Part shown: one piece after another, positions 1 through 64,000 of the stretch
How positions within the stretch are numbered: the stretch's first letter is position 1
Layout of the letters: each line of letters begins with the position of its first letter
Source: Candidatus Heimdallarchaeota archaeon
GTDB lineage: Archaea; Asgardarchaeota; Heimdallarchaeia; JABLTI01
Reading direction: 5' to 3'
DNA: 64,000 nt
NCBI GenBank assembly: GCA_019056785.1
Contig: DXJV01000029.1
Location: forward strand, 32,001 to 96,000
Position numbers and translations under genes: made by a program
Notes under the pieces: generated by a model
Database searches by the model: none
Told to the model about the DNA's origin: nothing
The model's input: only the letters and a program-made list of their open reading frames with translations

Positions 1-715
1 GCCAGCGATTAATGATAGTTAAAAACCACATAGCTAAAATTAATAAAAGGAGTAAAGCAATCCTTAAAACGATATTCCAGACTTCCGGTTCATCAGCGAT
101 GATAATATAGATCATTTGTAAAAGTTGCAGCGAATAAGCAACAAACACAAAATAATTGATACCGAACCGGTAGATATTCACAATGCTATCTAGTTTTTTG
201 ATATGAGCTAATTCATGGGCAATTATAGCTTTTATTTCTTTTTTATCTAAGATTTCGATGATATTTGCATCAAGAACAATCCACGAGGATCGAAGAAAAG
301 GGAGAGGAACAACATCAATGGTTAAGGCATTAGGAATGTTGGTGTTGCTAAGATAGACACGTTTAATGGACTTTAACTTGAATTCTCGCGCCAAATCTAT
401 GACCATTTTATAAATATCTTTGGGGTCCAGCCGGAGAGAGTTCTTTATTAGGAAATGATTTTCCCCCACTAAGCCAAACTCTGTAATTTGAATCAATTTT
501 GCTTGCCGAAAACGCCACCAAAGAACCAGATAAGTAATGATCACCTGAATTAGAAGAAGAATGAAAGCAATAAGTAACCTCTGCCATTGAAATTGCACAA
601 GCCAGCTGAAATGAAAGCGCACTAATCCTTCATCTTTCGGTGAAATCGTGAGAGTAGAGGCAATAAACAAATGAACTGTATTAAGAAAAAGAAAGAAGCC
701 ATTAGAAAGATGCAT
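1..715 (-). CDS. M48/HtpX-family zinc metalloprotease, membrane-bound; runs off the window edge
   Basis: Manual translation of the minus strand from ATG at 715 gives MHLSNGFFL...IPNALTID...KAIIAHELAHIKK. The HExxH motif lies at about 203-217, with PNA upstream. It is absent from the ORF track because it is truncated, and the exact start is uncertain. Confidence 0.85.
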   Translation of the reverse strand, partial: MHLSNGFFLFLNTVHLFIASTLTISPKDEGLVRFHFSWLVQFQWQRLLIAFILLLIQVIITYLVLWWRFRQAKLIQITEFGLVGENHFLIKNSLRLDPKDIYKMVIDLAREFKLKSIKRVYLSNTNIPNALTIDVVPLPFLRSSWIVLDANIIEILDKKEIKAIIAHELAHIKKLDSIVNIYRFGINYFVFVAYSLQLLQMIYIIIADEPEVWNIVLRIALLLLLILAMWFLTIINRW

Positions 716-861
716 CTTTATTTTTGTATTAAGCAACAAGTGATTTAATGGCACATAATTCCCTCATAAGTATAATCTTTGGAAATAGTTATTATTAAAT
801 GGTACTTTCACCTTTCCTTGTGTTTAAAAGTTTGTGGTAAAATCCCTTTTCTAGAAAGTGT

Positions 862-1548
862 TCAAATGGGGCCCTTATTTAAAGTCATTAGCAGGTCCTT
901 TTTTGTCGCATATCCTAATCTTTTAGCAATTTTATCGATCGCATGATTAGCACTGTCCTGAATAGCTTTTGGGTTTCGTTCATTATCCGCTGAAAATTTC
1001 AGAAGTAATTTTACAGTTGATTTATCACCTACTTCACCAAGGGCATACAAAGTTTGTAAAACGACCTCCAAAGGAATTGTCACCGAATTATAGAGCTCAT
1101 CAAGTAGGGCTAATAAAAGGGGGAGGCTTTCTTTTAAACCTAAAATGCCAAAAGTTTCTGCAAGGACAAGTTGTAACCGGTCACGCCCTCTGGAGCCCAT
1201 TTGCTTAAGCCGCTCATTGTAATTTTCTTTGATTTGTTGGATAATTTCATCACTATTGCTGGAATGCAACGATTGTGCTATTGCATACCGGACTGACCAA
1301 TCATCTTCGATGAAAAGTTGCAAGCAAAGTTCTTGTAAAAACGGATTTTCTTGCAAATAACCAAGAATCGATGCAGCAGCTTTCCGTATTCGTGCTTTTT
1401 TGTGTTTCTTAATGAGATTCAAGAAAAGTTCCTTTGCTTTTTCTTCTGTTTTGAAAAGCTCTTGGATAAGGGATGCTTTATTTTTCCAATTCAACGATGG
1501 ATGTTCAATGATAGTTAATAACTCACGTTTTATTTTCCATTTGTTCAT
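862..1548 (-). CDS. HEAT-repeat protein
   Basis: HEAT/PBS-type motifs: RIRKAAASILG, DWSVRYAIAQSL, LYALGEVGDKSTV. Confidence 0.8.
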   Translation of the reverse strand: MNKWKIKRELLTIIEHPSLNWKNKASLIQELFKTEEKAKELFLNLIKKHKKARIRKAAASILGYLQENPFLQELCLQLFIEDDWSVRYAIAQSLHSSNSDEIIQQIKENYNERLKQMGSRGRDRLQLVLAETFGILGLKESLPLLLALLDELYNSVTIPLEVVLQTLYALGEVGDKSTVKLLLKFSADNERNPKAIQDSANHAIDKIAKRLGYATKKDLLMTLNKGPI

Positions 1549-1660
1549 ATACCCATCAACAACAAATGCTAAAAGGAATTTTGATAGAAATATCTTTTGA
1601 AAGAGTTCAAATAATATTTAATAACATCTGCAAATATTTCTCACAAAACAATTTGTTGGA

Positions 1661-2056
1661 TTGAGTTGGATGCCTGCTAAAAATGAAAATCACGAAATAG
1701 AAAAGCAAATTCCTCAGAAAGCAAAGGGGAAAAAAGAGGACCCTCAATTGATGATTGGATTCAACAAATGGGGCATGCTTTTCATGTTTCTCTTTGTGGC
1801 AATTTTAGGCTATTTAATTCTTGCACCAATAGTTTACATACCCCCTTTTGCATATAATGTCATTGAAAGTGAATATATTATTAATGATTTATTACTGACA
1901 ATTCTCGGCATTCTTGCATTACTTTTCTTGGGGCTGGGAATTTATTTTGGTTGGATGAAAAAAGAAATCCCAGAAGAAAAAAGCGAAGAAGAAAGTAGCA
2001 AACCATTACAAGGAGAACAAGAGCAAATTACCTTTACCTTTGATGAGAATGACTAA
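1661..2056 (+). CDS. Hypothetical membrane protein (2 TM)
   Basis: Two hydrophobic segments flanked by charged tails; start at TTG 1661 or ATG 1670. Confidence 0.7.
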   Translation: MSWMPAKNENHEIEKQIPQKAKGKKEDPQLMIGFNKWGMLFMFLFVAILGYLILAPIVYIPPFAYNVIESEYIINDLLLTILGILALLFLGLGIYFGWMKKEIPEEKSEEESSKPLQGEQEQITFTFDEND

Positions 2057-2107
2057 GTTGGAGATCACTAAACCAACCTCTCATAAAAAATTAGACTAAT
2101 GAAATAT

Positions 2108-2443
2108 TTAGGTGGCTAATTTTTCAAGGTCAGCTAACTTGTTCTTCCACTTTTCAGCCAGCTCTTTTTTGTCTATTTTTTCGTAAAGAGCGATCAATAT
2201 CTCACAAATTTTTATCAGGGAAATTTTCCATTCTTGAGAATATTCGAGTTCTCGAGGTTGAAATGTTTCAAGCTCTTCAAGATTAATGTCTATTTTGAAA
2301 AGCCGGTTAAAATCTTCAAACGCTTCTCGAATATCGATTAATGTTTCCATGAGTGTTCTTAAAAGTGTTGCATCAGCTGGTGTTGATAGCCGTTCTTTCA
2401 TTCGCTCTTCTATTATTTGTAATTTCTTTTCAAGTTCCGACAA
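2108..2443 (-). CDS. Hypothetical helical protein
   Basis: ORF 2108..2479; the probable start is TTG at 2443, preceded by an SD-like GAGGTG. It lies directly downstream of the leuD-like gene on the same strand. Confidence 0.6.
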   Translation of the reverse strand: MSELEKKLQIIEERMKERLSTPADATLLRTLMETLIDIREAFEDFNRLFKIDINLEELETFQPRELEYSQEWKISLIKICEILIALYEKIDKKELAEKWKNKLADLEKLAT

Positions 2444-2507
2444 AAAACATTGCACCTCAATAAAAACTAACTTTAACAAAGTTCTAAATTAAAAAGAAGA
2501 GAAGGGA

Positions 2508-3038
2508 TTAAAGAGTTTTTGCATATTCAAACAAGTTCCCAGCTTGATAAATGTCCATTTGGACCTGTGACATCCCTTCTGTTTTGAAAGTATGGTTCTT
2601 TGTCAGGTTCTTTATTTCACCTGTCTGTAAATTAACGACAAGTTCATCGCCTGTTTCTATCAGCTTTTTCTCGTCGATGATGTCTGCTTGTAAGATGGGT
2701 AATCCAGCATTGATAGCATTTCGTTTATAAATAGCACCAAAAGATTTCGCAATCAAAAGTTGTATGCCAAGAGAAATAAAACAATCTACTGCTTGCTGTC
2801 TTGAAGAACCAGCACCAAAATTTGCACCTAAGATTAAGATGTCGCCTTTCTGTGCTTTCTTCGCGAAATCTTTCCATCCTTCGAGATTATCGAAAGTGTA
2901 TTGACCCATTTCTTCGATTTTCTTTATGTGGAGATATTTATTGTGGAAGATCATATCTGTATCTATATCATCAATTGGTTTTCCATCTTTATCACGGATT
3001 ACTACTGCTCGTCCTTTCAATTCGATTGGTTTTGCCAT
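2508..3038 (-). CDS. leuD: 3-isopropylmalate dehydratase/homoaconitase small subunit (LeuD/HacB family)
   Basis: DDIDTD, NFGAGSSRQQA and SFGAIYKRNAINAGLP motifs. Substrate specificity cannot be resolved from sequence alone. Confidence 0.88.
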   Translation of the reverse strand: MAKPIELKGRAVVIRDKDGKPIDDIDTDMIFHNKYLHIKKIEEMGQYTFDNLEGWKDFAKKAQKGDILILGANFGAGSSRQQAVDCFISLGIQLLIAKSFGAIYKRNAINAGLPILQADIIDEKKLIETGDELVVNLQTGEIKNLTKNHTFKTEGMSQVQMDIYQAGNLFEYAKTL

Positions 3039-3055
3039 TTTTCATTCCTCCAGTG

Positions 3056-4312
3056 TTAGATGTTTTCCGGGCTGGTAATATATCCCGTAATTGCAGAGGC
3101 CGTTACTGTTTCAGGGCTGCAGAGATAAGTCATCCCCGACCCTTGCTTTCCTTTGAAATTCCTATTTCCGGTCGAGACTTGGACCTCGCCTTTGCCTGTC
3201 ATGCCAATTTGTCCACTTGCGCAACCAGCACAGCCCGGATTGCTAACAACAGTCCTTGCCTCAAATAGAACTTGCAAATCGCCGTTTTTAATGAGATCAC
3301 CGAGAACTCTTCGTGTTGCCGGGACGATTTTCATGACCGTATCTTTAGCTACTTCTATGCCTTTCAGCATATCGACTGCAACTTTGATGTCTTCATATCG
3401 ACCATTTGTGCAACTGCCAAGAAAGGCAGAATCAACATGAATTTTTTCTTTCTCTAATGAAGCCACCTCAACAACATTATCCGGTTTATATGGTTTTGCA
3501 ATGAGCGGTCGTAGGTCGCTAATGTCAACCACCACTTCTTCCACATACTTGGCATCTTCATCAGCAAAATAAGGAGTAAAGTCACTTTTTGCCCTTGCCT
3601 TGCTATAAGAAATTATTTCTTCGTTTGGAGGGATGAAACCAATAATTCCTCCCATCTCAGTCACCATCGACGCAAGAGTGATTCGTCCGGCAAAGGAGAG
3701 CTTCTCAATTGCTTTCCCCTCAAATTCAATCGCTTTGCCTAAAGCACCTTTTGAGGTCAACTTTCGGATGATTGCCAGAGTAAGGTCCTTTGCTGAACAA
3801 GGCGGTTGCAATTCGCCTTCAATAATTACCTTCATTGTTGGTGGAACTTCAAACCAGGTCTTCCCTGCTTTCATTCCAAAAGCAATGTCTTGATCTCCCA
3901 TTCCTTGCCCGAAAGCACCAATGCACCCCATAATGTTCAAATGGCTGTCTGTACCAACCACCGTTGCACCTGGAACGCAGTAACCTTCTTCAATAAGAAT
4001 ATGAGAACCAATACCCCACTCAGAATCGAAGACACGAATGCCCTCTTCTCTTGCAAAATCTCGGATAATCTGTTGATTTTCTGCATACCCTACATTCTTT
4101 GCCGGTACAACAGTATCAAAAGTGAAAACTGTTTTAGCCTTATTTTCAAGTTTCTCCTCATTTGGATAGTACTTCCGAAGGTTAGCAATAACATTTGCTC
4201 CTCCAAAGTCACGAGCACTTCGCACATCTAAATCTAACCAGATAATTTTACCGGGTTTAATGTCATCTTTTGAGTGCGCTGCGAAAATTTTCTCAATAAT
4301 TGTTTGTCCCAT
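3056..4312 (-). CDS. leuC: 3-isopropylmalate dehydratase/homoaconitase large subunit (LeuC/HacA family)
   Basis: MGQTIIEKI start, GTDSH, GSCTNGR and CAGC Fe-S ligands, STGNRNFKGKQG. Confidence 0.9.
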   Translation of the reverse strand: MGQTIIEKIFAAHSKDDIKPGKIIWLDLDVRSARDFGGANVIANLRKYYPNEEKLENKAKTVFTFDTVVPAKNVGYAENQQIIRDFAREEGIRVFDSEWGIGSHILIEEGYCVPGATVVGTDSHLNIMGCIGAFGQGMGDQDIAFGMKAGKTWFEVPPTMKVIIEGELQPPCSAKDLTLAIIRKLTSKGALGKAIEFEGKAIEKLSFAGRITLASMVTEMGGIIGFIPPNEEIISYSKARAKSDFTPYFADEDAKYVEEVVVDISDLRPLIAKPYKPDNVVEVASLEKEKIHVDSAFLGSCTNGRYEDIKVAVDMLKGIEVAKDTVMKIVPATRRVLGDLIKNGDLQVLFEARTVVSNPGCAGCASGQIGMTGKGEVQVSTGNRNFKGKQGSGMTYLCSPETVTASAITGYITSPENI

Positions 4313-4600
4313 TTATCTTGCATCCTTTCAAACGATTTTACATGAAAGCTTAGCTCTTTTTTTACTTGTAATAACTATTTAAGCTTTTCATCGAATAGTG
4401 TTAATGAATGCCTTTTTAAGATAAGCATGAAAATTCATTTAAATAAAAAGCATTAAATTTCGTGCAAAAGGAAAGCTAGAAGCAAATTTCAGAGAGAATA
4501 ACGACTTTAAATAGAGAAAAGCTTTACGAACTTTAACTGAATGGCAAAGCGATAAAACGGCTGCTATCTCCCCCTCAAAAATATGAAGAAGTGATGTTTT

Positions 4601-5695
4601 ATGAGCAAGCAAAAAAGAGACCCATATGAAGTTCTCGGCGTGTCCAGAAATGCCACTGCAGATGAAATTAAAAAGGCTTACCGGAAACTTGCTCGAAAAT
4701 ATCATCCCGATGCAAATCCCGGCGATAATCAAGCGGCAGAACGCTTCAAGGAAGTTTCAGAAGCTTATTCCATTTTAAGTGACCCCGACCAAAGAGCTGC
4801 CTACGATAATTTGGGTTGGGCGGGTTTAGGAGCAACTGCTGGGGGAACAGGCGGGGATCCCTTTGCAGGATTTGGTTTTGGCGATATTTTTGGAAGCATT
4901 TTCAGTGATTTCTTTGGCGAAAGAAGAGGTTTTCGAAGAGAAGCAACGGGAAAACACATTCGTATATCTTTGGAATTGACTTTTGAAGAAGCAGCCAGTG
5001 GTGTAAAAAAGAAGATCACAGTAAAAAAGCATGAAACATGTTCGCGTTGTAATGGCTCGCGAGCAGAACCGGGTACTAGCCCGAGAAGATGTAGTGTTTG
5101 TGGTGGCTCGGGCGTAGAAGAGATCCGGCAACGAACACCATTTGGTATTATGATTAATCAAACGATTTGCAATGCCTGTAACGGGACAGGGGAGATGGTG
5201 GACCACCCTTGCACTCTTTGTAAGGGAACAGGCTTAGAAGAGAAAACAAAGAAAATTACTGTTGATATCCCTGCAGGAATAGATGACGGGCAAAAAGTAA
5301 TCATCCGTGGTGAAGGCGAACCCGGGCCACATGGCGTCCCGCCTGGAAATCTCTATATCATTATCCGTTTGAAACCCCACAAATACTTCCATCGCGAAGG
5401 TAATGAATTAATCTATGAACACACAATCAATATTGCGCAAGCAGCATTAGGCGATACCATTTATGTCCCGACATTAGTTAAAGGAGAAAAAGCCAAAGTG
5501 AAAATCCCTCCGGGAACAGAAATGAATACTATTTTCAGACTTAAAAACAAAGGCTTTCCTAATGTGAATGGTTATGGAAGGGGAGATATGCACGTTATTA
5601 TTAGAATTTCCACACCAAAGAAGCTTACACCTCGAGAGAAAGAGCTCTTAACAGAATTGAAAGAAATCTGGGCAGCAAAAAAAGATGGTTCCTAA
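4601..5695 (+). CDS. dnaJ: Chaperone DnaJ (class A)
   Basis: J-domain with HPD, a G/F-rich region, four CxxCxGxG-type repeats and the C-terminal substrate domains. Confidence 0.97.
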
Positions 5696-5847
5696 GTAAA
5701 AAAAAAGTGAGACTAAGAAAAAAACGAGAGTAAATTGTTGTTTTTAAAAGAAAAGATTTATTAGCTTTAAGAGGCAAACAAACAATCTAATTATAAATTT
5801 AAAAAGAATATTTCGGATATATATGATAAAAGAAAGGTTGCATAAAA

Positions 5848-7050
5848 GTGGAAAATTTAGTTATTAGCCATAATCGAGATGTTGTTCCTTCCAAATTGCC
5901 TGTCGAGATTGTTGAACGAAAAGGGCAAGGACATCCTGACTTTCTCTGTGATAAGGCAGCAGAAGAGTTAAGCATCGCGATAAGTAAATGGTATATTGAA
6001 AGATATGGGCGGATCCTCCATCATAATGTAGATAAAGCTGTATTAGCCGGCGGACAATCTGTAACGAAAATTGGAGGTGGGGAAGTACTCGAACCAATTT
6101 ACCTCTTACTTGTTGGACGAGCTGTTGGAGTGAATGCTCAAATAAATGGGCAATTCTTACCAATTGGCAAGTTAGTTATTGAGACCACCAAAAATTGGTT
6201 GCATAAAGACCTCCCTCATTTAAATATTGAACATGACATCATTATTGATTATAAAATCCGCTCAGGGAGTACTGACCTAGTTGGTAATTTCGAAGAAAAC
6301 ATTGAAATCCCACGAGCAAATGATACATCTATCGGGATTGGTTTTGCTCCTTTTTCACCGTTAGAAGAATTGACCTATAAAACTGAACGATTATTAAATG
6401 ACCTTGAAATAAAGAAAAAGCACCCCGCAATTGGTGAAGACATAAAAGTCATGGGCGTCCGGAAGAAGGACAAGATAGACTTGACAATTGCTTGTGCAAT
6501 GATCAGTACAGAATTAGTCGATATTGATCATTACTTTACAACAAAAGAAGAAGTAAAAGAATTAACCCTGGATTTGGCTGCAGACATCTGGGGAGGAGAA
6601 ATAAACATTGATGTTAATGTAGCAGATGTTCCTGGAAATGAAGATTGTTTGTACTTGACAGTAACTGGCACATCAGCAGAGCAAGGAGACGACGGACAAG
6701 TTGGCCGGGGAAATCGGGTAAATGGATTAATAACACCTTATCGACCAATGACCCTCGAAGCAGCAGCCGGAAAAAATCCCGTAAGCCATGTAGGAAAAAC
6801 TTACAATATTGCTGCTAGAAAGATTTGTGAGCAAGTTGTGAAAGAGCTTAGCGTCGAAAATGTCGATTGTTACTTAGTAAGCAAAATAGGTGTGGAAATT
6901 ACAAAACCATACGTTATAGAACTGGCTCTCGTTGGTGGTAAAGTTGACAGTAAGACCAAACGAAACCTCGAGGAGATCGTTCAAGAACAATTGAATCAAA
7001 TGCCAAATATCTGGCGAGGGTTTATTAACCGCTCTTATGAACTCTACTAG
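5848..7050 (+). CDS. mat: Archaeal-type S-adenosylmethionine synthetase
   Basis: [51 protein letters not shown]. Confidence 0.96.
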
Positions 7051-7059
7051 AGTAAAACT

Positions 7060-8646
7060 TTAACTAATCTTTAGTTTCGGCAGAGGAATGAGATAGATTA
7101 TTCTCTCTCCTTTTAACCCCCCGAAAGTTAATTCAAGATTGCTAAGCTTCACAGTGCCTTTTCGCTTTGCAAGAACCGGTTGGGTAAAAAGAAGCTCCTC
7201 TCCCGGAGCCAACATTTTTTTCCGAAGATGTCTTTTCACTCCAATGGATTCTAAAGCATCTCTGGGTTTCCATGAGAGTTCCTTTATTTGAAAGGATGGC
7301 AAAGCAACATCCGACCTGTTGAAAATTTTGATGACAAGATCGCCTGCTGTTCCAAAAGAGGTGAGAGTATATTGAACTACGACACTAATACTCTTTTTAA
7401 TGAGCGACTCGAGACAACCATGCCAGAATTTTTGAAGTGAGACAGGGAGTTTTGCCACCTCTTTTAGTCGCATGAATAGTTTTTTAGCGGTTTTTACTTT
7501 ATACTCCAAAATGGCTTGCAGAAAATCAATCACAAGCTTTGTTTGGCCATTTTGTTTAATGCAATATTTGATCTCTTTTCGAGCAGGTAAGGCAGACAAA
7601 CTTTTTTCTTTGCTTTCATTCTCCTTGACTCGACTTGAATAAACATGCAGAATGACAGTTAGTGTTAGCAACAAAGGAACTTGTTTACACGCCTTCCGAG
7701 CAAGAAGAGCTAGACAATAATTTAATGTTGCAGAGCTAAACCGAGCAAAACTATCTACTTCTTCAAAGAGAGAATGATAAAATGACTCGAGAAGCTCTTC
7801 TTCTAACTCCACAGTTAGAAACGAAAGAGGAAAGTCGTTAGTAAGAACGGTGGCAGAAATTAATTTACAATAATCGAACAAATTACTTATTTCTTTTTGT
7901 TTATAACGTTCTTCTCTGTCAAAATGACCCACGGACCATTTGTTTCTTTTAGCTAAGTTCAAAATCAGCTCTTGAGAATGACGGTCCTTCAAAAACAGCA
8001 TGGAAGCCAAAAAGCTAAATTTCCTTGCTAGGGGTGTTTTTTTAAGAATATTTTCGAAAAAAATGTCAAAGGCTTTAATAGTTAATATTTCTGTTTTTTC
8101 TTCTAAGGCCGAGAAATCTATGGGCAGCTGCCAAAAGTCACTTTTAGCCTCCAAGAGGGTTAGAATATTCTCGGAAAGCGGCATGGCTTTAGAATTAAGA
8201 GTTATTATTGGCCGTGATGAAAGTTTATAGTTCGTTATTTTCTCTATTTCAACAATGATTTTTGCAAATTGTTCATCCAAAGCAACTGTTTGTTCTGAAA
8301 TTGTTGGCGAAGGCTTTAGCTTGGGATACCGTAATAGGCGAATTGTGGTCTTCTTGAGATGTTTTTTGATCTTTCCCAAGGCATCTTCAGAATAGCTGGT
8401 GTCTTTAATACAATAACCATCACGATTGAAATAGTACAGCCTCCCAAGAGAATCATAATCAGCGAAAACAATGTACGCTATTGGTTTGTATTTTGTGAGA
8501 ATTAGTTGAGGAACTGGTCCCCTATAGAAGGTTTTAACACCCTTGGCTTTTCGAACCTCAACATAGACCGGCTTTTTGGAATTATATTCATGTTTCGCAA
8601 ACTCATAAAGACGTTTTTTTACATCACGAGGCGGAGTAGAAGGCAT
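7060..8646 (-). CDS. Hypothetical protein with a probable C-terminal Ig-like beta-sandwich
   Basis: 528-aa ORF. The C-terminal ~110 aa show an alternating beta-strand pattern (LVIKIFNRS...LAPGEE...GTVKLSNLELTF). Confidence 0.65.
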   Translation of the reverse strand: MPSTPPRDVKKRLYEFAKHEYNSKKPVYVEVRKAKGVKTFYRGPVPQLILTKYKPIAYIVFADYDSLGRLYYFNRDGYCIKDTSYSEDALGKIKKHLKKTTIRLLRYPKLKPSPTISEQTVALDEQFAKIIVEIEKITNYKLSSRPIITLNSKAMPLSENILTLLEAKSDFWQLPIDFSALEEKTEILTIKAFDIFFENILKKTPLARKFSFLASMLFLKDRHSQELILNLAKRNKWSVGHFDREERYKQKEISNLFDYCKLISATVLTNDFPLSFLTVELEEELLESFYHSLFEEVDSFARFSSATLNYCLALLARKACKQVPLLLTLTVILHVYSSRVKENESKEKSLSALPARKEIKYCIKQNGQTKLVIDFLQAILEYKVKTAKKLFMRLKEVAKLPVSLQKFWHGCLESLIKKSISVVVQYTLTSFGTAGDLVIKIFNRSDVALPSFQIKELSWKPRDALESIGVKRHLRKKMLAPGEELLFTQPVLAKRKGTVKLSNLELTFGGLKGERIIYLIPLPKLKIS

Positions 8647-8833
8647 TAGAAGTCCCTATGTTTTTTATTCGTAGTAGTTTATCTGGTAAAATCTGTTTTT
8701 AACTTTGTTGAAAAACTCCCCGGTAAAAAGCCAAAGGGAATAACTAAACGTTATTATTTAGGAAAGACTCAAAATATTGCTAGAAGACTATTATTATTCG
8801 TAAAAAAAGAAGAATATAGGTGTTGTTGGAAAA

Positions 8834-9826
8834 ATGACCTTTAATGAGATAAATGACGGTATTTGGAATGTTTATGGAGACCATGGCGAAGGGGGCGAGA
8901 GAAATGCTATTTATATCATAATGGATGAAAATATTGCCATAATTGACACAGGCCTCCGAGGGACAATCCAACACGAGGTCCTCGAATGCATTGAATATGC
9001 AAATCGCAAACCAAAAGAAGTGAAATACATCCTTTTGACTCGAGAGCATCACGATGCAATTGGAGGGGCGCGTCAATTATTAGATTACTTCCCAAAGGCC
9101 GAATTGGTTTGTCATAAAGCTGCAGAGGAAACACTTCGCAAACCCTATCTCTATCTCCCAGAAAAGCATTTCGAGCCGAATAAGAAAGGCGGGAGATTTA
9201 CCTTCCAACCCTGGGAACGCCTCTCCGGGATTAAACCTCATGCTGTTTTTGAAGACGGCGATAAATTCCCACTCGGAAAAACAACCCTGTATGTTGTTGC
9301 TTATCCTGGATTCAGTCAAGGGCATGCAATGTTTTTCAGCTCGAAACAGAAGGCGATTTTCACCGGTGCAGAACTCTATATTTATCCGATGCGCTTTAGT
9401 AACTATCTGATCGATAAAACTGGAAGCGCAGCAGAACGAGAAAAAGCATTGGAATTTATTTCGCGAGCGAAAATTGATATGATTTGTCCTGCCTACGATG
9501 GAGCGTATATTGGAAGTCAGGCTAAAGAATTAATTAAACAAGCTCTTGCTGCACATAAGAATTTTGAAGAAACGATTTTAATTACTCTAACTACTAGAGG
9601 AGCATGCACTTTTGACGAGATACGGGATGAAGTCTATCTAAGTTTGGGAATTGAATGGTATAAACCTTGGAAAGATCTCGTGGACGATTTAACTTTAAAA
9701 GCCCATTTGAAACAATTAGAAGAGGAAGACAAGATCTTTCGTTCTTCCAAAACGAGACGGAAAGAACCGCTCTGGGAAATCCATGAGGAACATAAAATCG
9801 ATCCAGAAAAAACGCTCTATTATTAA
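8834..9826 (+). CDS. Metallo-beta-lactamase-fold protein with degenerate metal ligands and a C-terminal winged helix
   Basis: IIDTG, LLTREHHDAIGG, PGFSQGH, FTGAE and CPAYD align to the MBL motifs; the C-terminal AHLKQLEEEDKI region is wHTH-like. Confidence 0.85.
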   Translation: MTFNEINDGIWNVYGDHGEGGERNAIYIIMDENIAIIDTGLRGTIQHEVLECIEYANRKPKEVKYILLTREHHDAIGGARQLLDYFPKAELVCHKAAEETLRKPYLYLPEKHFEPNKKGGRFTFQPWERLSGIKPHAVFEDGDKFPLGKTTLYVVAYPGFSQGHAMFFSSKQKAIFTGAELYIYPMRFSNYLIDKTGSAAEREKALEFISRAKIDMICPAYDGAYIGSQAKELIKQALAAHKNFEETILITLTTRGACTFDEIRDEVYLSLGIEWYKPWKDLVDDLTLKAHLKQLEEEDKIFRSSKTRRKEPLWEIHEEHKIDPEKTLYY

Positions 9827-9901
9827 TTGATTGAACTCTTGGTACAAAAAGAAAGACCATAGGAGGATGCCAATCTCTTTCCTCCTTCTTTCAAGTTTTT
9901 C

Positions 9902-10414
9902 TTATTGAGATTTTTTAATTTGCTTTAAAATTTCTACAAGAGAAGTTCTTGTGCCGTCACCACGGAGTGCCGATGTGCCGATAACTTTGCCTTTAAAACC
10001 AAGCATTTGTTTTATCTTCTCAGGTGGAAGTGCGCCTGGTTTGTCTTGTTTATTCGCACAAATAATTAGTGGCACCCGGCCACAAACAGCTTTAATGCGT
10101 TTTGTAAGGGCTTCAACTTGCGAAAATGTGGAAGGGTCGGTGCTATCAATCACCATAATAATCCCCGAAGCCCCCCTTGCAACGCATTGTTGAACATCTT
10201 TGAAATGATCTTGTCCGGGCGTGCCAAAAATGTGAACATGAAAGTTTTCGATCATATCATGGGTGAAGTCCAAGCCAACAGTTGTACCATTCACAGCAAC
10301 ATTTATGGGTTTTGTACCAAATTTTTGGACGAATTCAGATTTACCTGCATTATAAGGGCCTGTTACAACAATTTTAATGTCTTGTTCTGGACTATGGGGT
10401 TCCATATTTTCCAC
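9902..10414 (-). CDS. Small GTPase, MglA-like
   Basis: G1 GPYNAGKS, TTVGLDF, G3 GTPGQ (no Asp, as in the MglA group), G4 NKQD, G5 TSA. Confidence 0.9.
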   Translation of the reverse strand: MENMEPHSPEQDIKIVVTGPYNAGKSEFVQKFGTKPINVAVNGTTVGLDFTHDMIENFHVHIFGTPGQDHFKDVQQCVARGASGIIMVIDSTDPSTFSQVEALTKRIKAVCGRVPLIICANKQDKPGALPPEKIKQMLGFKGKVIGTSALRGDGTRTSLVEILKQIKKSQ

Positions 10415-10722
10415 CGACTAATACTACTTTCTTTAGCATTAAAAGATTAAATATTATCGAAATAATATGTAAGGCTAGGCTTGGGGCAGCATGAAAAATA
10501 GTAGAAACAGCTCACCTAGTAGGGAAGCCAAAAAAGGGGGGTTAGAAAAAATTAACATTTACAAGGGGATTTTAAAAAAAATCATTGTAAAATTTCAGCA
10601 ATTTTCAAGAAAAAATTTTTATCAACGATTTTGTCAAAACTATAATCTTTAAAAATAATGATTTTCTAGATATATTACAAATTCATAAGAATTGAAAAAG
10701 GAAATTAATGATGTGATTAAAA

Positions 10723-11220
10723 ATGAAACCTGTTAGTTTGTGTCTTGTACAGATGGGCACAAAGGGATTGGAATTGGTTAAAGTTTATCCTAATGTTCTT
10801 CCTGAAGAAATTCTTAATCAAATTGTTGTTAAAAGCATGCCATTTAATGCAAAAAACGGTGATTTTGCTTCAAGCACTATTGGAGATGCAGTCTTTTCAG
10901 GGTATATTTTTTCTGTACCATCTGAAAATGAACGAGACAATATTGCCTCACTTGTTGCGGTTTATAACAATATGAATTATGATTCGAATGCATTACGGAA
11001 AGTTTTTGCATTTACTATTGCAGAACTCAAGAAGAATAATGTGGCTGATATTGAAACATTAACAAAGATATTACCAAACCTTTACAATGGATTGGTAAAC
11101 GGTCGCTTAAAGATCAAAATAAGCTCTGTAATAACCCTCGAATTTGACATGCAATATAAAGATGAGAAAGATGTAGATTTGGAATCATTGAATGGTTTTG
11201 GGAAAGATCTTTGGAAATAA
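10723..11220 (+). CDS. Hypothetical protein, uDENN/longin-like
   Basis: The pattern GLELVKVYP...IVVKSMP...GDF...FSGYIF...R.NIASLVAV resembles the uDENN (longin-fold) module. Confidence 0.6.
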   Translation: MKPVSLCLVQMGTKGLELVKVYPNVLPEEILNQIVVKSMPFNAKNGDFASSTIGDAVFSGYIFSVPSENERDNIASLVAVYNNMNYDSNALRKVFAFTIAELKKNNVADIETLTKILPNLYNGLVNGRLKIKISSVITLEFDMQYKDEKDVDLESLNGFGKDLWK

Positions 11221-11250
11221 TAACATCAAGAGAAAGAAGGTAAAAAAAAG

Positions 11251-11781
11251 ATGTCTTTTTTAAAGCGATTGTTTCGACAACGTACCAAGCGAGTAACGAT
11301 AACCATTTGTGGTCTAGATAATGCCGGAAAGACAACCATTGTTCGATACCTAGTTGCTGGAGAATATAAATCCACAGTACCAACAATGGGAGTCAACAGA
11401 GAAGTCATTGATTTACCTAATTTACAAATGGATATTTTTGACTTAGGCGGACAGCTCGATTTTCGTGGCATTTGGCCTGAAATCAACGAAAAATCAGATG
11501 GACTCGTTTATGTTGTAGATGCATCTGATTATATTCGTCTTGACGAAAGCAAAGAAATTTTCTACAACATTATTAACGCACAAATCAATCCTTTAATTCC
11601 TGTGCTTATTCTGTTAAATAAGTGCGATTTAGAGGAGCGTCTCAGCCGCATTGAATTCATTAATGCTTTTGACTTACCTTCTTTGGGGAATATTAAATGG
11701 GCTTGCTTTGTGACTTCAGCGATCACCGGAGAAGGAATTTATGATGCCTTTCGCTGGTTTATTGACGCTTTTCAGGAGTAA
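11251..11781 (+). CDS. Arf-family small GTPase
   Basis: N-terminal amphipathic helix MSFLKRLF, G1 GLDNAGKTT, G2 PTMG, G3 DLGGQ followed by RxxW, G4 NKCD, G5 TSA. Confidence 0.95.
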   Translation: MSFLKRLFRQRTKRVTITICGLDNAGKTTIVRYLVAGEYKSTVPTMGVNREVIDLPNLQMDIFDLGGQLDFRGIWPEINEKSDGLVYVVDASDYIRLDESKEIFYNIINAQINPLIPVLILLNKCDLEERLSRIEFINAFDLPSLGNIKWACFVTSAITGEGIYDAFRWFIDAFQE

Positions 11782-11789
11782 GATGAATT

Positions 11790-12734
11790 ATGGCTTTGGT
11801 ACTTTCAAGTTATTCGTATTATTATTTAATTGCAGGAATCATTAACTTCACTGTTCTTTCTTTTCTTCTTGTTTTGTTGATAATTCACTTTTTCCGCAAA
11901 AGAACTGTAGGAACATTTCTACTAATAATGACTTACGCAAGTGTATGGATAAATGAGATTTTAATGACATTGGCATTTTACCTCGAGGCACTTTACCCAG
12001 GAAATGAAAATTACCTAAAAGCAGCCCAAACAATGCAAATGACAGGCGTCTTCTTTTTGGTTTATACCATAAACTGGATGTATTTCTTTGCGAACAGGCA
12101 TTTAATTCGTGACAACGACTTGTTTAAATTGTTATATACCTCAATTTTTAGCGCTTTTGTTGGCGTTGCTGGAGGATTAGCTTATTATGACATCTACACA
12201 GGAGATAGAAACAATCCATTCTGGTATTCAATAATTGAACTAGCAGGTGCAGACTTTAATCTTAATTATCCTCCAACACAAGGGCTACGGTTGATTCTTA
12301 TAGGGGGAATGTTTGCCATTGGTTCAATCACCTATCTACGATTAATTGTACGAACCACAAGACTCACCCGCAAAGCTAAAGATCTCGTTACTAAAAAGGG
12401 CCTACGAATTGTCAGTTTATCTATTCTCTTTTTATGGTTAACAGGCTTAGTTCTAGCATTATATATTTTTGGAGCAAATCGAATTCCCTGGCTTTCTGTA
12501 TTGGTTTATCTCTTTCGTGGAATGATCGTCATTACAGCAGTAATTCTTGGGTATCTAGGCTGGATTATGCCCGAATGGCTAAGAAGACGACTTCGAGGGA
12601 AAGCGTGGATTGCAAAAGTTTACACAGGTAAATTGCCTGAACCACCAAAGAGCAAAGAAAATATTGAAAAGGCACCTAAACCAATAACTTCACCCACAAG
12701 CGCAAATCAAATTGTAGAAATTTCCGAACAGTGA
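11790..12734 (+). CDS. 7-TM integral membrane protein
   Basis: Seven hydrophobic segments counted by eye; basic loops after TM1 and TM5 and a basic C-tail; 8 nt downstream of the Arf gene. Confidence 0.8.
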   Translation: MALVLSSYSYYYLIAGIINFTVLSFLLVLLIIHFFRKRTVGTFLLIMTYASVWINEILMTLAFYLEALYPGNENYLKAAQTMQMTGVFFLVYTINWMYFFANRHLIRDNDLFKLLYTSIFSAFVGVAGGLAYYDIYTGDRNNPFWYSIIELAGADFNLNYPPTQGLRLILIGGMFAIGSITYLRLIVRTTRLTRKAKDLVTKKGLRIVSLSILFLWLTGLVLALYIFGANRIPWLSVLVYLFRGMIVITAVILGYLGWIMPEWLRRRLRGKAWIAKVYTGKLPEPPKSKENIEKAPKPITSPTSANQIVEISEQ

Positions 12735-12745
12735 AATTTCGACAA

Positions 12746-12763
12746 TTATTTTTTTTTATTTTT
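12746..12763 (+). terminator. T-rich archaeal-type terminator candidate for the uDENN-Arf-7TM operon
   Basis: An oligo-T tract lies just after the 7-TM stop codon, between convergent genes. Confidence 0.45.
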
Positions 12764-14246
12764 AGAAAAGCAATTGGCGGTAGGTCAATTCTGCAATAAG
12801 AGCTGCCGCAGATATGGTATCTCCTAAACCAACAGTTTGAATTGGGTCTTGAACGATAATAGTAGGAACTGCTAGAATCGTATACTCATTCAAATCAAAG
12901 TCCTTATAAGAAACATAAGTTTCTATTTTTTTCAACAGATTGTTAACCTTCTTGAATGCTTTTGGAAGAGTGGCATCAATATCTATCGTATCAATTATTT
13001 CTTTAAATTTGAATACTCCTTTTGCTTTTCCAGTAATAGCTTTATGGGCAGCTATTAATGAAGCAAAACACAGCGTTTTAAATAAAAGAACTTCTGGAAT
13101 AGGATAGTCTTTTGAAACAAATAGAAGATAACAACCAAAAAGATGTAAATGTAGCCGCTCAAGTTTGAGCTTCTCGCAAACCTTAAGAGCCCCTTTAATT
13201 ATCAATTCATAATTAGTAAACATATCAGCTTTGATTTCATTTGCCAATCTTTTCTGCTTTATTGCCTCAAGGAGTTCAACAAGCTCTCGTTCATTACATC
13301 CTAAACTATTCCAGTAAGTATCTTTTGAAGAATAATAATAAAGCCGGTCTAATAAGAGTCTATTTTTCGTACTGGCAAGCTCAAGATGAACCAGTAAATT
13401 AGGATTAGCTTTTTTCGCTCGTGTAATTAACTCAAGTGTTTTTATTATCTTCTGATTGACTCCTTCTTTTCCAAGCTTCTTTACATTAAGCATATGAAAG
13501 CCTGAAAGAATTAAAAGGTCAGATTTTTCAGCTAAAACCTCTATATCCCTTTGAAATGCCTCAAGTATTTCTAATTCTGCATTTGGTGGATCGAAGGTTG
13601 CAATAAAGCGATTATCGCGTGGGCATTTCCAATATAGTTTTTCACCCAATTTTAACGTATCACCCTTGTGTACTTCAGAAATGATGTGGAAATACAAGCT
13701 TTCATCAAAATCCTTCACCTTTCGAGGGTGTAAAAAGACAAGCTCCCCTTCTTTATTATAAAGGGGAATTTGGATGTTTTTTTTCTTGCTAAAAAGCTCT
13801 CGCATTAGCTTTGGCAAGGTGGTGGTATGAACAAAAATCTGTCGAACACCCAATTCAGCATAGAGATTAGCAATAATTCCTGCCTGCCCACCTAATTGTA
13901 TTTTTTTTGGTGGCGGGAGGTTTTGGAGGAGGTACTGATAGGTTTCTTCTGACTCGATTAACCATTCACTTGCTTTTCCTTTCTCGAAACAGCCACACAG
14001 CCCTGTGATAAAGTCAACAGGAGAATGAATTTTTCCCTTCCATTTTAGGATATTTGTATATAATCTAACCGGGTCGACACCAATTTTCTTGATTAAATTA
14101 AGAATCTGTTCGGAATGAAAATCGATGATCGCATCAATATTAGTATTGAATCCAACAATGGCTCCCCGCACTTTTTTAATGTTTTTTAGGATGTTTGAGA
14201 AGGAGTCATGATAGATTTCTGCCCAAGACACTCGAATATTCCTCAC
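12762..14246 (-). CDS. pfkC: ADP-dependent glucokinase/phosphofructokinase
   Basis: GFNTNIDAI, LGGQAGIIAN, NRFI, HLELAS, SLGCNERE and the C-terminal TVGLGDTISA. Confidence 0.92.
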   Translation of the reverse strand: MRNIRVSWAEIYHDSFSNILKNIKKVRGAIVGFNTNIDAIIDFHSEQILNLIKKIGVDPVRLYTNILKWKGKIHSPVDFITGLCGCFEKGKASEWLIESEETYQYLLQNLPPPKKIQLGGQAGIIANLYAELGVRQIFVHTTTLPKLMRELFSKKKNIQIPLYNKEGELVFLHPRKVKDFDESLYFHIISEVHKGDTLKLGEKLYWKCPRDNRFIATFDPPNAELEILEAFQRDIEVLAEKSDLLILSGFHMLNVKKLGKEGVNQKIIKTLELITRAKKANPNLLVHLELASTKNRLLLDRLYYYSSKDTYWNSLGCNERELVELLEAIKQKRLANEIKADMFTNYELIIKGALKVCEKLKLERLHLHLFGCYLLFVSKDYPIPEVLLFKTLCFASLIAAHKAITGKAKGVFKFKEIIDTIDIDATLPKAFKKVNNLLKKIETYVSYKDFDLNEYTILAVPTIIVQDPIQTVGLGDTISAAALIAELTYRQLLF

Positions 14247-14346
14247 ATAGAGATTCTAGGATTTGTTATTAGGTTATAATAACATAAGACTTTTTCTTTT
14301 GGAAACTAAAAAAGAAGGAAAGAAAAGGTAGGTTGGCCTACCTCAA

Positions 14347-15531
14347 TTAGTCATCAAGGTCATCTACATCACCATCATCATCTTCATCTCTATCGACATC
14401 ACGTGATCTGCTCCAGCGTGATGGATAGGTTTCACCGGCAAATGAATATGCCAAGAGGAAGAGAACAAAATAGACGATACAGGTAAGAGCAAGTGCAGCA
14501 GTCAAGGCGGCATTGCGCACCTGAATTGTTCCTGCAGTGCGAACGAGGTCAACTGCGATGAACATCGGCAACATAACATATGCACCAATTGGAACATTAT
14601 CTCTCTTTGTTCGTTTGACCTTCTTGAAGAATCGTAATAAGAATTCTAACAAGCCAAAGAAGATAGTCACACCACTAATGACATAGAAAATGATGTCACG
14701 AGCAGGTAAGGTCATCGGGACAAGAATATAGGTAACGAAAACTGCAGTTGCAATGAGAAATTCTACGATATAAAGTATGCCTTTTGGTTTGGAGGTCGTC
14801 CGGTCCACTTGAGATGCACCTTCATAAATGAAATTCACAAAACCAGCAAGTACTGCTCCGATGCCAACGGAATACCCAAAGCCATAGATATAGTGAACGA
14901 AACCATATTCAGTCAAAATAGAACCTGTAGCTCCGGAACCAGACCAAAAGTTCCAAATATTGTTCCAGACAGTGCCATAATTTGCGCAGAATCCAATTGC
15001 CAAAACAATGGGAATAGCCGCCAGTAAAAGGCTGGGAATAAATGTCAACCATCGTGGGAGCTTTTTGCCAGTTTTTCGCTTTATTATCCAGGGGATCAAA
15101 CCAAACGATGCAACTACACCAATTATTGGCGTCCCAAAGGGGAGAATAAAGAAGACGAAAATGAAGAGCGCATTCACGCTGTAGAAAATATTCAATCCAA
15201 GGCTTACTTTTCGCATTGCTCGACCCATGTTTTCAAAAGTCTCTGCAACACGATTAGCATCCACAACGAGGAAGACCACCCAAGGCATGCTGAAAAATAC
15301 CGGGATAAAACCATAGACAAAAACCTTGGCCCAGACTTCGGGGAGAAAAGGAATAGTTTGCGCCGGATTCAGATACCGAAAATCTTCCCATGTAATTATT
15401 GGTGGGTCAAACCAACCTAAAGCAGGACTCGATCCTGCGACCATTAGAGCAAAGAACAATGGTATCACAATTATTAACACAAGTGTTATTAACCGACCCC
15501 AAATCAGTCCTTTTAATTTCTTAAGCGCCAT
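14347..15531 (-). CDS. Hypothetical polytopic membrane protein with an acidic C-tail
   Basis: About 10 hydrophobic segments; ends in DRDEDDDGDVDDLDD. Confidence 0.75.
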   Translation of the reverse strand: MALKKLKGLIWGRLITLVLIIVIPLFFALMVAGSSPALGWFDPPIITWEDFRYLNPAQTIPFLPEVWAKVFVYGFIPVFFSMPWVVFLVVDANRVAETFENMGRAMRKVSLGLNIFYSVNALFIFVFFILPFGTPIIGVVASFGLIPWIIKRKTGKKLPRWLTFIPSLLLAAIPIVLAIGFCANYGTVWNNIWNFWSGSGATGSILTEYGFVHYIYGFGYSVGIGAVLAGFVNFIYEGASQVDRTTSKPKGILYIVEFLIATAVFVTYILVPMTLPARDIIFYVISGVTIFFGLLEFLLRFFKKVKRTKRDNVPIGAYVMLPMFIAVDLVRTAGTIQVRNAALTAALALTCIVYFVLFLLAYSFAGETYPSRWSRSRDVDRDEDDDGDVDDLDD

Positions 15532-15605
15532 GTGAAATTCCTCACACTATTCTATTGGGACAATCTCTCATAAAAGGTTGTCCTTTTAGGAACCCCTCTT
15601 CCTTT

Positions 15606-15732
15606 CTCCCTTTTGAAATTTTTCAATGGAACTTCCAGTAGAAAGTGGGGTCAGTAAAATTTATAAATAGGATTATACTTAATGTTAGTTCCATTAGAAA
15701 CTGAGGTGAGTTGACTCCCCTGTTTCTAAAGG
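15606..15732. promoter_or_regulatory. Cluster of ORB-like direct/inverted repeats around an AT-rich TATA-like stretch
   Basis: TTCCAGTAGAAAGTGGGG (15633-15650), GTTCCATTAGAAACTGAGGTG (15688-15708), minus-strand CCTTTAGAAACAGGGG (15717-15732) and minus-strand GTTCCATTGAAAAA (15619-15632); TTTATAAA at 15660-15667. Confidence 0.45.
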
Positions 15733-15763
15733 TGAAATGAATAAAGTTAGGACAAGGTGAAAA

Positions 15764-16483
15764 ATGGCTCTTCAAACAAATGGTTTGATAATCCCACGAG
15801 GAATGGTTTTGCCTTTGAAACTCTTTCAGATAAATGGAGGGTCTTTAGGGAGTGCTTCAACAATTGTCAATAATTTGAAGGAACACCCTGTTGAGTTTAA
15901 AGAACGGAAATACTACGAGGGATTTTCTGATGTTGATTCCAATGGCAATATGATTAGTGTCTACTACACAATAGGACAACCCATCACAGTTCATCGAATG
16001 AAAGACGGTGAAATGACACCGCAAGTAGTGTATTCTCAAGGCAAGTGCGAATATATTATCCACGTCCGAGAGAAATTCCTTGAATGTAGAGGAACATCTT
16101 GGGTTGTGAAGAAAGGATTAACCCCCCTTATGGAGATTCTTGGAGTGGAATTCGATGGCGTGCATTTAAATGAAAACTCCATGGTCACTTTATGTAGGAA
16201 TGCTGCGTTGGTAAAAACAGTACAAATCTCAGACCTCGATAACCCAGCTTTAAATCAAATTCAACTAAGTGGAGAAATCCTCGATTCAGCTGAATGGACC
16301 ATTTATCGCAGGCAAGGAACGATCCGATATTTCCGGGGGTTCATTGACTTGCCAACAGGGGGTCAGCTCAGCGCTCAAGTAACAAATAAAGGGTCGATGC
16401 TAATTTATAAACGAGGTGTTGGCATCCCGGCCGAGGATGTTATTGCCGCTGTAAATATGATCATGAAGTTAGCAAAAACATAA
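15764..16483 (+). CDS. Hypothetical alpha/beta protein
   Basis: 239-aa ORF preceded by an SD-like AGGTGA; no family recognised with confidence. Confidence 0.75.
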   Translation: MALQTNGLIIPRGMVLPLKLFQINGGSLGSASTIVNNLKEHPVEFKERKYYEGFSDVDSNGNMISVYYTIGQPITVHRMKDGEMTPQVVYSQGKCEYIIHVREKFLECRGTSWVVKKGLTPLMEILGVEFDGVHLNENSMVTLCRNAALVKTVQISDLDNPALNQIQLSGEILDSAEWTIYRRQGTIRYFRGFIDLPTGGQLSAQVTNKGSMLIYKRGVGIPAEDVIAAVNMIMKLAKT

Positions 16484-16550
16484 ACATTCATGCTTCTTAC
16501 AAGAGAGACCTTGTTCGAAATTGGTCTTAATAGAGACCTGTTCACCTGCT

Positions 16551-16636
16551 TGACTGGAATGGGGCAACCCCACAATACGCGCTCCCCATCGTTTGAAAAA
16601 GCGATGGATCTTTTTTTGGGCCCCCATTTCCAGTCA
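16551..16636. repeat. Inverted-repeat-bounded structured element
   Basis: TGACTGGAATGGGGC ... GCCCCCATTTCCAGTCA arms enclose the hairpins TGGGGCAACCCCA and CCATCGTTTGAAAAAGCGATGG, followed by a T7 run. Confidence 0.6.
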
Positions 16637-16841
16637 TACGATTATTATTTTTTCAAGCTATTTGATGTTAATGACTAAAATATTAGTGACTAAAAAGCTG
16701 CTTTCTTAATTTAACTTTTTCTTCTTATTGATGGTGTTAATTTCACCGTTGTTTTATTGTCCTTGTTTTATTATACAAATCAGTTTCCTCCCTACCTTTT
16801 TATGTTTGGAAGTAATTTGTAAAATATTGGAAGTGGTTCTT

Positions 16842-17273
16842 ATGACTCTGAGTGGTGTTCAAGCCGAACGCGATCTTGTTCATTTGTTTTGGGATGCAGG
16901 ATTTGCTGTCCTGCGTGCGCCTGCTTCAGGAGGGGGGACACTGTTACCGCGACCAGATCTTATTGCCGGATCGCAAAAGCGGCAGAAATTCTTTGTCTTG
17001 GAAATTAAGACAGCTCGAAAAGACAGTATTTACATCAGTGAAGAACAGATCAATGGCCTATTAGAATTTGCCTCTCGACTTGGCTTTGAAGCCTTTCTTG
17101 GCGTGAAATTTAAGAAACGCCGAAGTGGGTTCTTATTTTTAGCCGTCCCCGACGAATTGGAGCGAGTGAAAAACAGCACAAATTTCAAGGTAACTTTTGC
17201 TCATGCCTCACAGAAGGGTCGTACCGTTGGAGAGCTCATTGGTGAGTACAAACAGAAACGATTGCTCGAATAA
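16842..17273 (+). CDS. hjc: Archaeal Holliday junction resolvase Hjc
   Basis: From ATG 16842: G..AERDLV, GFAVLRAPASG, PDLIAG, LEIK (PD-(D/E)xK nuclease motif). Confidence 0.92.
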   Translation: MTLSGVQAERDLVHLFWDAGFAVLRAPASGGGTLLPRPDLIAGSQKRQKFFVLEIKTARKDSIYISEEQINGLLEFASRLGFEAFLGVKFKKRRSGFLFLAVPDELERVKNSTNFKVTFAHASQKGRTVGELIGEYKQKRLLE

Positions 17274-17298
17274 TTACTCTTATTATTTCTCCAGCATC

Positions 17299-18522
17299 TT
17301 AGAAATAATAGTATTCTTCTCTTCTGGCACGTTCTAAGGCTTTTCGTTCTTCTTCTTCTGCTTGTCGGATCGCTTCATCAATCGCGTCTATTGCTGATTG
17401 GATCATTTCCTTGACTTCAGGATTTGTCTCTTTTTCTAAGAGGGTTTGGAGATGTTCTTTCGAATTTATGCTTTTCAATTGGCCCAATCCCCAGGCAGCA
17501 TATTTCCTTACTTCAGCATTTTTATCAGACTCGAGTTGATGTAATAAAGGCTCCACCGCTTTATTGTCCTTAATTTCTCCGAGAGCAATAACAGCCGCAC
17601 GTCGCACCTGAGCATCTTTGGATTTTAACGTTTCAATAATAGCGTTCACTGCTTTTCGTTCGCGGTGTTTGCCTAAAGAGGCAATGATTTCTTGTTTTAC
17701 AGCTTCATATGTCTCTTTGTCCAGCTGCGAGAGTAAAGCCGAAGAGATTTTCCGGTCGCGAATGCGCCTTAGAGCCCATGCAGCACTTTTCCGAACAATT
17801 GGGCTTGAATCCTTCTTCAAAACATCGATTAATGTTGGGACAGAAATGCTATTAGCGATTCTCCCAAGAGAGATAACAATCGCTTCTCTTACAGCATCAT
17901 TTTCTTCCTTCTTGAATTGGGTTATTAAAGGTTGTATTGCCACACGACCACCAATACGACCAAGTCCAGCTGCGGCTTCTTTTCGAATCAAAGAATTATC
18001 TGATGATTGTAATATCTCGATTAATAATGTGGCGGCTTTTCGTTCACCAAGTAAGTACAAAGACTTTATTGCTGCGACAACCACTTTCACATTTTTCTCG
18101 TTTTTAATTATTTCTTGAAGAATTTCAGCGGCGGCTTTATTATTCAGCTTTCCAATGGCTTCTGTTGCTGCAGCTCGAACACTTACAGCTTTTACGGTTT
18201 TAATCGCATCCATTAAAGTATCGTAGGCACTATCATCACCTAATTCACCCAACGCCGCTAACATTGCCGCTTTGACCTTTTTGTCCAGGTCGTGTTTATA
18301 GGTCTCAATTAACAAGTCGGTTGCTGAACGATCCCCAATCTTACCAATTGCTTCTGCACAGGCTAAGCGTGTCTTTACGTCAGGATTTTCTTTAAGGGCA
18401 CGCATTAATTCAGGGGTTGCTTTCCTATCACCCAACTCACCCAGAATTTTTGCCGCTTTAACGCGCTTTTCGGGGTTTTCTGAGGAAAGGTTTTCTAAAA
18501 GTTCAGCGATGTTTTCAGACAT
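17299..18522 (-). CDS. HEAT-repeat (PBS-lyase-like) protein
   Basis: About 12 tandem repeats of the type VRxxAAxALGxIGDxxAVxxL. Confidence 0.92.
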   Translation of the reverse strand: MSENIAELLENLSSENPEKRVKAAKILGELGDRKATPELMRALKENPDVKTRLACAEAIGKIGDRSATDLLIETYKHDLDKKVKAAMLAALGELGDDSAYDTLMDAIKTVKAVSVRAAATEAIGKLNNKAAAEILQEIIKNEKNVKVVVAAIKSLYLLGERKAATLLIEILQSSDNSLIRKEAAAGLGRIGGRVAIQPLITQFKKEENDAVREAIVISLGRIANSISVPTLIDVLKKDSSPIVRKSAAWALRRIRDRKISSALLSQLDKETYEAVKQEIIASLGKHRERKAVNAIIETLKSKDAQVRRAAVIALGEIKDNKAVEPLLHQLESDKNAEVRKYAAWGLGQLKSINSKEHLQTLLEKETNPEVKEMIQSAIDAIDEAIRQAEEEERKALERARREEYYYF

Positions 18523-18739
18523 TTGATTTGCTCCTTTGGCTTTTAATTAAGATTCTTGAATATTCAGAGAATCAATGATATGCTATTTGATGGTTTTTTA
18601 ATCCTAAATAAGCATTCCGTTTCCTCGTAACGGTTTAAACGCAAATTTACATGCTTTTTTTATAGTTTTGAAAGCTTAAAACTAGTATAAAAGAACTTCG
18701 CTTCAAGATTGAAAAAGGAAGAGAAAAAAGAAGAAATTA

Positions 18740-19432
18740 TCAACCAGTTACAATATGGCCACAAAAATCGCATTTAATTTCTTCTCCAGGGAGTGGCGGT
18801 TCTGAAAGTGTTGCGCCGCAATTTGGACAATTCTTAGGTGCTTTCTGCAACAAATGGACAGCCTCAGCCGAGAGTATTTTTCCAGCTTTCCAATCGTAAG
18901 TGCCTGAGAAGAGACCTCTTTTTGCCATCCCGACGACGATTTTTTTTATTTCGTCTGCTTTCATTCCCGTTTCGGTTGTTAATTGCTCTATGGTGGTTCT
19001 TCGTTTAGAATCGATTAATCCAATGACCCGTTCTGCAATTGCTCTTCCTTCTTGCGTGACGAATTCCCCTGTCGATTTGTCAAAATAAACAATCAGTAAT
19101 CCTTTTCCGATAATTCTACTAACAGAACTTTCTACTTTGGCTTCTGAAGCGTGGGCTTTTTTTGCCAGGGTGGCAGGTGTTATTCTATCATATTTATCAA
19201 GAATATTTGCAACGCGCAAATCAAAAGCATTTTTCCGGATGTCAATCATTGCAAGAATAAGAAGAATAGTGCCGGGTACAAAGGCAACCGAACCCATAAC
19301 AACACCGCTGATAAGACCCCCTAAGCTATTTTTATGTGTCACAAAATAACCATATAAAACCACACCAGCAATGAAGAAGCCGATTACAGAGAGTATAATA
19401 CCAAATACCCATTTTAAAGCTGTTTTAGCCAT
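18740..19432 (-). CDS. Membrane-anchored tandem winged-helix (PCI-like) protein with a C-terminal zinc ribbon
   Basis: Two N-terminal TMs; two wHTH repeats ending GLLIVYFDKSTGEF and GLFSGTYDWKAGKI; CPNC...CDFC. Confidence 0.75.
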   Translation of the reverse strand: MAKTALKWVFGIILSVIGFFIAGVVLYGYFVTHKNSLGGLISGVVMGSVAFVPGTILLILAMIDIRKNAFDLRVANILDKYDRITPATLAKKAHASEAKVESSVSRIIGKGLLIVYFDKSTGEFVTQEGRAIAERVIGLIDSKRRTTIEQLTTETGMKADEIKKIVVGMAKRGLFSGTYDWKAGKILSAEAVHLLQKAPKNCPNCGATLSEPPLPGEEIKCDFCGHIVTG

Positions 19433-19566
19433 AACGTTTTTCCTCTACAAACGATTCTTATCAAATTGTCCATTTTAGTGAAACTATATTATTATCAAAT
19501 GATTCGCTTTATATTTCTTTAGGAATACAATTAATACAAAAACAGAAGAAGAAAAATTAATGAAAT

Positions 19567-19974
19567 ATGGAGAAAGAAATAACCGAAATAAAAGGTGGTC
19601 AAGCGATGGATTCTCTCGAGACGTTTAAAAAGTATAGACAAAAAATGAATGAAAAAATTCTTGCCAGTGGAAACAAACAGATCAAGCGTTTTTTTACCCT
19701 CGATTCTCGGGCATATGAAAAAGGAGCCCTTTCAACAAAAGTAAAGGAATTACTAGGATTAGTAGCTTCACTGGTGTTACGATGCAACGATTGTATCACT
19801 TATCACATAATCACTTGCGTAAAAGAAGGAGTTACACCAGAAGAATTTTTTGAAGCCGTGAATATTGGGCTTATTGTTGGCGGGTCAATTGTTATCCCTC
19901 ATTTGCGAAAAGCGGTTGAAGTATACGAAACATGTTTGAAAATGAAAAAAGAAGGAAAAGAACTCACACTCTAA
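19567..19974 (+). CDS. Carboxymuconolactone decarboxylase/AhpD-family protein
   Basis: GALSTKVKELLGLVASLVLRCNDCITYH (CxxC..H). An alternative start is ATG 19606. Confidence 0.9.
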   Translation: MEKEITEIKGGQAMDSLETFKKYRQKMNEKILASGNKQIKRFFTLDSRAYEKGALSTKVKELLGLVASLVLRCNDCITYHIITCVKEGVTPEEFFEAVNIGLIVGGSIVIPHLRKAVEVYETCLKMKKEGKELTL

Positions 19975-20008
19975 AAAAAGAGGAAGAAGAAAAGGATTGG
20001 TTATTTTC

Positions 20009-21496
20009 TCATCCTTTTTTCTTTTTAACATAGAGATTCTTATAGGGTGCGCGTTCACCTTTGAGATATTTCTTATGCGGATCGCGGATGAAAATCAGTA
20101 GGAAAACACCAATGATAAAGAAAAGGAAAAGTTGACTAAGAGCAAAGCGATAAGCAATATGCGTTCCAAAAGGATTCGCAAAGAGAAAGATTGTCCCAGC
20201 AAAAAGTAAAGGTGAAAGAATAGCACTTACACGCCCTGCGATTTTTTGGAACCCACCATACTGCGCGACTTTCGAAGGTGGTGCAAGTTCGATAATAAAC
20301 TGCCGCCCGATAATCCAGATGCCACCAAAGCCAATACCAATAAAGAAAGCACCAATAAACATTGGCCAACGTGGGAGCATATGAACAATTATTAATGAAC
20401 CAATTTGTTCAGTTTTAAAAATAAGCCCGGAGAAGATAATTATCACAATAGCAATGGACCAGCTTAAACCATTTATAATAAAGGTCAATTTTGGCCCGAT
20501 TTTATTCATGATAACACCTGTTAAAATGGCAAAAATGAAACTGCCACCAATGCCGGTAAAAATTACATAGTTTGTTATAGAAGAATCGTAACCAACAGCG
20601 CCTTGTATGACGACAGCCATATACATAATTGCAGTGTTTGCAGCATCAGTAATGAAGAACCAACCCAAAAAGAACAAAATAGAATTACGATCTTTAACAA
20701 TCTCCTTCAAGGTCACTCGGAAGTCTTTAATGGATTCCTTGACATTTTCCTTTAAAGTTATTTTTTGGGGATTTTCAACTTCCTTATGGAAGAGATATGG
20801 GAAGGCCATGACAGCAATAACAATTGCACCAATTAAAAAGAGCCATTTGAGATTGATGAAATCATCAAGGGTAAAGGCAGCATAATAAGAAGGATTAGCT
20901 TCCCAAATAGCAGTGTCAATATGTTCCCAACCGCCTAAAAGCTTCCCGGCAATCATAGATGTTAAAACTGCAAAAACTGAACCAAAGAAACTCAAAGAGC
21001 CCCCAACAGCCTGAAGTAAGGACCGTTGTTTTGTTTCAGCAATGAAAGGAATTTGCGCATCATAAAACATCCGCCCGGCTTGATAACAAAAGTTGGCAAT
21101 GAGAAACATGAAAGATGCCCAGTAAAAATTCACCCAGGCGGTGATAACTGCTGTTGTTGCGATCATAATACTTGCAACAAGTACTACAGCACCTTTACGT
21201 TTGCCAAAACGGTCCGAAACCGCGCCCATAATCGGTCCAAAGACGGCAATCAATAAATTAGATACTGCCATAAATACTGATACAATAATAAACGATTTTT
21301 GATAGCTCCAGCCTAATTGATAAATGCCCAAAGCGAGGGCAAAGGGAGTATAGGCAAGACTAATAATCAATTGTGAAAAATATGTATCAGCAGCATCATA
21401 AAAATACCATAAAAAGGCATTTCGCCAGCCAGTTTTTTTCGCCTCAATTCGCGTAGGATCTTCTGATAAATCTCCTGTTTGTACTGCTTCTGCCAA
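20009..21496 (-). CDS. MFS transporter (UMF1/Atg22-like)
   Basis: About 12 TMs, WYFYDAA, the MFS motif GAVSDRFGKRK and FYDAQIP. Confidence 0.88.
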   Translation of the reverse strand: MAEAVQTGDLSEDPTRIEAKKTGWRNAFLWYFYDAADTYFSQLIISLAYTPFALALGIYQLGWSYQKSFIIVSVFMAVSNLLIAVFGPIMGAVSDRFGKRKGAVVLVASIMIATTAVITAWVNFYWASFMFLIANFCYQAGRMFYDAQIPFIAETKQRSLLQAVGGSLSFFGSVFAVLTSMIAGKLLGGWEHIDTAIWEANPSYYAAFTLDDFINLKWLFLIGAIVIAVMAFPYLFHKEVENPQKITLKENVKESIKDFRVTLKEIVKDRNSILFFLGWFFITDAANTAIMYMAVVIQGAVGYDSSITNYVIFTGIGGSFIFAILTGVIMNKIGPKLTFIINGLSWSIAIVIIIFSGLIFKTEQIGSLIIVHMLPRWPMFIGAFFIGIGFGGIWIIGRQFIIELAPPSKVAQYGGFQKIAGRVSAILSPLLFAGTIFLFANPFGTHIAYRFALSQLFLFFIIGVFLLIFIRDPHKKYLKGERAPYKNLYVKKKKG

Positions 21497-21755
21497 TTTA
21501 AAACACCATTAATTTGATGAGTCCAAATTTGATAGATTGGTCTCTTGGTTCTCTTTCGAAAATTTAAATATTCTTCTAATTTTGTCAGAAAATGAGGGGG
21601 TGAACATTAAAAAATATGAAAAAATTTCCATACGAAAGAAAGTAATTACCACAAAAGAGACTTTTCAACAAAAGAGAGAGGCTTTTTTACAAAACTTTTT
21701 TTAAGCATCAAACAGTTTAGAAAATTAAATTACTACATAAATTGGTGAAAAATTT

Positions 21756-22322
21756 ATGAGCACAGAAAAAACACAAACTCTAAAAGCCGATTTAGCAACA
21801 CTTCAACAAAGGATTTTTGCAGGGCTAATTGATTGGGCAATAATGGCAGCAATCATGATCGTCATTGAAATCATCCCTAGCATTTTCAGATGGATTGCTG
21901 CGGGTTTAGTAAATAAAGCAGCTCTTAATCCAGGAGACCCCAATTATAGTAGATGGATAGCAACAGCTGCAACAATGTCATTAATCGGAAGTATCCTATA
22001 CGCATTATTAAACATTGTAGCTTTAGTTATTGTCATATACTACTTCGTCTGGCGACCAACACGAAAAGGTGGACAAACCGTAGGAAAGAAGATTATCAAA
22101 ACAAAGGTTGTTATCATTGACGACCCGGAGAAAGGCACTGTTCGAGATGTAACAAAAGATGATCTGGTGCCAATGTTTATTCGATGGTTACTCCTTATTG
22201 TCGATGGGATATTCTTTGGAGCCATTGGATTGCTCTTAATATACATGAGTGCGGATAACCAACGATTGGGTGACCAATTGGCAAAAACAGCAGTTGTCGT
22301 AGCTCCTGAAGCTGCCAAATAA
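21756..22322 (+). CDS. RDD-family membrane protein
   Basis: RIFAGLID, GQTVGK, QRLGDQLAKTAVV. Confidence 0.9.
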   Translation: MSTEKTQTLKADLATLQQRIFAGLIDWAIMAAIMIVIEIIPSIFRWIAAGLVNKAALNPGDPNYSRWIATAATMSLIGSILYALLNIVALVIVIYYFVWRPTRKGGQTVGKKIIKTKVVIIDDPEKGTVRDVTKDDLVPMFIRWLLLIVDGIFFGAIGLLLIYMSADNQRLGDQLAKTAVVVAPEAAK

Positions 22323-22408
22323 GTAAACAGTTAACCTTACCATTCATCTTTTTTTTCTTTTTCCTTTTTTTAGAAGAAAAAAGAGGGAGGTGACAGGCTC
22401 TTCCTTTT

Positions 22409-24490
22409 CTAACCAATTCCTCCGCCGCCCCCACCGCCGCCACCACCACTAAATCCTCCACCAAAACCACTACTTCCGCCACTAGAAGAGGGGGGAGTGA
22501 AGTTATTGGACATATTTTTTATTGCTTGTGAGATGCCTTCGGTGAAATTTGAGATCGCCATAGGAATGCTTTCAGCCATTGAACCTATACCATCAGCTAT
22601 TGAAGCGAAGCTTTTTCCGGCACCAATACCTCTTATCGGATGACTTCCAAATCCTCCTCTTGGAGAAAACCTTATGCCGGGATAGTAATACCAGTAGGGA
22701 GCAACATAGGAATAGCCCTCTGGTGCGGGTTTCCTCTGAACATTCTTTGCTAGTCTTTCAAGGTAAGCCGGTAAATCGAATTTTGGGTCAACAAGAAGAT
22801 AGGAGAAATGGTCCATTGAAAAATTGAATTGCTCATAAGGATCTGGAAAAGCCAACATTTTCCCTCTAATTAACTGCAGATAGTTTTGCCAACTCACTTT
22901 TGCTTGTGCACCTTGTTTGGTTAACTTTGGCATTTTGTTAGCAAGGAAAAAGCCAAAAATTGCTGCCAGAACGGACCCAACAACCATAGCTATTATGGCT
23001 GAAATATGTAATAAATTAAAAAGGAAAAAGAAACCAATAATTTCCATTACTCCACCAAAAAATGCCAGCCTAGAAAACGTTTGTCTGGCTTTTTCAGGGT
23101 TTCCTTCAAAATATCTCATATCTCCGCCTGCCAATTTATTATAGATTTTATCTTTCTTGCTCCAAAGAGAGCTAACATGAATTTTTATTGATGAGAGAGA
23201 AAGAACCGAAAGACCAACTTCCTCCAATTGCTCTTTGCCATTTTTTATAACAGTTTTTTTGGTCCAAATAGTGTCGGAACTGTGTTTTTTAACAAAGGCC
23301 AAAACATCTTTACTAAAAGAGGAAAGCGCACCATAAGAAGGCGTTTTCCCTGTTAACTGGAAGTAAATTTCGTCTTCATCGGGGAGTTGTATTATCCGAA
23401 GATAATCTTGTTCGGCGAGGTAGAAGAATTCCGCGACAAAGTCAATATTGTCAACTTTTTCATCCAATAATACTCCTACTTCAACAGGAGTCAAAGCGTC
23501 TGGTGGAGCAACCTCTGTTAAAATTTTCATTGGAGAACCACAATGCGAGCAAAACCTCACCTGCCGGAAATCTTTGTAGCCACAAGATGGACATTTATTA
23601 ATCGCAACTTCATTTAATGTTGGGATAACTTTTGCCTTCGGGTCAAGTCCTTTGAAAAGGAATAATAGAAGGAAGGTAAGGAAAAGTGGGAGAAAGGCAA
23701 TTGCGAACACCAATATAGGGGTTTGGTTTAAATAAACTCTCCATGAAAATGGCATAACAATCCCAGCAGGCGGGGAATCCGTATCAATAGTGTAACTAGT
23801 AAGGGGAGCAACTTTTCCTTGATGAAAAACCACAACTGTATGACCATTTTCATTCATGGCTGTACCGGTATCATCGCCGGGGTTTTTCCCATTATAATAA
23901 GTTGTAGAACGAATATCACTTAAATTATATTGCTTAGGGAAGATAACTTTTGTACTCACATCATAAATAGTATACTCAAATTCACTTCCAATGACATTCC
24001 AGTAAACACGATCCCGATTTCCACGGAGATCCATTGCAGAAGAAACATTGTATGTTAGACTAAAGGTATATTCTGTTCCTTCAGAAACATAACTGCGAGG
24101 CCATTCCCAATAAAATTTAATCCTATCAATCTCTTTTTCCATTTTATAGGAAGTAATTGCTGGAGTTCCAGCGCCTGAGGCGATATTCCAAGAAACAACA
24201 TCATGAAAACTCTGCCATTTTAATTCACGATATGCATAACCATAAGACCCAGCCGATAAATAAAAAGTCATTTCCTCAGTTATTAAAAGAGAGCCATCCA
24301 TGCCCACAACGATGGTTTCATTCCAATGAGAATAATAAACACCATTCGTTAAAAAGGCGCCGTCTGAAATAGGATGACAAGAAACAGCGCCACTCTCCGA
24401 CAGAGAGGTAGCTACTAAAGTAAAAGTTAAGGGCAGAAAGAAAAACAAACAAATTTTCTTATAAACGTGTATATTTTTAGGTGATAACAG
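22409..24490 (-). CDS. DUF2207-like membrane protein with an inserted zinc ribbon
   Basis: DGSLLITEEMT, YWNVIG, P..LTPVEVGVLLD and a Gly-rich C-terminus GGGFSGGGGGGGGGG; CPSC...CSHC insert. The ORF track starts at TTG 24448, but CTG 24490 is proposed from the SD position. Confidence 0.8.
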   Translation of the reverse strand: MLSPKNIHVYKKICLFFFLPLTFTLVATSLSESGAVSCHPISDGAFLTNGVYYSHWNETIVVGMDGSLLITEEMTFYLSAGSYGYAYRELKWQSFHDVVSWNIASGAGTPAITSYKMEKEIDRIKFYWEWPRSYVSEGTEYTFSLTYNVSSAMDLRGNRDRVYWNVIGSEFEYTIYDVSTKVIFPKQYNLSDIRSTTYYNGKNPGDDTGTAMNENGHTVVVFHQGKVAPLTSYTIDTDSPPAGIVMPFSWRVYLNQTPILVFAIAFLPLFLTFLLLFLFKGLDPKAKVIPTLNEVAINKCPSCGYKDFRQVRFCSHCGSPMKILTEVAPPDALTPVEVGVLLDEKVDNIDFVAEFFYLAEQDYLRIIQLPDEDEIYFQLTGKTPSYGALSSFSKDVLAFVKKHSSDTIWTKKTVIKNGKEQLEEVGLSVLSLSSIKIHVSSLWSKKDKIYNKLAGGDMRYFEGNPEKARQTFSRLAFFGGVMEIIGFFFLFNLLHISAIIAMVVGSVLAAIFGFFLANKMPKLTKQGAQAKVSWQNYLQLIRGKMLAFPDPYEQFNFSMDHFSYLLVDPKFDLPAYLERLAKNVQRKPAPEGYSYVAPYWYYYPGIRFSPRGGFGSHPIRGIGAGKSFASIADGIGSMAESIPMAISNFTEGISQAIKNMSNNFTPPSSSGGSSGFGGGFSGGGGGGGGGGIG

Positions 24491-25141
24491 AAACTTGTCC
24501 TCCGATCAAATTGAAAACTTAATGTGTGACTTTTTTCATTCTTAAAGGTATTAAGTAACAATTGCCTTAAAAAGAGTTACCAAATTTGGAAAAATATAAT
24601 TACACTCCATTTGCCAAGATAAGATTGCTTTTATATGGCAATAAGGAAAAATCACTTAAGAACAATCTATCAGTAGTAGACAAAGGTTTAAAAAATCAAA
24701 AGAAAAAGATACTGATAAGAAAAAAATAACATAACCTAAAAACAAAGGAAAAAAAGATCAAAAAGAAGAAAATGGATTAGAAGCCTTCAAAAAGAGGTTT
24801 GCAATTCATCATATTTCACGATTACAAATTTCATTTATTGATTATCATTCATAGTGAATGGTTAATATTCAACCAAAAAATGATGGTTCATTTAAATTGA
24901 CAATTCGAAGAAAAAAAAGACAAATTGAAGTATTGGAGAAAAAACATTACTACAACGAATAGTCTTTGCAAGTCAAGCTGAAAATGAATGATAAAATCCT
25001 CTTTTTGATCAAGGTATATATCCTAAAAACTTACGAACTTCCAATGACTAACGAGAAAAAAGAAAGCTAGCTGACAAAACGAAGCTTTGTTTTTAGGAAT
25101 GTTGTTTACAACCCCTTAACCTAAATGGAGGTTAAAACTAA

Positions 25142-26554
25142 GTGACGAATAATCATAAAACGAATGAAATGGCTGATGAACCTTCAACTACAAAATACCT
25201 AATTCATGCAACGTTCACTATCGATGGTCTAGTGGAAAAACCAGATGTTGTAGGAGCGCTGTTTGGGCAAACAGAAGGTCTGTTAACAGACGATTTAGAT
25301 TTGCGCGAACTTCAAAAAGGTGGAAGAGTCGGGAGAATCCAAGTTCATCTCAGCTTTCGTGGCGGAAAAACCCGAGGAACCATAGAAATTCCTTCCAGCT
25401 TGGATAAAGTAGAAACATCTATTTTAGCCGCGGCTATTGAAACAGTCGACCGTATTGGCCCTTGCAATGCCAAAATTAAAATCAAAAACATCGAGGATAT
25501 TCGCAGAGAAAAGATGAAAAAAATCCGCGAACGAGCGTCCGAATTATTGCAAAAATGGACTTCGGAAAGCACACAAGAGTCAAGTGAGCTTGCAGATGAG
25601 GTTTTACGAGCAGCAAGAACTTCCTCTCAAATTAGCAACTATGGGCAATTACCTGTTGGACCTGAATTCAGAGAATCTGAAATAATAATCATTGTCGAAG
25701 GAAGAGCAGATATTGCAGCATGCATGAGAGCCGGAGTGAGAAACACTATTGCCGTGAAGGGTGCTAAGGTACCAAAATCAATTGTTGACCTTACAAAGAA
25801 GAAAACGTCAATAGCCTTTCTTGATGGAGATCGTGGTGGCGACTTAATTCTAAAGGAGTTATTAATGTATAGTACCATTGATTACGTTGCGCGAGCACCA
25901 AAAGGGAAAGAAGTTGAAGACCTTAAACCGGATGAAATAATTGATTGTTTAAGTAAGAAAGTTCCTGTTGAGAAAGTGAGCTTCATTACTGACATTCATG
26001 CAAAAGAAATCATTGAAAATGCTATTAAACGACGAAAAGCAAAATTAGATACAAAAGAAAAAACAGTTGTACGACAGCAACCGGCCGAAAGAGTGAAAAG
26101 TCGCCCTTCTCCGGTCAGCCGAGAACGAGAAAAGAGACCCTATCCACGAACATCTGATCGAGGAACCAGCAGAAGCTCAAGATCACAAAATCACGGACGT
26201 TCAAGTGACCGCCGGAGGCAATCATATCGTAGCGACCGTAGAAGAGCACCAGCATATCAAAAACCACGGATCCCAGAGAATTTAATGCCCTTCGTTAAAG
26301 AGCTTGAAGAAAAGGAACAACAAGAAGGAATTTTACTGGATGATAACCTTAAACAGCTAAAACGGGTTGCAGTCGAAAAACTTTATGACGAACTAAAGAA
26401 AGCTAAAAAGGTCACCAAAGTTGTTTTTGATGGGATAATAACCCAACGACTTTTAGATCTCTGTGAGGAAAAAGAGATCAATACCATCGTTGGCGCCAAA
26501 ATTAGCGAAATCGAAAAACAACCAAAGAAAACCAAATTTTACACTTTCGCTTAA
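25142..26554 (+). CDS. dnaG: Archaeal DnaG (TOPRIM primase-like, exosome-associated)
   Basis: GLVEKPDVVGALFGQTEGL, VEGRAD, FLDGDRGG and the C-terminal FDGIITQRL. Start is GTG 25142 or ATG 25169. Confidence 0.96.
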   Translation: MTNNHKTNEMADEPSTTKYLIHATFTIDGLVEKPDVVGALFGQTEGLLTDDLDLRELQKGGRVGRIQVHLSFRGGKTRGTIEIPSSLDKVETSILAAAIETVDRIGPCNAKIKIKNIEDIRREKMKKIRERASELLQKWTSESTQESSELADEVLRAARTSSQISNYGQLPVGPEFRESEIIIIVEGRADIAACMRAGVRNTIAVKGAKVPKSIVDLTKKKTSIAFLDGDRGGDLILKELLMYSTIDYVARAPKGKEVEDLKPDEIIDCLSKKVPVEKVSFITDIHAKEIIENAIKRRKAKLDTKEKTVVRQQPAERVKSRPSPVSREREKRPYPRTSDRGTSRSSRSQNHGRSSDRRRQSYRSDRRRAPAYQKPRIPENLMPFVKELEEKEQQEGILLDDNLKQLKRVAVEKLYDELKKAKKVTKVVFDGIITQRLLDLCEEKEINTIVGAKISEIEKQPKKTKFYTFA

Positions 26555-26653
26555 GACAGATTGGTAGCAAAAACCAATCCTTTCTTTTTTTTTCTTCTAA
26601 TATTATACAGATAATCTAAGATTTTAAGTTAAAAACTCTACAAAGACTTCTCT

Positions 26654-28255
26654 GTGCAGAAGATGTCAAAAGGCCAAGAAGAAGTAGTAATAGAAGGGAT
26701 AAAAGAAGAGAAAGAACTTCCAGCATTCAAACAACGGAGAGTGGAATCAAGAGCTGACCGTTTTGAAAGCCCTTCAACTATTAGAATGCGTGATATTGAA
26801 GACACTAATGACATCACCATTCCCCGCGATCCGTTAAAAAGAGTGATCGGACAAGACTTTGCCATTCGTATCGCTAGAATCGCAGCTATCCAACGACGAA
26901 ATTTACTCCTCATAGGACCACCCGGCATAGGGAAATCGATGATAGCGCAAGCATTGTCATTTCATCTTGGACAACCAACAGAAGAAATCTGGATTGTCCA
27001 TAACCCTGAAAACCCAGAACGCCCATTTTATGAAATAAAAAAAGCATCTGAATTGAAAAATCGAAGAGCACAAAATATGAGTGGAGAATATGGAAAGCTC
27101 ATTCATCCCTCAAAAGCGCCTTTTGATGTTGCTGTAAAACTGGGGTATGCATGTGAACACTGTGGGAAATTCTCAATACCAGAGTCACGAATTTGCCCTC
27201 ATTGTAACAAGCCGAAGAAAAAGAAAAAACCCTCCCGCTTTGGTGACTTGCTTTCATTATCACCCTTTTCGGCCCAAAATACAACGGATGGGACAAAAGT
27301 CTCAAAAGCGATTATTCTTCCCGATGGGCGCGAAGAGATTCTCTTGTTTGAGGAAGCGGGAAACAACATCCGAGTTTTCGATCAAGAAGCAATTGAATTA
27401 TCAAAAGCAAAAAAAGGTCCCCGCCCAATGAAAGTTTTAGTGCCACTTCGACGGTCACTTTTTGTTCAAGCGACAGGGGCGAGTGCGACTGAACTTCTTG
27501 GCGATTGCTTACATGACCCCTACGGTGGCCACCACAAATTAGGAACTCCACCCTATAAGCGAGTTGTTGCCGGAGCAATTCATGAAGCTCATGAAGGAGT
27601 GTTATTTATTGATGAAATTTCCCAGTTAGGGGTATTACAACGCTCGCTTTTAACAGCCCTACAAGAGAAGAGATTCCCAATCATTGGACGAAACCCTCAA
27701 AGCTCTGGTGCCTCGGTTAGAGTAGATGATGTTCCCTGTGATTTCGTGTTAGTAGCGGCATGTAATATTGCTGATGTCCCAAAAATCATCCCCCCACTCC
27801 GCTCACGGATCCAAGGAGATGGTTATGAAATTCTCTTGAAAACAACAATGCCAGATAATGAACTAAATCGATTGAAAATCTGCCAATTCATAGCTCAGGA
27901 AATTATTAGAGATGATAAAATACCCCCAATGGACCGGAAAGGAATCTTTGAAATCATCAAATGTGCCAGAATCATCGCCGAAAAAGTCGATAAAGAAGAA
28001 TCATCTCTAACACTCCGTTTAAGAGAACTTGCAGGAATAATCAAGGTTGCAGGAGATCTTGCAGTTACAGAAGGGGCAGATAGAATAAATAACAAACATG
28101 TACGGACCGCTATGGATATTGCAAAACCAATAGAGGAACAAATCTTACAACGCTTCGGTTCATATGAAGAAGCCTTCAAAAGTGAAAGTAGAGGCTTTCC
28201 ACACCTTCATAGCGATTCGGAAAATCAGAACCCTTACAATTACTGGAATAGTTAG
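26654..28255 (+). CDS. Archaeal LonB-like AAA+ ATPase lacking the protease domain
   Basis: VIGQD, Walker A GPPGIGKS, LLGD..HDP, GAIHEAHEGVLFIDEI, QSSGASVR, PLRSRI, LRLREL. The ORF ends without a Ser-Lys protease domain. Confidence 0.88.
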   Translation: MQKMSKGQEEVVIEGIKEEKELPAFKQRRVESRADRFESPSTIRMRDIEDTNDITIPRDPLKRVIGQDFAIRIARIAAIQRRNLLLIGPPGIGKSMIAQALSFHLGQPTEEIWIVHNPENPERPFYEIKKASELKNRRAQNMSGEYGKLIHPSKAPFDVAVKLGYACEHCGKFSIPESRICPHCNKPKKKKKPSRFGDLLSLSPFSAQNTTDGTKVSKAIILPDGREEILLFEEAGNNIRVFDQEAIELSKAKKGPRPMKVLVPLRRSLFVQATGASATELLGDCLHDPYGGHHKLGTPPYKRVVAGAIHEAHEGVLFIDEISQLGVLQRSLLTALQEKRFPIIGRNPQSSGASVRVDDVPCDFVLVAACNIADVPKIIPPLRSRIQGDGYEILLKTTMPDNELNRLKICQFIAQEIIRDDKIPPMDRKGIFEIIKCARIIAEKVDKEESSLTLRLRELAGIIKVAGDLAVTEGADRINNKHVRTAMDIAKPIEEQILQRFGSYEEAFKSESRGFPHLHSDSENQNPYNYWNS

Positions 28256-28299
28256 AAAGGAGCAAAAAGTAGCGAATTTTATTGCTCCCGAAAAACAAC

Positions 28300-29556
28300 C
28301 TAAACATTCCCGATCAAATGGTCCAATTCTTGGAGGGCATCTTTTAGGATTTTAATTTCTTCTTCGGTATTATAAAGATAAATCGATGCACGAGCAGTGC
28401 CTTCGCTGGGTTTAATTCCAAGAGAATAATGGAAAGGATTTGTACAATGTGCACCAGCACGTATCATAATTTTGTATCCGTCGACATCGCTATCAAGATA
28501 ATTTGCAACATCATTTGCTGTGTCAATATTCTGTAACTTGAAAGCTACAAGGCTATGGCGGTCCTTGACATTCTTTGGTCCAATAATTTCTATCCCGGGG
28601 ATGTCTTTTAAGGCATTAAAGAGTTTCTGAGTTAAGAGAGTCTCGTGTTTCTCGATATTTTCCATCCCAATACTCTCGAGATAATCTATTGCCGCTCCTG
28701 CACCGATTTCCCCGGCATAATTTTGAAGGCCAGCTTCGAACTTGTGGGGTGGTTCAAGATAGGTAGGAATTATTTCACCATGTTCATATTTTACGTCCTT
28801 AATAGTGTCGCCACCAACAAGAAAAGAGTCCATTTCTTTCAAGAGATACTCTTTACCATAAAGAAAACCAACTCCTGTTGGTCCAAGGGCTTTGTGCATA
28901 CTAACGGCAGAGAAGTCCACATCTGATTTCTGAACATCCATTTTTCGATGGGGGAAGTATTGGGCATCATCTGAAATAACAAGCGCATCATGGTCATGTG
29001 CAAGTTTAATGATATCCTCGAGTGGGGCAGTTGTTCCGCTCACATTTGAAGTATGAACGATAGAAATCAAGCGTGTTTTTTTGGTAATGGCTTTTTCAAA
29101 GTCCTCGAGAGAAAACAACCCTTCATCTGATGCGTCCACAATTTTCAGCTTCAAGTTTTTCTTTTTCATTATTTTATGAAAAGGGAGAACGCCGCTATGG
29201 TGTTCCAGATTTGTTGTAATGATTTCTTCGCCCTCTTCAAAATGCAATGAATTTGCAACTAAGTTAATAGCTTCAGTGGTGTTTCGCACCCAAATAATCT
29301 CATTTACTGAACGACTATTAATATGCTTGGCAATTTTTTCACGTGCAGCATTTCGTAAATCAGTGGTTTCCCGTGCGAGGGCATGAATTGAACGACCCCC
29401 ACAAGCCCCGAGCTGTGTGTAATAATAAGTAATTGCGTCGGTTACTTGTTGAGGTTTGAGAGCCATACAAGCACTATCTAAATAAATAATCTCTTTTCCA
29501 TCGATTTTTCGCTGCAAAGTGGGAAAATCAGCTCTTATTTTGGACCAGTCAACCAT
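28300..29556 (-). CDS. sufS: Cysteine desulfurase (SufS/Csd type)
   Basis: IRADFP, YLDSA, EHHS, SMHKALGPTG (PLP-binding Lys), FEAG and RAGAHC (catalytic Cys). Confidence 0.92.
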   Translation of the reverse strand: MVDWSKIRADFPTLQRKIDGKEIIYLDSACMALKPQQVTDAITYYYTQLGACGGRSIHALARETTDLRNAAREKIAKHINSRSVNEIIWVRNTTEAINLVANSLHFEEGEEIITTNLEHHSGVLPFHKIMKKKNLKLKIVDASDEGLFSLEDFEKAITKKTRLISIVHTSNVSGTTAPLEDIIKLAHDHDALVISDDAQYFPHRKMDVQKSDVDFSAVSMHKALGPTGVGFLYGKEYLLKEMDSFLVGGDTIKDVKYEHGEIIPTYLEPPHKFEAGLQNYAGEIGAGAAIDYLESIGMENIEKHETLLTQKLFNALKDIPGIEIIGPKNVKDRHSLVAFKLQNIDTANDVANYLDSDVDGYKIMIRAGAHCTNPFHYSLGIKPSEGTARASIYLYNTEEEIKILKDALQELDHLIGNV

Positions 29557-29659
29557 TAAATTCACCAAATAATTGTTTTGAATTATTGTAGTTGTGTAAA
29601 CTTTTACATTCTTTAAAATTGTTTTTACTTATAACCGAAAAACATTTGAGGACTGAAAA

Positions 29660-29863
29660 GTGCTGAAAGGAATAGCAAAATGTGCTCTTTGTGGTCAAAC
29701 ATTCCCTCGAGACGAACTAATTGTTTATCATTTTCCGACAGGACCTAAATTGGTCTGCAAAGAATGCCTTCAAAAGCTCCCACGTGACCCCTCTAGAACT
29801 ATAAAACGCCCAAATGGCAAAACAAGAAGGCCAACAGATGATTTCTTTCCCCCAGTGGAATAA
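29660..29863 (+). CDS. Small zinc-finger protein
   Basis: CALC...VCKEC; a GAGGA SD precedes the GTG start. Confidence 0.65.
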   Translation: MLKGIAKCALCGQTFPRDELIVYHFPTGPKLVCKECLQKLPRDPSRTIKRPNGKTRRPTDDFFPPVE

Positions 29864-29881
29864 TTAGAGAAATAACAACAA

Positions 29882-32110
29882 TTATTCTTTCAAAAGAGGG
29901 GCAATCGTTTCATGAATTGCTAAAAGTTTCTTATTTTCAGGGTACTGGATTGTTAGGCCCTTGAGTTCCATTGCCAGAGAATTTAGATAAGTAGAGCGCA
30001 TTAAATTCGATTCCTCAATAATAATATTAGTTAGGGCACGTGCAAGCTCTATTTGAATGGTTTCATTCTTTGGGAGTGCTTTTAACAACTTACGCAAAGC
30101 TTCAAGAAGTTCTTCCACGAGCTCAAATTTGTTTTGTTTGTAAGCCAAGACGATTACTCGCCGTGTGGAGCGTGCCAACACTTCCTGCACAGACTCTTCT
30201 TGTTCAAGAGGGCCACATAAAGAGCGCATTTCATTTAACATACTAATACAATGATTAAGGTTAGAATGATTCACTTCTAAACGAATGCTGTGTGCTAACC
30301 CCTTTACGAGTTGCTCCTGAACAACAGTTAAGGAAGGAAAGAGAAGAGTTATTTCACGCAATTCATCAAGATAGAGATTCATCTCATTTACCCGGTCATT
30401 TTTTCCAAAAGCGCTCACAATGTTTACAAGTGCCTTTGCGAAAAGAATTTGCAAATCGAGATTATATTGATCCTCATAGAGCCACTCTTTCAAGTTGATA
30501 TAGAGACGAGTTACTTTTTCCAGGTCACCAATATCACCATACACCTTAATAGCATCAACATAGGCTTTTCCTAATCTGAGTGTGATTTCAATATTTTCAG
30601 CACTAGTTTCGAAATCCTCAAATCGCGAAAGTAGTGCCTCCATTTCAGGTATTTTTGCTTGTAAACCATAAAAGCGGACGGCATTTACCAGGCATTGAGA
30701 ATAACTAATAACAATACCCTCCTCAATATCAAACCTTTCGGTGAGGGATTCTGCCTTCGACAGATAGGTATTGATAAGCTCCTCTTCATCTGAAATCTCC
30801 CCAAGAAGATAAATAACGTTCACAAGAGCTTGCGCAAAATATCTGGCAATTTCAACTACTGTTTGGTTTTGAAGATAGAACTCTTCAATCTGTTCGATTA
30901 CTTTGAGCATGAGCTTTACATTTGTTGTTGAGATTAATTCTTTAGTAATGTTAAATAGTCCCCGGGTAGCAAGAAGTTTGAAAGAGCGCTCCTCCGGGAA
31001 ACGTGCAAGAATCTCATTGACACGATACAATAGATTTATTGTTAAACCAAAATTTCTGAATGAGCAGAGCCAGAGGGCAGCTTGATTGACTCCCATTATT
31101 GCCATTGACTGTATTTTCTTAATTGTTGGTGATTCATCTGCTAATTTGAGTAATTGATTGACAAGAATTAAAATGCTGGGGAGATCGTTAATCGCGCCAC
31201 AATAATCAAGGGCAAGACGAAAACCATCTGCAACAAGAATTTTTAATTCACTGTTGTCTGCGTGTTTCTCAACAATTTCTAGGAGCTCATTTAAAGTCAC
31301 CATCATTTCATCGAACTCTTCTAGTTCCCCAAACCAATGAATGGCACTGATCAATCCTTTTGAATAGTAAAGAGTGAAATCTTCATCAATACATTTCTGC
31401 AATCTCGCGTGAAGTTCTCTCATAATCTTTAAAGAGCGCTTCATAGAATTGGTTTCGTGCATATCACCATAATTTTCAATTTCGATTGCCAACCCTTTGA
31501 GTAAGAGCGTTGCTAAAAAGCCTGAAACTTCAAGAGGAGGCAACAAGCCGCGCAAAATGATATCAAACTCTTTTGCTTTTTCAACATTCCAATCTTCCCC
31601 GAATCCTTTTATTGCAATGATGATTGCCTCAGAAGCAATTGAGCGAATAATATTATTGTCAAGATTCTCGATTGCTTTGTTTACAAGATAAATTACATAT
31701 TCTTCTAAGATTTCAAAGGCTTCGTTTCTTACGAAAGTTTCCAAGATAAGAATTATGGGGTCATCTATTGCCATGAGGAAGTTGTTGTCGTCCTGGAATT
31801 CTTCGAGAAACGCGAGTAAAATTTCGAGCAAGTTAATAAAAAAGTCCGGGTCAAAGTCTTCTTCTGCTTTGTGGATGAGTTCTGAGAAGCCGTCCATTAA
31901 TTGATAAAAGAACTCGGCATTTTTTCTCTCTGAGTCAAAGAGCGCCAGTAATTGTTCAAGGAATATTGGGAGCTCGCCAATTTTCTCTAATGGCAACTGT
32001 TTAATTTCGTCAATAAGGTTCTGAATTTGAGAAAAAACCTTCGGTTGAGAAGAAGAAGGAGTTTGCTCTACTTCCTTTTCTTCCGGAAACAAAACTTTTT
32101 TCTCAGGCAT
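29882..32110 (-). CDS. Acidic alpha-solenoid repeat protein
   Basis: Recurrent ~45-aa repeats such as AKALVNIVSAFG, SQCLVNAVRFYG and AQALVNVIYLLG. Confidence 0.8.
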   Translation of the reverse strand: MPEKKVLFPEEKEVEQTPSSSQPKVFSQIQNLIDEIKQLPLEKIGELPIFLEQLLALFDSERKNAEFFYQLMDGFSELIHKAEEDFDPDFFINLLEILLAFLEEFQDDNNFLMAIDDPIILILETFVRNEAFEILEEYVIYLVNKAIENLDNNIIRSIASEAIIIAIKGFGEDWNVEKAKEFDIILRGLLPPLEVSGFLATLLLKGLAIEIENYGDMHETNSMKRSLKIMRELHARLQKCIDEDFTLYYSKGLISAIHWFGELEEFDEMMVTLNELLEIVEKHADNSELKILVADGFRLALDYCGAINDLPSILILVNQLLKLADESPTIKKIQSMAIMGVNQAALWLCSFRNFGLTINLLYRVNEILARFPEERSFKLLATRGLFNITKELISTTNVKLMLKVIEQIEEFYLQNQTVVEIARYFAQALVNVIYLLGEISDEEELINTYLSKAESLTERFDIEEGIVISYSQCLVNAVRFYGLQAKIPEMEALLSRFEDFETSAENIEITLRLGKAYVDAIKVYGDIGDLEKVTRLYINLKEWLYEDQYNLDLQILFAKALVNIVSAFGKNDRVNEMNLYLDELREITLLFPSLTVVQEQLVKGLAHSIRLEVNHSNLNHCISMLNEMRSLCGPLEQEESVQEVLARSTRRVIVLAYKQNKFELVEELLEALRKLLKALPKNETIQIELARALTNIIIEESNLMRSTYLNSLAMELKGLTIQYPENKKLLAIHETIAPLLKE

Positions 32111-32241
32111 GTTCTAACACTCGTGATTTTTTTTATGGTGGAGGTCGGCCTACTCTTGAACTTTTTTACCATCAACTAACATTTTACCGCTAAAAAAGAT
32201 TTTTAGGATGTGGATTTTTCAAAAAAAGAAAAAAAGGTGGA

Positions 32242-32661
32242 TTAACGCGCGGTTTTGTTGTTTGCACCCTCTACCGAGAGACGGTAAATGAAGCAATAAA
32301 TTCCCCCAACAGTTAGCAACAAACCCACTAATGTATATGAACCAATTCCAAGAAAGATCATAATGATTCCTGTAATTGCCACATCAATTTTCGTCAATAA
32401 ATTGTAAAATGGTTTAAAGAATAATTTCAAGCCGGAGAAAAAGGCAAGAAGACCGATGACAATATTAAGTGCCATACCAATATAGTGGAGGTTGGGGGTA
32501 AGAAAGGTAAAGAAACCAAAACCATCTAGGAATGGCATTAAAGGATTCGTAGCACTAAATGCATAAATAAATGCGCCTAAAATGGAATTTACTACTAAGA
32601 GAATTCCACCGAAAAATAAAAAGAAAAACGCCCATTCTTCAGTTTTTTTCAATTCTAACAT
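32242..32661 (-). CDS. Hypothetical small membrane protein
   Basis: 3-4 hydrophobic segments. Confidence 0.7.
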   Translation of the reverse strand: MLELKKTEEWAFFFLFFGGILLVVNSILGAFIYAFSATNPLMPFLDGFGFFTFLTPNLHYIGMALNIVIGLLAFFSGLKLFFKPFYNLLTKIDVAITGIIMIFLGIGSYTLVGLLLTVGGIYCFIYRLSVEGANNKTAR

Positions 32662-32762
32662 TAGTATTCCTCAATGCTCAATTATTTTCTGACCTTCTAT
32701 GTTAAGCAATTAAGCGGTTATTAGTTAATAAGATTTTCCAGCAGTAGAGTACAAAAGACAAT

Positions 32763-33932
32763 TCAAGAAGGAGAATAGCTCTCCACTAAGGCAGCTAAAA
32801 TAGTTTTTGCCGCAATTTCCAGGTCTTTCTTTGGAACAAACTCATTTGCTTGATGTAAAACCGCAGGATCACCAGCACCAAAAATAACAAATGGTATGGT
32901 TTTTGGTGGGAGTAAAGCGGCAGCATCTGTAGCATAAGTAAGGCCTATGAAGGATTTTTGATTATTTGTTAGCTTCGTTGCCCATTTGAGCATTTGCTGA
33001 ACCAAAACGTCATTTTTATTTGTACTCAAAGCAGGAACCACATGAGTAAAAGTCAAGGAAACATTGAAAGGCTCATTACTCGAGAGCACATCAACAAGTG
33101 AGTACAAATCTGCTTTAAAAGTAGAAATATCTATCTCAGGAATGAGTCGGAAGTCACACTCAAAAGAACATCTCTCTGGAACAATATTAATTTTCGATCC
33201 TCCAGCTATTACGCCTACATTCAAAGTTGTTTTCCTCAAGAGCTCATTTTCAACCTGGGGTAGAGAATCTCTGAAGCCAGTAATGACTTTACACGCACCA
33301 TAGATGGCATTCACTCCTTTTTCAGGCATGCTCCCGTGGGCAGCCTTTCCCTTTACATCTACCCGCACCCACAACGGGCCTTTCTCAGCAATACCAACAT
33401 GCAAATTTGTTGCTTCGGTTATCACAAGGCAGGCGGCATTGTCCATATAGCCTTCTTTATTGATTTGAAATGCACCTTTCATTCCGACTTCTTCGTCAGC
33501 GGTCCCAATAAATAGTACTTTATACTCTAAAGGGAGGTCAGCATCGTAAAGAGCTGCCATAACTGCAATAAGAGTTGCCACACCACCTTTCATATCCACT
33601 GTCCCTCGACCATAATAGCGCCCATTTCTTTCTGTGAAAGAAAGAGGTGGATATTTCCATTTGGATTCATCCCCAACCGGCACAGTATCAAGATGCCCAC
33701 TTAGAACGAGGGAGCGGGGCCCAGTGCCAAAAGACAAGAGAACATTTTGTCGTTCGTTATCAAGAGGGACAATTTTTGTTTCAAGACCAAGACTCTTTCC
33801 CTCCTCAGCCAAGAACTTCGCAATGTGTTTCGTCCGCCCGGGGGGATTTTGGCTATCCATTTCTACTAATGTTTTCGTTAACTCTTTGATAAGAGTAGGA
33901 TCTACCTTTCTGAGAATAGAATCTATGTTCAT
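32763..33932 (-). CDS. M20 metallopeptidase (ArgE/DapE family)
   Basis: SGHLDTVP, GRGTVDMKGG, ADEE, GKAAHGS, HQANE. Confidence 0.92.
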   Translation of the reverse strand: MNIDSILRKVDPTLIKELTKTLVEMDSQNPPGRTKHIAKFLAEEGKSLGLETKIVPLDNERQNVLLSFGTGPRSLVLSGHLDTVPVGDESKWKYPPLSFTERNGRYYGRGTVDMKGGVATLIAVMAALYDADLPLEYKVLFIGTADEEVGMKGAFQINKEGYMDNAACLVITEATNLHVGIAEKGPLWVRVDVKGKAAHGSMPEKGVNAIYGACKVITGFRDSLPQVENELLRKTTLNVGVIAGGSKINIVPERCSFECDFRLIPEIDISTFKADLYSLVDVLSSNEPFNVSLTFTHVVPALSTNKNDVLVQQMLKWATKLTNNQKSFIGLTYATDAAALLPPKTIPFVIFGAGDPAVLHQANEFVPKKDLEIAAKTILAALVESYSPS

Positions 33933-33987
33933 ATCACATCCCTCAACCTACTTGGAGTTAAAAGAATAAAAAAGTAATCATCAGCTG

Positions 33988-35052
33988 TTAAACTATTGGA
34001 AAGGATTTATTGTAGGTGTCAAGCAATGCTTTGTAGATGTTTTTCTCTTCAAGAGATTCCCAGATCTCTCCGAAGGTTTTGATATAAGGTTTTATTTGGG
34101 GTGTAGCATACGGATCAGGGTCATTATCTTTTAACCGGAATTGTTCAAATAGGTTGTGTTTGAGATAGCTACACGCCGCATCAACGATTAGCGATAATCG
34201 TTCAATATTTCCCAAAGCAATGGGTTTAACGATTTCATTGTTGAATATATTAGTATTAAGTAAAAATGCACGGCCAACTTCATGGATAATTATTTTGTAA
34301 TTTTCCAGATCCTCGCGCTCGTTGGCGATCATTATTTTTTCTGCCAACAAATTTGTTGCAATGGTTGTTGTTGGTTCGACAAGATAAACAACAAACTCCT
34401 GATAGGGAAAATCGAGTTTCAAAATTTTTTTCCAAGCATTTACAATGTTAAGAGGTTTTATTATCTGATTCAGCTGTTGTTGGTGTTGCTCTAAGCGGGG
34501 CAGTAAATCGTCAAACCAATACTTTTGATAGAAATTAGCCCAAACAATTTGTAATGCGTTTTTCATAAAGTCAAAAGTTTCGAGAATGATTTCATAATTC
34601 TCATGTAATTTTTGAAAGTGGCTTTCAAAGATGCTTTGTGGTGCATAAATTAGAAGATCATCAAAAACACTCCCATAGGTTATCATTAAAGTTTCAAATG
34701 ACCCTTCCTTTATAGCCGCACCAATATTATCAAAATTCTGGAGCAACATCTCCAAATCTTCAGCAGGAATATAACTTGGAATTTGGAATAAAACCTCATA
34801 GAGTTCAGCGCTACAACCTAAAGTCAAGCATTTCTTTGCATGCTTCTCCCAAAGAACATACTCTTCCTCTGTAAGAGTAAAATGATGTTTTAGCCCATAA
34901 TTAGAATGAAAAAATGAGCCATCTATTTCTAAACAAGAAAAGACATGCATTAAAATGTTTGGCGTTAAACTTGAAGAGACGATAACTTCCTGAGGCACTG
35001 TTCTCCACTTCACAAAACAAATTTGTATGACTAAACTTATAGTCATTGGCAA
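33988..35052 (-). CDS. Hypothetical protein with a degenerate zincin-like motif
   Basis: 354-aa ORF with IIHEVGR; the start is uncertain. Confidence 0.6.
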   Translation of the reverse strand: MPMTISLVIQICFVKWRTVPQEVIVSSSLTPNILMHVFSCLEIDGSFFHSNYGLKHHFTLTEEEYVLWEKHAKKCLTLGCSAELYEVLFQIPSYIPAEDLEMLLQNFDNIGAAIKEGSFETLMITYGSVFDDLLIYAPQSIFESHFQKLHENYEIILETFDFMKNALQIVWANFYQKYWFDDLLPRLEQHQQQLNQIIKPLNIVNAWKKILKLDFPYQEFVVYLVEPTTTIATNLLAEKIMIANEREDLENYKIIIHEVGRAFLLNTNIFNNEIVKPIALGNIERLSLIVDAACSYLKHNLFEQFRLKDNDPDPYATPQIKPYIKTFGEIWESLEEKNIYKALLDTYNKSFPIV

Positions 35053-35091
35053 ATAAAGAGTTTATGCTTTTATTCAAAAAAAAGGAACTCT

Positions 35092-35397
35092 TCACGCTTT
35101 TTCACTTACAGTTGTATAACTTAAAATCTCGTTCGTTTCGATACTCACTAAAGCAATTTTCGCATCATTGGATAAAAGGCGGAGATGGTTTTGAATGCAT
35201 TTTCCATGAACATGCTTTTTTTCTGTGAGGTCTTCATTAACAAAAATAATCATACAATCTTCTGCTTCTTTGAAACTAAAACCACATAAATAACACTGTT
35301 CCTTTTCTTCCGGCTTTTCAATAATAGGCGCTTTTTGTTCGCTCACAAGTAAGCCAAAGATTTTTTGAGATGACATTTTTGCAATTATAAACTCCAT
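35092..35397 (-). CDS. Small zinc-binding protein (RING-fragment-like)
   Basis: CYLC ... HVHGKC; an alternative start is at MSSQK. Confidence 0.6.
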   Translation of the reverse strand: MEFIIAKMSSQKIFGLLVSEQKAPIIEKPEEKEQCYLCGFSFKEAEDCMIIFVNEDLTEKKHVHGKCIQNHLRLLSNDAKIALVSIETNEILSYTTVSEKA

Positions 35398-35561
35398 TAA
35401 ATTCTATGATCAAAGATTTAAAAGTATAAATCTCGTAAATAATTACTAATAAAAATCAAATATAAGCATTCCCAATTAGGAAACAATAGAAAAAAAATGA
35501 GAATAAAACTAGAATGATTAATATTCGTAATTGAATAGATAAGTTATAAAAATCGATCAGA

Positions 35562-35972
35562 GTGGTAGATGCTATGACTATAAGTACAATCGAGCTCCCA
35601 TTACTTCTTAAAAACCTCAAGAAAGTATTTGGTGAGAAAATTCACGGCCCAGTTAATTCTAATGTTCGAGAATACCAATTAGTTTGCGAACCAGAACATC
35701 TTCACCAAATAGCTAACTTTCTACTTGTTCGAGGTGTAAAGAAACTTGTCGCAATCAACGCCTGGCGAGAGAATCAACAGAAAGTTAAACTCGCCTATTA
35801 TTTCATTGCAAAAATTGGCCCAGATGGTTTGGATTCAAAAATTGCTGTAATTGTTGTTTTGGATCCAGATAAAAAAACACTCGAGTCCCTCACCGATTTA
35901 TTTGTAAACGCCAGAATTTTCGAGAGTGAGATTAGTTCTAAACTCGATCTAAAGTTTCAAATAACTAAATAA
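35562..35972 (+). CDS. Orphan NuoC/EchD-like subunit
   Basis: LVAINAW...LAYYF...ESLTDLFVNARIFESEI matches the complex I subunit C pattern (SxxxxFxxAxxxERE). Confidence 0.7.
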   Translation: MVDAMTISTIELPLLLKNLKKVFGEKIHGPVNSNVREYQLVCEPEHLHQIANFLLVRGVKKLVAINAWRENQQKVKLAYYFIAKIGPDGLDSKIAVIVVLDPDKKTLESLTDLFVNARIFESEISSKLDLKFQITK

Positions 35973-36133
35973 AATCTCTGTTTTCAAAATAAATTCTACC
36001 TAAAATTGAGAAAGAAAAGTCGCTTTTATACTGCCTTTTGAGTAACATAAATTAATGACTTTTGTCTTTATGTTAATAGATATTATATTAAACAATATAT
36101 TTCTAACAAACAAACCAAAAAGGTTGGTTACTC

Positions 36134-38512
36134 TTGTCTAATGAAAAAAATGAAGAAGTCGAAAAAACAAATTCAGAAGAAAATTTGACAGAAGAACCAG
36201 TAGAAGCAAAAGAAGCAAAAGAACCAAAAGAAGAAGAGATTGAAACAGAAGAAACCAAAGAGGAACTAGAGATACCAGAGATACCACTAGAGGAAAGTTC
36301 AGAAGAAGAGATAATTGAAGTAGCAACACCAACAGAAGAACCCGAGGTAGAAGAACTCCCAAAAGAAGAATACAGCTTTGAAGCAAAGAAAGCTAAACCT
36401 GTCAAAAAGAAGAAGAAAAAAGGGCCGCCATTTCTACTCAGCACTCTCATTGGTTTAGGCGTGGCCTTATTAATTGAGGTGCTATTCTCCATACCACTTT
36501 GGGTTGGAGGTGTTGGCAGACCAGACCTGTTTTATATAGAACTCGTACTTGTACTTATAGCGATGAGCATCCCCGGATTGTTTACCCGAAGCCTTCAAAA
36601 AGGGATCCTTGGGGCGTTCATGATTTTCATTGTAGCATTTGCTGTTCCATTACTACTCACAGTGCTTGGCTTAAAAGCCATTCTCAGTCCCCTCACACCG
36701 CTTTTTGCAAGCACTGACTTTTCGCTTGATGCATTTCAGATATTCAAATCGCTTTTCCCTGCATTAGAAAATTTGCCAATAGCACAAATCCAAAAATGGA
36801 TCTGGATAGTCGACCTTGTGCTAATGTTCATCCTGACAATCTTTGTTGTGGTGATTATAACAGCTTTGATCAAAAGCATCACCAAGAAAAAGAAGAAAGT
36901 TGGGACATGGATTGCTATTCCATTGCTAAGTATTGGCTTGATTATTTTTGCAGTGTTCACACCAATTATCTTCTCTTCAACATATGGTATTATTCAAGCA
37001 AGTACATCATTTCTAGCCGGTGCCACAAAAATGCAGGAAGCCTATGGCGTCTTTGAGGGAACAGGTTCCACGCCAAGCACCCAGGCAATGGAATGGATGC
37101 AAAACAATTTATCAGAAGCCAATTATTGGTTAAATATTTCTCGAGTCAATTATAAAGGATTACAAAATATTGGACTAATTAGAATTGCCGTTCTGGTCTC
37201 AGGACAATATGGACCGTTAATAGAAGCAGGCGATCAGCTGGCCTTAGCAACAATGGCAATGACTGGCATTTTACTGCCACTTTTTACCGGGATTTATGAT
37301 TTAACTCAAAGTTTAGAAAATGCCACGAATGACATGGCGAATTTCGGTTCCTCCTCGAGTGCAACGAGTGCAAAAAATGTTCTCACCCAACTTTCAACTA
37401 AAAGTTTAGAAGATATAGACCAACTGAAAGAGGACATTATTCGCGCTATTGAAGGGCTTGATAAGGCTGAAAATGCCCTCAATATTATTCAGCAACGAAT
37501 TGCCCAACAAGATATACAAGGATCTTTTGATGAAGTTAAAGCAAAGTTAGAGAGCATTAATATTGCCGAACTTCCAGCCAAGGTGGGCGATATCATAAAC
37601 GAGATTCGAGTTCGTTTAGACCAATTCGACGGGCAATTAGAAGGATTTGTAAATTTCATAAGTTATACAGCTGATAACTTGGAACCAACAAAGAAAATCC
37701 TCTGGGCGTCTTATAATACTATTGTGGGAAATGAATATTTAAAACTCAGACGATTTAAGAATGCTGCAGATGCCTTTACCTATGCTTACCAAAATATTTC
37801 AGCAATAAGTGGTATTGCCACATACACACCAACCGGCAATCTTACAAACATTTTTGCAGCAGCTATAACGGAAGATTTCACCTTCCTGTTAAATGACCTT
37901 ATAGGGATAATGTCACCACTCTTACAAGAAGAGATTGCATTCGCACAAACCTACGATGAAATAACAAAAATTATGCGGGCCTTTGCAGCTGAAGCGGATA
38001 TCTCTCAAGTTGATTACTCGTCTCTAAGTACACCACTTGCAACAGCAAACAGCACAGATGTCTATGGTGCAATAGCACAAAGTGCTCTCGATGCTTTCAG
38101 AACCAAACTTCAAAATACAACCTTTGGCTCGATGTTCAACAACATCGGCACACGTTTTGATAAGATTCTCACCGATGACTTTAGACCGCTCGAATTTGGG
38201 ATCATGACGAAGTTCATGGGGACAATTGTTGCATATTATTTAACCAGCTGCGAAAGCTATGCTAACCAATATTTCACAGAAGCAATTAACAACATAACAA
38301 TCGCCGATAATATTATGACAAACGATCTTTTACCCATTCTCAACGTCAATGATCCTCGCTATCTTCAAGACTATTATAATAATTGGTCTCTTGCTCTTGG
38401 AGAACTTAAGATAAAAATGGAGACATACAACACTCCCGCAAACTATAGCAATGGGCTTACTGCAATACAGGATACAATTCTAGTCCTTTATGCAAATGTT
38501 GAAGAAAAATAA
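36134..38512 (+). CDS. Large hypothetical membrane protein
   Basis: Glu-rich N-terminus, a poly-Lys patch, about 6 TMs and a ~500-aa helical C-terminal region. Confidence 0.8.
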   Translation: MSNEKNEEVEKTNSEENLTEEPVEAKEAKEPKEEEIETEETKEELEIPEIPLEESSEEEIIEVATPTEEPEVEELPKEEYSFEAKKAKPVKKKKKKGPPFLLSTLIGLGVALLIEVLFSIPLWVGGVGRPDLFYIELVLVLIAMSIPGLFTRSLQKGILGAFMIFIVAFAVPLLLTVLGLKAILSPLTPLFASTDFSLDAFQIFKSLFPALENLPIAQIQKWIWIVDLVLMFILTIFVVVIITALIKSITKKKKKVGTWIAIPLLSIGLIIFAVFTPIIFSSTYGIIQASTSFLAGATKMQEAYGVFEGTGSTPSTQAMEWMQNNLSEANYWLNISRVNYKGLQNIGLIRIAVLVSGQYGPLIEAGDQLALATMAMTGILLPLFTGIYDLTQSLENATNDMANFGSSSSATSAKNVLTQLSTKSLEDIDQLKEDIIRAIEGLDKAENALNIIQQRIAQQDIQGSFDEVKAKLESINIAELPAKVGDIINEIRVRLDQFDGQLEGFVNFISYTADNLEPTKKILWASYNTIVGNEYLKLRRFKNAADAFTYAYQNISAISGIATYTPTGNLTNIFAAAITEDFTFLLNDLIGIMSPLLQEEIAFAQTYDEITKIMRAFAAEADISQVDYSSLSTPLATANSTDVYGAIAQSALDAFRTKLQNTTFGSMFNNIGTRFDKILTDDFRPLEFGIMTKFMGTIVAYYLTSCESYANQYFTEAINNITIADNIMTNDLLPILNVNDPRYLQDYYNNWSLALGELKIKMETYNTPANYSNGLTAIQDTILVLYANVEEK

Positions 38513-38561
38513 AGAAGATATTACTCTTCTTTTCTTTTTTTTTATACAAGCTTTTTTAGTC

Positions 38562-39380
38562 TTAATCAGTTTCTTCTGCTTCTAGTTCTGTTATGGGGTA
38601 GAAATAGCGCCGCTCTTTAAGGTAACCACCTAAGAGCCCTCCAGTAAATGCCATTATCGAAAACAACAAGAAAAAGAGTATGGAATTGAAGACTAATTCT
38701 GTTAGAGTTTCCCATTCTCTTGAAAAGAATGCCACAAATAAGACAAAAATCAATATCACTGACACAAAGGAAGCTATTATACCGAATTTCCTTTCTCCGG
38801 CAATCAGTCCGCCTACAAAACCGGCAATAATAAATCCAATCAACAGGATAATTAAACCAACAATATTACCGCCATTGGGGATAGCGGATTTAATGATGCC
38901 AATGAGGAAGTAATAGGCAATAAAAAAGAGGCCAATAGTTACCATAGAGGTTATTGCTCCTGAGAGCGTTGAAATCACTGTGCGAGCAGCAACTGTTCCC
39001 TTGAGTCGTTCAACAAGAACCTCATCAAATGTTCTAAAGGGAGAAACATCTGTTGTGGAATCCTTCAAGATGTCCTCGTATTTTTGTCTAAACATCTTCA
39101 GAATGTCAAGAAGAGTTTTGTTTATAAGAGGTTCGTAGTCCTTGGAATGGCAAATGGCAGCAATAATGAATCGGTCATCTGTTTTATAAGCGAGCTTTCT
39201 ATCAAGTCCTTCAATAGCTGAAATATCAACTAACCCCGCTTCACTTGAGAAATTACGAAAAGCAAGCAAGAGACCAGAAACGAGTTGTTCATCAATGGTT
39301 TTTTCTTTAGACTCGTGATACCAATCATAAATACAAATGCCACTATTTAAATCGATGATCCATACATTTTCAATTGCCAA
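38562..39380 (-). CDS. Longin-like domain fused to a 4-TM membrane domain
   Basis: VWII..SGICIY, DEQLVSGLLLAFRNFSSE and FRQKY...F..FD form a longin pattern, followed by four TMs. Confidence 0.75.
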   Translation of the reverse strand: MAIENVWIIDLNSGICIYDWYHESKEKTIDEQLVSGLLLAFRNFSSEAGLVDISAIEGLDRKLAYKTDDRFIIAAICHSKDYEPLINKTLLDILKMFRQKYEDILKDSTTDVSPFRTFDEVLVERLKGTVAARTVISTLSGAITSMVTIGLFFIAYYFLIGIIKSAIPNGGNIVGLIILLIGFIIAGFVGGLIAGERKFGIIASFVSVILIFVLFVAFFSREWETLTELVFNSILFFLLFSIMAFTGGLLGGYLKERRYFYPITELEAEETD

Positions 39381-39594
39381 AAACTTTCAACCACACATTG
39401 AAATTTATATAACTATTTATAGGTTATTGGCTTTATTTTCTTTTTGGATAAGAACTCTCCTTGAAGATAAGCAGATTGGAGGAGCGCCCAGAGATTCCGA
39501 CAAAAACTCTGAAAAGGAAATTACCTCAAACGCAAGCTTATTAATGCGCGAATGAATAGTTCATACAATAAAAAATTGCAGGAGATCACACCCT

Positions 39595-40008
39595 ATGGAA
39601 TTAATCGAATGTACTAAAGTACATATACAAGATGCTTTGAATTCACCAATCCTCCCACAAAATGTTAAGAACGATTTAAAAGATTCCGGAGAAACCTTTC
39701 TTTCAGTTTATAGTAAAAAAAGCAAGTCACTTCGATTTTTCCCCATTAAGGACGAAAATATTTATTGGCTTAAAATTGCGATTGATAGTTTTAACCCTGA
39801 AATAAGCGGGAAAATCCTCGCAAAATTAAGTAGCCTTATCTCTCAATTTGTTTATTCAACAGGTGTCTGTGTTTCGAAAAGTGAATGCTTTTGGGATGGA
39901 ATTATTCTCGAGTCAGCATTTAAGAATTCAAAAGAAAATCTCATCAAAACGCTTGAAGAAATACCCAATGTCATCAATGTCACATTAAAACCGGTCGCCA
40001 AAGAATAA
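39595..40008 (+). CDS. Hypothetical protein, possible ACT-like C-terminus
   Basis: GGAGA SD; the C-terminal pattern LEEIPNVINVTL is ACT-like. Confidence 0.6.
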   Translation: MELIECTKVHIQDALNSPILPQNVKNDLKDSGETFLSVYSKKSKSLRFFPIKDENIYWLKIAIDSFNPEISGKILAKLSSLISQFVYSTGVCVSKSECFWDGIILESAFKNSKENLIKTLEEIPNVINVTLKPVAKE

Positions 40009-40064
40009 AAAGAAGAAAAAAGGTCTGTAATACGACCTAGTTATTTTATTGCTTTTTTTCGCAA

Positions 40065-40496
40065 CTAAATGTCCATTTCTTTAATTCTATTTACCAAGAA
40101 ACGATTCATGACAATCCAATATTCAACTTCAGCTGTTTTACCTGCATCTATTATCTCGTGAAGCTTTGCAAGGTGATTTGGGTCAGTCGGTTTCGGAATA
40201 GAAAGTGTCTCGTACGTTTCATTATCCATTACTGACATTTCCTCACCTTCTAAGGAAATTACTTGTGCGTTGCGTTTGTCAATTATTGGTACTTGAACTT
40301 TTGCAGTAGAAGGCATAACTGGTGATCGCTTCTTTTTATCAAAAAGACCAATAACTTCCATTCTTATTTTCGCATGACCATGTTTGCCGGTTTTTGAGTG
40401 GCTCAAATCTAGGACCTGACATGGTTCTCCATCAACAAGTATATAACTTCCTCTTTTGATTGAATTTGCATCAGCCGGTCGTGTTGACATTTTCAT
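40065..40496 (-). CDS. eif5a: Translation factor aIF5A
   Basis: Hypusine loop SKTGKHGHAK; VPIIDKRNAQVIS. Confidence 0.97.
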   Translation of the reverse strand: MKMSTRPADANSIKRGSYILVDGEPCQVLDLSHSKTGKHGHAKIRMEVIGLFDKKKRSPVMPSTAKVQVPIIDKRNAQVISLEGEEMSVMDNETYETLSIPKPTDPNHLAKLHEIIDAGKTAEVEYWIVMNRFLVNRIKEMDI

Positions 40497-40685
40497 TCAC
40501 TTTTTTAATTAATATAGTTTGACTTACGAACTTCAGCATTAAAGTTTTTTGTTCTTTTTTACCTTTTCTTCTGAACAAAATAATGCGTAAATTCTGTTTT
40601 CAAGCCTTCAAAAGAACTTTTATTTTTAAGGATAAATATATAACATTTAAATTGATTTATAAAGTGTTAACAAAAGGATTAGAAA

Positions 40686-43616
40686 GTGATTGTTGTGCAG
40701 CAAGATGTTTGGCAAAAACGAACATTTTTCGGAGCTTTCCTCCTAGTTTCAGTAGCTCTTTGTCTAATTGCCACTCAATATACCGCTTGCAACAACATAT
40801 CAGCTTCCCTTTGGGATAAAGCACTACCAATGAGAGAGAGGAAAACTACCAATGCATTTCAAATGCTTGGGCCTTATTCTGCTGACAGTTTTATCACTAA
40901 TGGAGAGGAAAACGATGCCAATACCGGCGGTGATGCAGGAGACTCGATTGCTTTTGCAACAAATATCACAGAAGGAACGTATAATGGAACTTTAACCGAT
41001 GGTGATAAAGACTATTACCGATTTAATGTTAAAACAGGGGTTATTATTAATGTTTCAATGATCCCGTTGAATCTTTCAATTAATTTTGATTTGACATTAT
41101 ATTCGCCGGAGTCCAGCCCACTAATCCATGATTATAAGGATGCCGGCCTTCGCGAAACATTAATCTGGTCGACAGCAAGCTCAGGCAATTTCACCATCTC
41201 CATTCTCCCTACTACACCAAGTGATATTGGTAATTATAGTTTTACAATTATATTAACAGCACAAAATGACTTCAACACTCAAACAGATGCAGGAAACTCG
41301 TTCGGTGATGCCATTTTAATTACAAGTGGCTCATCTTATGGAAAATTGGTTGAAACTAGTGATACTAACGACTTTTACAAGATTGCAATCCAAAAAGGAC
41401 AGATTATCAGCATTTTACTCGAGTCAGAAAACACAACTAATTTAGACCTTTATCTCCTTGACAAAGAAAGCGTCCAGCTTGATAGCTCGACAAAATTAAC
41501 CGGGGTCAACGAATCAATTTATCATGCCATTAATCAAGAGAACAATTATATTATTCAGATTGTTTTTATTGAATCGTCTATTGGAGAAGTAATTGTCAAT
41601 TACAATCTCACAATCAGTATTACCACCCAAAATGACGGCAATTCTGGCACTGATGCTGGGGACAATGTTGACGATGCTCTTTATATTATCCCCCTAAGCG
41701 ATTCGAAATTCAAAGGGCGCGTTGTATATAATGGCGATAGAGCAGATTTTTACAAGTTTGACGTCACAAAGCCTACCAATATTATTGCCGTATTATTAGT
41801 TGACGATTTAGTGAATCTGGACTTGAAACTTTATGATGTGAACAAAGTATTATTGTATTCTTCAGAGGAAGAGTACCCCGGTGCAACAGAAGCAATTACA
41901 GATGTGATCCTCAACAATGGAACTTATTACATTTCCATCGAATTTGTTGCTTGGGAAGTGGGGGTTCCACTCACAGCCACTTACACGCTAAATATCGGCT
42001 TGTTGCCGCTTGGGAATAATAATGGAAACCAACACACTGCGGGGGAGATAATTATGATGGTCATAACATATGGTGTATTACCAATTTTTCTCATAGTAAT
42101 TATTATCCTGTTGCTCTATGTCTTTACAGACGTTAAAATACCCGGAATCTCTAATTGGCTTAACAAATATCTAAGTAAAGAGAACAAAGGGGAAACAGTC
42201 AAATCACTAAAATATGCCTTGAAAGTTCGAGAAGAACAAATAAACACACTTCGAGAAGAATCAATACAAAAAGATGCAAAACGCGCCAAGGATTTAGAGA
42301 CAATTCATCGCTTAGAAGAGGATCAAAAGTCAAAGGAAAAAGTAATTGAAAAATTGCGAGAAGAGAATAATACAATGAAAAGAGATTTGGACAATCTCGC
42401 CGTAGTCAGTGAAGATTTAGCGAATATTATTGATAGCACTATTCGAAGGCAACTAGCAAAACAAAATACAAATAAAGTAAAAATCTCCACGATTACATCA
42501 CTCCTTTGGCTGCCGGAAGAACGATTGATAAATTATCTCCATTCTGTTAAATTATTAAGTGAGCGTTATATCTTTGATAAAAACAAAAATTACATTATAA
42601 CTCGAGAGTATGCTCGTGAAACTGTCCGGCAAGCATACTGGAAGCGGGTTGGAGCAATGCATCTAAAGAAGATAAAGCAGGTTAAAATTTCTAACCTTGC
42701 AGATGACACGAACATTGATATTGACACTTTGAAAGGAATCATTCGGGAATTAGTCGAACGAAAAGAAATACCTGCACCAATTCACATGGACCGGGTGTCA
42801 CTCTTATTGTCTATTTCAGACGAACTTATTGCCGAGCTTGCTGAGGTTGCACAAAACACCCCGGTAATTTCGCTAAAAGAGCTTTCCGAGTCTTATGATA
42901 CTTCTTGCGAGAGTGCGAGAGTTATCCTCCAAAAAATCGCAGAAGAAGAATACACCAAAGGTGAATTTATTAGTGATGATATCTTCATCGTCTACGACCT
43001 TTTTGCGAAGAAAATTATCAAAGAAGGAAGCATCGAACTTTCAAAATTCATTAAGGAGAACAAACTCGAAAATTTGCTCGAAGAAACCAAGATCATAATC
43101 GAAAAATTGATTCAAGCAGGTCAGCTTGAAGGTGAATATCTAACAGAAGACATGTTCCTCTGCTTCAATAACCTTACAGAGCCCGTAAAGAATCTAATAA
43201 AGGAAAGTATTGAAGACATTCGAAACGGAAATACCCGCAAAGTAGTCTTTGATATCGGGAGTGTTGTTGAATCAATTGTAAAAGAACGCTTAATCTTAGA
43301 CATCCATGAATTTGACGATGTTGATAAACTACCAAAGTATCAAGAAGTAATTGAAGCAAAAGAACTGGGACGTATTTTACGAGCAGCAGAAGACTGTAAG
43401 ATTACGTTGCCAGCGAATGTTGAGTTAAAGTCTCTCAACAGATTTTGGGCTCAGAAAATTAAACATACAAAACCTGGAGAACTCCCCTATAACCCAACAA
43501 TTAAAGAAGCACGTGAATTCTTGTTTGAAGCTAATAAAGCATTGAATAAACTTCTCGAGCAAAAAATCCCCAAGAATTGGAAGAAGAAAATAGCAGCAAA
43601 ACTAAGCAAAGATTGA
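40686..43616 (+). CDS. Single-pass receptor-like protein: 3 PPC-like extracellular repeats, TM, coiled coil, winged-helix array, HEPN-like C-terminus
   Basis: Signal-like N-terminus; three (Q/E)NDxNxxxDAG...DxYxF/I repeats; one strong TM; a heptad-rich segment; repeated wHTH patterns; a C-terminal helical bundle. Confidence 0.8.
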   Translation: MIVVQQDVWQKRTFFGAFLLVSVALCLIATQYTACNNISASLWDKALPMRERKTTNAFQMLGPYSADSFITNGEENDANTGGDAGDSIAFATNITEGTYNGTLTDGDKDYYRFNVKTGVIINVSMIPLNLSINFDLTLYSPESSPLIHDYKDAGLRETLIWSTASSGNFTISILPTTPSDIGNYSFTIILTAQNDFNTQTDAGNSFGDAILITSGSSYGKLVETSDTNDFYKIAIQKGQIISILLESENTTNLDLYLLDKESVQLDSSTKLTGVNESIYHAINQENNYIIQIVFIESSIGEVIVNYNLTISITTQNDGNSGTDAGDNVDDALYIIPLSDSKFKGRVVYNGDRADFYKFDVTKPTNIIAVLLVDDLVNLDLKLYDVNKVLLYSSEEEYPGATEAITDVILNNGTYYISIEFVAWEVGVPLTATYTLNIGLLPLGNNNGNQHTAGEIIMMVITYGVLPIFLIVIIILLLYVFTDVKIPGISNWLNKYLSKENKGETVKSLKYALKVREEQINTLREESIQKDAKRAKDLETIHRLEEDQKSKEKVIEKLREENNTMKRDLDNLAVVSEDLANIIDSTIRRQLAKQNTNKVKISTITSLLWLPEERLINYLHSVKLLSERYIFDKNKNYIITREYARETVRQAYWKRVGAMHLKKIKQVKISNLADDTNIDIDTLKGIIRELVERKEIPAPIHMDRVSLLLSISDELIAELAEVAQNTPVISLKELSESYDTSCESARVILQKIAEEEYTKGEFISDDIFIVYDLFAKKIIKEGSIELSKFIKENKLENLLEETKIIIEKLIQAGQLEGEYLTEDMFLCFNNLTEPVKNLIKESIEDIRNGNTRKVVFDIGSVVESIVKERLILDIHEFDDVDKLPKYQEVIEAKELGRILRAAEDCKITLPANVELKSLNRFWAQKIKHTKPGELPYNPTIKEAREFLFEANKALNKLLEQKIPKNWKKKIAAKLSKD

Positions 43617-43648
43617 GAGAAAAAATTGTAAGGGGCAAAAGTGCCCAA

Positions 43649-46117
43649 TTACGAATAAATGTAAGTTAATTTTCGGCGGTTCTGTAAACGCATAAGAAGC
43701 CGCTCAATAAATGAGAGGGACGGTTTATAAAGAAGAGCAATAGTATCCTCATATAGATAGAGAAATTCTATGCGGTTCAATTTTATTTCCATGATCTCAT
43801 CAAGCGTTTGTAAAATAAGTGAATCTTCTTTTACATCGGTAACGATCCCTTTAGCAAGAGTATCGAGGTCATCCTTAGTCTGAAATGCAGCCGGTTTCCC
43901 TTTAAGATACTCAATAAGCGAACGCTGCTCCTTTTCATGGTCTTTTTTAATATAAACATCAAAAGGTTTGAATGCTACAATAAATTCATTACCAGCGAAG
44001 GTTTCAGAGCGTTTGCCAGTCACAATCAATTTCGAATCACCGAAATTCTTTTCAGCAAATTCTATGGCAGTTAATTCAGCTAGACGTGTGATGCCCTTTT
44101 GTGCAAAGAGTATAGCTTTCCCTTCGACAGATTTTAGATAGGAAAGAGGAATGCCAGGAACTGAGAAGTCTTTTATTTCCAGACCATTATTAGAAGTGAG
44201 CTCTGCTGTGAAAGCGAATTTTCCTTTTTTAGTGGTGATTTCTTTAATAGTAACAATCAGACCATTTTTCAAAACCTGTTTCTGACCTACTGCCATTTCA
44301 AAAATGTTGTAATCACTTAACAAGAGTTCTTTGGGCCCCTCCGGAGTTTCAAGAGTCAAAGTGAGAGGAGAAGTGATCATATTCGAAAGAGCAATTTTCT
44401 TCACTTTTCCGGTATAAAAGATTGCCTTGTCTGTTTTTGAAATTGCTACAACATCTTTCTTTTCAAAATATTTGTATTGATAAGAAAGATGAGACAATTT
44501 GTCATAATTTTTAATGCCTGTTTTTGGATATTGCTCATTAAAGGTCGCATTTATGATTGGTGCAACTTTGGAACGGACAGCTTGAAGCTCTTTAACAAAA
44601 CGTTTTCGCACACCAGGTAAGATCAATAGAAAAGGTAAAATTGCTGCTTTAAATGGTCGAAGTTTTTCTTGCTCTGTAAGTGCAACCACGCGATAGGCAG
44701 ATTTAGGATGGCTGGCAATGAGATTAATGAAGTTCTCCGTCCAGCTGGGGTGGATATAATTTTGATACATATTTCGTCCGGCATCACCTAAAAAGCGTAA
44801 TTTTTCTGCTGAAGTTTGTTCTTTGTTAGTTAAGAGATAAACACTTAGACCCATTTCGCTGGCAATGCCTTGATAAAAGCCATCAAGTTTGATTAGCGAT
44901 TTTGCCAGTGCAGAACCAAAACCAGCTCGCATAGTATAATTGTCTGCTCGCCCTTCTAGGAAGCGGATAAAGACATAGGAAAAGGCCAGCAAAGCGATAT
45001 TATAAAGATAATACCAAAGGAAGTCCAAACCAACATTTGGATTAAAAATATAGTCAAGTGGGGTTGCAGGAAGTTGTATGGCTTTGGTGATAGCAAACGT
45101 AACAGCCGAAATAACCATTAGCCAGAGAGTATGGACACGCTTTGAATGAGCCAACTCATGACCGGCAATACCACGGATGTCATCATCACTGAAATTGCTG
45201 AGATCTTTAGCCATGAAGGCAATGCGTTTATCAAAGAAAGCACCAAAGGCAAAAGCATTCAAAATTGGCGCTTTAACTTCCCCAACGCGCACCTTTCCAC
45301 GAATGTTTAATTTGGTCTTTACTTCTTCTACCAACTTTAAAATGCGCTCGTCTTTAACTTTCTTAACACCAAAAAAAACATGTAACAACGGACCCGAGAC
45401 GAGATATAATAGAATATTTGTACAAATCATGATCTCGTAGGTTCCAAAAGAAGCGAACAAAACACGTTTTCCAACTTCTTCGGGCACACCCGGAAAGCTA
45501 AAGTTAAGCCCCTTAGCACCTGCAAAACGATAGAGGATGAAATAGGATAAAGCAAACAAAAACAAATATATGACTTGAGGGGAGGTCAGCCGAGAGACCA
45601 GGAGGAATCGTCGCCCAAAGAAAATCAAACAAAGAATGATAAAGACATAAATGAAAATATTCCAAGAAATGCCAAACCACTGCTGTCCGGTAAGACCCCA
45701 ATAAGGCACTTGCTTAGGATGAGTAACCCAGGGAAAGTGTGTCCGGGCATGCCATTCTAACACAACCATAATAAAACGGCCACCTAAAACCACCATATAA
45801 GAGATGAGGGAGGCCAGCATTAATTCTCGCCAGACAGGACTTTGACGAATGGTCCAGAGCGAGTAAATCATAAGCCAACAGAGAGCTGCCAAGATGGCAA
45901 GGAGTGCATCCCGAGTGATTCCTTGAATCAGTCCACCTATGACACCTGCAAGAAGCATCATGAAAAGGTCCGGTTCATTCTTCTGAGTGAGAATAGAATA
46001 TAATTCAGTTAACATAAAAATGCCACAAAAAATAGCTATGGCATAACCCGTCAATGCAGGCAAATTTTCACGTGAAAACCAGCCACTTAAAACATCCATG
46101 AAAGCATTAAGATACAT
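43649..46117 (-). CDS. M48/HtpX-family protease with extra N-terminal TMs and C-terminal beta-barrel repeats
   Basis: LNAFA, GHELAH, EGRAD and ASHP motifs; 822 aa. Confidence 0.88.
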   Translation of the reverse strand: MYLNAFMDVLSGWFSRENLPALTGYAIAIFCGIFMLTELYSILTQKNEPDLFMMLLAGVIGGLIQGITRDALLAILAALCWLMIYSLWTIRQSPVWRELMLASLISYMVVLGGRFIMVVLEWHARTHFPWVTHPKQVPYWGLTGQQWFGISWNIFIYVFIILCLIFFGRRFLLVSRLTSPQVIYLFLFALSYFILYRFAGAKGLNFSFPGVPEEVGKRVLFASFGTYEIMICTNILLYLVSGPLLHVFFGVKKVKDERILKLVEEVKTKLNIRGKVRVGEVKAPILNAFAFGAFFDKRIAFMAKDLSNFSDDDIRGIAGHELAHSKRVHTLWLMVISAVTFAITKAIQLPATPLDYIFNPNVGLDFLWYYLYNIALLAFSYVFIRFLEGRADNYTMRAGFGSALAKSLIKLDGFYQGIASEMGLSVYLLTNKEQTSAEKLRFLGDAGRNMYQNYIHPSWTENFINLIASHPKSAYRVVALTEQEKLRPFKAAILPFLLILPGVRKRFVKELQAVRSKVAPIINATFNEQYPKTGIKNYDKLSHLSYQYKYFEKKDVVAISKTDKAIFYTGKVKKIALSNMITSPLTLTLETPEGPKELLLSDYNIFEMAVGQKQVLKNGLIVTIKEITTKKGKFAFTAELTSNNGLEIKDFSVPGIPLSYLKSVEGKAILFAQKGITRLAELTAIEFAEKNFGDSKLIVTGKRSETFAGNEFIVAFKPFDVYIKKDHEKEQRSLIEYLKGKPAAFQTKDDLDTLAKGIVTDVKEDSLILQTLDEIMEIKLNRIEFLYLYEDTIALLYKPSLSFIERLLMRLQNRRKLTYIYS

Positions 46118-46298
46118 ATCGTCTGCACCTTGTATAACGATTACAAGTTTCGTTCTTGTTCAAACTACTTTAACAAAAATAAAAAGCATTACTCATAAAC
46201 ATTTCTTTCAAGTAACAAAATTCACAGAAGTGAAGATTGTTGTAGAAAAAGGGAGAAAGAAACGACTAAAAAAGACCACTTTGTTAATCGCCAGTTTT

Positions 46299-47600
46299 TC
46301 AAGTGCGCTTGAAAGTTACCTGCATTGCATGTGCTGAACAAGAGATACAGGGGTCATAAGAACGAACAAGCATATTAAGAAAGAGCTCGATTTCCTCATC
46401 CTTCTTATCGGCAAGGAGAGGGGCAAATTTCTTAGCATCATCTTCGATCTTGTTAACATTGTGAGCCGTGGGAGTGATAACGTCTGCTCTTAAGATAACC
46501 CCTTCATGATTTACATCATACGAATGATTTAACAATCCTCGCGGGGCTTCGGTTGCAATTGTTCCTGTTCCAGCTCGAATCTTGAACTTTTTGTTGTCAT
46601 CCTTAGGTGGAGTTTCGATGTATTTATCAACAATGGCTATTGCTTCGTCTACGCAATGCATCAATTCAATTACACGAGCCAAATTATTGGCGAAGGGATT
46701 GAAGCTGGGAAGTTTGAGACCAAATTGAATGATAAGTGCTTTTGCATCATCTGAGAGAAAGTCGTGATTAATATTCACTCGCGCAAGTGGCGAAACATAA
46801 TAAACAACATCGCCGTTCAACGTGGAAAATTTCGCTGTCGAATAGGCACGAACATCTTCAACAATGAAGTCTTTTTTATAATCATCCGCCGGCTGAACTT
46901 TGCCACTGAGCAAGCATTTAAGATCTCCCTCGAGAAAAGGATAGCTTTTACCATCATAAACAGCTACTTGTTCCGTCTTGTTTTCGTATTGGGGCATTTC
47001 TAAAAAGGTATACAAGTCAGCAAGCACTTGGGTACCATCTTTAAATTCAAGGAGCTTCTTTTTCATCTCCTCAAGTTGGTGAGTGGTTGGATAAAGGCCA
47101 AACCCACCTGGCTTGATGTTTACAGGATGGATTTCACGCCCGCCTATTAATGCTTGTAAGTCGTTTGCAATGCGCTTCATCCTAAGCACTAATTTCACTT
47201 CATTGGGGTAATCGGTGGCCATTTGAATAGCACCATCATAACCCAGAAAGTCCGGTAATGCTAACATACCCACATGGAGTATATGAGATTGTAAGTTTTC
47301 ACCGTGATCCAACAGAACCCGAAATTCTTGCACTTGGTCGCTTGGTTTAATGCCAACAGAGCGCTCGAGAGCAGAAACCGCTGATAATTGGTGAGAAACA
47401 CTGCAAATCGCACAAATTCTCGACATGATGTTAATTGCTTCGTCATATTTTCTTCCGACAGCAAAACCTTCGAAAAAGCGCGCGCCTTCAACAACTTGCA
47501 TCTCAACCTTTTTCACAGTTTCACCATCCATCTCAACGAGCAAATTTCCATGTCCTTCAACACGACAAATGTGTTCAATGTGATAGGTTTTTTTCGTCAT
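46299..47600 (-). CDS. hydA: Group 3b [NiFe] hydrogenase large (alpha) subunit
   Basis: RVEGHG, RICAIC, EAPRG and DPCISCSAH plus a short C-terminal extension. Confidence 0.95.
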   Translation of the reverse strand: MTKKTYHIEHICRVEGHGNLLVEMDGETVKKVEMQVVEGARFFEGFAVGRKYDEAINIMSRICAICSVSHQLSAVSALERSVGIKPSDQVQEFRVLLDHGENLQSHILHVGMLALPDFLGYDGAIQMATDYPNEVKLVLRMKRIANDLQALIGGREIHPVNIKPGGFGLYPTTHQLEEMKKKLLEFKDGTQVLADLYTFLEMPQYENKTEQVAVYDGKSYPFLEGDLKCLLSGKVQPADDYKKDFIVEDVRAYSTAKFSTLNGDVVYYVSPLARVNINHDFLSDDAKALIIQFGLKLPSFNPFANNLARVIELMHCVDEAIAIVDKYIETPPKDDNKKFKIRAGTGTIATEAPRGLLNHSYDVNHEGVILRADVITPTAHNVNKIEDDAKKFAPLLADKKDEEIELFLNMLVRSYDPCISCSAHAMQVTFKRT

Positions 47601-47615
47601 TTTTCATTCCACCAA

Positions 47616-48428
47616 TTATTCAATAAAGTACTCCATTTTCTTCCCTTGTTCTTTCCATTTCTCTCGAAGGAAAGCTTTGAGTTGTTCGTCCTCAGCAGTG
47701 TATTTTAGCAAATGTCTGGTTATGTCTTCAATAGAGGCTCCTTTTTCAAGCATCAAATCAACTTGTTGCTGATAAGCAGCTTGCAAGATCGAGCCACGAC
47801 AACCATCACAAGGCAAATTATGGCTTGGACAGAGAGCACCACAACCAGCTTGCATTACAGGACCCATACAGAGAATGCCATCCTCGAGGAAAATGCAGCG
47901 ATTGCCTTTTTCTTTGCACTGCTGGCATACGGGTATATTCGGCAATTTTGGTGCCCCACCGGCTAAAACATACTTCACAAAATTAAGAAAGTCATATTTA
48001 TTCACGGGGCATTCTAATAAATAGTGATCAACTTTTACAACTTGATTAAGAGGTTTCACTTTAATAACAGGATGCTTTTTCGCTCCTTCGGTTCCATATT
48101 GCCGTACGCGAACTTGTTCGTCGTTCATGAAATTGCGTAATGCTTGCACGCCACCAAAAACTGCACACGTACCAATTGCCACAAGGATCTTAGCCTTCTT
48201 ACGCAGCTCTTTTAACTCTTCTTCTTGTTTTTCATTGACAATACTGCCTTCAACAAAGAGAATATCGTAAGGACCTTCTTTATTACCTGTCATTGCCATT
48301 CTGAAATCGATGATGTCAACAAGTTGCAACAAATCAAGGAGTTCATCCTCTAAATCAAGAATACTTAATTGACAACCCGCACAACCAGTAAAGCCAACAA
48401 TGCCAATTTGAGGTTTTGCTGTAGCCAT
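47616..48428 (-). CDS. hydD: Group 3b [NiFe] hydrogenase small (delta) subunit
   Basis: GCAGCQ, EGS, GTCA..GG, CMGPV..GCGALCP...CDGCRG. Confidence 0.93.
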   Translation of the reverse strand: MATAKPQIGIVGFTGCAGCQLSILDLEDELLDLLQLVDIIDFRMAMTGNKEGPYDILFVEGSIVNEKQEEELKELRKKAKILVAIGTCAVFGGVQALRNFMNDEQVRVRQYGTEGAKKHPVIKVKPLNQVVKVDHYLLECPVNKYDFLNFVKYVLAGGAPKLPNIPVCQQCKEKGNRCIFLEDGILCMGPVMQAGCGALCPSHNLPCDGCRGSILQAAYQQQVDLMLEKGASIEDITRHLLKYTAEDEQLKAFLREKWKEQGKKMEYFIE

Positions 48429-48430
48429 TT

Positions 48431-49294
48431 TTAAAGCGCCTCCAAAAGCCCTTGAATCTCTTCAAGCGAAAAGACCGGTCCATCAAGGCAAACAAATTTG
48501 TCGCCAATACCACAATGGCAACATTTTCCAACCCCACATTGCATTTTTCGCTCGAGAGAAAGGTAGATATTTTCGGGTTTAATCTTCAACTTTTCCAATT
48601 CCATCACCACAAACTTGTACATAATTGGTGGCCCACAGATCATTGCAACAGTGTTAGCTGGGTCAATTTCATCTTTAATGAAGGGGAAAAGCGTAGTCAC
48701 AACACCAATGTTTCCATCCCAGCAACGATCGTCGTCTCTATCCACGGTCTGATGAAAGATGATTTCTTTTTGTTGTTTATATTCATCTTTTTCTTCTGCA
48801 AAGAGCACATCTGTTGGACAACGGTCGCCATAAAGAATGAAAATTTTCCCAAAATCTGCTTTCTTTGCCACAGCTTCTCTAAAAGCAGAGCGGAGTGGTA
48901 AATAACCAATTCCCCCAGCAACAAAGAGAAGATCTTTCCCTTTATTTTCCTCAACAGGGAACCCATTTCCATAAGGACCACGAATACCAACGAGGTCGCC
49001 TTTTTTCAATTGGTGTATTTTTGTCGTAACATTCCCCACCATTCGGATGCCTAATTGAAATAAGCCTTTTTTATGAGGAGAAGAGGCAATACTGATTGGA
49101 ACCTCACCAACACCAAAAACAGAGAGTAAAACAAATTGCCCGGGTTTATAGGTAAAACGTTCATTCAATTGAGAATCAGTAAACTGCAGCTCAAAAAGCT
49201 TGGTGTTATCAGTTAAAGACCGAATATCAACTATTTTTGCAGTTTGGGGTGTACAGTCTCCAAAATCATTATATTTTGCGATTGTCTTAGTCAA
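48431..49294 (-). CDS. hydG: Group 3b hydrogenase gamma subunit (FAD/NAD(P)-binding, 2Fe-2S)
   Basis: PGQF, GEVPISI, RGPYGNGF, AGGIG, CGPPIM, CGVGKCCHC. The true start is probably TTG 49294, overlapping the upstream TGA and preceded by SD GAGGTG. Confidence 0.93.
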   Translation of the reverse strand: MTKTIAKYNDFGDCTPQTAKIVDIRSLTDNTKLFELQFTDSQLNERFTYKPGQFVLLSVFGVGEVPISIASSPHKKGLFQLGIRMVGNVTTKIHQLKKGDLVGIRGPYGNGFPVEENKGKDLLFVAGGIGYLPLRSAFREAVAKKADFGKIFILYGDRCPTDVLFAEEKDEYKQQKEIIFHQTVDRDDDRCWDGNIGVVTTLFPFIKDEIDPANTVAMICGPPIMYKFVVMELEKLKIKPENIYLSLERKMQCGVGKCCHCGIGDKFVCLDGPVFSLEEIQGLLEAL

Positions 49295-50349
49295 TTTGAT
49301 ACACCTCGAATCATTTTCAAAACATCTCGGACATCTATATTTGCTGGGCAGTAAGTGATACAACGGCCACACCCAACACAACCTTCTAAATTATATCTTC
49401 TTGGGATGTCCACAAATTTATGCAAGTAGCGGTAGCGAAACCGCTGAGATTGGTGCTCACGGAAATTATGCCCGCCGGCAACCAAAGCAAATTCAGGGTA
49501 GTAGCAAGAATCCCAATCACGGATTCGTTCGCCCGTTTTCAAATCAATTGAGAGATTATCTTTAGTGCTAAAGCAATAACAGGTCGGACAAACGAAAGTG
49601 CAGGAGCCACAGAAAAGACATTTCTTGGTGAATTCTTCCCAAACTGAAGACTCAAAATTGTCCTCAATCTCGCTTGCGAGCCCTTCGACTGGAAACTCAC
49701 TCTTAAAGTTCAGTCGTTTTTGTTCCAAAGCCTTAAGATATGCTTGGTGATCCTTGGTAGTAACCTCTTGGAATATTTCGCCATGTGTTCGGAGAAGAGC
49801 CTTCCCTTTATCAGAATTGGGAACAGCAATTAATTTTGTTTTTGAGATGGGCGTTAGCATAATATCATAACCGCTTTTTGGATCGTTCGAGTGCATCGTT
49901 TCACAGAAACAATTCTCATAGCAATGATCCAAACAATTCATACCAATTATCACAGTCCGATCACGAATCTGCGAGAAAAGAGCATCAGTATAATACTCAT
50001 GGAAAATGCGATTCAAAACATTGACACCTGTGATGTCACATGGGCTTGCTCCGAAAACAAGAATTTTTTTCTCAGCTACTCTGGCAGCTAATTCTTCACA
50101 GCTTTCTGTTACACCTTCAGAAAGGCTGTATTTAAAGACCGTTTGTTGGGATGGGAGGAAGATTTTTTTTAGTGGAATCATGGGGAGCTTTTCATTAAAA
50201 AGAATTGAGAATTCCACTTCTTCCGAGGATCGTACTTCCGAAAACGTTGGAACGTTCTTAGCCTTTGTGGGAGCAACGACAATGTGATCATTTACAAGTT
50301 CGTCTACAAGTTTAGGCAAATCTTTTTGTAAGATGATCTTTGAATACAT
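49291..50349 (-). CDS. hydB: Group 3b hydrogenase beta subunit (4Fe-4S)
   Basis: PCD, CFC, CLFCGSCTFVCPTCYC, WDSC, CVGCGRCITYCP; likely start ATG 50349. Confidence 0.93.
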   Translation of the reverse strand: MYSKIILQKDLPKLVDELVNDHIVVAPTKAKNVPTFSEVRSSEEVEFSILFNEKLPMIPLKKIFLPSQQTVFKYSLSEGVTESCEELAARVAEKKILVFGASPCDITGVNVLNRIFHEYYTDALFSQIRDRTVIIGMNCLDHCYENCFCETMHSNDPKSGYDIMLTPISKTKLIAVPNSDKGKALLRTHGEIFQEVTTKDHQAYLKALEQKRLNFKSEFPVEGLASEIEDNFESSVWEEFTKKCLFCGSCTFVCPTCYCFSTKDNLSIDLKTGERIRDWDSCYYPEFALVAGGHNFREHQSQRFRYRYLHKFVDIPRRYNLEGCVGCGRCITYCPANIDVRDVLKMIRGVSN

Positions 50350-50501
50350 ATTTGTTTTCCCCGGTTTTAACTTCAAATTAAAATGTGCGAGTTGTTTCGA
50401 AAGAGCCCATATTTAATTATTGTCATAGCGGTTTAATTATAAAAAAACAATGCTTCAAATAAAAGGCAAAAAAAAGAACGAGCTAAAAAGGATGAAAAAA
50501 A

Positions 50502-51290
50502 TCATTCGATCAGGTGACTTTCTCGCAAGTGCAAAAGTAAATTCGCTAAATCAGGCAAAACAAGATCTGCTTGTTCAGCTAGTGCTGCTGAAGAAGCGAT
50601 GGATTCTTTGGTTAACTCACGAGTGATAAACACAGAACGAATCCCCATCCGTTTTGAAAGCGAGATTTCAGTTGTGGAGTTACCAATAAATAAACAATCC
50701 TCAGCTTTTGCACCAACAAGTTGAAGCATTTTTTTGTAGTAAAGGATGTCACTTTTCACAGCGCGTGTGTTTTCAAGGCCAACGATCGTAGTAAAATAGG
50801 GGAGTAAATGACAACCTGCCAAGATACCAAAAGTATGGCGAGTATGAGCAGAAGAGGCAATATGAAGTGTAGCAGCTTGCTCTTTGAAAGCACAGATTTC
50901 AGCCAGTACCTCAGGATAGCGGCAACAAATTTGGGAGGGGACAGTATATTCCAGGAATTCTGCCAGTTGCCGATAGTCGCCTTGAAAGTGATCTTTAACC
51001 AAGCTTTGTGCCCAAACTTCATTAGCATGCTCATAATTGGCAATAATTACCTCAGGCGGGAGACCTTTTGCTTTATCCCAGAAACGAACCCATTTGCGAT
51101 TAGCCTCTTCCACAGCACGAGAAGCATCTTTTTTGGGAATTCCAAATTGCTTTTCGAGAAAGGTAATAACTTTCTGGTCATATTTTTTACTCAATTCTTT
51201 TTTCGAAACAAGAACGCCGTGAAGGTCAAAAAGAATGTGTGCTTTTGCAATAGGAATGGGCTTTTTTTCTCGAAGATCAAATTTGCTCAA
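50502..51290 (-). CDS. HAD-superfamily hydrolase with variant motifs
   Basis: FDLHGV, IASS, a conserved Lys and FIGNS. Confidence 0.8.
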   Translation of the reverse strand: MSKFDLREKKPIPIAKAHILFDLHGVLVSKKELSKKYDQKVITFLEKQFGIPKKDASRAVEEANRKWVRFWDKAKGLPPEVIIANYEHANEVWAQSLVKDHFQGDYRQLAEFLEYTVPSQICCRYPEVLAEICAFKEQAATLHIASSAHTRHTFGILAGCHLLPYFTTIVGLENTRAVKSDILYYKKMLQLVGAKAEDCLFIGNSTTEISLSKRMGIRSVFITRELTKESIASSAALAEQADLVLPDLANLLLHLRESHLIE

Positions 51291-51371
51291 TTATAGCACC
51301 ACTTTTTAGACTAATACCAGCCAATTGTTTCAATTGCTTTTTCTCCGTCATTTTAAAAGTTTTACTCGAGA

Positions 51372-52457
51372 TTACTCCTGTTGTTTATAAAACCAGCTTG
51401 GCTTTAGAAGCGTCTTTTGGGGATCGAGATACTCCAAACCTGTGAGGATGGCCTCCTTAGGGTGGACTGAGAATTTAAATCCTAATTGTAACAATCGTTC
51501 AGAATTAAAGTAAAAACTACGGCCAATATAATGCGAAGTTGTTGGTGAGAGAGCCACTTTAAGTAAGTTGATACGCGGAAAGATTTTGTGAAGCAAAACA
51601 ATGAATGGACGAAGGATTTTGAAAAACCAAAAAGTAATTGAGAATTTTGGCGGACGGCGATGGTAATATTCAGAAACTGTCTCGAGTATTTCTCGGAAGG
51701 TGATAAAACCTTGAGCAATATTGAAAATCGATTCTTGTAACATTCCACTTTGTTCTGCTAGGAAAACCTGTGCGCGAGCAATGTCAATTGGGGATGTCAA
51801 AGACATGATATATTTCCCTCTGTTGATCAATTTGGGGATGAATCGATAACTTAGAAGCTGAATAATAGTAGGTAAAAATTGTCTATCACCTGGTCCCAGA
51901 ATAGGCCCCAGTCGAGTGATGATAAATCTCTTTTCAGGATAATCTTTTTGATAACTTTTAACCATCGCTTCTGCAAGGCGTTTTGTTACTGCATAAGCAA
52001 GACCTTCGGTCGGACCAATAGGAAAGTCTTCATCAATCTGTAATTCTTTCTCTTTCTTTGACTCTGTGTCGTACACAGCTATTGAACTTGTATAAATAAA
52101 GCATTGAGCTTTTGAATTAACGAAAGCGTCAAGTATAATCCTGGTCCCAAGAACATTCGTAGGGTACATTTCCTCATATGAATGATTAACATTGATATCT
52201 GCAGCAATATGAAAGACAAATTGAATGCCATTGTTCATTGCTTCAGAAATAGTGTCACTTGCAAGAAGGTCGCCTTCAACAACATCTATCCCTAAATCAA
52301 TTAACTCTTGTGCTTTGCCGGGATTTCGAATTAAGCAGGCAATGTCTAGTGGGCTCTCAACACCAAGTTTTTTCTCTTTAAGTAAATAATTGACTAGCTG
52401 TCTTCCAACTTGACCTGTTGCACCTGTGATGAAAATTTTTGCCATTTGACTATCCAA
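51372..52457 (-). CDS. NAD-dependent epimerase/dehydratase (extended SDR)
   Basis: ITGATGQVG, HIAA, TSSIAVY, YAVTK. Confidence 0.92.
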   Translation of the reverse strand: MDSQMAKIFITGATGQVGRQLVNYLLKEKKLGVESPLDIACLIRNPGKAQELIDLGIDVVEGDLLASDTISEAMNNGIQFVFHIAADINVNHSYEEMYPTNVLGTRIILDAFVNSKAQCFIYTSSIAVYDTESKKEKELQIDEDFPIGPTEGLAYAVTKRLAEAMVKSYQKDYPEKRFIITRLGPILGPGDRQFLPTIIQLLSYRFIPKLINRGKYIMSLTSPIDIARAQVFLAEQSGMLQESIFNIAQGFITFREILETVSEYYHRRPPKFSITFWFFKILRPFIVLLHKIFPRINLLKVALSPTTSHYIGRSFYFNSERLLQLGFKFSVHPKEAILTGLEYLDPQKTLLKPSWFYKQQE

Positions 52458-52534
52458 CGTTTCAAATTCTTGACAAGAGAACGATTTTTCTTGTCATAAT
52501 ACCGATGCTTCTCTACTTACAGCTTAGTGAGTTA

Positions 52535-53581
52535 TTAATTTTTTCTCTTGACCCAAGGTAAATTATGAATTGTTTCAATAACAAAATCAATGTCCTCTTT
52601 TTCAATGCCAAAGTGTGTTACTAGTCTGAAAGTCGTTTCCCACCGGCTGCTGACAAGGATGTTGTGTTTTGCCAATGCAGCTTTAAACTCTTTACCGCTA
52701 ATGCCCAAGCCACTGATATCGATGAAAAGAATATTTGTATAACAATCATGCGTCGTTATTCCTGGGATATCCTCTAAACCCTTTTTGAGTCTTTGGGCAT
52801 TCTTATGGTCCTCTGCAAGACGATCGATCATTTTTTCAAGAGCGATTAATCCCGGAGCGGCAATGATACCAGCTTGACGCATGCCCCCTCCCAGCATTTT
52901 ACGAACCCGTAAAGCCTCCTCAATGAACTCTTGACTACCTGCAATAATTGAACCAATAGGGCAAGCTAGACCTTTGCTTAAACAAAACATAACTGAATCA
53001 GCATCTTTCGTCAGCTCTTGTGCAGAAACTCCCAAACTAATGGCAGCATTGAAAATGCGTGCCCCATCGATGTGCACTTTTAGATCGTGTTTCCGGGCGG
53101 CTGATATTAGTTGCCGAGTCTCTGAGACAGTCCAGGGAATCCCTCCGGCCATATTGTGAGTGTTTTCAATGGCAACTAAAGAGCTGATGGGATAATGCAC
53201 ATCTTTTCCTCTTACTGCTTCTTGTAAAATCTCAGGCGTAATTAAATAGCCATTTTTTCCTACGACAGTTCGTGCTTGAAGAGAACCAATAACCGCAGAG
53301 GCGGCAACCTCATGTAAGAAGATATGGGAGGTTTGTTCCAGAATAATCTCATCGCCCCGATTTGTTTGGCTGACAACACCACAAATATTGCCCATCGTTC
53401 CTGAACAAACAAGCAGAGCTGCTTCCTTTCCCACTTTCTTTGCAGCTTTTTCTTGTAATTCATTAACCGTCGGGTCCTCTTTGTAAACATCATCACCCAA
53501 TTTAGCCGTTCGAATTGCTTCCAGCATCTCTTCAGAGGGAAGCGTAACAGTATCGCTTCGCAAATCTATTTTCTTCATCAA
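52535..53581 (-). CDS. ltaE: Low-specificity L-threonine aldolase
   Basis: DLRSDTVT, SGTMGN, ENTHN, HIDGARIFNA, CLSKGL, GGGMRQAG. Confidence 0.95.
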   Translation of the reverse strand: MMKKIDLRSDTVTLPSEEMLEAIRTAKLGDDVYKEDPTVNELQEKAAKKVGKEAALLVCSGTMGNICGVVSQTNRGDEIILEQTSHIFLHEVAASAVIGSLQARTVVGKNGYLITPEILQEAVRGKDVHYPISSLVAIENTHNMAGGIPWTVSETRQLISAARKHDLKVHIDGARIFNAAISLGVSAQELTKDADSVMFCLSKGLACPIGSIIAGSQEFIEEALRVRKMLGGGMRQAGIIAAPGLIALEKMIDRLAEDHKNAQRLKKGLEDIPGITTHDCYTNILFIDISGLGISGKEFKAALAKHNILVSSRWETTFRLVTHFGIEKEDIDFVIETIHNLPWVKRKN

Positions 53582-53734
53582 TTATGCCAGCACAAATTGT
53601 TTTAGAAAATGCTCTTCCTCTCAAAATTTAAAGGTTTTAATATGAATGTTTTTTTAGAGTAAAATGGGAGAAAAGACTTTAAAAAGAATGAAATTAATAT
53701 CATACAAAAATAAAAAGTTTGAGGGCACTTTATA

Positions 53735-54397
53735 ATGCATAAACTCGATAAGACAGATTTAAGGATTTTATCTACACTTCTCGAAGATTCAAGGACAAGT
53801 TATGCAGCTCTTGCACGAGAAACCAACTTGACTATTCCCTCAATTAAAACTAGAATCCAGAAATACATTGATTCCGGCTTAATTGAGAAATTCACCATCA
53901 TCCTAGACACACAAATGATTATGCGAGGAACCTCGATGACATTTTTAATGAAGGTTAAACCGAGCGACTTGGATCAAATTGCAAAAGACATTTACGATAG
54001 CCCGTTTATAGCCAATATGACTATTACTTCAGGTCATTATAATTTACTAATTGTCACTCATCCAATGAGCGATAAAGATAAGCTTGAATTTATTAAGAAA
54101 ATTAACTCCATCCCGGGAGATTCAGTAATGGAACTTGCTTCCTCAATTAACTTGGAAACATTTATGTGCAAACCCATTGAATTGCCAAATACGCCAATCA
54201 ATCTTTTAATCCGTTGTGATTATTGCCATCGAGAATTCTCCGGCGAGATTTTTTCGAAAGCAATTTTAGGAAGAAAGAGGTATTTCTGCAGTCCTTTATG
54301 CCAAGAAAAATACGAGGATCGGGCAGAAAAGTATATCAAAGGCGAATTATTCACTCACCCAGACAAGGAAGCAAAAAAAGCCGAAACGAAGGATTAG
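53735..54397 (+). CDS. Lrp/AsnC-family regulator with a C-terminal TRASH domain
   Basis: LDKTDLRIL..L.EDSR HTH; C-terminal CDYC...YFCSPLC. Confidence 0.88.
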   Translation: MHKLDKTDLRILSTLLEDSRTSYAALARETNLTIPSIKTRIQKYIDSGLIEKFTIILDTQMIMRGTSMTFLMKVKPSDLDQIAKDIYDSPFIANMTITSGHYNLLIVTHPMSDKDKLEFIKKINSIPGDSVMELASSINLETFMCKPIELPNTPINLLIRCDYCHREFSGEIFSKAILGRKRYFCSPLCQEKYEDRAEKYIKGELFTHPDKEAKKAETKD

Positions 54398-54459
54398 CAT
54401 CTCAAACCTTTAGTTAAAAAGCGAAAAGCTTGTTCGGTTAACAAACAGGAGAAATAGTA

Positions 54460-55164
54460 TTGGTCAATGATAGAGAAATTTTAGCAGTTCTGTTTGATTT
54501 GGATGATACATTATTCAATAGCAGCATGATGAGTTTGCGAGCACGAAGAAATAGCATTCGAGCAATGATTGAAGCGGGATTAGAAATCGAGGAAGAAGAA
54601 GGGCTTCAGAAACTTTTGGCAATCGTGGAAAAATACGGGTCAAATTATGGGCAACATTTTAATCGGCTCCTTGATAAGCTAGGAGTAAAGGAACAGCCAA
54701 AACTTATTGCGGCAGCTATTGTTGCGTACCATTCTACCAAACAAGCCTTACTACGACCATACCCTGGAGTAATTACCACATTATTAACATTAATGAAAAA
54801 AGTAAAGATCGGCATTGTTTCCGATGGAGTGAAAATAAAACAATGGGAAAAACTAACTTATTTGGGCTTACAACACTTTTTTGATGTCGTTATAGTAAAC
54901 GAGAAAAAAAACGAGTGGAAACCCGCAAAGGATGGATATGAGAAGGCATTGAAACAATTGAGGATAACAGAGCCAGAACGGGTCATCTATGTTGGAAATA
55001 AAATTGAAACAGATATTCTGGGAGCAAATAACCTGGGTATAATAAGTGTGCTATTTGATCCCCAGAAAAAATACTCTACAACAAAGGAAAAAGACAATCG
55101 AAAACCCGACTTCGTAGTACACCACTTTAAAGCCATCCTCAAGTTGTTAGAAATTAAAGGATGA
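54460..55164 (+). CDS. HAD-superfamily hydrolase (archaeal subfamily IA)
   Basis: FDLDDTL, VSDG, KP and VGN..TDILGA. Confidence 0.9.
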   Translation: MVNDREILAVLFDLDDTLFNSSMMSLRARRNSIRAMIEAGLEIEEEEGLQKLLAIVEKYGSNYGQHFNRLLDKLGVKEQPKLIAAAIVAYHSTKQALLRPYPGVITTLLTLMKKVKIGIVSDGVKIKQWEKLTYLGLQHFFDVVIVNEKKNEWKPAKDGYEKALKQLRITEPERVIYVGNKIETDILGANNLGIISVLFDPQKKYSTTKEKDNRKPDFVVHHFKAILKLLEIKG

Positions 55165-55288
55165 AAGGAAAAAGAAGCCAAGAAAAAAGAAAGTCGTTTA
55201 GTTGAAAGGATAGGAGGAAAGAGGAGGAAAAAATTCCCCCAGATCAATTTCCAAATCAAATAGAATTTAAAAGGGAAAAAAGAAAGAA

Positions 55289-55555
55289 TTAAGCCTTACT
55301 AATGAAAGGCTTGGCTTTTTCACCATTTGAGCAAGTTGGAATATCTTTAGTGGAACCACAAGTCTTGTCGTGACAAACGAGTTTGTCACCTTCAAGCTCC
55401 ATTAGCTCTCCACAGCAAACAGGCCAATCGATAATTGTGCCATCGTCGCATTTGAACACGAGTTTCATTTCCGCTTCTTGAGCTTTGGTATGTGTTTCTT
55501 TCAATTTTACACCTTTTAAAGCATCTTCGGATATTTCAATTTCTTTGTCAGACAT
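55289..55555 (-). CDS. Small Cys-rich metal-binding protein with a WH2/beta-thymosin-like N-terminus
   Basis: From ATG 55555: MSDKEIEISEDALKGVKLKETHTK followed by C...PVCCGELM...CHDKTC...PTC (88 aa). The longer ORF-track start overlaps the upstream gene. Confidence 0.7.
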   Translation of the reverse strand: MSDKEIEISEDALKGVKLKETHTKAQEAEMKLVFKCDDGTIIDWPVCCGELMELEGDKLVCHDKTCGSTKDIPTCSNGEKAKPFISKA

Positions 55556-55679
55556 TGGTTTTAACACCATCCTCTTTTGTAGATGGATTTGCTTCCTATT
55601 TAATATTACGTTAGAGACATTCCAAATATAAATTTGATTCTCTAGCCACAGGCTAAAGCAAAAGAAAAGAAAGCAAAGC

Positions 55680-56879
55680 CTATTTGGCAAGATAGTTCCA
55701 AGCAGTTAAAGCCAGAACTGCACTGCCAACAGGCAAGGCATCTTCATCGACATCGAATTTGGGGCTGTGACCAGGATATTTAATACCTTTTTCTTCGTTT
55801 CGTGTTCCAAGCCAAAACATGGAGACGGGGATACGATAATTGTCACTGAAATCGTAGAAATCTTCAGCGCCCATTGTAGGTTCCTCTTCAATTACGAGTT
55901 GGTCCTCACCAAACAAGTCTATCACAGCATTTTTGATATGTTGATTCAAAGAAGGATCATTAAACCCCGGATTGTAGCCAAGGTCAATTTTTGTAGCAAT
56001 TGTTGCACCAAAACTTTTAGCAACACCTTCTGTGATTTGTTTTATTTGTTCCCAGGTGGCTTCGCGAACATCTTGCTTCAAGGCACGAATTGTTCCTGAG
56101 AGGTGAGCGGTTTCAGGGATAATATTATAGGCAGAACCCGCATGAAATGTTCCGACAGTTACAACTACCGGGTCAACAGGGTCCGTACTTCGAGAGGCAA
56201 CTGTTTGGAGAGCAACAACAAGATGTGAAGCAACAACAATGGGGTCCACCGTTTCGTGTGGGGCAGCAGCATGACCACCTTTTCCAGTAATATCGATATA
56301 GAATTTATCAGCACTGGCAGTAAAGCTGCCATCTTTGATAACAACTTTTCCAGTGTCATATTCATCAAAGACATGCAATGCTATAACAGCGGAAACCTCT
56401 GGGTCAGCTAAAGCTCCGGCTTCAACCATCGGTCGAGCACCACCAAGCCCCTCTTCTGCTGGTTGGAAGAAGAATTTAACATTCCCTGGTAATTGTTCCT
56501 TTAGCCGGCTGAGAATCTTTGCCACACCTAAGAGGATAGCAGTGTGCGCATCATGTCCACACATATGAGCTTTCCCATCGTGTTTTGATTTGTAAGAAAC
56601 ATCATTTTCCTCCTGGATGGGCAGCGCATCCATATCAGCACGGATTCCTATTGTTTTTCCAGTACCCCCTTTGCCTTTTAATAAAGCAATGACACCTGTT
56701 TTTGCCACACCTATTTTCACTTCGAGTCCCAGTTCTTTCAACTTCTTTGCAACATAAGCTGCCGTTTGATGTTCTTCAAAACCCAATTCTGGGTACATAT
56801 GAAAATGTCGTCTATCTGTGACCAGTTCCTCTTTTATTTCATTTGCAATTTTCCAGATTTCTTTTTTCATGTTTTTCAA
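55680..56879 (-). CDS. M20D amidohydrolase
   Basis: HMYPELGFEE, RADMDALP, HMCGHDAH, FQPAEEG, GGHAA, AEDF, HSPKF. Confidence 0.93.
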   Translation of the reverse strand: MKNMKKEIWKIANEIKEELVTDRRHFHMYPELGFEEHQTAAYVAKKLKELGLEVKIGVAKTGVIALLKGKGGTGKTIGIRADMDALPIQEENDVSYKSKHDGKAHMCGHDAHTAILLGVAKILSRLKEQLPGNVKFFFQPAEEGLGGARPMVEAGALADPEVSAVIALHVFDEYDTGKVVIKDGSFTASADKFYIDITGKGGHAAAPHETVDPIVVASHLVVALQTVASRSTDPVDPVVVTVGTFHAGSAYNIIPETAHLSGTIRALKQDVREATWEQIKQITEGVAKSFGATIATKIDLGYNPGFNDPSLNQHIKNAVIDLFGEDQLVIEEEPTMGAEDFYDFSDNYRIPVSMFWLGTRNEEKGIKYPGHSPKFDVDEDALPVGSAVLALTAWNYLAK

Positions 56880-57196
56880 CGGCCTTTTTTCTCGGGAGTA
56901 GTAATGACGTCTCTCTTTTTATATTTCTTGATACTCTTTAGAATCGCTTTTTCAGGGTTTAAATCCAACCCCCGACCTAAAGCTATGACTGCAAAAAGCA
57001 AGTCACCAAATTCCTCGAATAATTTTTCCCTGCTGGTTGTTTTGTTGGGGTGCAATCCAGCGCTAATTTGTAATTCCTTAGAAAATTCACCCAATTCCTC
57101 AATCACTGGTTCTATCAGCCATTCCTTTTGCCAATAGCCACCCAGTGAGGTTATCAAATTGTCAATTTCAAAACAAATTTCCATAAAGTCAACCAT
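56876..57196 (-). CDS. MazG-like nucleotide pyrophosphohydrolase
   Basis: GGYW, EELGE, EEFGDLLF, KYKKRD. Confidence 0.85.
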   Translation of the reverse strand: MVDFMEICFEIDNLITSLGGYWQKEWLIEPVIEELGEFSKELQISAGLHPNKTTSREKLFEEFGDLLFAVIALGRGLDLNPEKAILKSIKKYKKRDVITTPEKKGR

Positions 57197-57235
57197 TGTC
57201 CTCGCAAAAAGAGAGGAGATTATCCAAAAAAAAGG

Positions 57236-59287
57236 TTACGAAGACAAGCGGAGAAATTGGTCCCGCTGATGTTCGGATGCACTTACCAACCAAAAAGTTT
57301 CCCGTAAGAAGGAAATCGCTTCCTCAAGGAGAGCCTGTTTTTGAAGTTTCAAAGCATCCTCAGACAAAGTAGGTTGCTTTTCTTGAATTTTTTGTATTTC
57401 TATAAGGTCAGTTTGAATTGTTTGCTCAAAGGTTTCCATACCCAGATCTTTTGCCAAGTCGATTGCTTCAGTGAGCTCTTCGGAAGCCTCTTTGAAGTTA
57501 TCTTTATAGAGCAAAATTTTCGCAAGCACTTTTTTCGTGTACATCGTTAGTGGTAAAAATTCCAGATCGAGGGAGATAAATAACATGTCGTCTAAGTTTT
57601 GCATTACTTCTTCGAGAATCGTTTGGTCCTCTTGTACCAAATATTTCAATAATAAAACAGTTGTCTTTTCAATCAAAACAAGAGCCGGCGTTAAGGCAGA
57701 GGGGAAGTCCTGCACTTGCTCGTACATATTGGAAAGAAGCTTTTCTGCTTTCAGCAGCTCTTTCTTTTGTATCTGGAACCTAATCCGAGAAATTATTGCT
57801 TGGGCATTTTCTTCCTGGTTGGCATGAATAGAAGCGAAAAGATCGGCACGATTAATGTAGGATTCGGCAAGCGAAAATTTGCCCAGCGCAGTTGAAATTT
57901 CGAACAACCAGTTCAGAATATCAAAATAAATTTCATCCTTCTTGTTCAATTTGGTGCAAATATGTAATGCTTTTTCAAATTCATCAAAAGCAGTTGTTAA
58001 ATTACCGACAATGGCATTTAGCTGCCCCAGTTTGATATGGTCCATTAGGAGTTCTTCTGGAGGGGCGTGGTATTTCACTTTAAACTCCAGGGCATTTGTA
58101 CGTGTTTCCACTGCTTCTTTAAAATTTCCAGCGATGAAATTAACATAAGACAAACCATCAAAGATGGGTGTAAGAAGAATAGTGAAGCTATGATTCTGAG
58201 CGATTTCAAGGGCAGTTTGATAATTGGTCAATGCTTCTGCATACTTTCCTTTTCGCGCCAACAGCTTAGCAATATTAGTTAAGGCAATCACTTTATTGTA
58301 ATCATCAGTTAAATTTGTCGCTTGTTCGAGCAGTTCAAAGAAATATTCCTCTGCTTTGGTAAATTGTTGTTGACTTTCAGAAACAAAAGCAAGATTTTTT
58401 ATGCAATTTACAACGCCAATTTGATCCTTAAGAGCAACATAGGTTTTTCGTGCTTCTAAATAATTTTTCTCTGCATGCTCATAATCTCCCAATGCGGCTT
58501 CCCAATCTCCACGCAAGCAAATGGCTTTTGCCTTCAGTGCTTTGAAATTAAATGATTGGAAGATGACAGAAACCTCTTCAAATAACAATTCTAGCTCCTG
58601 AAAGTTCTTCTGGACGATGGAATAATGGATTAAATCCAAAAGGAATTGAGTCATAAAATAGGGTTCTTCTAATTGTTTTGTTAATTGATAGAGCGTTTTC
58701 GTTTCTTCAATGAGAGCAAGAGTAACAATCTCAGCTGCTTTGACATGCGAAAGGACAAGATAAGCAAGTAAAAAAAAATGATCAAAATCCGGAAGAGAGG
58801 CATTCTTCTCTTGAAACGAATGAATCTTCTCCACCACAGTTTTAAGGTTCTCTTTATTTTTATAACCACTTCTAAACAATATTTGAGCAAGAGCGCCCAA
58901 ACATTCGATGTAGACCATCGGGTCAGAAGTCTCTGAAATCTCTTTCTCAACTTGTTCTAAAAGCTCAATTGCATTTGAGATTTCTCCTTGTTGGGCCTCT
59001 GCCAGAGCAAACCAAACTTTCGCCCCGGCGTTTGTCTGAATTTCTTTGGCAAACTCATTCAAATAAGCATAATCTGCCAGCATATACGCGATTTTTGCTG
59101 CGAGGTAACGTAATTCATGATCGTCTTCTGGAAGGGTAGGGGATTTCGAAATGCGCAGAAATCGTTTGAAAAAAACCTTCGGATCTTTTGAGTCTAACGC
59201 AAGACGATCGAATTGAAATTCAATTGCATCTAGGGACTCTTGAGAGAGACGACTTTCATGCGTTTTAAATGCTGTTGGGAGGACCAC
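57236..59287 (-). CDS. TPR-repeat protein
   Basis: Repeats such as LGDYEHAEKNYLEA, GKYAEALTNYQTAL and GNFKEAVET. Confidence 0.88.
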   Translation of the reverse strand: MVLPTAFKTHESRLSQESLDAIEFQFDRLALDSKDPKVFFKRFLRISKSPTLPEDDHELRYLAAKIAYMLADYAYLNEFAKEIQTNAGAKVWFALAEAQQGEISNAIELLEQVEKEISETSDPMVYIECLGALAQILFRSGYKNKENLKTVVEKIHSFQEKNASLPDFDHFFLLAYLVLSHVKAAEIVTLALIEETKTLYQLTKQLEEPYFMTQFLLDLIHYSIVQKNFQELELLFEEVSVIFQSFNFKALKAKAICLRGDWEAALGDYEHAEKNYLEARKTYVALKDQIGVVNCIKNLAFVSESQQQFTKAEEYFFELLEQATNLTDDYNKVIALTNIAKLLARKGKYAEALTNYQTALEIAQNHSFTILLTPIFDGLSYVNFIAGNFKEAVETRTNALEFKVKYHAPPEELLMDHIKLGQLNAIVGNLTTAFDEFEKALHICTKLNKKDEIYFDILNWLFEISTALGKFSLAESYINRADLFASIHANQEENAQAIISRIRFQIQKKELLKAEKLLSNMYEQVQDFPSALTPALVLIEKTTVLLLKYLVQEDQTILEEVMQNLDDMLFISLDLEFLPLTMYTKKVLAKILLYKDNFKEASEELTEAIDLAKDLGMETFEQTIQTDLIEIQKIQEKQPTLSEDALKLQKQALLEEAISFLRETFWLVSASEHQRDQFLRLSS

Positions 59288-59593
59288 TTTTTTCCCTCGA
59301 GTTCTTCTTATTTAGCTAATTATTTTTCCCTGCATTCTAAAAACAAATTCCTAATATGTGGATAGTTTTTTACTCGTTTTTAATAAAAGATTATTAGTTA
59401 AATCTTTTTTAAAGGTTATTTTTAAGGGATTTTGGGGTTTTGACTGTTTTTTGGGATAGAAACAACAAAATACCCTACTTCAATAAATCTTTTGTCATTA
59501 CTAAAAAGTAATAAGTGAGTTTAACAGCTTTTTTCTCCAAGAAAAAGCTTTTTGTATTAAAATGCTTAAAATTTGACCAAATGGTGAGAGTCT

Positions 59594-61042
59594 ATGAGTC
59601 AACATGGAACCAGTAATCTAAATCCGAAACAACTCGAAAAATTAGCCGAAAAAGCAAAAGAACTAGGATATGACAATCTGAGGTTTTTTGTCGATGATAT
59701 TGACATGTTGTTGCGCCCGGCTGTTCTTTTGAAACAAAAAGATATGAAATATTTCGAGTTGGAAAACCTCATTTCCTTGCTAACGAGTAAAAATATTAGC
59801 CTGGGAATGGCGCCCCGGATGTTAAGTATGGTATCAAAATACGCTGAAAGAAATGAAGAATTAGAAGCAGAAAACGCAGAATTAAAGCAATCAAATATAA
59901 CTATGCGAAGTAAATACCAAACTGCTGAAGCCCAGGTAAAAGAATATCAAAAGCAACTTAAAGAACTCTCTGTTGGCGTCCAAGCTGATGCTAAAATCCG
60001 AGAAGAGAATATAAAACTTAGTGAAGAGAATAAGTATCTAAAAATCACAAATGAATCTCTCACCGGAGAACTAAAGAAAACCAAAGAAAAACTCGACGAG
60101 AAAATTGAAGAAGCAAATGATCTTGAAGTTGAAAATAGCCAGTTAGAATTAAAGATTAAAGACCTCCAGAGAGAATTGAAAGAATTGGAGTTGGAATATG
60201 AAGAACTAAAACGAGAAGGTATTGGTACCGATAAGACAAAACGACTCGTTGAGGACTTAATTGATGAAGTAGATGAAGCCTATAGTACTGTAGACGACCC
60301 CTTTAAGAAGGAATTCTTGGCATTTATGGGTGTGGAATTGAGCGAAATCGTTGAGGGACGAACTATTACAAAACAAAAAATTCTCAATCAAATAGCGATT
60401 CATGCACACGAAATTGAAAAAAAATTCGAGCCAAAAATAGCAGCTTTGCAACAAATGCCTGCCCGCAGTGCTACACCTCAACCGGTAATCAAAGAACCAA
60501 GAGAGGTTATGAAGAAAGAAGTTATTCCTGAACCCGTGAAAAAAACCGCTCCAGTTGCAGTTAAAAAAGGACAACCTGCTGAAGCGCCTTCAAAACAAAA
60601 GGCCAAGGAAGAAACCGAAGACCATTATGTGAAACCAAGTGAATTCTTGAAGAAAAAAGGCATCATCGTAAGTAGTGGAAAAGAACCTGCAAAAACAGAA
60701 GAAGCGAAAGAAAAAGGTGAAGAACACGCAGAAAAAACACCTGCAAAACCCGCTACCACTGTTTCACGTTCCAAACGTAAATTTAAGAAGAAAGTGGAAA
60801 TCGACCGCACACCAAGCCCTGAATTGATTCAGGTCTTTGACGTATTTATAAAATATCTTGAAGCTATAACTGACAATAAATCATTTAATGACCTGTGCGA
60901 CAAAATAATCGAGCAACTTTATGAACACATTGGCTCTCCCGGCATGACACAAGTTTACAAAATAAAAAGTAGTGGCGTGAAAAGAAAACAATTATTGATC
61001 GACCTAATAAAACAGTGGAAAGTGAGACTGCCTGACCTCTAA
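59594..61042 (+). CDS. Coiled-coil protein with a low-complexity linker and a small C-terminal helical domain
   Basis: A long E/K/L heptad region, a P/K/E/A-rich linker and a compact C-terminus. Confidence 0.78.
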   Translation: MSQHGTSNLNPKQLEKLAEKAKELGYDNLRFFVDDIDMLLRPAVLLKQKDMKYFELENLISLLTSKNISLGMAPRMLSMVSKYAERNEELEAENAELKQSNITMRSKYQTAEAQVKEYQKQLKELSVGVQADAKIREENIKLSEENKYLKITNESLTGELKKTKEKLDEKIEEANDLEVENSQLELKIKDLQRELKELELEYEELKREGIGTDKTKRLVEDLIDEVDEAYSTVDDPFKKEFLAFMGVELSEIVEGRTITKQKILNQIAIHAHEIEKKFEPKIAALQQMPARSATPQPVIKEPREVMKKEVIPEPVKKTAPVAVKKGQPAEAPSKQKAKEETEDHYVKPSEFLKKKGIIVSSGKEPAKTEEAKEKGEEHAEKTPAKPATTVSRSKRKFKKKVEIDRTPSPELIQVFDVFIKYLEAITDNKSFNDLCDKIIEQLYEHIGSPGMTQVYKIKSSGVKRKQLLIDLIKQWKVRLPDL

Positions 61043-61089
61043 GAACTGAGGAAGGACCAGCTCACCTCTCGTTTTTTTCAAATGATTAT

Positions 61090-61737
61090 TTATAAGATAA
61101 TCTGGATTTTCTGATGGATCGCGTAAGAAGACATACCACCTGAATCGAAGCGAAGACGAATCAATTTAGACTTGTCTTGTCCGTGAATAGCAATGACTTT
61201 TCCGGTGACCTTAGTCTCACTTTCAGGATATTTTAAAATGAATTTTTTACCTATCAATGTCTTATGGTTATAGTCATCCAAAACTCTTGCAATTGCTTGA
61301 TTGGTTTTTTGAAGCCTTTTGTCTCGTCGATAGCTAGTTATAATTGCGCTAATAAATTTGACTTTCTTTGATTTTGGTTTAGTGGTTGGCTTGGGTTTGG
61401 TTGTAGTGGAGGTCTTTGACTTTGTGCGTGTGCTTTTCTTTGTAGCGGTTGTTTTTACTTTTGGGGTGGTCTTTTTAGCCGTCGTTGGTTTTTTAGCTGC
61501 AGTGGTCTTTTTAGTTGTAGCCGGTTTTTTTGTTGTAGAAGTCTTTTTGGCTGGTGAAGTGCTCTTTTTAGTGGTAGTGGCTTTTTTTGTCGTTGTGGAA
61601 GTTTTAGTGGAAGATTTTTTCGCGGGTGTTTTTTTAGTGGAGGTTTGTTTTGTAGATGCTTTTTTGGTTGTGGTTGTTTTAGCAGCAGGTTTCTTTGCAG
61701 AGGTGCTTTTTGAAGTGGTTTTTTTCTTTTCTGGCAT
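61090..61737 (-). CDS. rpl35ae: Ribosomal protein eL33 (L35Ae) with a long K/T/A/P-rich N-terminal tail
   Basis: The C-terminal ~90 aa (SYRR...Q.TNQAI...LIGKK...GKVIAIHG...RLRF) match L35Ae. Confidence 0.78.
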   Translation of the reverse strand: MPEKKKTTSKSTSAKKPAAKTTTTKKASTKQTSTKKTPAKKSSTKTSTTTKKATTTKKSTSPAKKTSTTKKPATTKKTTAAKKPTTAKKTTPKVKTTATKKSTRTKSKTSTTTKPKPTTKPKSKKVKFISAIITSYRRDKRLQKTNQAIARVLDDYNHKTLIGKKFILKYPESETKVTGKVIAIHGQDKSKLIRLRFDSGGMSSYAIHQKIQIIL

Positions 61738-61815
61738 AACAAATCACTCTAAGTTATTATTCGATAGGTAGAGGACAAAAGATGTCATTCAAAAATCTTT
61801 TCTCTGTGATTAATT

Positions 61816-63219
61816 TTATTTTGCTATTTTCTTGTCCTCTACTGCAAGAAGGACACTCTCCAGCGAAATTAGAAAGTTCTCTATCTCACTTTTTTCAACA
61901 GTAATCAGTCGCCCGGGTTGATGAACGAGAATATTCCGTTTTTTCCGGACATTATTAATAGCTTCCTCTTGTTCTTTAGTTAAGAGGTCACGCTCGCGTA
62001 AGAATTGCAAGATCATATTAAAATTGGTATAAATCTCCACAGGAGCACCGAAGCGTTCTATAAGGCTTTTGAATAATTGCTCTGCAGAACGGAAAAGAAA
62101 AACCAAAGCGGTAGCACGTTCTTCCTCTGAAATTTCGTCCCAATGTTTAAGACGGTTTTTGACATACTCAATATCCGTCTTTAAGGAAACGACCTCATGT
62201 TCGTAACTGAATACATGCCGAGCAATATCATAAAACGGGCTTTCAAAGAACCGGTCCTTTATTACGGCAGTTTGTTTTGCCGAAACTTTTAATTGGTCCA
62301 AAATCGGCTTGTAAATGCGCCATGCTTGTTGTTTCGCAACAAAATTGTTGGCGTAATTTCTCAGCGCCTCTGATAAAGGTTCCTCGTATTCTTGCTGATA
62401 GATAGGATCAATCCGACGAGCGAAACGTCTGAGAGTGGTCTCTCCAACTAACCCTTCTATTGGGAATTGGCTAACAGCACGAATGTAGTTGTTTCTATTC
62501 AGCCGTTCTTCTTCATTTGGCGGCATAACTATAGGCAATGTCTCAAGGATCAGTTTTCTTAATCTACCGATAGAATAGAAAGCAAGAAGGTCGCTGAGAA
62601 AAGTAAGAACAGTAAATAGAATAGTGAAAATGATAACATTCACAATATTATCAATTTTATCAAGAACTAAAAAGTCTAGAACAATTGGCCTGAAATGTAA
62701 ATAGATAATGCCAATCAAATCTGCCAAAGATAAAATGGACCAAATAATTGAAAAGAGAAACAAAGTCTCAAAACTACTTAAGAGGTTATTTTTTCTATTA
62801 ACCTGGCTTTGGCTAATATATGAATCAATATATAGCTCACGCACACGGGCCACAAGCGGGGGAACAAGCTCCTTTTCAATGGCAGCACGAATCTTTTCTT
62901 TTTGGGTTCTTGTAAGGCTTGCTTCATCATCTGAGAAGATAAAAAGCTCGTCGATATTTTCTTTTAATTTTGACTCGTAATGTTTTCCAACGCCACTAAT
63001 AAAGTAGATTAACATTGGAGAAATCATGTAGATAAAAAGTGCAGGTGCAATCAACATTAAAGCCCAGAGAATAAAGCCCCAGTTGGGGGTTATTCCTTTT
63101 GCCAGAAGATAAATAGCATAGACAATAAATTCCAGCACAATAGGAGCGTAGACTCCAAGAAGAAAGCGTTGATTGAATAAAGCATTGGTTATTTTCGACC
63201 GCCAGTTATTGGTTCCCAT
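61816..63219 (-). CDS. 4-TM membrane protein with a C-terminal HEPN-like domain
   Basis: Two TM hairpins; C-terminal FRSAEQLFK...RKKRNILVH (Rx4H at 61921-61938). Confidence 0.75.
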   Translation of the reverse strand: MGTNNWRSKITNALFNQRFLLGVYAPIVLEFIVYAIYLLAKGITPNWGFILWALMLIAPALFIYMISPMLIYFISGVGKHYESKLKENIDELFIFSDDEASLTRTQKEKIRAAIEKELVPPLVARVRELYIDSYISQSQVNRKNNLLSSFETLFLFSIIWSILSLADLIGIIYLHFRPIVLDFLVLDKIDNIVNVIIFTILFTVLTFLSDLLAFYSIGRLRKLILETLPIVMPPNEEERLNRNNYIRAVSQFPIEGLVGETTLRRFARRIDPIYQQEYEEPLSEALRNYANNFVAKQQAWRIYKPILDQLKVSAKQTAVIKDRFFESPFYDIARHVFSYEHEVVSLKTDIEYVKNRLKHWDEISEEERATALVFLFRSAEQLFKSLIERFGAPVEIYTNFNMILQFLRERDLLTKEQEEAINNVRKKRNILVHQPGRLITVEKSEIENFLISLESVLLAVEDKKIAK

Positions 63220-63347
63220 GAAAAAGCACCTTTTATTACCTTAAAGCGAAGAACTATTTTTAATACATCTTAGTGTTATTAGGTTAAATAGTCTTTGATG
63301 ATTAATAAAAGTGGAACTGTGAGGGATAGGCCATCCAGCAACAAAAA

Positions 63348-64000
63348 GTGATCAAAAACGAAGAAACACTCATTAATATAGAAAAAGACCCCTTAATTAA
63401 AAGGGGAAGAAAACTACTCCTCGAGCTAATCGCCACTGGCATTCAAGCAGCAGACCCTTTTAAAGCCGTACAAAAACATGTCAAATTGGAAGGAAGAACA
63501 ATAAGAATCGCTACCAAATGGGAACGAGATATCTCTTCTTTTGAGAATGTAATTATTGTAGGAGCCGGGAAGGCCTCAGCCAAAATGGCTTTGGCTCTTG
63601 AAAAAATTCTGGGAGAGGAAAACATCACAAAAGGCTTAGTAAATGTTCCATCAGAAACCGTGAGCAATTTAACTGGAACATCAAAAATAAGATTCCATCC
63701 CGCCGGACATCCCGTGGCTACTAAGGCTTCTCTCGAGGGGACTAAGGAAATCATTAAATTAATTTCAGGATTAACACGAAATGACCTTGTCATTTGTGTG
63801 ATTAGTGGAGGCGGTTCTGCCATGCTGGAGCTGCCGATAGCAGGTATCACTCTCAACGATTTTTCCACTGTTTTTAATTTATTGACACAGAAAGGGGCAA
63901 CTATTTATGAATTGAATGCCTTTCGCAAACATTTATCACAAGTGAAAGGAGGGCGATTGGCAAAAATAGCCCGGCCAGCGGAGGTTGTTTCACTAATAAT
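63348..64000 (+). CDS. Glycerate 2-kinase (GckA/TtuD, MOFRL family); runs off the window edge
   Basis: Manual translation from GTG 63348 gives GAGKASAKMA, AGHP, ISGGGSA and ELNAFRKHLSQVKGGRLA. Confidence 0.92.
   Translation, partial: MIKNEETLINIEKDPLIKRGRKLLLELIATGIQAADPFKAVQKHVKLEGRTIRIATKWERDISSFENVIIVGAGKASAKMALALEKILGEENITKGLVNVPSETVSNLTGTSKIRFHPAGHPVATKASLEGTKEIIKLISGLTRNDLVICVISGGGSAMLELPIAGITLNDFSTVFNLLTQKGATIYELNAFRKHLSQVKGGRLAKIARPAEVVSLI

Follow-up and report, generated by a model that had tools for sequence, protein, structure and literature searches.

A conserved longin, Arf-family GTPase and seven-helix membrane protein gene cassette in Asgard archaea, possibly encoding a membrane-attached small-GTPase switch

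The eukaryotic longin GAP complexes include GATOR1, in which Arg78 of NPRL2 acts on RagA/B, FLCN-FNIP, which acts on RagC/D, and C9orf72-SMCR8, in which Arg147 of SMCR8 acts on ARF1 (PMC12290439, PMC8213707). NPRL2 (Npr2) is the GAP subunit of GATOR1, and a solved structure shows the arginine finger of the SMCR8 longin at work on ARF1 (PMC8213707). A "GP motif plus arginine finger", with the GP motif located just before or at beta2, has been described as the signature of GAP longins and their Asgard look-alikes (PMC12290439). On lysosomes, longin GAP complexes are bound by membrane sensors, namely LYCHOS/GPR155 with GATOR1 and SLC38A9 with Rag/FLCN (PMC11525196; bioRxiv 10.1101/2024.11.21.624772). 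Among prokaryotes, the actinobacterial conservons CvnA-D encode a sensor kinase, a roadblock/MglB GAP, a GEF, and a Ras-like GTPase, and these multi-copy operons have been likened to GPCR systems (PMC13343842, PMC13621833).

For Asgard archaea, NPRL2-like longins and an operon of LAMTOR1-like, Rab-like and DENN genes have been published (bioRxiv 10.1101/2020.10.19.343400), and a 2025 study explicitly raised the question of the GTPase targeted by the GAP-like longins of Asgard archaea. Crystal structures are available for Asgard Arf-related GTPases and their binding to membranes has been shown, and the papers on these ArfR or AArf GTPases (bioRxiv 10.1101/2024.02.28.582541; PMC11914678) make no mention of operons, neighbours, synteny, GEFs or regulators. 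According to Tran et al., the GTPase genes of MK-D1 generally lie outside operons with longin or roadblock genes. Since Asgard GTPases are in general found outside regulator operons, their partners cannot be guessed from gene order, and the cassette presented here is an exception. No published description of a longin-Arf-7TM cassette was found in the literature searched.

The cassette was analysed in a window of 64,000 nucleotides, i.e., the whole stretch of Heimdallarchaeota DNA under study, where it had originally been put forward as a candidate receptor-GEF-G-protein operon. The features of the locus are as follows:

9902-10414, strand opposite to gene A: divergent GTPase gene
10415..10722, plus strand: AT-rich intergenic region 5' of gene A, 308 nt, read from the sequence
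10723-11220, plus strand: gene A, 165-aa ORF, predicted stand-alone longin-domain protein, NPRL2-like
11251-11781, plus strand: gene B, 176-aa ORF, Arf-family (probably ArfR-type) small GTPase by sequence
11790-12734, plus strand: gene C, 314-aa ORF, predicted seven-helix membrane protein
12749-12763, plus strand: oligo-T tract T9-A-T5 located 3' of the gene C stop codon, read from the sequence
12762-14246, minus strand: ADP-PFK/GK gene, convergent with gene C

The ORF listing and the sequence confirmed the layout noted earlier, of three co-oriented genes with a terminal oligo-T tract, the gaps being 30 nt between genes A and B (11221-11250) and 8 nt between genes B and C (11782-11789). An SD-like GAAGGT is found inside the 30-nt spacer before gene B, and AGGAG is found 11 nt 5' of the gene C start. 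The region at 10415..10722 is common to gene A and the divergent GTPase gene, and the TATA-like ATATATTA read at 10670-10677, about 46 nt 5' of the gene A ATG, is a candidate promoter of gene A. The T9-A-T5 tract is located within a short spacer common to gene C and the convergent ADP-PFK/GK gene and is a candidate archaeal terminator. A two-GTPase cascade formed by gene B and the divergent GTPase was also considered, and it was set aside because no counterpart of that GTPase was found next to the orthologous cassette of the closest relative. Public sequencing runs matching the stretch were DNA only, from sediment and vent metagenomes, with no RNA run listed.

The A-B-C order was found in 27 complete cassettes in our sample, or 28 when one ended by a contig edge is included, and these span two families of one class; strict homologues of gene C are likewise restricted to two families of the class. 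Among the loci with an A homologue, A-B-C was present in 22 of 41 and A-C without gene B in 9 of 41, and an independent search via gene C recovered A-B-C in 5 of 5 testable loci. The intergenic gaps in the cassettes range from 0 to about 115 nt, most of them less than 35 nt, or the genes overlap. Five A-B-C copies, two of which are decaying, were identified in the host genome, and these paralogous copies are located on different contigs with unrelated flanks. We also calculated pairwise-distance matrices for genes A, B and C from 21 cassettes; the matrices were correlated with r of 0.71 to 0.87, the strongest being the B-C correlation (r 0.87), and none of 2000 permutations was as high, indicating that the cassette duplicates as a block and its genes diverge together. 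No fourth conserved gene was found in the flanks of the cassette loci, and the recurring flanking genes for a nitroreductase, a TPR protein and an HtrA protease represent local orthologous synteny. The gene arrangement is thus far beyond chance, and A-B-C is a conserved unit that has been repeatedly duplicated as a block.

Gene B matched the Pfam Arf family with an E value of 6e-42 and 143.5 bits, compared to a cut-off of 22.3. Its motifs GLDNAGKT, T45, DLGGQ, NKCD and TSA are located at positions invariant across 19 cassette copies, and in the family of cassette B proteins GLDxAGKT, T45, DxxGQ, NKxD and SA(K/I)TG vary little or not at all. Catalytic Gln68 is retained without exception, and all G motifs (G1 to G5) are intact, as fits a GTPase in need of a GAP and in agreement with the earlier description of the second gene as a complete Arf GTPase; judged from these motifs, gene B encodes a GTPase of the Arf family. 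Among solved structures, that of the Asgard GerdArfR1 (8oun_A, E 1.2e-35) is the closest, and its N-terminal helix is folded back in the GDP form. The N-terminal helix of gene B is basic-hydrophobic (MSFLKRLFRQ) and aligns with LSFLQRLFRQK of GerdArfR1; its hydrophobic moment is not above that of shuffled sequences, and the Gly2 for myristoylation is absent. About 45 small-GTPase-like ORFs were counted in the host genome.

The AlphaFold model of gene A (pLDDT 86) has a beta-beta-alpha-beta-beta-beta-alpha-alpha topology (strands 5-11 and 16-22, helix 28-37, strands 48-53, 56-65 and 73-81, and helices 88-104 and 110-126), and longin structures fill its PDB match lists. The top structural matches were NPRL2 (8fw5_B, Z 15.0 with 152 residues aligned) and Npr2 (8adl_S, Z 13.7), which outrank the longins of DENN, FLCN and adaptor (AP) complexes, and a Loki longin (8yqg) was matched with Z 12.8. 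In addition, the language-model neighbours of gene A include an Asgard cluster with Pfam NPR2 on 19% of its members. On the basis of the model, gene A is a longin-domain protein; of the "uDENN/longin-like" description given originally to the first protein, the longin part is thus upheld by the model and the PDB matches, while the uDENN part gives way to NPRL2/Npr2 as the closest structures.

At the sequence level, no match to Pfam NPR2 (PF06218) or Folliculin (PF11704) was obtained for gene A or 37 family members, and a search of the host genome returned nothing for PF06218 and only another gene, on C31, for PF11704. The 165-aa protein has no second domain and no C-terminal DENN or NPRL2 part. 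Searching the PDB with the A profile gave chance matches only, and hhalign comparisons of gene A with a folliculin-like Asgard longin of the host genome and with a longin/roadblock family of unrelated appearance (A') were not significant, the best local pieces being the Arg loop and the Trp tail. The A profile matched 110 proteins among 1.84 billion representatives, about three quarters of them 140 to 200 aa long, with most others being shorter fragments and a few reaching 262 aa; no eukaryotic or eukaryote-length NPRL2 was among these matches, and a 1034-aa repetitive protein matched by the profile was judged spurious.

The beta4-beta5 loop of gene A carries an arginine, R71, that 30 of 31 cassette copies have retained, the sole exception being frameshifted. 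R71 is equally kept in the A-C loci without an adjacent Arf gene, so its role need not be tied to gene B. When gene A is considered together with its GP-motif relatives, the only invariant residues are G15, P40 and R71, a pattern that appears to match the signature of GAP longins. Within the A family the invariant G15 is followed by L16, giving Gly-Leu where GAP longins have Gly-Pro, which speaks against a GAP model, and the distant relatives L047-L052 carry Gly-Pro at this position. Based on the best match to NPRL2/Npr2, the invariant beta4-beta5 arginine, and the G15 and R71 common to GP-motif Asgard longins, we consider GAP more likely than GEF for the gene A longin, and the original suggestion of the first protein as a GEF is therefore not favored. 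Under the GEF alternative, gene A would act on the ArfR GTPase by opening its nucleotide pocket, in the manner of Mon1-Ccz1, TRAPP or DENN, and gene C would be an anchor only. It is true that most characterised longin-type regulators are GEFs (PMC12290439), that the longins of DENND10, DENND1 and Mon1-Ccz1 are among the structural matches with Z of 7 to 11, and that the Pro of the GP motif is missing from gene A; however, the GAP subunits NPRL2 and Npr2 rank clearly above the DENN and Mon1 rows, and the invariant beta4-beta5 Arg and beta1-beta2 Gly would make up the GAP signature, and we thus regard a GEF role as unlikely, at roughly one chance in five.

At its C-terminus gene A carries the tail D-L-W-K, which is preceded by a flexible linker of acidic character. 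The same acidic-x-hydrophobic-Trp tail is found at the end of other longin/roadblock genes located 5' of distant C-like genes: both the GP-type relatives of gene A and the A' family end in this tail, and both are located just upstream of C-like 7TM genes, while relatives without the Trp tail are also without a C-like neighbour, a correlation drawn from related genomes that represent few independent lineages. Pairs of A' and C' are spread over the phylum and have no GTPase gene beside them, and gene C is found with longins much more frequently than with GTPases. Given the A-C pairs without an Arf gene, the longin-7TM link, rather than the Arf-7TM link, is the most conserved one, and the conserved core appears to be made up of the longin and the 7TM protein. 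This raises the alternative that the functional pair is the longin and the 7TM protein and that GTPase regulation is not involved, e.g., the longin would gate or traffic the membrane protein, with the ArfR GTPase being a later add-on effector in one sub-lineage. The nine A-C loci, the phylum-wide A'-C' pairs and the retention of R71 without gene B are all in line with it, but in 27 cassettes the Arf gene is located precisely between genes A and C and co-diverges with both, and the G15/R71 signature suggests that the substrate is a GTPase, encoded perhaps elsewhere in the case of the Arf-less loci; we therefore give this alternative only about one chance in seven.

The AlphaFold model of gene C (pLDDT 89) consists of seven long helices (7-37, 40-68, 73-106, 110-137, 165-195, 199-226 and 233-259) and a helix 8 (262-279), with a beta-hairpin within the TM4-5 loop. 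The number of Lys and Arg residues was 21 on the predicted cytoplasmic loops in comparison to 2 on the outer loops, so that the seven transmembrane segments proposed for the third gene are supported by both lines of evidence, and the N-terminus is predicted to be outside and the C-terminus inside. Conservation was highest in the cytoplasmic loops (0.53 to 0.73) and lowest in the outer loops (0.32 to 0.41), and the conserved cytoplasmic motifs in the family alignment are KKRTxGT, NRHxLxDxD, RKxxDxxxKKG and GWxMPxWxRRRxRGKxW, while the tail is poorly conserved.

No Pfam family matched gene C, and the GPCR families (7tm_1/2/3) were absent from 37 C members apart from a chance-level row with an E value of 0.56. 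Foldseek placed GPCRs in all top rows, the best being GABA-B with an E value of 2.8e-3 (TM 0.44-0.52), and VIA-align gave Z of 15.6 to 13.4 with GPCRs and microbial rhodopsins tied. The likeness of the model to GPCRs is thus generic only, given that microbial rhodopsins score equal. The atlas structure matches include bacterial 7TM kinases, and the nearest language-model neighbours are prokaryotic HisKA_7TM-like proteins, including Asgard clusters named for the histidine-kinase 7TM region and a cluster with PF16927 on 10% of its members; PF16927 (HisKA_7TM) itself gave no Pfam match in the C family. A retinal rhodopsin was rejected as the identity of gene C since helix 7 (233-259) contains no retinal-binding Lys, and one weak Yip1 match in a single C member was ignored.

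These observations bear on whether gene C could be a receptor that drives nucleotide exchange on the ArfR GTPase as a GPCR does on G-alpha, with gene A as the off-switch, so that the cassette would encode a full GEF-GTPase-GAP cycle. The GPCR-like topology with helix 8 and the TM4-5 beta-hairpin, the Foldseek ranking, the sub-threshold Pfam G-alpha match of gene B (E 1.9e-12, 47.4 bits in comparison to a cut-off of 48.8), the B-C distances that co-vary most, and two distant C-like genes that directly follow Ras-like GTPase genes with no longin between speak for such a cycle. However, the GPCR matches are weak and tied with microbial rhodopsins, the DRY and NPxxY motifs are absent from the family alignment, which has NRHxLxDxD and GWxMPxW instead, and both the HisKA_7TM-like neighbours and the preferred pairing with longins point away from it, and we thus consider the full cycle improbable, with little more than one chance in ten. 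The broader claim that the 7TM protein is a true receptor for a ligand or membrane state, setting the nucleotide state of its own Arf directly or through the Trp-tail-docked longin, also appears doubtful, at some three chances in twenty. Nothing in the present data demonstrates a GPCR-like mechanism, and the original receptor-GEF-G-protein interpretation gains only partial support; of the minimal pre-GPCR switch that had been envisaged, the longin, the Arf and the 7TM protein in a conserved unit are retained, while the GEF, a GPCR-specific gene C and Arf-7TM as the main link are not. That the adjacency is fortuitous or merely inherited gene order with no common function is hardly credible: many loci come from one genus, so part of the conservation is simple orthology, but five paralogous copies with unrelated flanks on different contigs of one genome, the same order in a second family of the class, and the small gaps or overlaps all speak against it.

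Our preferred reading, for which we would give slightly less than even odds, is that A-B-C forms one membrane-attached small-GTPase switch module, in which gene A, a GAP-type longin docked on gene C, acts on gene B. Gene C would serve as a platform or sensor with seven TM helices in the cell membrane, its conserved surface turned toward the cytoplasm, and gene A would be a stand-alone GAP-type longin of the NPRL2/FLCN/SMCR8 kind that probably docks on gene C through its flexible acidic-x-hydrophobic-Trp tail. Arg71, next to the conserved Gly-rich beta1-beta2 loop, would probably serve as the arginine finger on gene B and would switch it off, while gene B is expected to associate reversibly with the membrane by its N-terminal helix, as has been shown for GerdArfR1, and the cellular output may be membrane remodelling or signalling. 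The physical contacts among A, B and C, the GAP direction and the role of the tail are what we infer from these patterns. A complex prediction of gene A, gene B, GTP and gene C, with gene C as the scored partner, gave 0.58 in comparison to 0.54 for one unrelated control and is taken as evidence in neither direction. The known longin GAPs are heterodimers of larger longin-DENN proteins, whereas gene A is a single 165-aa domain.

With the cassette, native partners of archaeal Arf GTPases can be named and put to the test, and its copies provide many diverged matched triplets of regulator, switch and membrane protein. If gene A is a GAP for Arf and is anchored by a 7TM protein, the membrane longin-GAP logic of eukaryotes would predate eukaryotes. 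If gene C is a true receptor, the archaeal lineage that is closest to eukaryotes would have a small-GTPase switch coupled to a receptor, with evolutionary continuity with the eukaryotic GPCR-like proteins controlling longin GAP complexes or G proteins.

Similar to the eukaryotic longin GAPs, gene A has a longin fold, for which NPRL2/Npr2 are the best matches, a conserved Gly preceding beta2, a conserved Arg in the beta4-beta5 loop that may correspond to the catalytic one, and an encoded neighbour that is an Arf-family GTPase with the catalytic Gln. The differences are that gene A is a single domain with Gly-Leu and no evident heterodimer partner, that its C-terminus bears the Trp tail, and that it is linked to a 7TM gene. 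The pairing of a longin-type domain with a membrane-bound Arf-family GTPase is also seen in the SRX domain of SR-alpha with SR-beta at the ER membrane, and SRX-SR-beta is among the weaker structural matches of gene A (1nrj; 6frk_y, Z 6.7). Gene A matches NPRL2 far better; SR-beta is anchored by a TM segment of its own, and SRX, which lacks an Arg finger, binds in the manner of an effector.

Similar to LYCHOS, with its GPCR-like 7TM domain, the cassette brings together a membrane protein of several TM passes and an NPRL2-type longin that would regulate a small GTPase, while its GTPase is of Arf type and not Rag, and the eukaryotic partners are large multi-subunit complexes; the comparison is an analogy only, with no sequence or specific structural relationship between gene C and LYCHOS behind it. 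The cassette resembles the LAMTOR1-Rab-DENN operon as a conserved Asgard GTPase-regulator neighbourhood, but the two differ in their parts, which in the cassette are an NPRL2-like longin, an ArfR GTPase and a 7TM protein. Like the conservons and MglA-MglB, it is prokaryotic, and it shares with the conservons the presence in multiple copies and the combination of a small GTPase with a sensor-type membrane protein and a regulator of the roadblock/longin superfamily. It differs in having a stand-alone 7TM protein with no kinase domain, three genes rather than four with no DUF742-type GEF gene, a longin rather than MglB as the regulator, an Arf-family GTPase, and a distribution in Asgard archaea, and the cassette is thus an analogue of the conservons and not a member of them.

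The window is part of contig C11 of the source assembly (2.87 Mb, 82% complete), and the names given to its homologues indicate a Heimdall-type Asgard archaeon. Both the ORF listing and a reading of the sequence confirmed the originally noted arrangement of three co-oriented genes, with gaps of 30 nt (A-B) and 8 nt (B-C) and a terminal oligo-T tract, and SD-like motifs were found before gene B (GAAGGT) and gene C (AGGAG). The features are as follows.

9902-10414, minus strand: small-GTPase gene, divergent from the cassette (ORF and Pfam)
10723-11220, plus strand: gene A, longin-domain protein, intact ORF of 165 aa
11251-11781, plus strand: gene B, ArfR-type GTPase, intact ORF of 176 aa
11790-12734, plus strand: gene C, seven-helix membrane protein, intact ORF of 314 aa
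12749-12763: T9-A-T5 tract immediately past the gene C stop codon (read from the sequence)
12762-14246, minus strand: ADP-dependent sugar kinase gene, convergent with the cassette (ORF and Pfam)

The divergent GTPase (170 aa) matches Ras, Arf and Roc at about 1e-15, has GTPGQ as its G3 motif and is separated from the cassette by a 308-nt spacer; since it was not found beside the orthologous cassette of the nearest relative (L013), its adjacency looks local.

The best Pfam family for gene B was Arf (E 6e-42), with Ras far behind (6e-10). The complete Arf motifs claimed for the GTPase were all present, namely G1 GLDNAGKT, switch I Thr45, DLGGQ with the catalytic Gln68, NKCD and TSA, and these positions were invariant across 19 cassette copies. 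The closest solved structure (8oun/8oum, E 1.2e-35) is GerdArfR1, an Asgard Arf-related GTPase in which, with GDP bound, the amphipathic N-terminal helix is folded back (bioRxiv 10.1101/2024.02.28.582541), and the gene B N-terminus aligns with this helix. Given the complete motifs and this relative, gene B probably encodes an intact ArfR-type switch, which should depend on a GAP. About 45 ORFs of the source genome match the cassette GTPase profile, of which only five lie within A-B-C cassettes; many of the 45 are 300 to 340 aa long, suggesting a GTPase fused to another domain.

Gene A matched no Pfam family, either singly or over 37 relatives. Its AlphaFold model (pLDDT 86, 37-sequence alignment) has the longin topology beta-beta-alpha-beta-beta-beta-alpha-alpha; beyond this core it shows a small hairpin, an acidic linker of low confidence and, at the C-terminus, a short tail. 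Foldseek matches with E<1e-3 were nearly all NPRL2/NPRL3/Npr2/Npr3 chains of GATOR1/SEAC, then a Lokiarchaeal longin, and the exhaustive VIA-align search ranked NPRL2 first (8fw5_B, Z 15.0 over 152 residues), before Npr2 (Z 13.7) and the Loki longin (Z 12.8), with DENND10, FLCN, adaptor sigma/mu subunits, SNARE longins and roadblock proteins below. The original assignment of a uDENN/longin protein thus held for the longin fold, but the nearest structural matches are NPRL2/Npr2 rather than DENN longins. Language-model neighbours included an Asgard cluster with Pfam NPR2 on 19% of its members, and an abundance of NPRL2-like longins among Asgard archaea had been noted before (Liu et al., bioRxiv 10.1101/2020.10.19.343400). 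The gene A profile retrieved only 110 representative proteins. Some three quarters have lengths of 140 to 200 aa and most others are shorter fragments; no eukaryotic NPRL2 was among them, and no significant sequence bridge from gene A to folliculin-like proteins was found. A 448-aa protein encoded elsewhere in the source genome (L053, C31:78845-80191, plus strand) matches Pfam Folliculin above cut-off and carries a DDRLGP motif and an SSRGGRK loop; it is of folliculin-type longin-DENN-like kind, distinct from gene A.

Invariant residues of gene A lie in the beta1-beta2 turn (G12, G15, L16, E17) and the beta4-beta5 loop (P66, R71, N73). R71 is present in 21 of 22 A-B-C copies, the sole exception being a frameshifted copy, and in all nine A-C copies. 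Once the alignment took in distant relatives whose beta2 entry has a genuine Gly-Pro, only G15, P40 and R71 remained invariant. Judged from the alignments, this pattern matches the combination of GP motif and arginine finger reported for FLCN, SMCR8, NPRL2 and one group of Heimdall longins (PMC12290439, 2025), with gene A itself having Gly-Leu and R71 being a candidate equivalent of NPRL2 Arg78. The 2025 study left open the partner GTPase of these Heimdall longins, and a structure of SMCR8 shows how a longin Arg finger works on ARF1 (PMC8213707). We tentatively favor a mechanism, somewhat short of probable as a whole, in which the gene C product would be a membrane platform or sensor, A would dock onto C and act on B as an Arg-finger GAP, and B would cycle at the membrane through its N-terminal helix. 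That A is instead a GEF, as the DENN reading had implied, is unlikely. A joint structure prediction of A, B, GTP and C, scored for C as the partner, gave 0.58 and one unrelated control 0.54, too close to weigh for or against binding.

Beyond the cassette, distant C-like proteins (245 to 290 aa) were found in 69 of 301 genomes sampled over the phylum. At 9 of 16 such loci a gene of about 150 aa lies directly upstream on the same strand, with weak Fuz_longin_1, Sybindin or Robl_LC7 matches and the extreme C-terminus [DE][SA][LF]W; 2 of 16 carry a Ras-like GTPase upstream instead. Across many Asgard lineages this second longin/roadblock-like family, A' (about 135 to 165 aa; C18, L054-L069), is encoded directly upstream of one or two distant C-like genes, an Arf gene being absent, and the source genome has a further such pair at about C18:41330-43305 (plus strand). 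At L059 (G163:C37) and L060 (G054:C165), from distant lineages, a Ras-family gene (Pfam Ras about 1e-31) adjoins the C-like gene with no longin between. Of 41 ORFs in the gene A family, 33 end in D/E-x-W(-x), compared with about 5% of other ORFs that have Trp in the last three residues. GP-type A relatives ending in DDALW have multi-TM and C-like genes downstream, and A relatives lacking the Trp tail have no C-like neighbour. Downstream of two GP-motif A relatives with the C-terminus DDALW or NDALWR (L047, G012:C9; L048, G012:C38) come, in the same orientation, a multi-TM gene (about 212 aa) and after it a C-like 7TM gene. Comparison of A with A' by hhalign gave no unification outside the tail. 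The longin-7TM pair may therefore be the conserved core and the Trp tail a candidate docking peptide, a correlation drawn from few lineages. A role of the longin-7TM pair outside GTPase regulation, in which B would be an add-on, appears less likely again than the GEF alternative.

Gene C matched no Pfam family across any of 37 members. Its model (pLDDT 89) contains the seven TMs expected of the third gene as long helices, together with a helix 8 and a TM4-5 loop that forms a beta-hairpin, and the K+R count (21 inside vs 2 outside) places the N-terminus out and the C-terminus in. Conservation peaks at the cytoplasmic loops and juxtamembrane helix (0.53-0.73), which carry KKRTxGT, NRHxLxDxD, RKxxDxxxKKG and GWxMPxWxRRRxRGKxW, and is lowest at the outer loops (0.32-0.41). 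Foldseek matches were all GPCRs, but weak (best E 2.8e-3, TM 0.44-0.52); by VIA-align (Z 15.6-13.4) GPCRs tied with microbial rhodopsins in a range common among helical bundles, and atlas searches returned bacterial 7TM histidine-kinase modules and Asgard hypothetical proteins. A retinal protein was ruled out, as helix 7 has no Lys. On the model, gene C is a receptor-shaped 7TM protein outside described families, its likeness to GPCRs being generic. A GPCR-like exchange factor C with A as GAP is accordingly rated improbable, slightly below the add-on reading.

By tblastn of A, B and C against the whole assembly, five A-B-C cassettes were found on five contigs with constant order and orientation, two of them decaying. 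One gene B copy (C60:42299-42829, minus strand) is interrupted by two in-frame stops, has Gly changed to Val in the P-loop and lacks the catalytic Gln, and one gene A copy (C49:47582-48083, minus strand) has a frameshift and R71C; these suggest birth-and-death turnover of cassettes, or metagenome-assembly errors. Homologues of A occurred in 15 of 41 genomes of the class; the 41 loci examined comprised 22 A-B-C, 9 A-C without B and 10 lone distant A relatives. A search starting independently from C confined strict homologues (E<1e-50) to two families of the class, and among six previously unsampled loci the order A-B-C recurred in 5/5 testable ones, the sixth being truncated by a contig end. 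No recurring fourth gene was found among the cassette flanks, which differ between paralogous copies; in one subgroup of the Arf-less A-C pairs (L037-L040) the gene directly upstream, in the same orientation, encodes a TPR-repeat protein. Over 21 cassettes the pairwise distances of the three genes were correlated (r 0.71-0.87, inflated by genome relatedness; 0/2000 permutations as high), indicating that the block duplicates and diverges as one unit. Chance adjacency is very improbable.

No description of the A-B-C cassette was found in the literature searched. The ArfR papers (bioRxiv 10.1101/2024.02.28.582541; PMC11914678) make no mention of gene neighbourhoods or regulators, Tran et al. state that Asgard GTPases in general lie outside operons with longin or roadblock genes, and the Asgard 7TM and GPCR-like structural clusters catalogued in a 2026 preprint include no such cassette. 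We class the cassette as a kind of prokaryotic GTPase-regulator-membrane sensor module, the closest kinds including longin GAP complexes with membrane partners such as LYCHOS/GPR155-GATOR1 (PMC11525196), the actinobacterial conservons (PMC13343842, PMC13621833) and the published Asgard LAMTOR1-Rab-DENN operon (bioRxiv 10.1101/2020.10.19.343400).

Follow-up and report, generated by a model that had tools for sequence, protein, structure and literature searches.

Three genes that follow one another on one strand of the window, the whole 64,000-nucleotide stretch of Heimdallarchaeota DNA analysed here, encode a longin-like protein, an Arf-family small GTPase and a seven-helix membrane protein (7TM) (Table 1). 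Judging by their layout, the three appear to form one tight operon, or cassette, in which the 7TM gene takes the third position. The spacers amount to 30 nt between the longin and Arf genes and 8 nt from the stop codon of Arf to the 7TM start codon, and the shortness of the latter suggests that translation of these two genes is coupled. The T-rich run past the 7TM gene overlaps the 3' end of a convergent gene for an ADP-dependent kinase. The initial annotation of the locus had linked the 7TM to the adjacent GTPase but had missed a third partner, encoded by the longin gene that precedes Arf. The 7TM open reading frame is a genuine gene: it has 13 close homologues that are 44–98% identical to it, and the matches at E ≤ 1e-3 comprise 63 representatives. 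DNA of the window was also found in sediment and hydrothermal-vent metagenomes; the sequencing runs listed as containing it include no RNA run.

Table 1. Genes, sequence features and 7TM signature motifs of the cassette in the window.
Feature	Position	Strand	Description
Longin gene, first of the cassette	10723..11220	+	165 aa; longin fold predicted, no Pfam match
Arf-family small GTPase gene, second of the cassette	11251..11781	+	176 aa; Pfam Arf PF00025
GGAG, Shine-Dalgarno-like	11775..11778	+	Within the last codons of Arf, with 11 nt to the 7TM ATG; read from the sequence
7TM gene	11790..12734	+	ATG to TGA, 314 aa; seven-helix membrane protein, subject of this analysis
T-rich run, possible archaeal oligo-T terminator	12746..12763	+	12 nt past the 7TM stop; putative function
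Cytoplasmic-side 7TM signature motifs, part 1			K37-x-T39-x-G41 (ICL1); Y98-x-F100-x-x-R103-H-x-x-x-D108-N-D (end of TM3/ICL2)
Cytoplasmic-side 7TM signature motifs, part 2			R184 (TM5); K-x-G204 (ICL3); Y255-x-G257-W258-x-x-P261-x-W263 (TM7/helix 8 junction)

Seven hydrophobic segments are apparent in the Kyte-Doolittle profile of the 7TM protein, and the AlphaFold2 model, built from an alignment of 13 sequences (mean pLDDT 82.2, pTM 0.76), contains long helices at residues 7–37, 40–68, 73–101, 111–137, 167–195, 199–226 and 233–259. The seven transmembrane segments claimed initially are therefore recovered by both approaches. The basic patches quoted at that time are all present in the sequence: RKRT past TM1, RTTRLTRKAKDLVTKKGLR past TM5 and PEWLRRRLRGK past TM7. 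Lysine and arginine residues number 20 in the assigned cytoplasmic loops versus 2 in the outer loops (family means for 49 members, 16.9 and 1.3, respectively) and, by the positive-inside rule, the protein is thus predicted to be N-out/C-in, as had been proposed. The model also bears out the suggested long ECL2, basic ICL3 and helix-8-like segment, in that the TM4-TM5 loop carries a beta-hairpin at residues 147–160 (the ECL2 hairpin) and an amphipathic helix follows TM7 at residues 262–279. TM7 contains an intramembrane arginine, Arg243, and no Lys; the corresponding column of the family alignment holds R in 39 of the 49 members, K in 5 and other residues in 5. With Arg rather than Lys in TM7 no Schiff base is possible and the 7TM is not a retinal protein, which agrees with the earlier view that it is unlikely to be a rhodopsin. 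The protein matched no Pfam family at E ≤ 0.1 and ends in a 35-residue tail of low model confidence; no fused output domain was found, and the statement that neither a kinase nor a cyclase is attached to it stands.

The 7TM belongs to an unannotated family that is confined to Asgard archaea and present in 169 of the 400 genomes searched. The signature motifs of the family, K-x-T-x-G, Y-x-F-x-x-R-H-x-x-x-D-N-D and Y-L-G-W-x-M-P-x-W, all occur in the window protein. Each is retained in at least 90% of the 49 members, with the exception of H104 (39/49), and R103, located at the cytoplasmic end of TM3, is near-invariant (47/49). The mean frequency of the top residue ranges from 0.55 to 0.86 in the cytoplasmic loops and helix 8 and from 0.28 to 0.52 in the outer loops, and all 15 near-invariant columns lie at or near cytoplasmic ends. 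Within the membrane, position E56 of TM2 is acidic in 33 of the 49 members and R243 of TM7 is R or K in 44; no clear pattern of covariation was seen between these two positions. Fused 7TM-GTPase or 7TM-longin forms, sought with the family alignment among proteins of 666–2000 aa, were not found, which is weak evidence.

The GTPase matches the Pfam Arf family with E = 6e-42 (143.5 bits versus a cut-off of 22.3) and its GLDNAGKT, DLGGQ (catalytic Gln68), NKCD and TSA motifs are intact. Its N-terminus is an amphipathic helix (MSFLKRLF...) without Gly2. Across 17 cassette Arfs the motifs are conserved, as is the MSFLxxLF start. Since the Arf possesses an amphipathic helix of its own, a protein anchor is not needed, which counts against a docking role for the 7TM. 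A match to Pfam G-alpha remained below the threshold (47.4 bits versus a cut-off of 48.8). The predicted fold of the longin is closest to the longin domains of NPRL2/NPRL3 of GATOR1 (E = 1.2e-7, TM 0.68), the next matches being FLCN, SMCR8/C9orf72 and DENN longins; at the sequence level it matched no Pfam family and a profile search of PDB gave only chance hits (E 0.33–1.6). Two of its residues are invariant, R71 in the strand 4-5 loop and W164 at the C-terminus, and the strand 1-2 loop reads G-x-K-G.

The same gene order recurs at other loci. All five close paralogues of the 7TM in the window genome are encoded directly downstream of Arf and longin paralogues, on five contigs and amid unrelated flanking genes, and the four best intact Arf matches in this genome are precisely the cassette Arfs. 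Among 20 loci that encode close family members, 16 have the complete longin-Arf-7TM order, and on one contig (L001) the triplet occurs twice in tandem. The GTPase link of the initial annotation is thus strongly supported: the Arf is real, and the gene order is conserved and has been repeatedly duplicated. The three proteins also co-diverge, their pairwise identity matrices for 17 cassettes being correlated with r = 0.90–0.93 (Mantel p about 2e-4, a value inflated by shared descent). With a mean pairwise identity of 0.31, the cassette 7TMs have diverged much faster than the Arfs (0.58) and longins (0.52), as would be expected of a protein whose input part diversifies while its coupling face stays fixed.

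The longin is a more persistent neighbour of the 7TM family than the GTPase. A longin-7TM pair is found without Arf at four loci (L007, L009, L010 and L012), and at L034 in the window genome the pair is kept beside a dead Arf gene. Distant relatives of the 7TM are encoded after roadblock/longin-like genes, with no GTPase. The products of these upstream genes, about 150 aa long, are classed as roadblock/longin-like only by sub-threshold Pfam matches (five of six sequences) and by one Atlas feature lead (0.92); profile-profile comparison with the 165-aa cassette longins (p165) detected no relation (E = 0.36).

When the 7TM, Arf and longin were subjected together to complex prediction, the 7TM scored 0.57 versus 0.00 for the best of three controls, a value that has to be read against a calibration, run differently from this three-chain prediction with its own alignments, in which 58 of 80 solved complexes passed the mark, as did 2 of 110 mismatched pairs, and in which 7 of the 80 solved complexes and both passing mismatches had passing scores of 0.60 or under. 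At least 82% of contacts are common to the runs, with partner pLDDT of at least 78. Swapping the Arf chain alone was sufficient for the predicted 7TM interface to vanish (score 0.00). The prediction thus lends weak support to contact between the 7TM and its partners. As to which partner is contacted, gene order and complex prediction disagree, because the longin-7TM pair outlasts Arf at the loci, yet the Arf swap abolishes the predicted interface.

In a Foldseek search of PDB with the 7TM model, the top 50 matches were all GPCRs (E 2e-3 to 1.5e-2, TM about 0.5). The exhaustive aligner VIA superimposed the model on a GPCR with Z = 15.8 (229 residues, rmsd 3.8 Å), on microbial rhodopsins with Z = 14.5–14.6 and on a designed GPCR-like fold with Z = 14.7, a Z of about 15 being close to the background reported for helical bundles. 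Since the microbial rhodopsins nearly equal the GPCRs in this comparison, the model is best described as a generic 7TM-receptor fold, short of demonstrated homology. The best shape match in the ESM Atlas was a 7TM from Asgard archaea that carries a fused TIR_2 domain (TM 0.66), and the Atlas list also includes bacterial 7TM histidine-kinase and GAF sensors. The top structural matches from Foldseek, VIA and the ESM Atlas are all receptors, rhodopsins or sensor 7TMs; a transporter or enzyme fold, which the initial annotation had named among the findings that would speak against its reading, is not among them.

At the sequence level, no PDB chain matched the 7TM family profile at E ≤ 10, and none of the 49 members matched a GPCR profile (7tm_1, 7tm_2, 7tm_3, Frizzled, Dicty_CAR etc.) at E ≤ 1. 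The 7TM shows none of the class A hallmarks NPxxY, CWxP and TM3-ECL2 disulfide: the protein has no Cys, TM6 has no Pro, and TM7 ends in Y-L-G-W-I-M-P-E-W instead of NPxxY. At the end of TM3, a conserved N-R-H resembles the DRY motif by position alone, as read from helix boundaries without superposition. Of the earlier comparison with GPCRs, therefore, the overall predicted fold can be retained, whereas neither the sequence profiles nor the class A hallmarks bear it out and the rhodopsins are nearly as similar. HisKA_7TM (PF16927) was considered as well and rejected, with no match at E ≤ 1 in the 49 members and none at the family loci of the window genome; a genome-wide search yielded two sub-threshold matches only, elsewhere, on C31 and C45. 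A remote relation to HisKA_7TM is hinted at by the name of an Atlas cluster.

The reading that we favour, and to which we would give an even chance, is that the 7TM serves as the membrane subunit, with a docking or sensing role, in an Asgard-only longin-Arf-7TM switch module. The basic, conserved cytoplasmic face of the 7TM (ICL1, ICL2, ICL3 and the TM7/helix 8 junction) would dock the soluble partners at the membrane, and this docking would place or gate the GTP cycle of the Arf paralogue belonging to the same cassette. The longin would regulate the GTPase, probably as a GAP whose arginine finger could be the invariant Arg71, and the fast-evolving outer half of the bundle together with ECL2 could supply a separate input to each paralogous module. 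From gene order and one weak complex score we infer that the 7TM physically binds its partners; which soluble partner touches it, any ligand and the direction of regulation are likewise conditional parts of the model.

The operon structure and co-divergence apply equally to a different arrangement, in which the 7TM is a downstream target (channel, transporter, lipid handler or sorting cargo) controlled by GTP-bound Arf. Eukaryotic Arf-family proteins chiefly act on effectors and cargo at membranes, and E56 of TM2 and R243 of TM7 could line a polar path. However, the top structural matches include no transporter or enzyme fold, the conservation of the family follows the cytoplasmic rim and not a pore, and the outer half of the 7TM varies freely. 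We consider such a role unlikely.

A true GPCR-type receptor, in which a ligand in the outer pocket would make the cytoplasmic face an Arf GEF while the longin acts as GAP, would amount to an archaeal receptor/G-protein cycle. The predicted GPCR-like fold with its ECL2 hairpin and helix 8, the variable outer half above a conserved inner face and the sub-threshold G-alpha match of the Arf all speak for it, and R103 is located where class A receptors carry the DRY arginine (again by helix boundaries, not superposition). The loss of the complex score (0.57 to 0.00) after the Arf swap adds weak support. Nevertheless, we judge this cycle to be distinctly improbable. The 7TM has no sequence relation to any GPCR family, lacks NPxxY, CWxP and the TM3-ECL2 disulfide, and matches rhodopsins nearly equally in fold. 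In addition, its pairing with the longin outlives Arf, and longin domains are common GEF platforms, so that a 7TM GEF is not needed.

That Arf is missing at some loci would also fit a 7TM that is functionally unrelated to the longin-Arf pair and merely shares their transcript; this is very unlikely in view of the presence of the cassette at five of five paralogues at unrelated loci of one genome, its retention at 16 of 20 loci in relatives, the duplication of the triplet as a block and the co-divergence of its three proteins. Finally, a light sensor (with retinal or another chromophore) or a PAQR/HlyIII-type seven-helix hydrolase is scarcely credible, for despite the VIA alignment to microbial rhodopsins (Z = 14.5) and the alignment of a PAQR cluster with the Atlas model (TM 0.56/0.67), the basic residue of TM7 is predominantly Arg, no Bac_rhodopsin or HlyIII profile was matched by the 49 members, the charge bias places the 7TM N-out whereas PAQRs are N-in, and the family has no conserved intramembrane metal site of the His/Asp/Ser type and no conserved intramembrane His column.

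Because its family travels with its own Arf and an NPRL2-like longin, the 7TM is a concrete candidate for a membrane partner of archaeal Arf GTPases. The cassette names a matched candidate regulator and membrane partner for Asgard Arfs, one set per paralogue, and all three proteins are small and amenable to expression and assay. If the 7TM binds the longin-Arf pair, archaea would have yielded their first membrane receptor or platform that serves an Arf switch, and one could test directly whether receptor-coupled GTPase signalling or longin-membrane coupling of the GATOR1/LYCHOS type predates eukaryotes. Were the GPCR-type reading true, GPCR-G protein logic and longin-GAP control of lysosomal GTPases would both be placed in the prokaryotic relatives of eukaryotes, with signalling multiplied as insulated paralogous channels. 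If the 7TM does not bind, it still represents an unannotated Asgard-only family that is recurrently linked to longin/roadblock genes.

Among known seven-helix proteins, the prokaryotic sensors (HisKA_7TM, 7TM histidine kinases and GAF/GGDEF-linked proteins) have a similar predicted bundle (Atlas TM 0.49–0.58), and an Asgard cluster near the 7TM in feature space has been automatically named after HisKA_7TM; the cassette protein differs from them in having neither a PF16927 match nor a fused kinase, cyclase or other output. With eukaryotic GPCRs (classes A, B2, C, T and Frizzled) it shares seven helices, the N-out/C-in orientation, the helix order in the predicted bundle, the ECL2 hairpin, the basic ICL3, the amphipathic helix past TM7 and a presumed GTPase partner. 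Unlike in GPCRs, however, a monomeric Arf-type GTPase takes the place of the heterotrimeric G protein as the candidate partner, any exchange activity is hypothetical, and the sequence-profile relation, NPxxY, CWxP and Cys residues are missing.

Both soluble cassette proteins belong to classes already described in Asgard archaea. GAP-like and NPRL2-like longins have been reported (Traffic 2025, PMC12290439; Liu et al., bioRxiv 10.1101/2020.10.19.343400), and the first of these papers asks explicitly which GTPase partners the GAP-like longins; the cassette longin departs from them in its strand 1-2 loop, where the published GP motif is replaced by G-x-K-G. Asgard Arf GTPases have been described as ArfR/AArf and have been shown, by expression in eukaryotic cells, to act as switches that associate with membranes (bioRxiv 10.1101/2024.02.28.582541; PMC11914678). 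The accessible parts of these longin and Arf papers mention neither a transmembrane neighbour nor a longin-Arf-7TM operon, and a literature search for Asgard operons that combine a longin, a GTPase and a membrane protein, with most subscription papers outside its scope, returned nothing relevant. The GTPase genes of strain MK-D1 are stated not to share operons, as a rule, with genes for longin or roadblock proteins (PMC10933270).

A comparable prokaryotic operon is the actinobacterial conservon, which comprises the sensor kinase CvnA, the roadblock protein CvnB, CvnC and the small GTPase CvnD (PMC13343842, PMC13621833, PMC4316618). Here, too, a membrane sensor is combined with a regulator from the roadblock/longin superfamily and with a small GTPase of the Ras superfamily, paralogous sets are multiplied per genome, and the system has long been likened to receptor/G-protein signalling. 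In contrast to the cassette, conservons are bacterial, contain a fourth component (CvnC), and have a histidine-kinase-like sensor in place of a bare 7TM and an MglA-like rather than an Arf GTPase. In eukaryotes, GATOR1 (NPRL2-NPRL3-DEPDC5) acts on RagA/B and is bound by the lysosomal GPCR-domain protein LYCHOS/GPR155 (PMC11525196; bioRxiv 10.1101/2024.11.21.624772). The cassette likewise unites an NPRL2-shaped longin, a small GTPase and a GPCR-shaped membrane protein in one set, a likeness of predicted shape and not of sequence, in which GAP activity, the Arg finger and any equivalence of Arg71 to Arg78 of NPRL2 are putative. Its GTPase belongs to the Arf family and not to Rag, its longin consists of one 165-aa domain and lacks both the C-terminal part of NPRL2 and DEPDC5, and its 7TM has no transporter domain. 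Coupling of the GATOR1/LYCHOS type would explain why the longin-7TM pair outlives the GTPase gene.

Genomic context is the strongest evidence on the 314-aa seven-helix membrane protein (7TM). Its gene follows those of a 165-aa longin and an Arf-family GTPase on the same strand, the longin gene ending 30 nt before the Arf gene and the Arf gene 8 nt upstream of that for 7TM. The longin–Arf–7TM order is kept on every readable contig with 7TM homologues of 44–56% identity, and the full cassette is present in 16 of the 20 loci from relatives that carry close family members. Searches of the window's own genome with the family HMM revealed five close 7TM paralogues, each located directly downstream of Arf and longin paralogues, on five contigs with unrelated flanks. 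On one of the contigs with such homologues from relatives (L001:4384-9327, +) the whole triplet occurs as a tandem duplicate, accompanied by one extra longin gene. The pairwise identity matrices of the three proteins, calculated for 17 complete cassettes, are correlated (r = 0.90–0.93, Mantel p ~2e-4, values that are inflated by shared ancestry); duplication and divergence therefore affect the cassette as one unit. Within these 17 cassettes 7TM diverges approximately twice as fast as its partners, with a mean identity of 0.31 versus 0.58 for Arf and 0.52 for the longin. The second 7TM copy of L001 carries N-R-I-L-L-G-D-N-D instead of N-R-H-L-I-R-D-N-D.

Features of the cassette and its surroundings in the window
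Feature	Position	Strand	Evidence
Second small GTPase (170 aa)	9902-10414	-	Pfam Ras 6.6e-16, Arf 2.8e-15, Roc 2.5e-14
165-aa longin	10723-11220	+	structure model; Pfam match absent
Arf-family GTPase	11251-11781	+	PF00025, 143.5 bits vs cut-off 22.3
GGAG	11 nt upstream of 7TM start		sequence
7TM (314 residues)	11790-12734	+	intact ORF
T-run	after 7TM stop		sequence
394-aa multi-pass membrane protein, acidic tail	14347-15531	-	no Pfam match
239-aa protein	15764-16483	+	no Pfam match

The Arf protein possesses intact G motifs, including the catalytic Gln, and an amphipathic N-terminal helix without Gly2. The model of the 165-aa longin (pLDDT 85) displays the strand–helix order of the longin fold. 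Its best fold matches were to the NPRL2 and NPRL3 longin domains of GATOR1 (E 1.2e-7, TM 0.68), followed by the SEA-complex, Lokiarchaeal, FLCN, DENN and SMCR8/C9orf72 longins; Arg71 is invariant across 38 homologues.

Between the cassette and the divergently encoded second small GTPase lies an AT-rich spacer of 308 nt. This GTPase accompanies the orthologous cassette on four other contigs as well and is absent beside the four paralogous cassettes of the window's genome. The genes for the 394-aa and 239-aa proteins retain their order beside an ADP-dependent kinase gene in related contigs. At least half of the words sampled from positions 10600-12800 of the window, which has a G+C content of ~38%, were found in four public DNA runs (sediment, marine sediment or hydrothermal vent metagenome).

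A hydropathy scan of 7TM identified seven hydrophobic segments. In the AlphaFold2 model, built with 13 homologues as input (mean pLDDT 82.2, pTM 0.76), the helices span residues 7-37, 40-68, 73-101, 111-137, 167-195, 199-226 and 233-259, the long TM4–TM5 loop forms a two-stranded hairpin (147-150 and 157-160), and TM7 is followed by an extra helix (262-279) and a low-confidence tail. The loops after TM1, TM3, TM5 and TM7 contain 20 Lys and Arg residues, versus 2 on the opposite side (16.9 versus 1.3 on average in 49 family members), which places the N-terminus outside and the C-terminus inside. TM7 contains Arg243 and no Lys; Cys is absent from the whole protein. All elements of the observation made in the initial annotation, including seven helices, N-out/C-in orientation, a long TM4–TM5 loop and a TM7 with Arg in place of a retinal-binding Lys, were thus borne out by hydropathy, modelling and residue counts.

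Homologues of 7TM were found in Asgard archaea only (13 close ones and 63 cluster representatives at E <= 1e-3), the closest named ones coming from metagenome bins labelled Thorarchaeota, Heimdallarchaeota or 'Asgard group'. A match to the family was present in 169 of the 400 phylum genomes searched, and the hits fall into two tiers: a close one (E 1e-62 or better), restricted to the window's own class, and a distant one (E 1e-16 or worse) elsewhere in the phylum. Residues conserved in >=90% of 49 members (K37, T39, G41, L45, Y98, F100, R103, D108, R184, G204, Y255, G257, W258, P261 and W263) all lie at or near the cytoplasmic helix ends. Likewise, the mean top-residue frequency of the inner loops and helix 8 exceeds that of the outer loops, both in the wide alignment (0.55 versus 0.28) and among close orthologues (0.86 versus 0.52). 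Distant members retain the basic patch of ICL1, the K-x-G-F element of ICL3 and, best kept of all, the junction motif Y-L-G-(W/Y)-x-M-P-x-W; they are devoid of the N-R-H...D-N-D motif.

No Pfam family was matched by 7TM at E <= 0.1, none of the 49 family sequences matched GPCR, rhodopsin, HisKA_7TM or HlyIII profiles at E <= 1, and the family profile retrieved no PDB chain at E <= 10. At the structural level, the top 50 Foldseek matches in the PDB were all GPCRs (classes A, B2, C and T), albeit weak ones (E 2e-3 to 1.5e-2, TM-scores ~0.5). An exhaustive structural aligner, in which helical bundles attain Z ~14 from arrangement alone, returned an LGR receptor (Z 15.8; 229 residues, rmsd 3.8 Å), the MT1 receptor (15.5), a designed GPCR-like fold (14.7) and microbial rhodopsins (14.5–14.6). 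The best shape match in the ESM Atlas (TM 0.66) was to an Asgard-only cluster of 78 members, proteins of 413 aa that combine a similar 7TM bundle with a fused TIR_2 domain, so that bundles related to this one can carry an output domain for signalling. The Atlas matches further include 7TM histidine kinases and GAF sensors from bacteria. The predicted fold is therefore that of seven-helix receptors and sensors generally and does not imply GPCR descent. The GPCR-like reading of the initial annotation hence holds for receptor-type topology and predicted fold, but the matches are weak and generic, and no GPCR profile recognizes the family. No transporter or enzyme fold, a finding named there as contrary to that reading, stands out among the Foldseek, aligner or Atlas matches.

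Which partner contacts 7TM is answered differently by gene order and by complex prediction. In four loci of the window's genus (L007, L009, L010 and L012) the longin gene is followed directly by that for 7TM, with spacers of 41–109 nt and no Arf gene. In a paralogous cassette of the window's genome (contig C60) the Arf gene (L034:4029-4430, -) is a pseudogene with an altered P-loop (GLDKAVKT, Gly to Val), a lost catalytic Gln and an in-frame TGA; on either side of it, the reading frames for a longin of 166 aa and a 7TM of 300 aa are still open. Six of 13 inspected distant-member loci have a ~150-aa gene directly upstream of 7TM, with no GTPase in between; five of the six products gave sub-threshold matches to Fuz_longin_1, Sybindin or Robl_LC7, and one partner matched a Roadblock/LAMTOR2 cluster in the Atlas (feature match 0.92). 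Profile comparison revealed no relation of these partners to the 165-aa longins. Contig C18 of the same genome (L037:2563-4603, +) encodes a tandem of two distant members, one of 271 aa (E 9e-12) and one of 246 aa (E 3e-8). They are preceded by a gene for 138 aa whose start is roadblock/longin-like, and no GTPase is present; similar pairs occur in L021, L025, L026, L029 and L031. By gene order, therefore, 7TM is accompanied most persistently by a protein of the longin type. Complex prediction, in which 7TM was scored against Arf and the longin with row-matched alignments from 17 cassettes, gave 'weak support', with a score of 0.57 against 0.00 for the best of three controls. In the calibration, 58 of 80 solved complexes reached the mark, as did 2 of 110 mismatches; just 7 of the 80 and both passing mismatches did so with scores <=0.60. 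The runs agreed in >=82% of contacts (partner pLDDT >=78), and the score fell to 0.00 when the Arf chain alone was replaced, which points to Arf as the contact, in conflict with gene order.

The 7TM gene of L010 is interrupted by two stops. The 165-aa longins terminate in D-L-W-K with an invariant Trp (window 11214-11217), the distant-member partners in K-(D/E)-S-(L/F)-W, and cassette 7TMs in V-E-(V/I)-S-E (window 12717-12731). These termini could be docking tails.

The reading that we favour, at about even odds, is that 7TM serves an Arf switch module as its subunit for membrane docking or sensing. The basic inner face, which is conserved, would hold the longin and Arf at the membrane, the NPRL2-like longin would regulate the GTPase, probably as a GAP, and the variable outer half might provide a separate input for each paralogous module. 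A mere anchor would hardly account for five co-diverging sets per genome, which recall paralogous sensor systems. That 7TM is instead an effector or cargo of Arf seems unlikely to us. A strict receptor–GEF cycle of 7TM on Arf, for which shape and position speak and nothing further, is less probable still. The interpretation in the initial annotation is partly supported: the link to the adjacent GTPase is backed by the conserved cassette order, and the likeness to GPCRs holds for the overall predicted fold.

Asgard Arf GTPases (bioRxiv 10.1101/2024.02.28.582541; PMC11914678) and NPRL2-like or GAP-like longins (10.1101/2020.10.19.343400; PMC12290439) have already been described; the texts of these four sources contain no transmembrane neighbour and no longin–Arf–7TM operon. 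In strain MK-D1, GTPase genes are reported not to share operons, as a rule, with genes for longin or roadblock proteins (PMC10933270), and Liu et al. described another Asgard operon, combining a LAMTOR1-like roadblock protein, a Rab-like GTPase and DENN (10.1101/2020.10.19.343400). The Asgard–eukaryote structural clusters named in a preprint from 2026 include '7TM proteins' and 'a class C GPCR', without detail identifying the family (10.64898/2026.10.28.762692). The longin–Arf–7TM cassette would be a membrane-sensor-linked small-GTPase module, a kind already known. Its nearest functional parallels are GATOR1–Rag together with LYCHOS, a protein with a GPCR domain (PMC11525196), and the conservons of actinobacteria (PMC13343842, PMC13621833).

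Follow-up and report, generated by a model that had tools for sequence, protein, structure and literature searches.

A short minus-strand gene in a 64,000-nucleotide stretch of a Heimdallarchaeota contig (the whole stretch analysed, hereafter the window) encodes an 88-residue protein, P0001, in which an N-terminal tail is joined to a Cys-rich domain that, by profile comparison, is homologous to accessory modules at the termini of Asgard copper-type P1B ATPases. This is a genuine gene, conserved in Heimdall-group Asgard archaea; its domain is built on an internal repeat shared with the pump modules, and its tail is held under strong constraint. Within this frame we tentatively read P0001 as a two-part soluble protein, a half-decayed double zinc-ribbon with a docking tail, which might serve as a metal-dependent adaptor or chaperone-like factor.

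A sequence-only reading of this stretch had described a small protein with a distinctive N-terminus, resembling actin-binding peptides, and six cysteines. Minus-strand translation confirmed the open reading frame at 88 residues, opening MSDKEIEISEDALKGVKLKETHTK, with Cys at C36, C47, C48, C61, C66 and C75 and the stretch PVCCGELM present (Table 1). The genuine start codon is the ATG at 55555, as the 88-residue homologues all begin MS[DE]K. A 133-codon frame from TTG 55690 was rejected as an over-extension, homologues being 88–89 residues long with that same beginning. Some database entries of the family, P0014 (118 aa) and P0016 (101 aa), have starts upstream of the conserved Met that are probably mis-called, as is that of the 133-codon frame, which adds 55556–55690. 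The spacer that divides the P0001 gene from the upstream M20 peptidase gene is AT-rich, with TATA-like stretches at 55624–55632 and 55597–55608, and to judge by its sequence probably holds the gene's own promoter.

Table 1 Features of the P0001 gene and its upstream spacer, in window coordinates.
Feature	Position	Strand	Basis or remark
Complete coding sequence of the 88-residue protein P0001	55289..55555	(-)	Stop codon 55289-55291
N-terminal tail, residues 1-29, highly charged	55469..55555	(-)	pN/pS, pLDDT
Core motif K17-L-K-E-T-H-T-K24 in the tail	55484..55507	(-)	Family consensus [KG]-L-E-H-V-E-T-K
Cys-rich double zinc-ribbon module, residues 30-88, two duplicated knuckle pairs	55292..55468	(-)	Model, repeat, hhalign, fold matches
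Four Cys of knuckles 2 and 3 (C47, C48, C61, C66)	55358..55417	(-)	Ligand tally, alignments A4 and A5
Intergenic spacer of 124 bases, upstream of the P0001 gene	55556..55679	(-)	Read from sequence

Nineteen close homologues of 88–89 residues matched P0001 over its full length at 62–78% identity, all of them labelled Asgard or Heimdallarchaeota. Searching 1.8 billion representatives brought in further members at 39–48% identity, and a profile search added about 30 more; those that carry names come from Promethearchaeota, Hodarchaeales and 'Thorarchaeota', and some bear the JGI label 'primosomal protein N''. By whole-genome search, 11/11 genomes in the family to which the window belongs encode the full-length form, as do some of family f3, isolated genomes of f2 and f7, and one genome from beyond the class; distant copies were almost confined to the same Asgard class. 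Several matches to free modules of 56–66 residues (G207:C18, G142:C205, G188:C87 and others) showed in-frame TGA or TAA, which probably reflects alignments that extend beyond the start of a short open reading frame.

AlphaFold2 modelled residues 30–88 as a beta-rich domain with pLDDT 80–86. Distant members of the family carry a half-module twice (K-C-x2-C-G ... P-x-[C/H]-C-G-x-x-M), and the two halves of one relative, P0028, could be aligned with each other at E 2e-8 with 11/20 positions identical, revealing an internal repeat. The family profile also matched open reading frames of 900–1070 residues in many Asgard genomes. The frame at L075:1960–5013 (+), of 1017 residues, is a P1B-type ATPase in which Pfam recognises E1-E2_ATPase, Hydrolase and two HMA domains; two copies of the module lie within the first 150 residues, a region that matched no Pfam family at E <= 0.01. 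When the family was compared with this ATPase N-terminus by hhalign, the two aligned at 95.2% (E 2.6e-8) over P0001 residues 33–82. A fold search of the ESM Atlas independently reached a cluster of 1007-residue TRASH/HMA P-type ATPases, along with three clusters of free 55–59-residue Asgard proteins at TM 0.80–0.83 (normalised by the hit's length). Because the module recurs on P1B ATPases with HMA and TRASH domains, the P0001 domain is part of a heavy-metal trafficking repertoire.

The placement of the module on these pumps varies. In Heimdall-group P1B ATPases of about 940–1020 residues (L075, L028, L030, L033, L035 and L074), one or two modules precede two HMA domains at the N-terminus. In another Asgard family (L079–L082 and L085), ATPases of about 960–1010 residues end in the module, which comes after a Lys/Glu-rich linker and one or two YHS/TRASH domains. 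In L036, a 238-codon open frame (+) has a single copy of the module after a TRASH-like C-x2-C ... C-C-x2-C motif, itself preceded by an N-terminal region.

Searches that started from P0001 itself gave little. Pfam and NCBIfam scans of P0001 found no match, and phmmer, run with the whole protein and with residues 1–35, returned nothing meaningful among solved structures. The first structural model drew weak, unrelated rows only from Foldseek 'pdb' and a wide VIA-align comparison (E > 0.5, Z at most 4), and scores in an ESM Atlas feature search, at 0.75, lay under the level reached by shuffled proteins. On the family as a whole, Pfam gave only sub-threshold zinc-ribbon and Desulfoferrod_N matches. 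The Cys-rich metal domain proposed in the sequence-only reading stands, sharpened to a double zinc-ribbon akin to P1B ATPase modules, whereas the desulforedoxin likeness proposed with it turned out to be weak.

Pump-borne modules and free modules of 55–60 residues have the same duplicated knuckles as P0001 (C-x2-C ... [C/H]-C-G-x-x-M ... C-x2-5-C ... [C/H]-C-G-x-x-M), from which P0001 differs in that two of the eight ligands are gone and in that it has a conserved 29-residue N-terminal tail, which neither the pump-borne nor the free modules carry. Relatives with all eight Cys/His ligands exist; P0001 falls short of the full four-knuckle, eight-ligand set, with its six Cys and with knuckle 1 reading C-D-D-G and knuckle 4 C-S. 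In the window's clade knuckle 2 is still C-C and knuckle 3 still C-x4-C, and one ligand is left in each of knuckles 1 and 4. In P0021 and P0023 the ligands of knuckles 1 and 4 number 0 and 0, with knuckles 2 and 3 kept as C..H and C-x2-C; where knuckles 3 and 4 carry His-His, C-x2-C remains in knuckles 1 and 2.

Throughout alignments A4 and A5, the ligands of knuckles 2 and 3 are kept in every family member and those of knuckles 1 and 4 are lost jointly. Since knuckles 1 and 4 lose their ligands together while 2 and 3 keep theirs, the pattern is most simply explained by nested sites, an outer one made by knuckles 1 and 4 and an inner one made by knuckles 2 and 3. P0001 would then keep one complete four-Cys site, with C47, C48, C61 and C66 as its surviving metal site. 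Its ligands, together with the HMA and YHS/TRASH domains to which it is fused elsewhere, suggest that the module binds a transition metal. We propose that the eight Cys/His ligands of the ancestral module would have held two metal ions, that in the window's clade the loss of one ligand each from knuckles 1 and 4 would have left the second site vestigial, and that the surviving four-Cys site may still bind Zn, Cu or Fe.

Gene neighbourhood offered no lead, synteny being kept inside clades only. The order in the window's clade is TPR, MazG, M20 peptidase, the P0001-family gene, HAD and AsnC regulator. In the window, 55680–59287 (-) carries a same-strand run of upstream genes whose ends overlap or abut, coding for a 683-residue TPR protein, a 106-residue MazG-like pyrophosphohydrolase and a 399-residue M20 peptidase; the TPR–MazG–M20 order is retained in the close relative L006. 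In a Hodarchaeales-type clade, all three of the three loci (L070, L072 and L073) have an MFS transporter on one flank and, convergent on the other, a MeaB-type G3E GTPase, with a CitMHS/ArsB permease in L070 and L073. Other relatives adjoin ETF-QO or ftsZ. At L008 4501–6270, ftsZ is followed after 265 bases, on the same strand, by the Hodarchaeales-type homologue P0031, an arrangement not seen in other clades. A gelsolin gene 5 kb upstream is taken as chance; no actin-related neighbour recurs.

Nor did any conserved neighbour tie the family to copper genes across clades. Two genes from P0001, the window encodes a 220-residue AsnC/Lrp-type HTH regulator (53735–54397, +) with a C-terminal C-x2-C ... 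C-x3-C, and this regulator–P0001 arrangement is kept in L006. The C-terminal stretch of the regulator gave a weak TRASH match (PF24273, E 0.0014, below cut-off); an AsnC-HTH followed by TRASH is the domain order of archaeal CopR copper regulators (PMC7830388). A second copy of the module was not found in the window's own genome, and because that genome's own P1B ATPase has an HMA domain only, a like-to-like pairing of chaperone and pump is not evident in the window's clade.

The tail is the best-kept part of P0001: over seven coding sequences without gaps, all from the window's clade, pN/pS is 0.23 for codons 2–29 against 0.57 for codons 30–88. Synonymous positions in this set approach saturation (pS about 0.6). 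Among 38 sequences only two columns are invariant, L18 being one of them, and conservation reaches at least 90% at T23 and E10; the conservation of L18 and T23 was repeated in wider sequence sets. Conservation of the motif among Asgard homologues, which the sequence-only reading had put forward as a check on its proposal, was therefore borne out, with L18 invariant and T23 nearly so. The core motif occurs once only among this genome's open reading frames. Lys/Glu-rich linkers that precede the C-terminal module in some ATPases align to profile positions 8–30, and we considered whether the tail belongs to the pump module; this was rejected, as the linkers do not contain L-x-x-V-E-T.

With an alignment of 38 diverse sequences, AlphaFold2 gave residues 1–29 a pLDDT of 48–56. 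A shallow alignment of 19 close sequences yielded instead a helix at residues 16–27 with pLDDT 77–82 and a short strand at residues 6–7 (pTM 0.63). As confidence falls to 48–56 with the deeper alignment, the tail is not confidently packed, and from these models it is probably flexible or disordered. We tentatively read it as a short linear docking motif. We propose that the charged tail, through a motif L-x-x-[T/V]-x-T-K, would dock a partner protein, and that by such docking P0001 would act as the metal-dependent adaptor or chaperone-like factor.

The helix at 16–27, at a pLDDT of about 80 in the shallow-alignment model, means that the tail may pack on the domain instead of docking a partner. 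Such a helix would lie on the zinc-ribbon beta-sheet, either replacing the stabilisation lost with the second site or gating the site that remains. L18, A25 and A28 fall on one helical face when the sequence is drawn as a helix, and packing into the core would produce strong constraint. Yet relatives with the full eight-ligand set also have the tail and conserve it, and free and pump-borne modules fold without it; the tail is also very hydrophilic, and the deeper alignment leaves residues 14–23 below pLDDT 50. We consider a structural role of this kind unlikely.

The sequence-only reading had proposed a possible metal- or redox-linked binder of actin monomers with a thymosin-beta/WH2-like motif. 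In such a peptide L18-K-E-T would lie along the actin face in the manner of LKKT, and the metal module would make binding dependent on metal or redox state. An ungapped comparison of P0001 with thymosin beta-4, whose sequence was verified against papers, gave 9/24 identities in register (MSDK, K17, L18, K19, T21 and T23), and G15 stands three residues before L18, as in GxxLKK. Profile comparison with 15 beta-thymosins by hhalign reached 65.7% (P 5.8e-5) for A4, the alignment weighted to the window's clade, and 19.7% (P 1.2e-3) for A7, built from diverse tails, scores that 0/300 column shuffles attained. As a single pair, P0001 and thymosin beta-4 scored only 13.5 bits in BLASTP (E 0.12). In an anchored N-terminal score P0001 ranked 2nd among 17,974 Met-started 26-mers of this genome, so that chance alone should supply roughly one N-terminus this good in each genome. 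The caveat of chance similarity that came with the original proposal has accordingly been answered in both directions, the genome-wide ranking upholding it and the column shuffles speaking against it. Overall the thymosin likeness of the tail is intriguing and statistically weak.

Established family models did not recognise the tail. PF01290 (Thymosin) gave no match to P0001 at E <= 10 and was not among the families listed for the 38 members; in the genome scan it listed two other places, which score higher, and not P0001. WH2 (PF02205) had no match in P0001, in the 38 members, or at the P0001 locus in the genome scan, where it too scored other places higher. A scan of 201 Asgard genomes and of control genomes with PF02205 gave no match at all, and so the model has little power here.

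Several details of the tail depart from the thymosin pattern. The central LKKTET, with two basic residues, is represented in P0001 by LKETHT, with one; most of the wider family reads LEHVET or LEHTET, Glu-His replacing the basic pair. MSDK, which supplies four of the nine identities, becomes MSE(E)K in the wider family. WH2 domains have an amphipathic helix of two to three turns, with about three hydrophobic side chains, shortly before L-[KR]-[KR]-[VT]. In the AlphaFold2 models the pre-motif segment of the tail is helical at residues 10–13 or 10–15 only. Hydrophobic residues are scarce in it, and M/I6, V/I8 and L13 do not line up on a single face; members of the wider family have just E-L there, and the distance to the Leu varies between clades. 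A second, C-terminal helix, which in thymosin caps actin on its pointed-end side, is absent, the motif leading directly into the strand at residues 30–35 of the Cys module.

The biological setting is in part favourable to actin binding. The motif Leu and Thr are the most conserved positions of a tail that is strongly constrained and probably disordered, and among the genes of this genome are a two-domain gelsolin and an actin resembling those of eukaryotes (443 bits). Tail-bearing forms turned up in Asgard archaea only. LKKT-like motifs within Asgard gelsolins bind actin (PMC9433394) and contact it in crystal structures (PMC9433394, PMC7444086), and an acidic variant, LVDV, binds actin using calcium (PMC9433394). 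If the tail bound actin, a cation might stand in for the basic pair in LEHVET, by analogy with that Loki gelsolin LVDV. Against this, the family is patchy within the class (2/29 in f2 and 3/11 in f4) where actin is general (10/10 in f2 and 3/3 in f4), and it has no conserved actin-related neighbour.

Weighing all this with the Pfam misses, the single-pair BLASTP score and the consensus without a basic pair, we judge actin-monomer binding by the tail improbable. A native Heimdall-group thymosin-beta/WH2-type peptide fused to a metal module, coupling the sequestration or delivery of actin to metal or redox state, we likewise regard as a long shot. To our knowledge, free thymosin/WH2-type peptides are regarded as eukaryotic, and a literature search found no description of one in Asgard archaea. 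If the tail does bind actin, it would add a monomer-binding module, tied to metal chemistry, to the pre-eukaryotic actin toolkit.

That P0001 is a small zinc-ribbon factor for nucleic acids or for the replication, transcription or translation machinery is also highly unlikely: the PriA Cys-rich region is the best sequence match among solved structures (A5 profile, E 1e-3, 46 residues), with weaker rows to RNA polymerase subunit M and Zn-ribbon RNA-binding proteins, some members carry the JGI primosomal name, and one relative lies among translation genes downstream of ftsZ, but these matches rest mostly on Cys-knuckle spacing, P0001 is net acidic, its gene neighbourhood is not conserved, and homology to the copper-pump modules is far stronger.

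Even with no role in actin binding, P0001 is of interest in three respects. A Cys/His module recurs on copper pumps throughout the Asgard archaea, and Pfam did not recognise it in the one ATPase scanned. In one lineage its metal sites have apparently decayed while a tail of some 30 residues was kept under tight selection. The tail would be a clean archaeal case of a short linear motif, whose partner should be retrievable with a peptide.

Thymosin beta-4 and WH2 peptides (PF01290, PF02205) share with P0001 an in-register L-K-x-T-x-T, a Gly three positions ahead of its Leu, and the form of an N-terminal, probably disordered peptide of similar length; unlike them, the P0001 tail is fused to a metal module, has a weakly hydrophobic pre-motif helix and is followed by no C-terminal helix. 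The only published Asgard WH2-like motifs are the linkers of two-domain gelsolins, LRRV, LKHV/LRRT and LVDV (Akil et al. 2020, 2022). Those linkers are four residues set between domains that themselves bind actin, whereas P0001 has no gelsolin domain.

For the Cys-rich part, the PriA region (PF18319) has the same four-knuckle double zinc-ribbon spacing as the P0001 family; the helicase context is absent here, and PriA rows in the ESM Atlas reached TM 0.39–0.43 when normalised by the query. Neither the PriA nor the desulforedoxin matches reach family thresholds. The desulforedoxin/desulfoferrodoxin N-terminal domain (PF06397) has CCGE-x-M in common with P0001. PF06397 gave no match for P0001 and was sub-threshold in 11/38 members (best E 0.078), P0001 does not have the second Cys of the first-knuckle C-x2-C that belongs to the PF06397 ligand set, and VIA-align against desulforedoxin (1cfw_A) was weak (Z 2.4, rmsd 2.5 over 32 residues, 28% identity). 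The metallochaperones CopZ/Atx1 (HMA) and CopM/CopT (TRASH) of archaeal cop clusters differ from P0001 in fold, and P0001 has no adjacent copA and shares its genome with a pump that has HMA only; like P0001, they are small soluble proteins whose fold recurs as an accessory domain of pumps.
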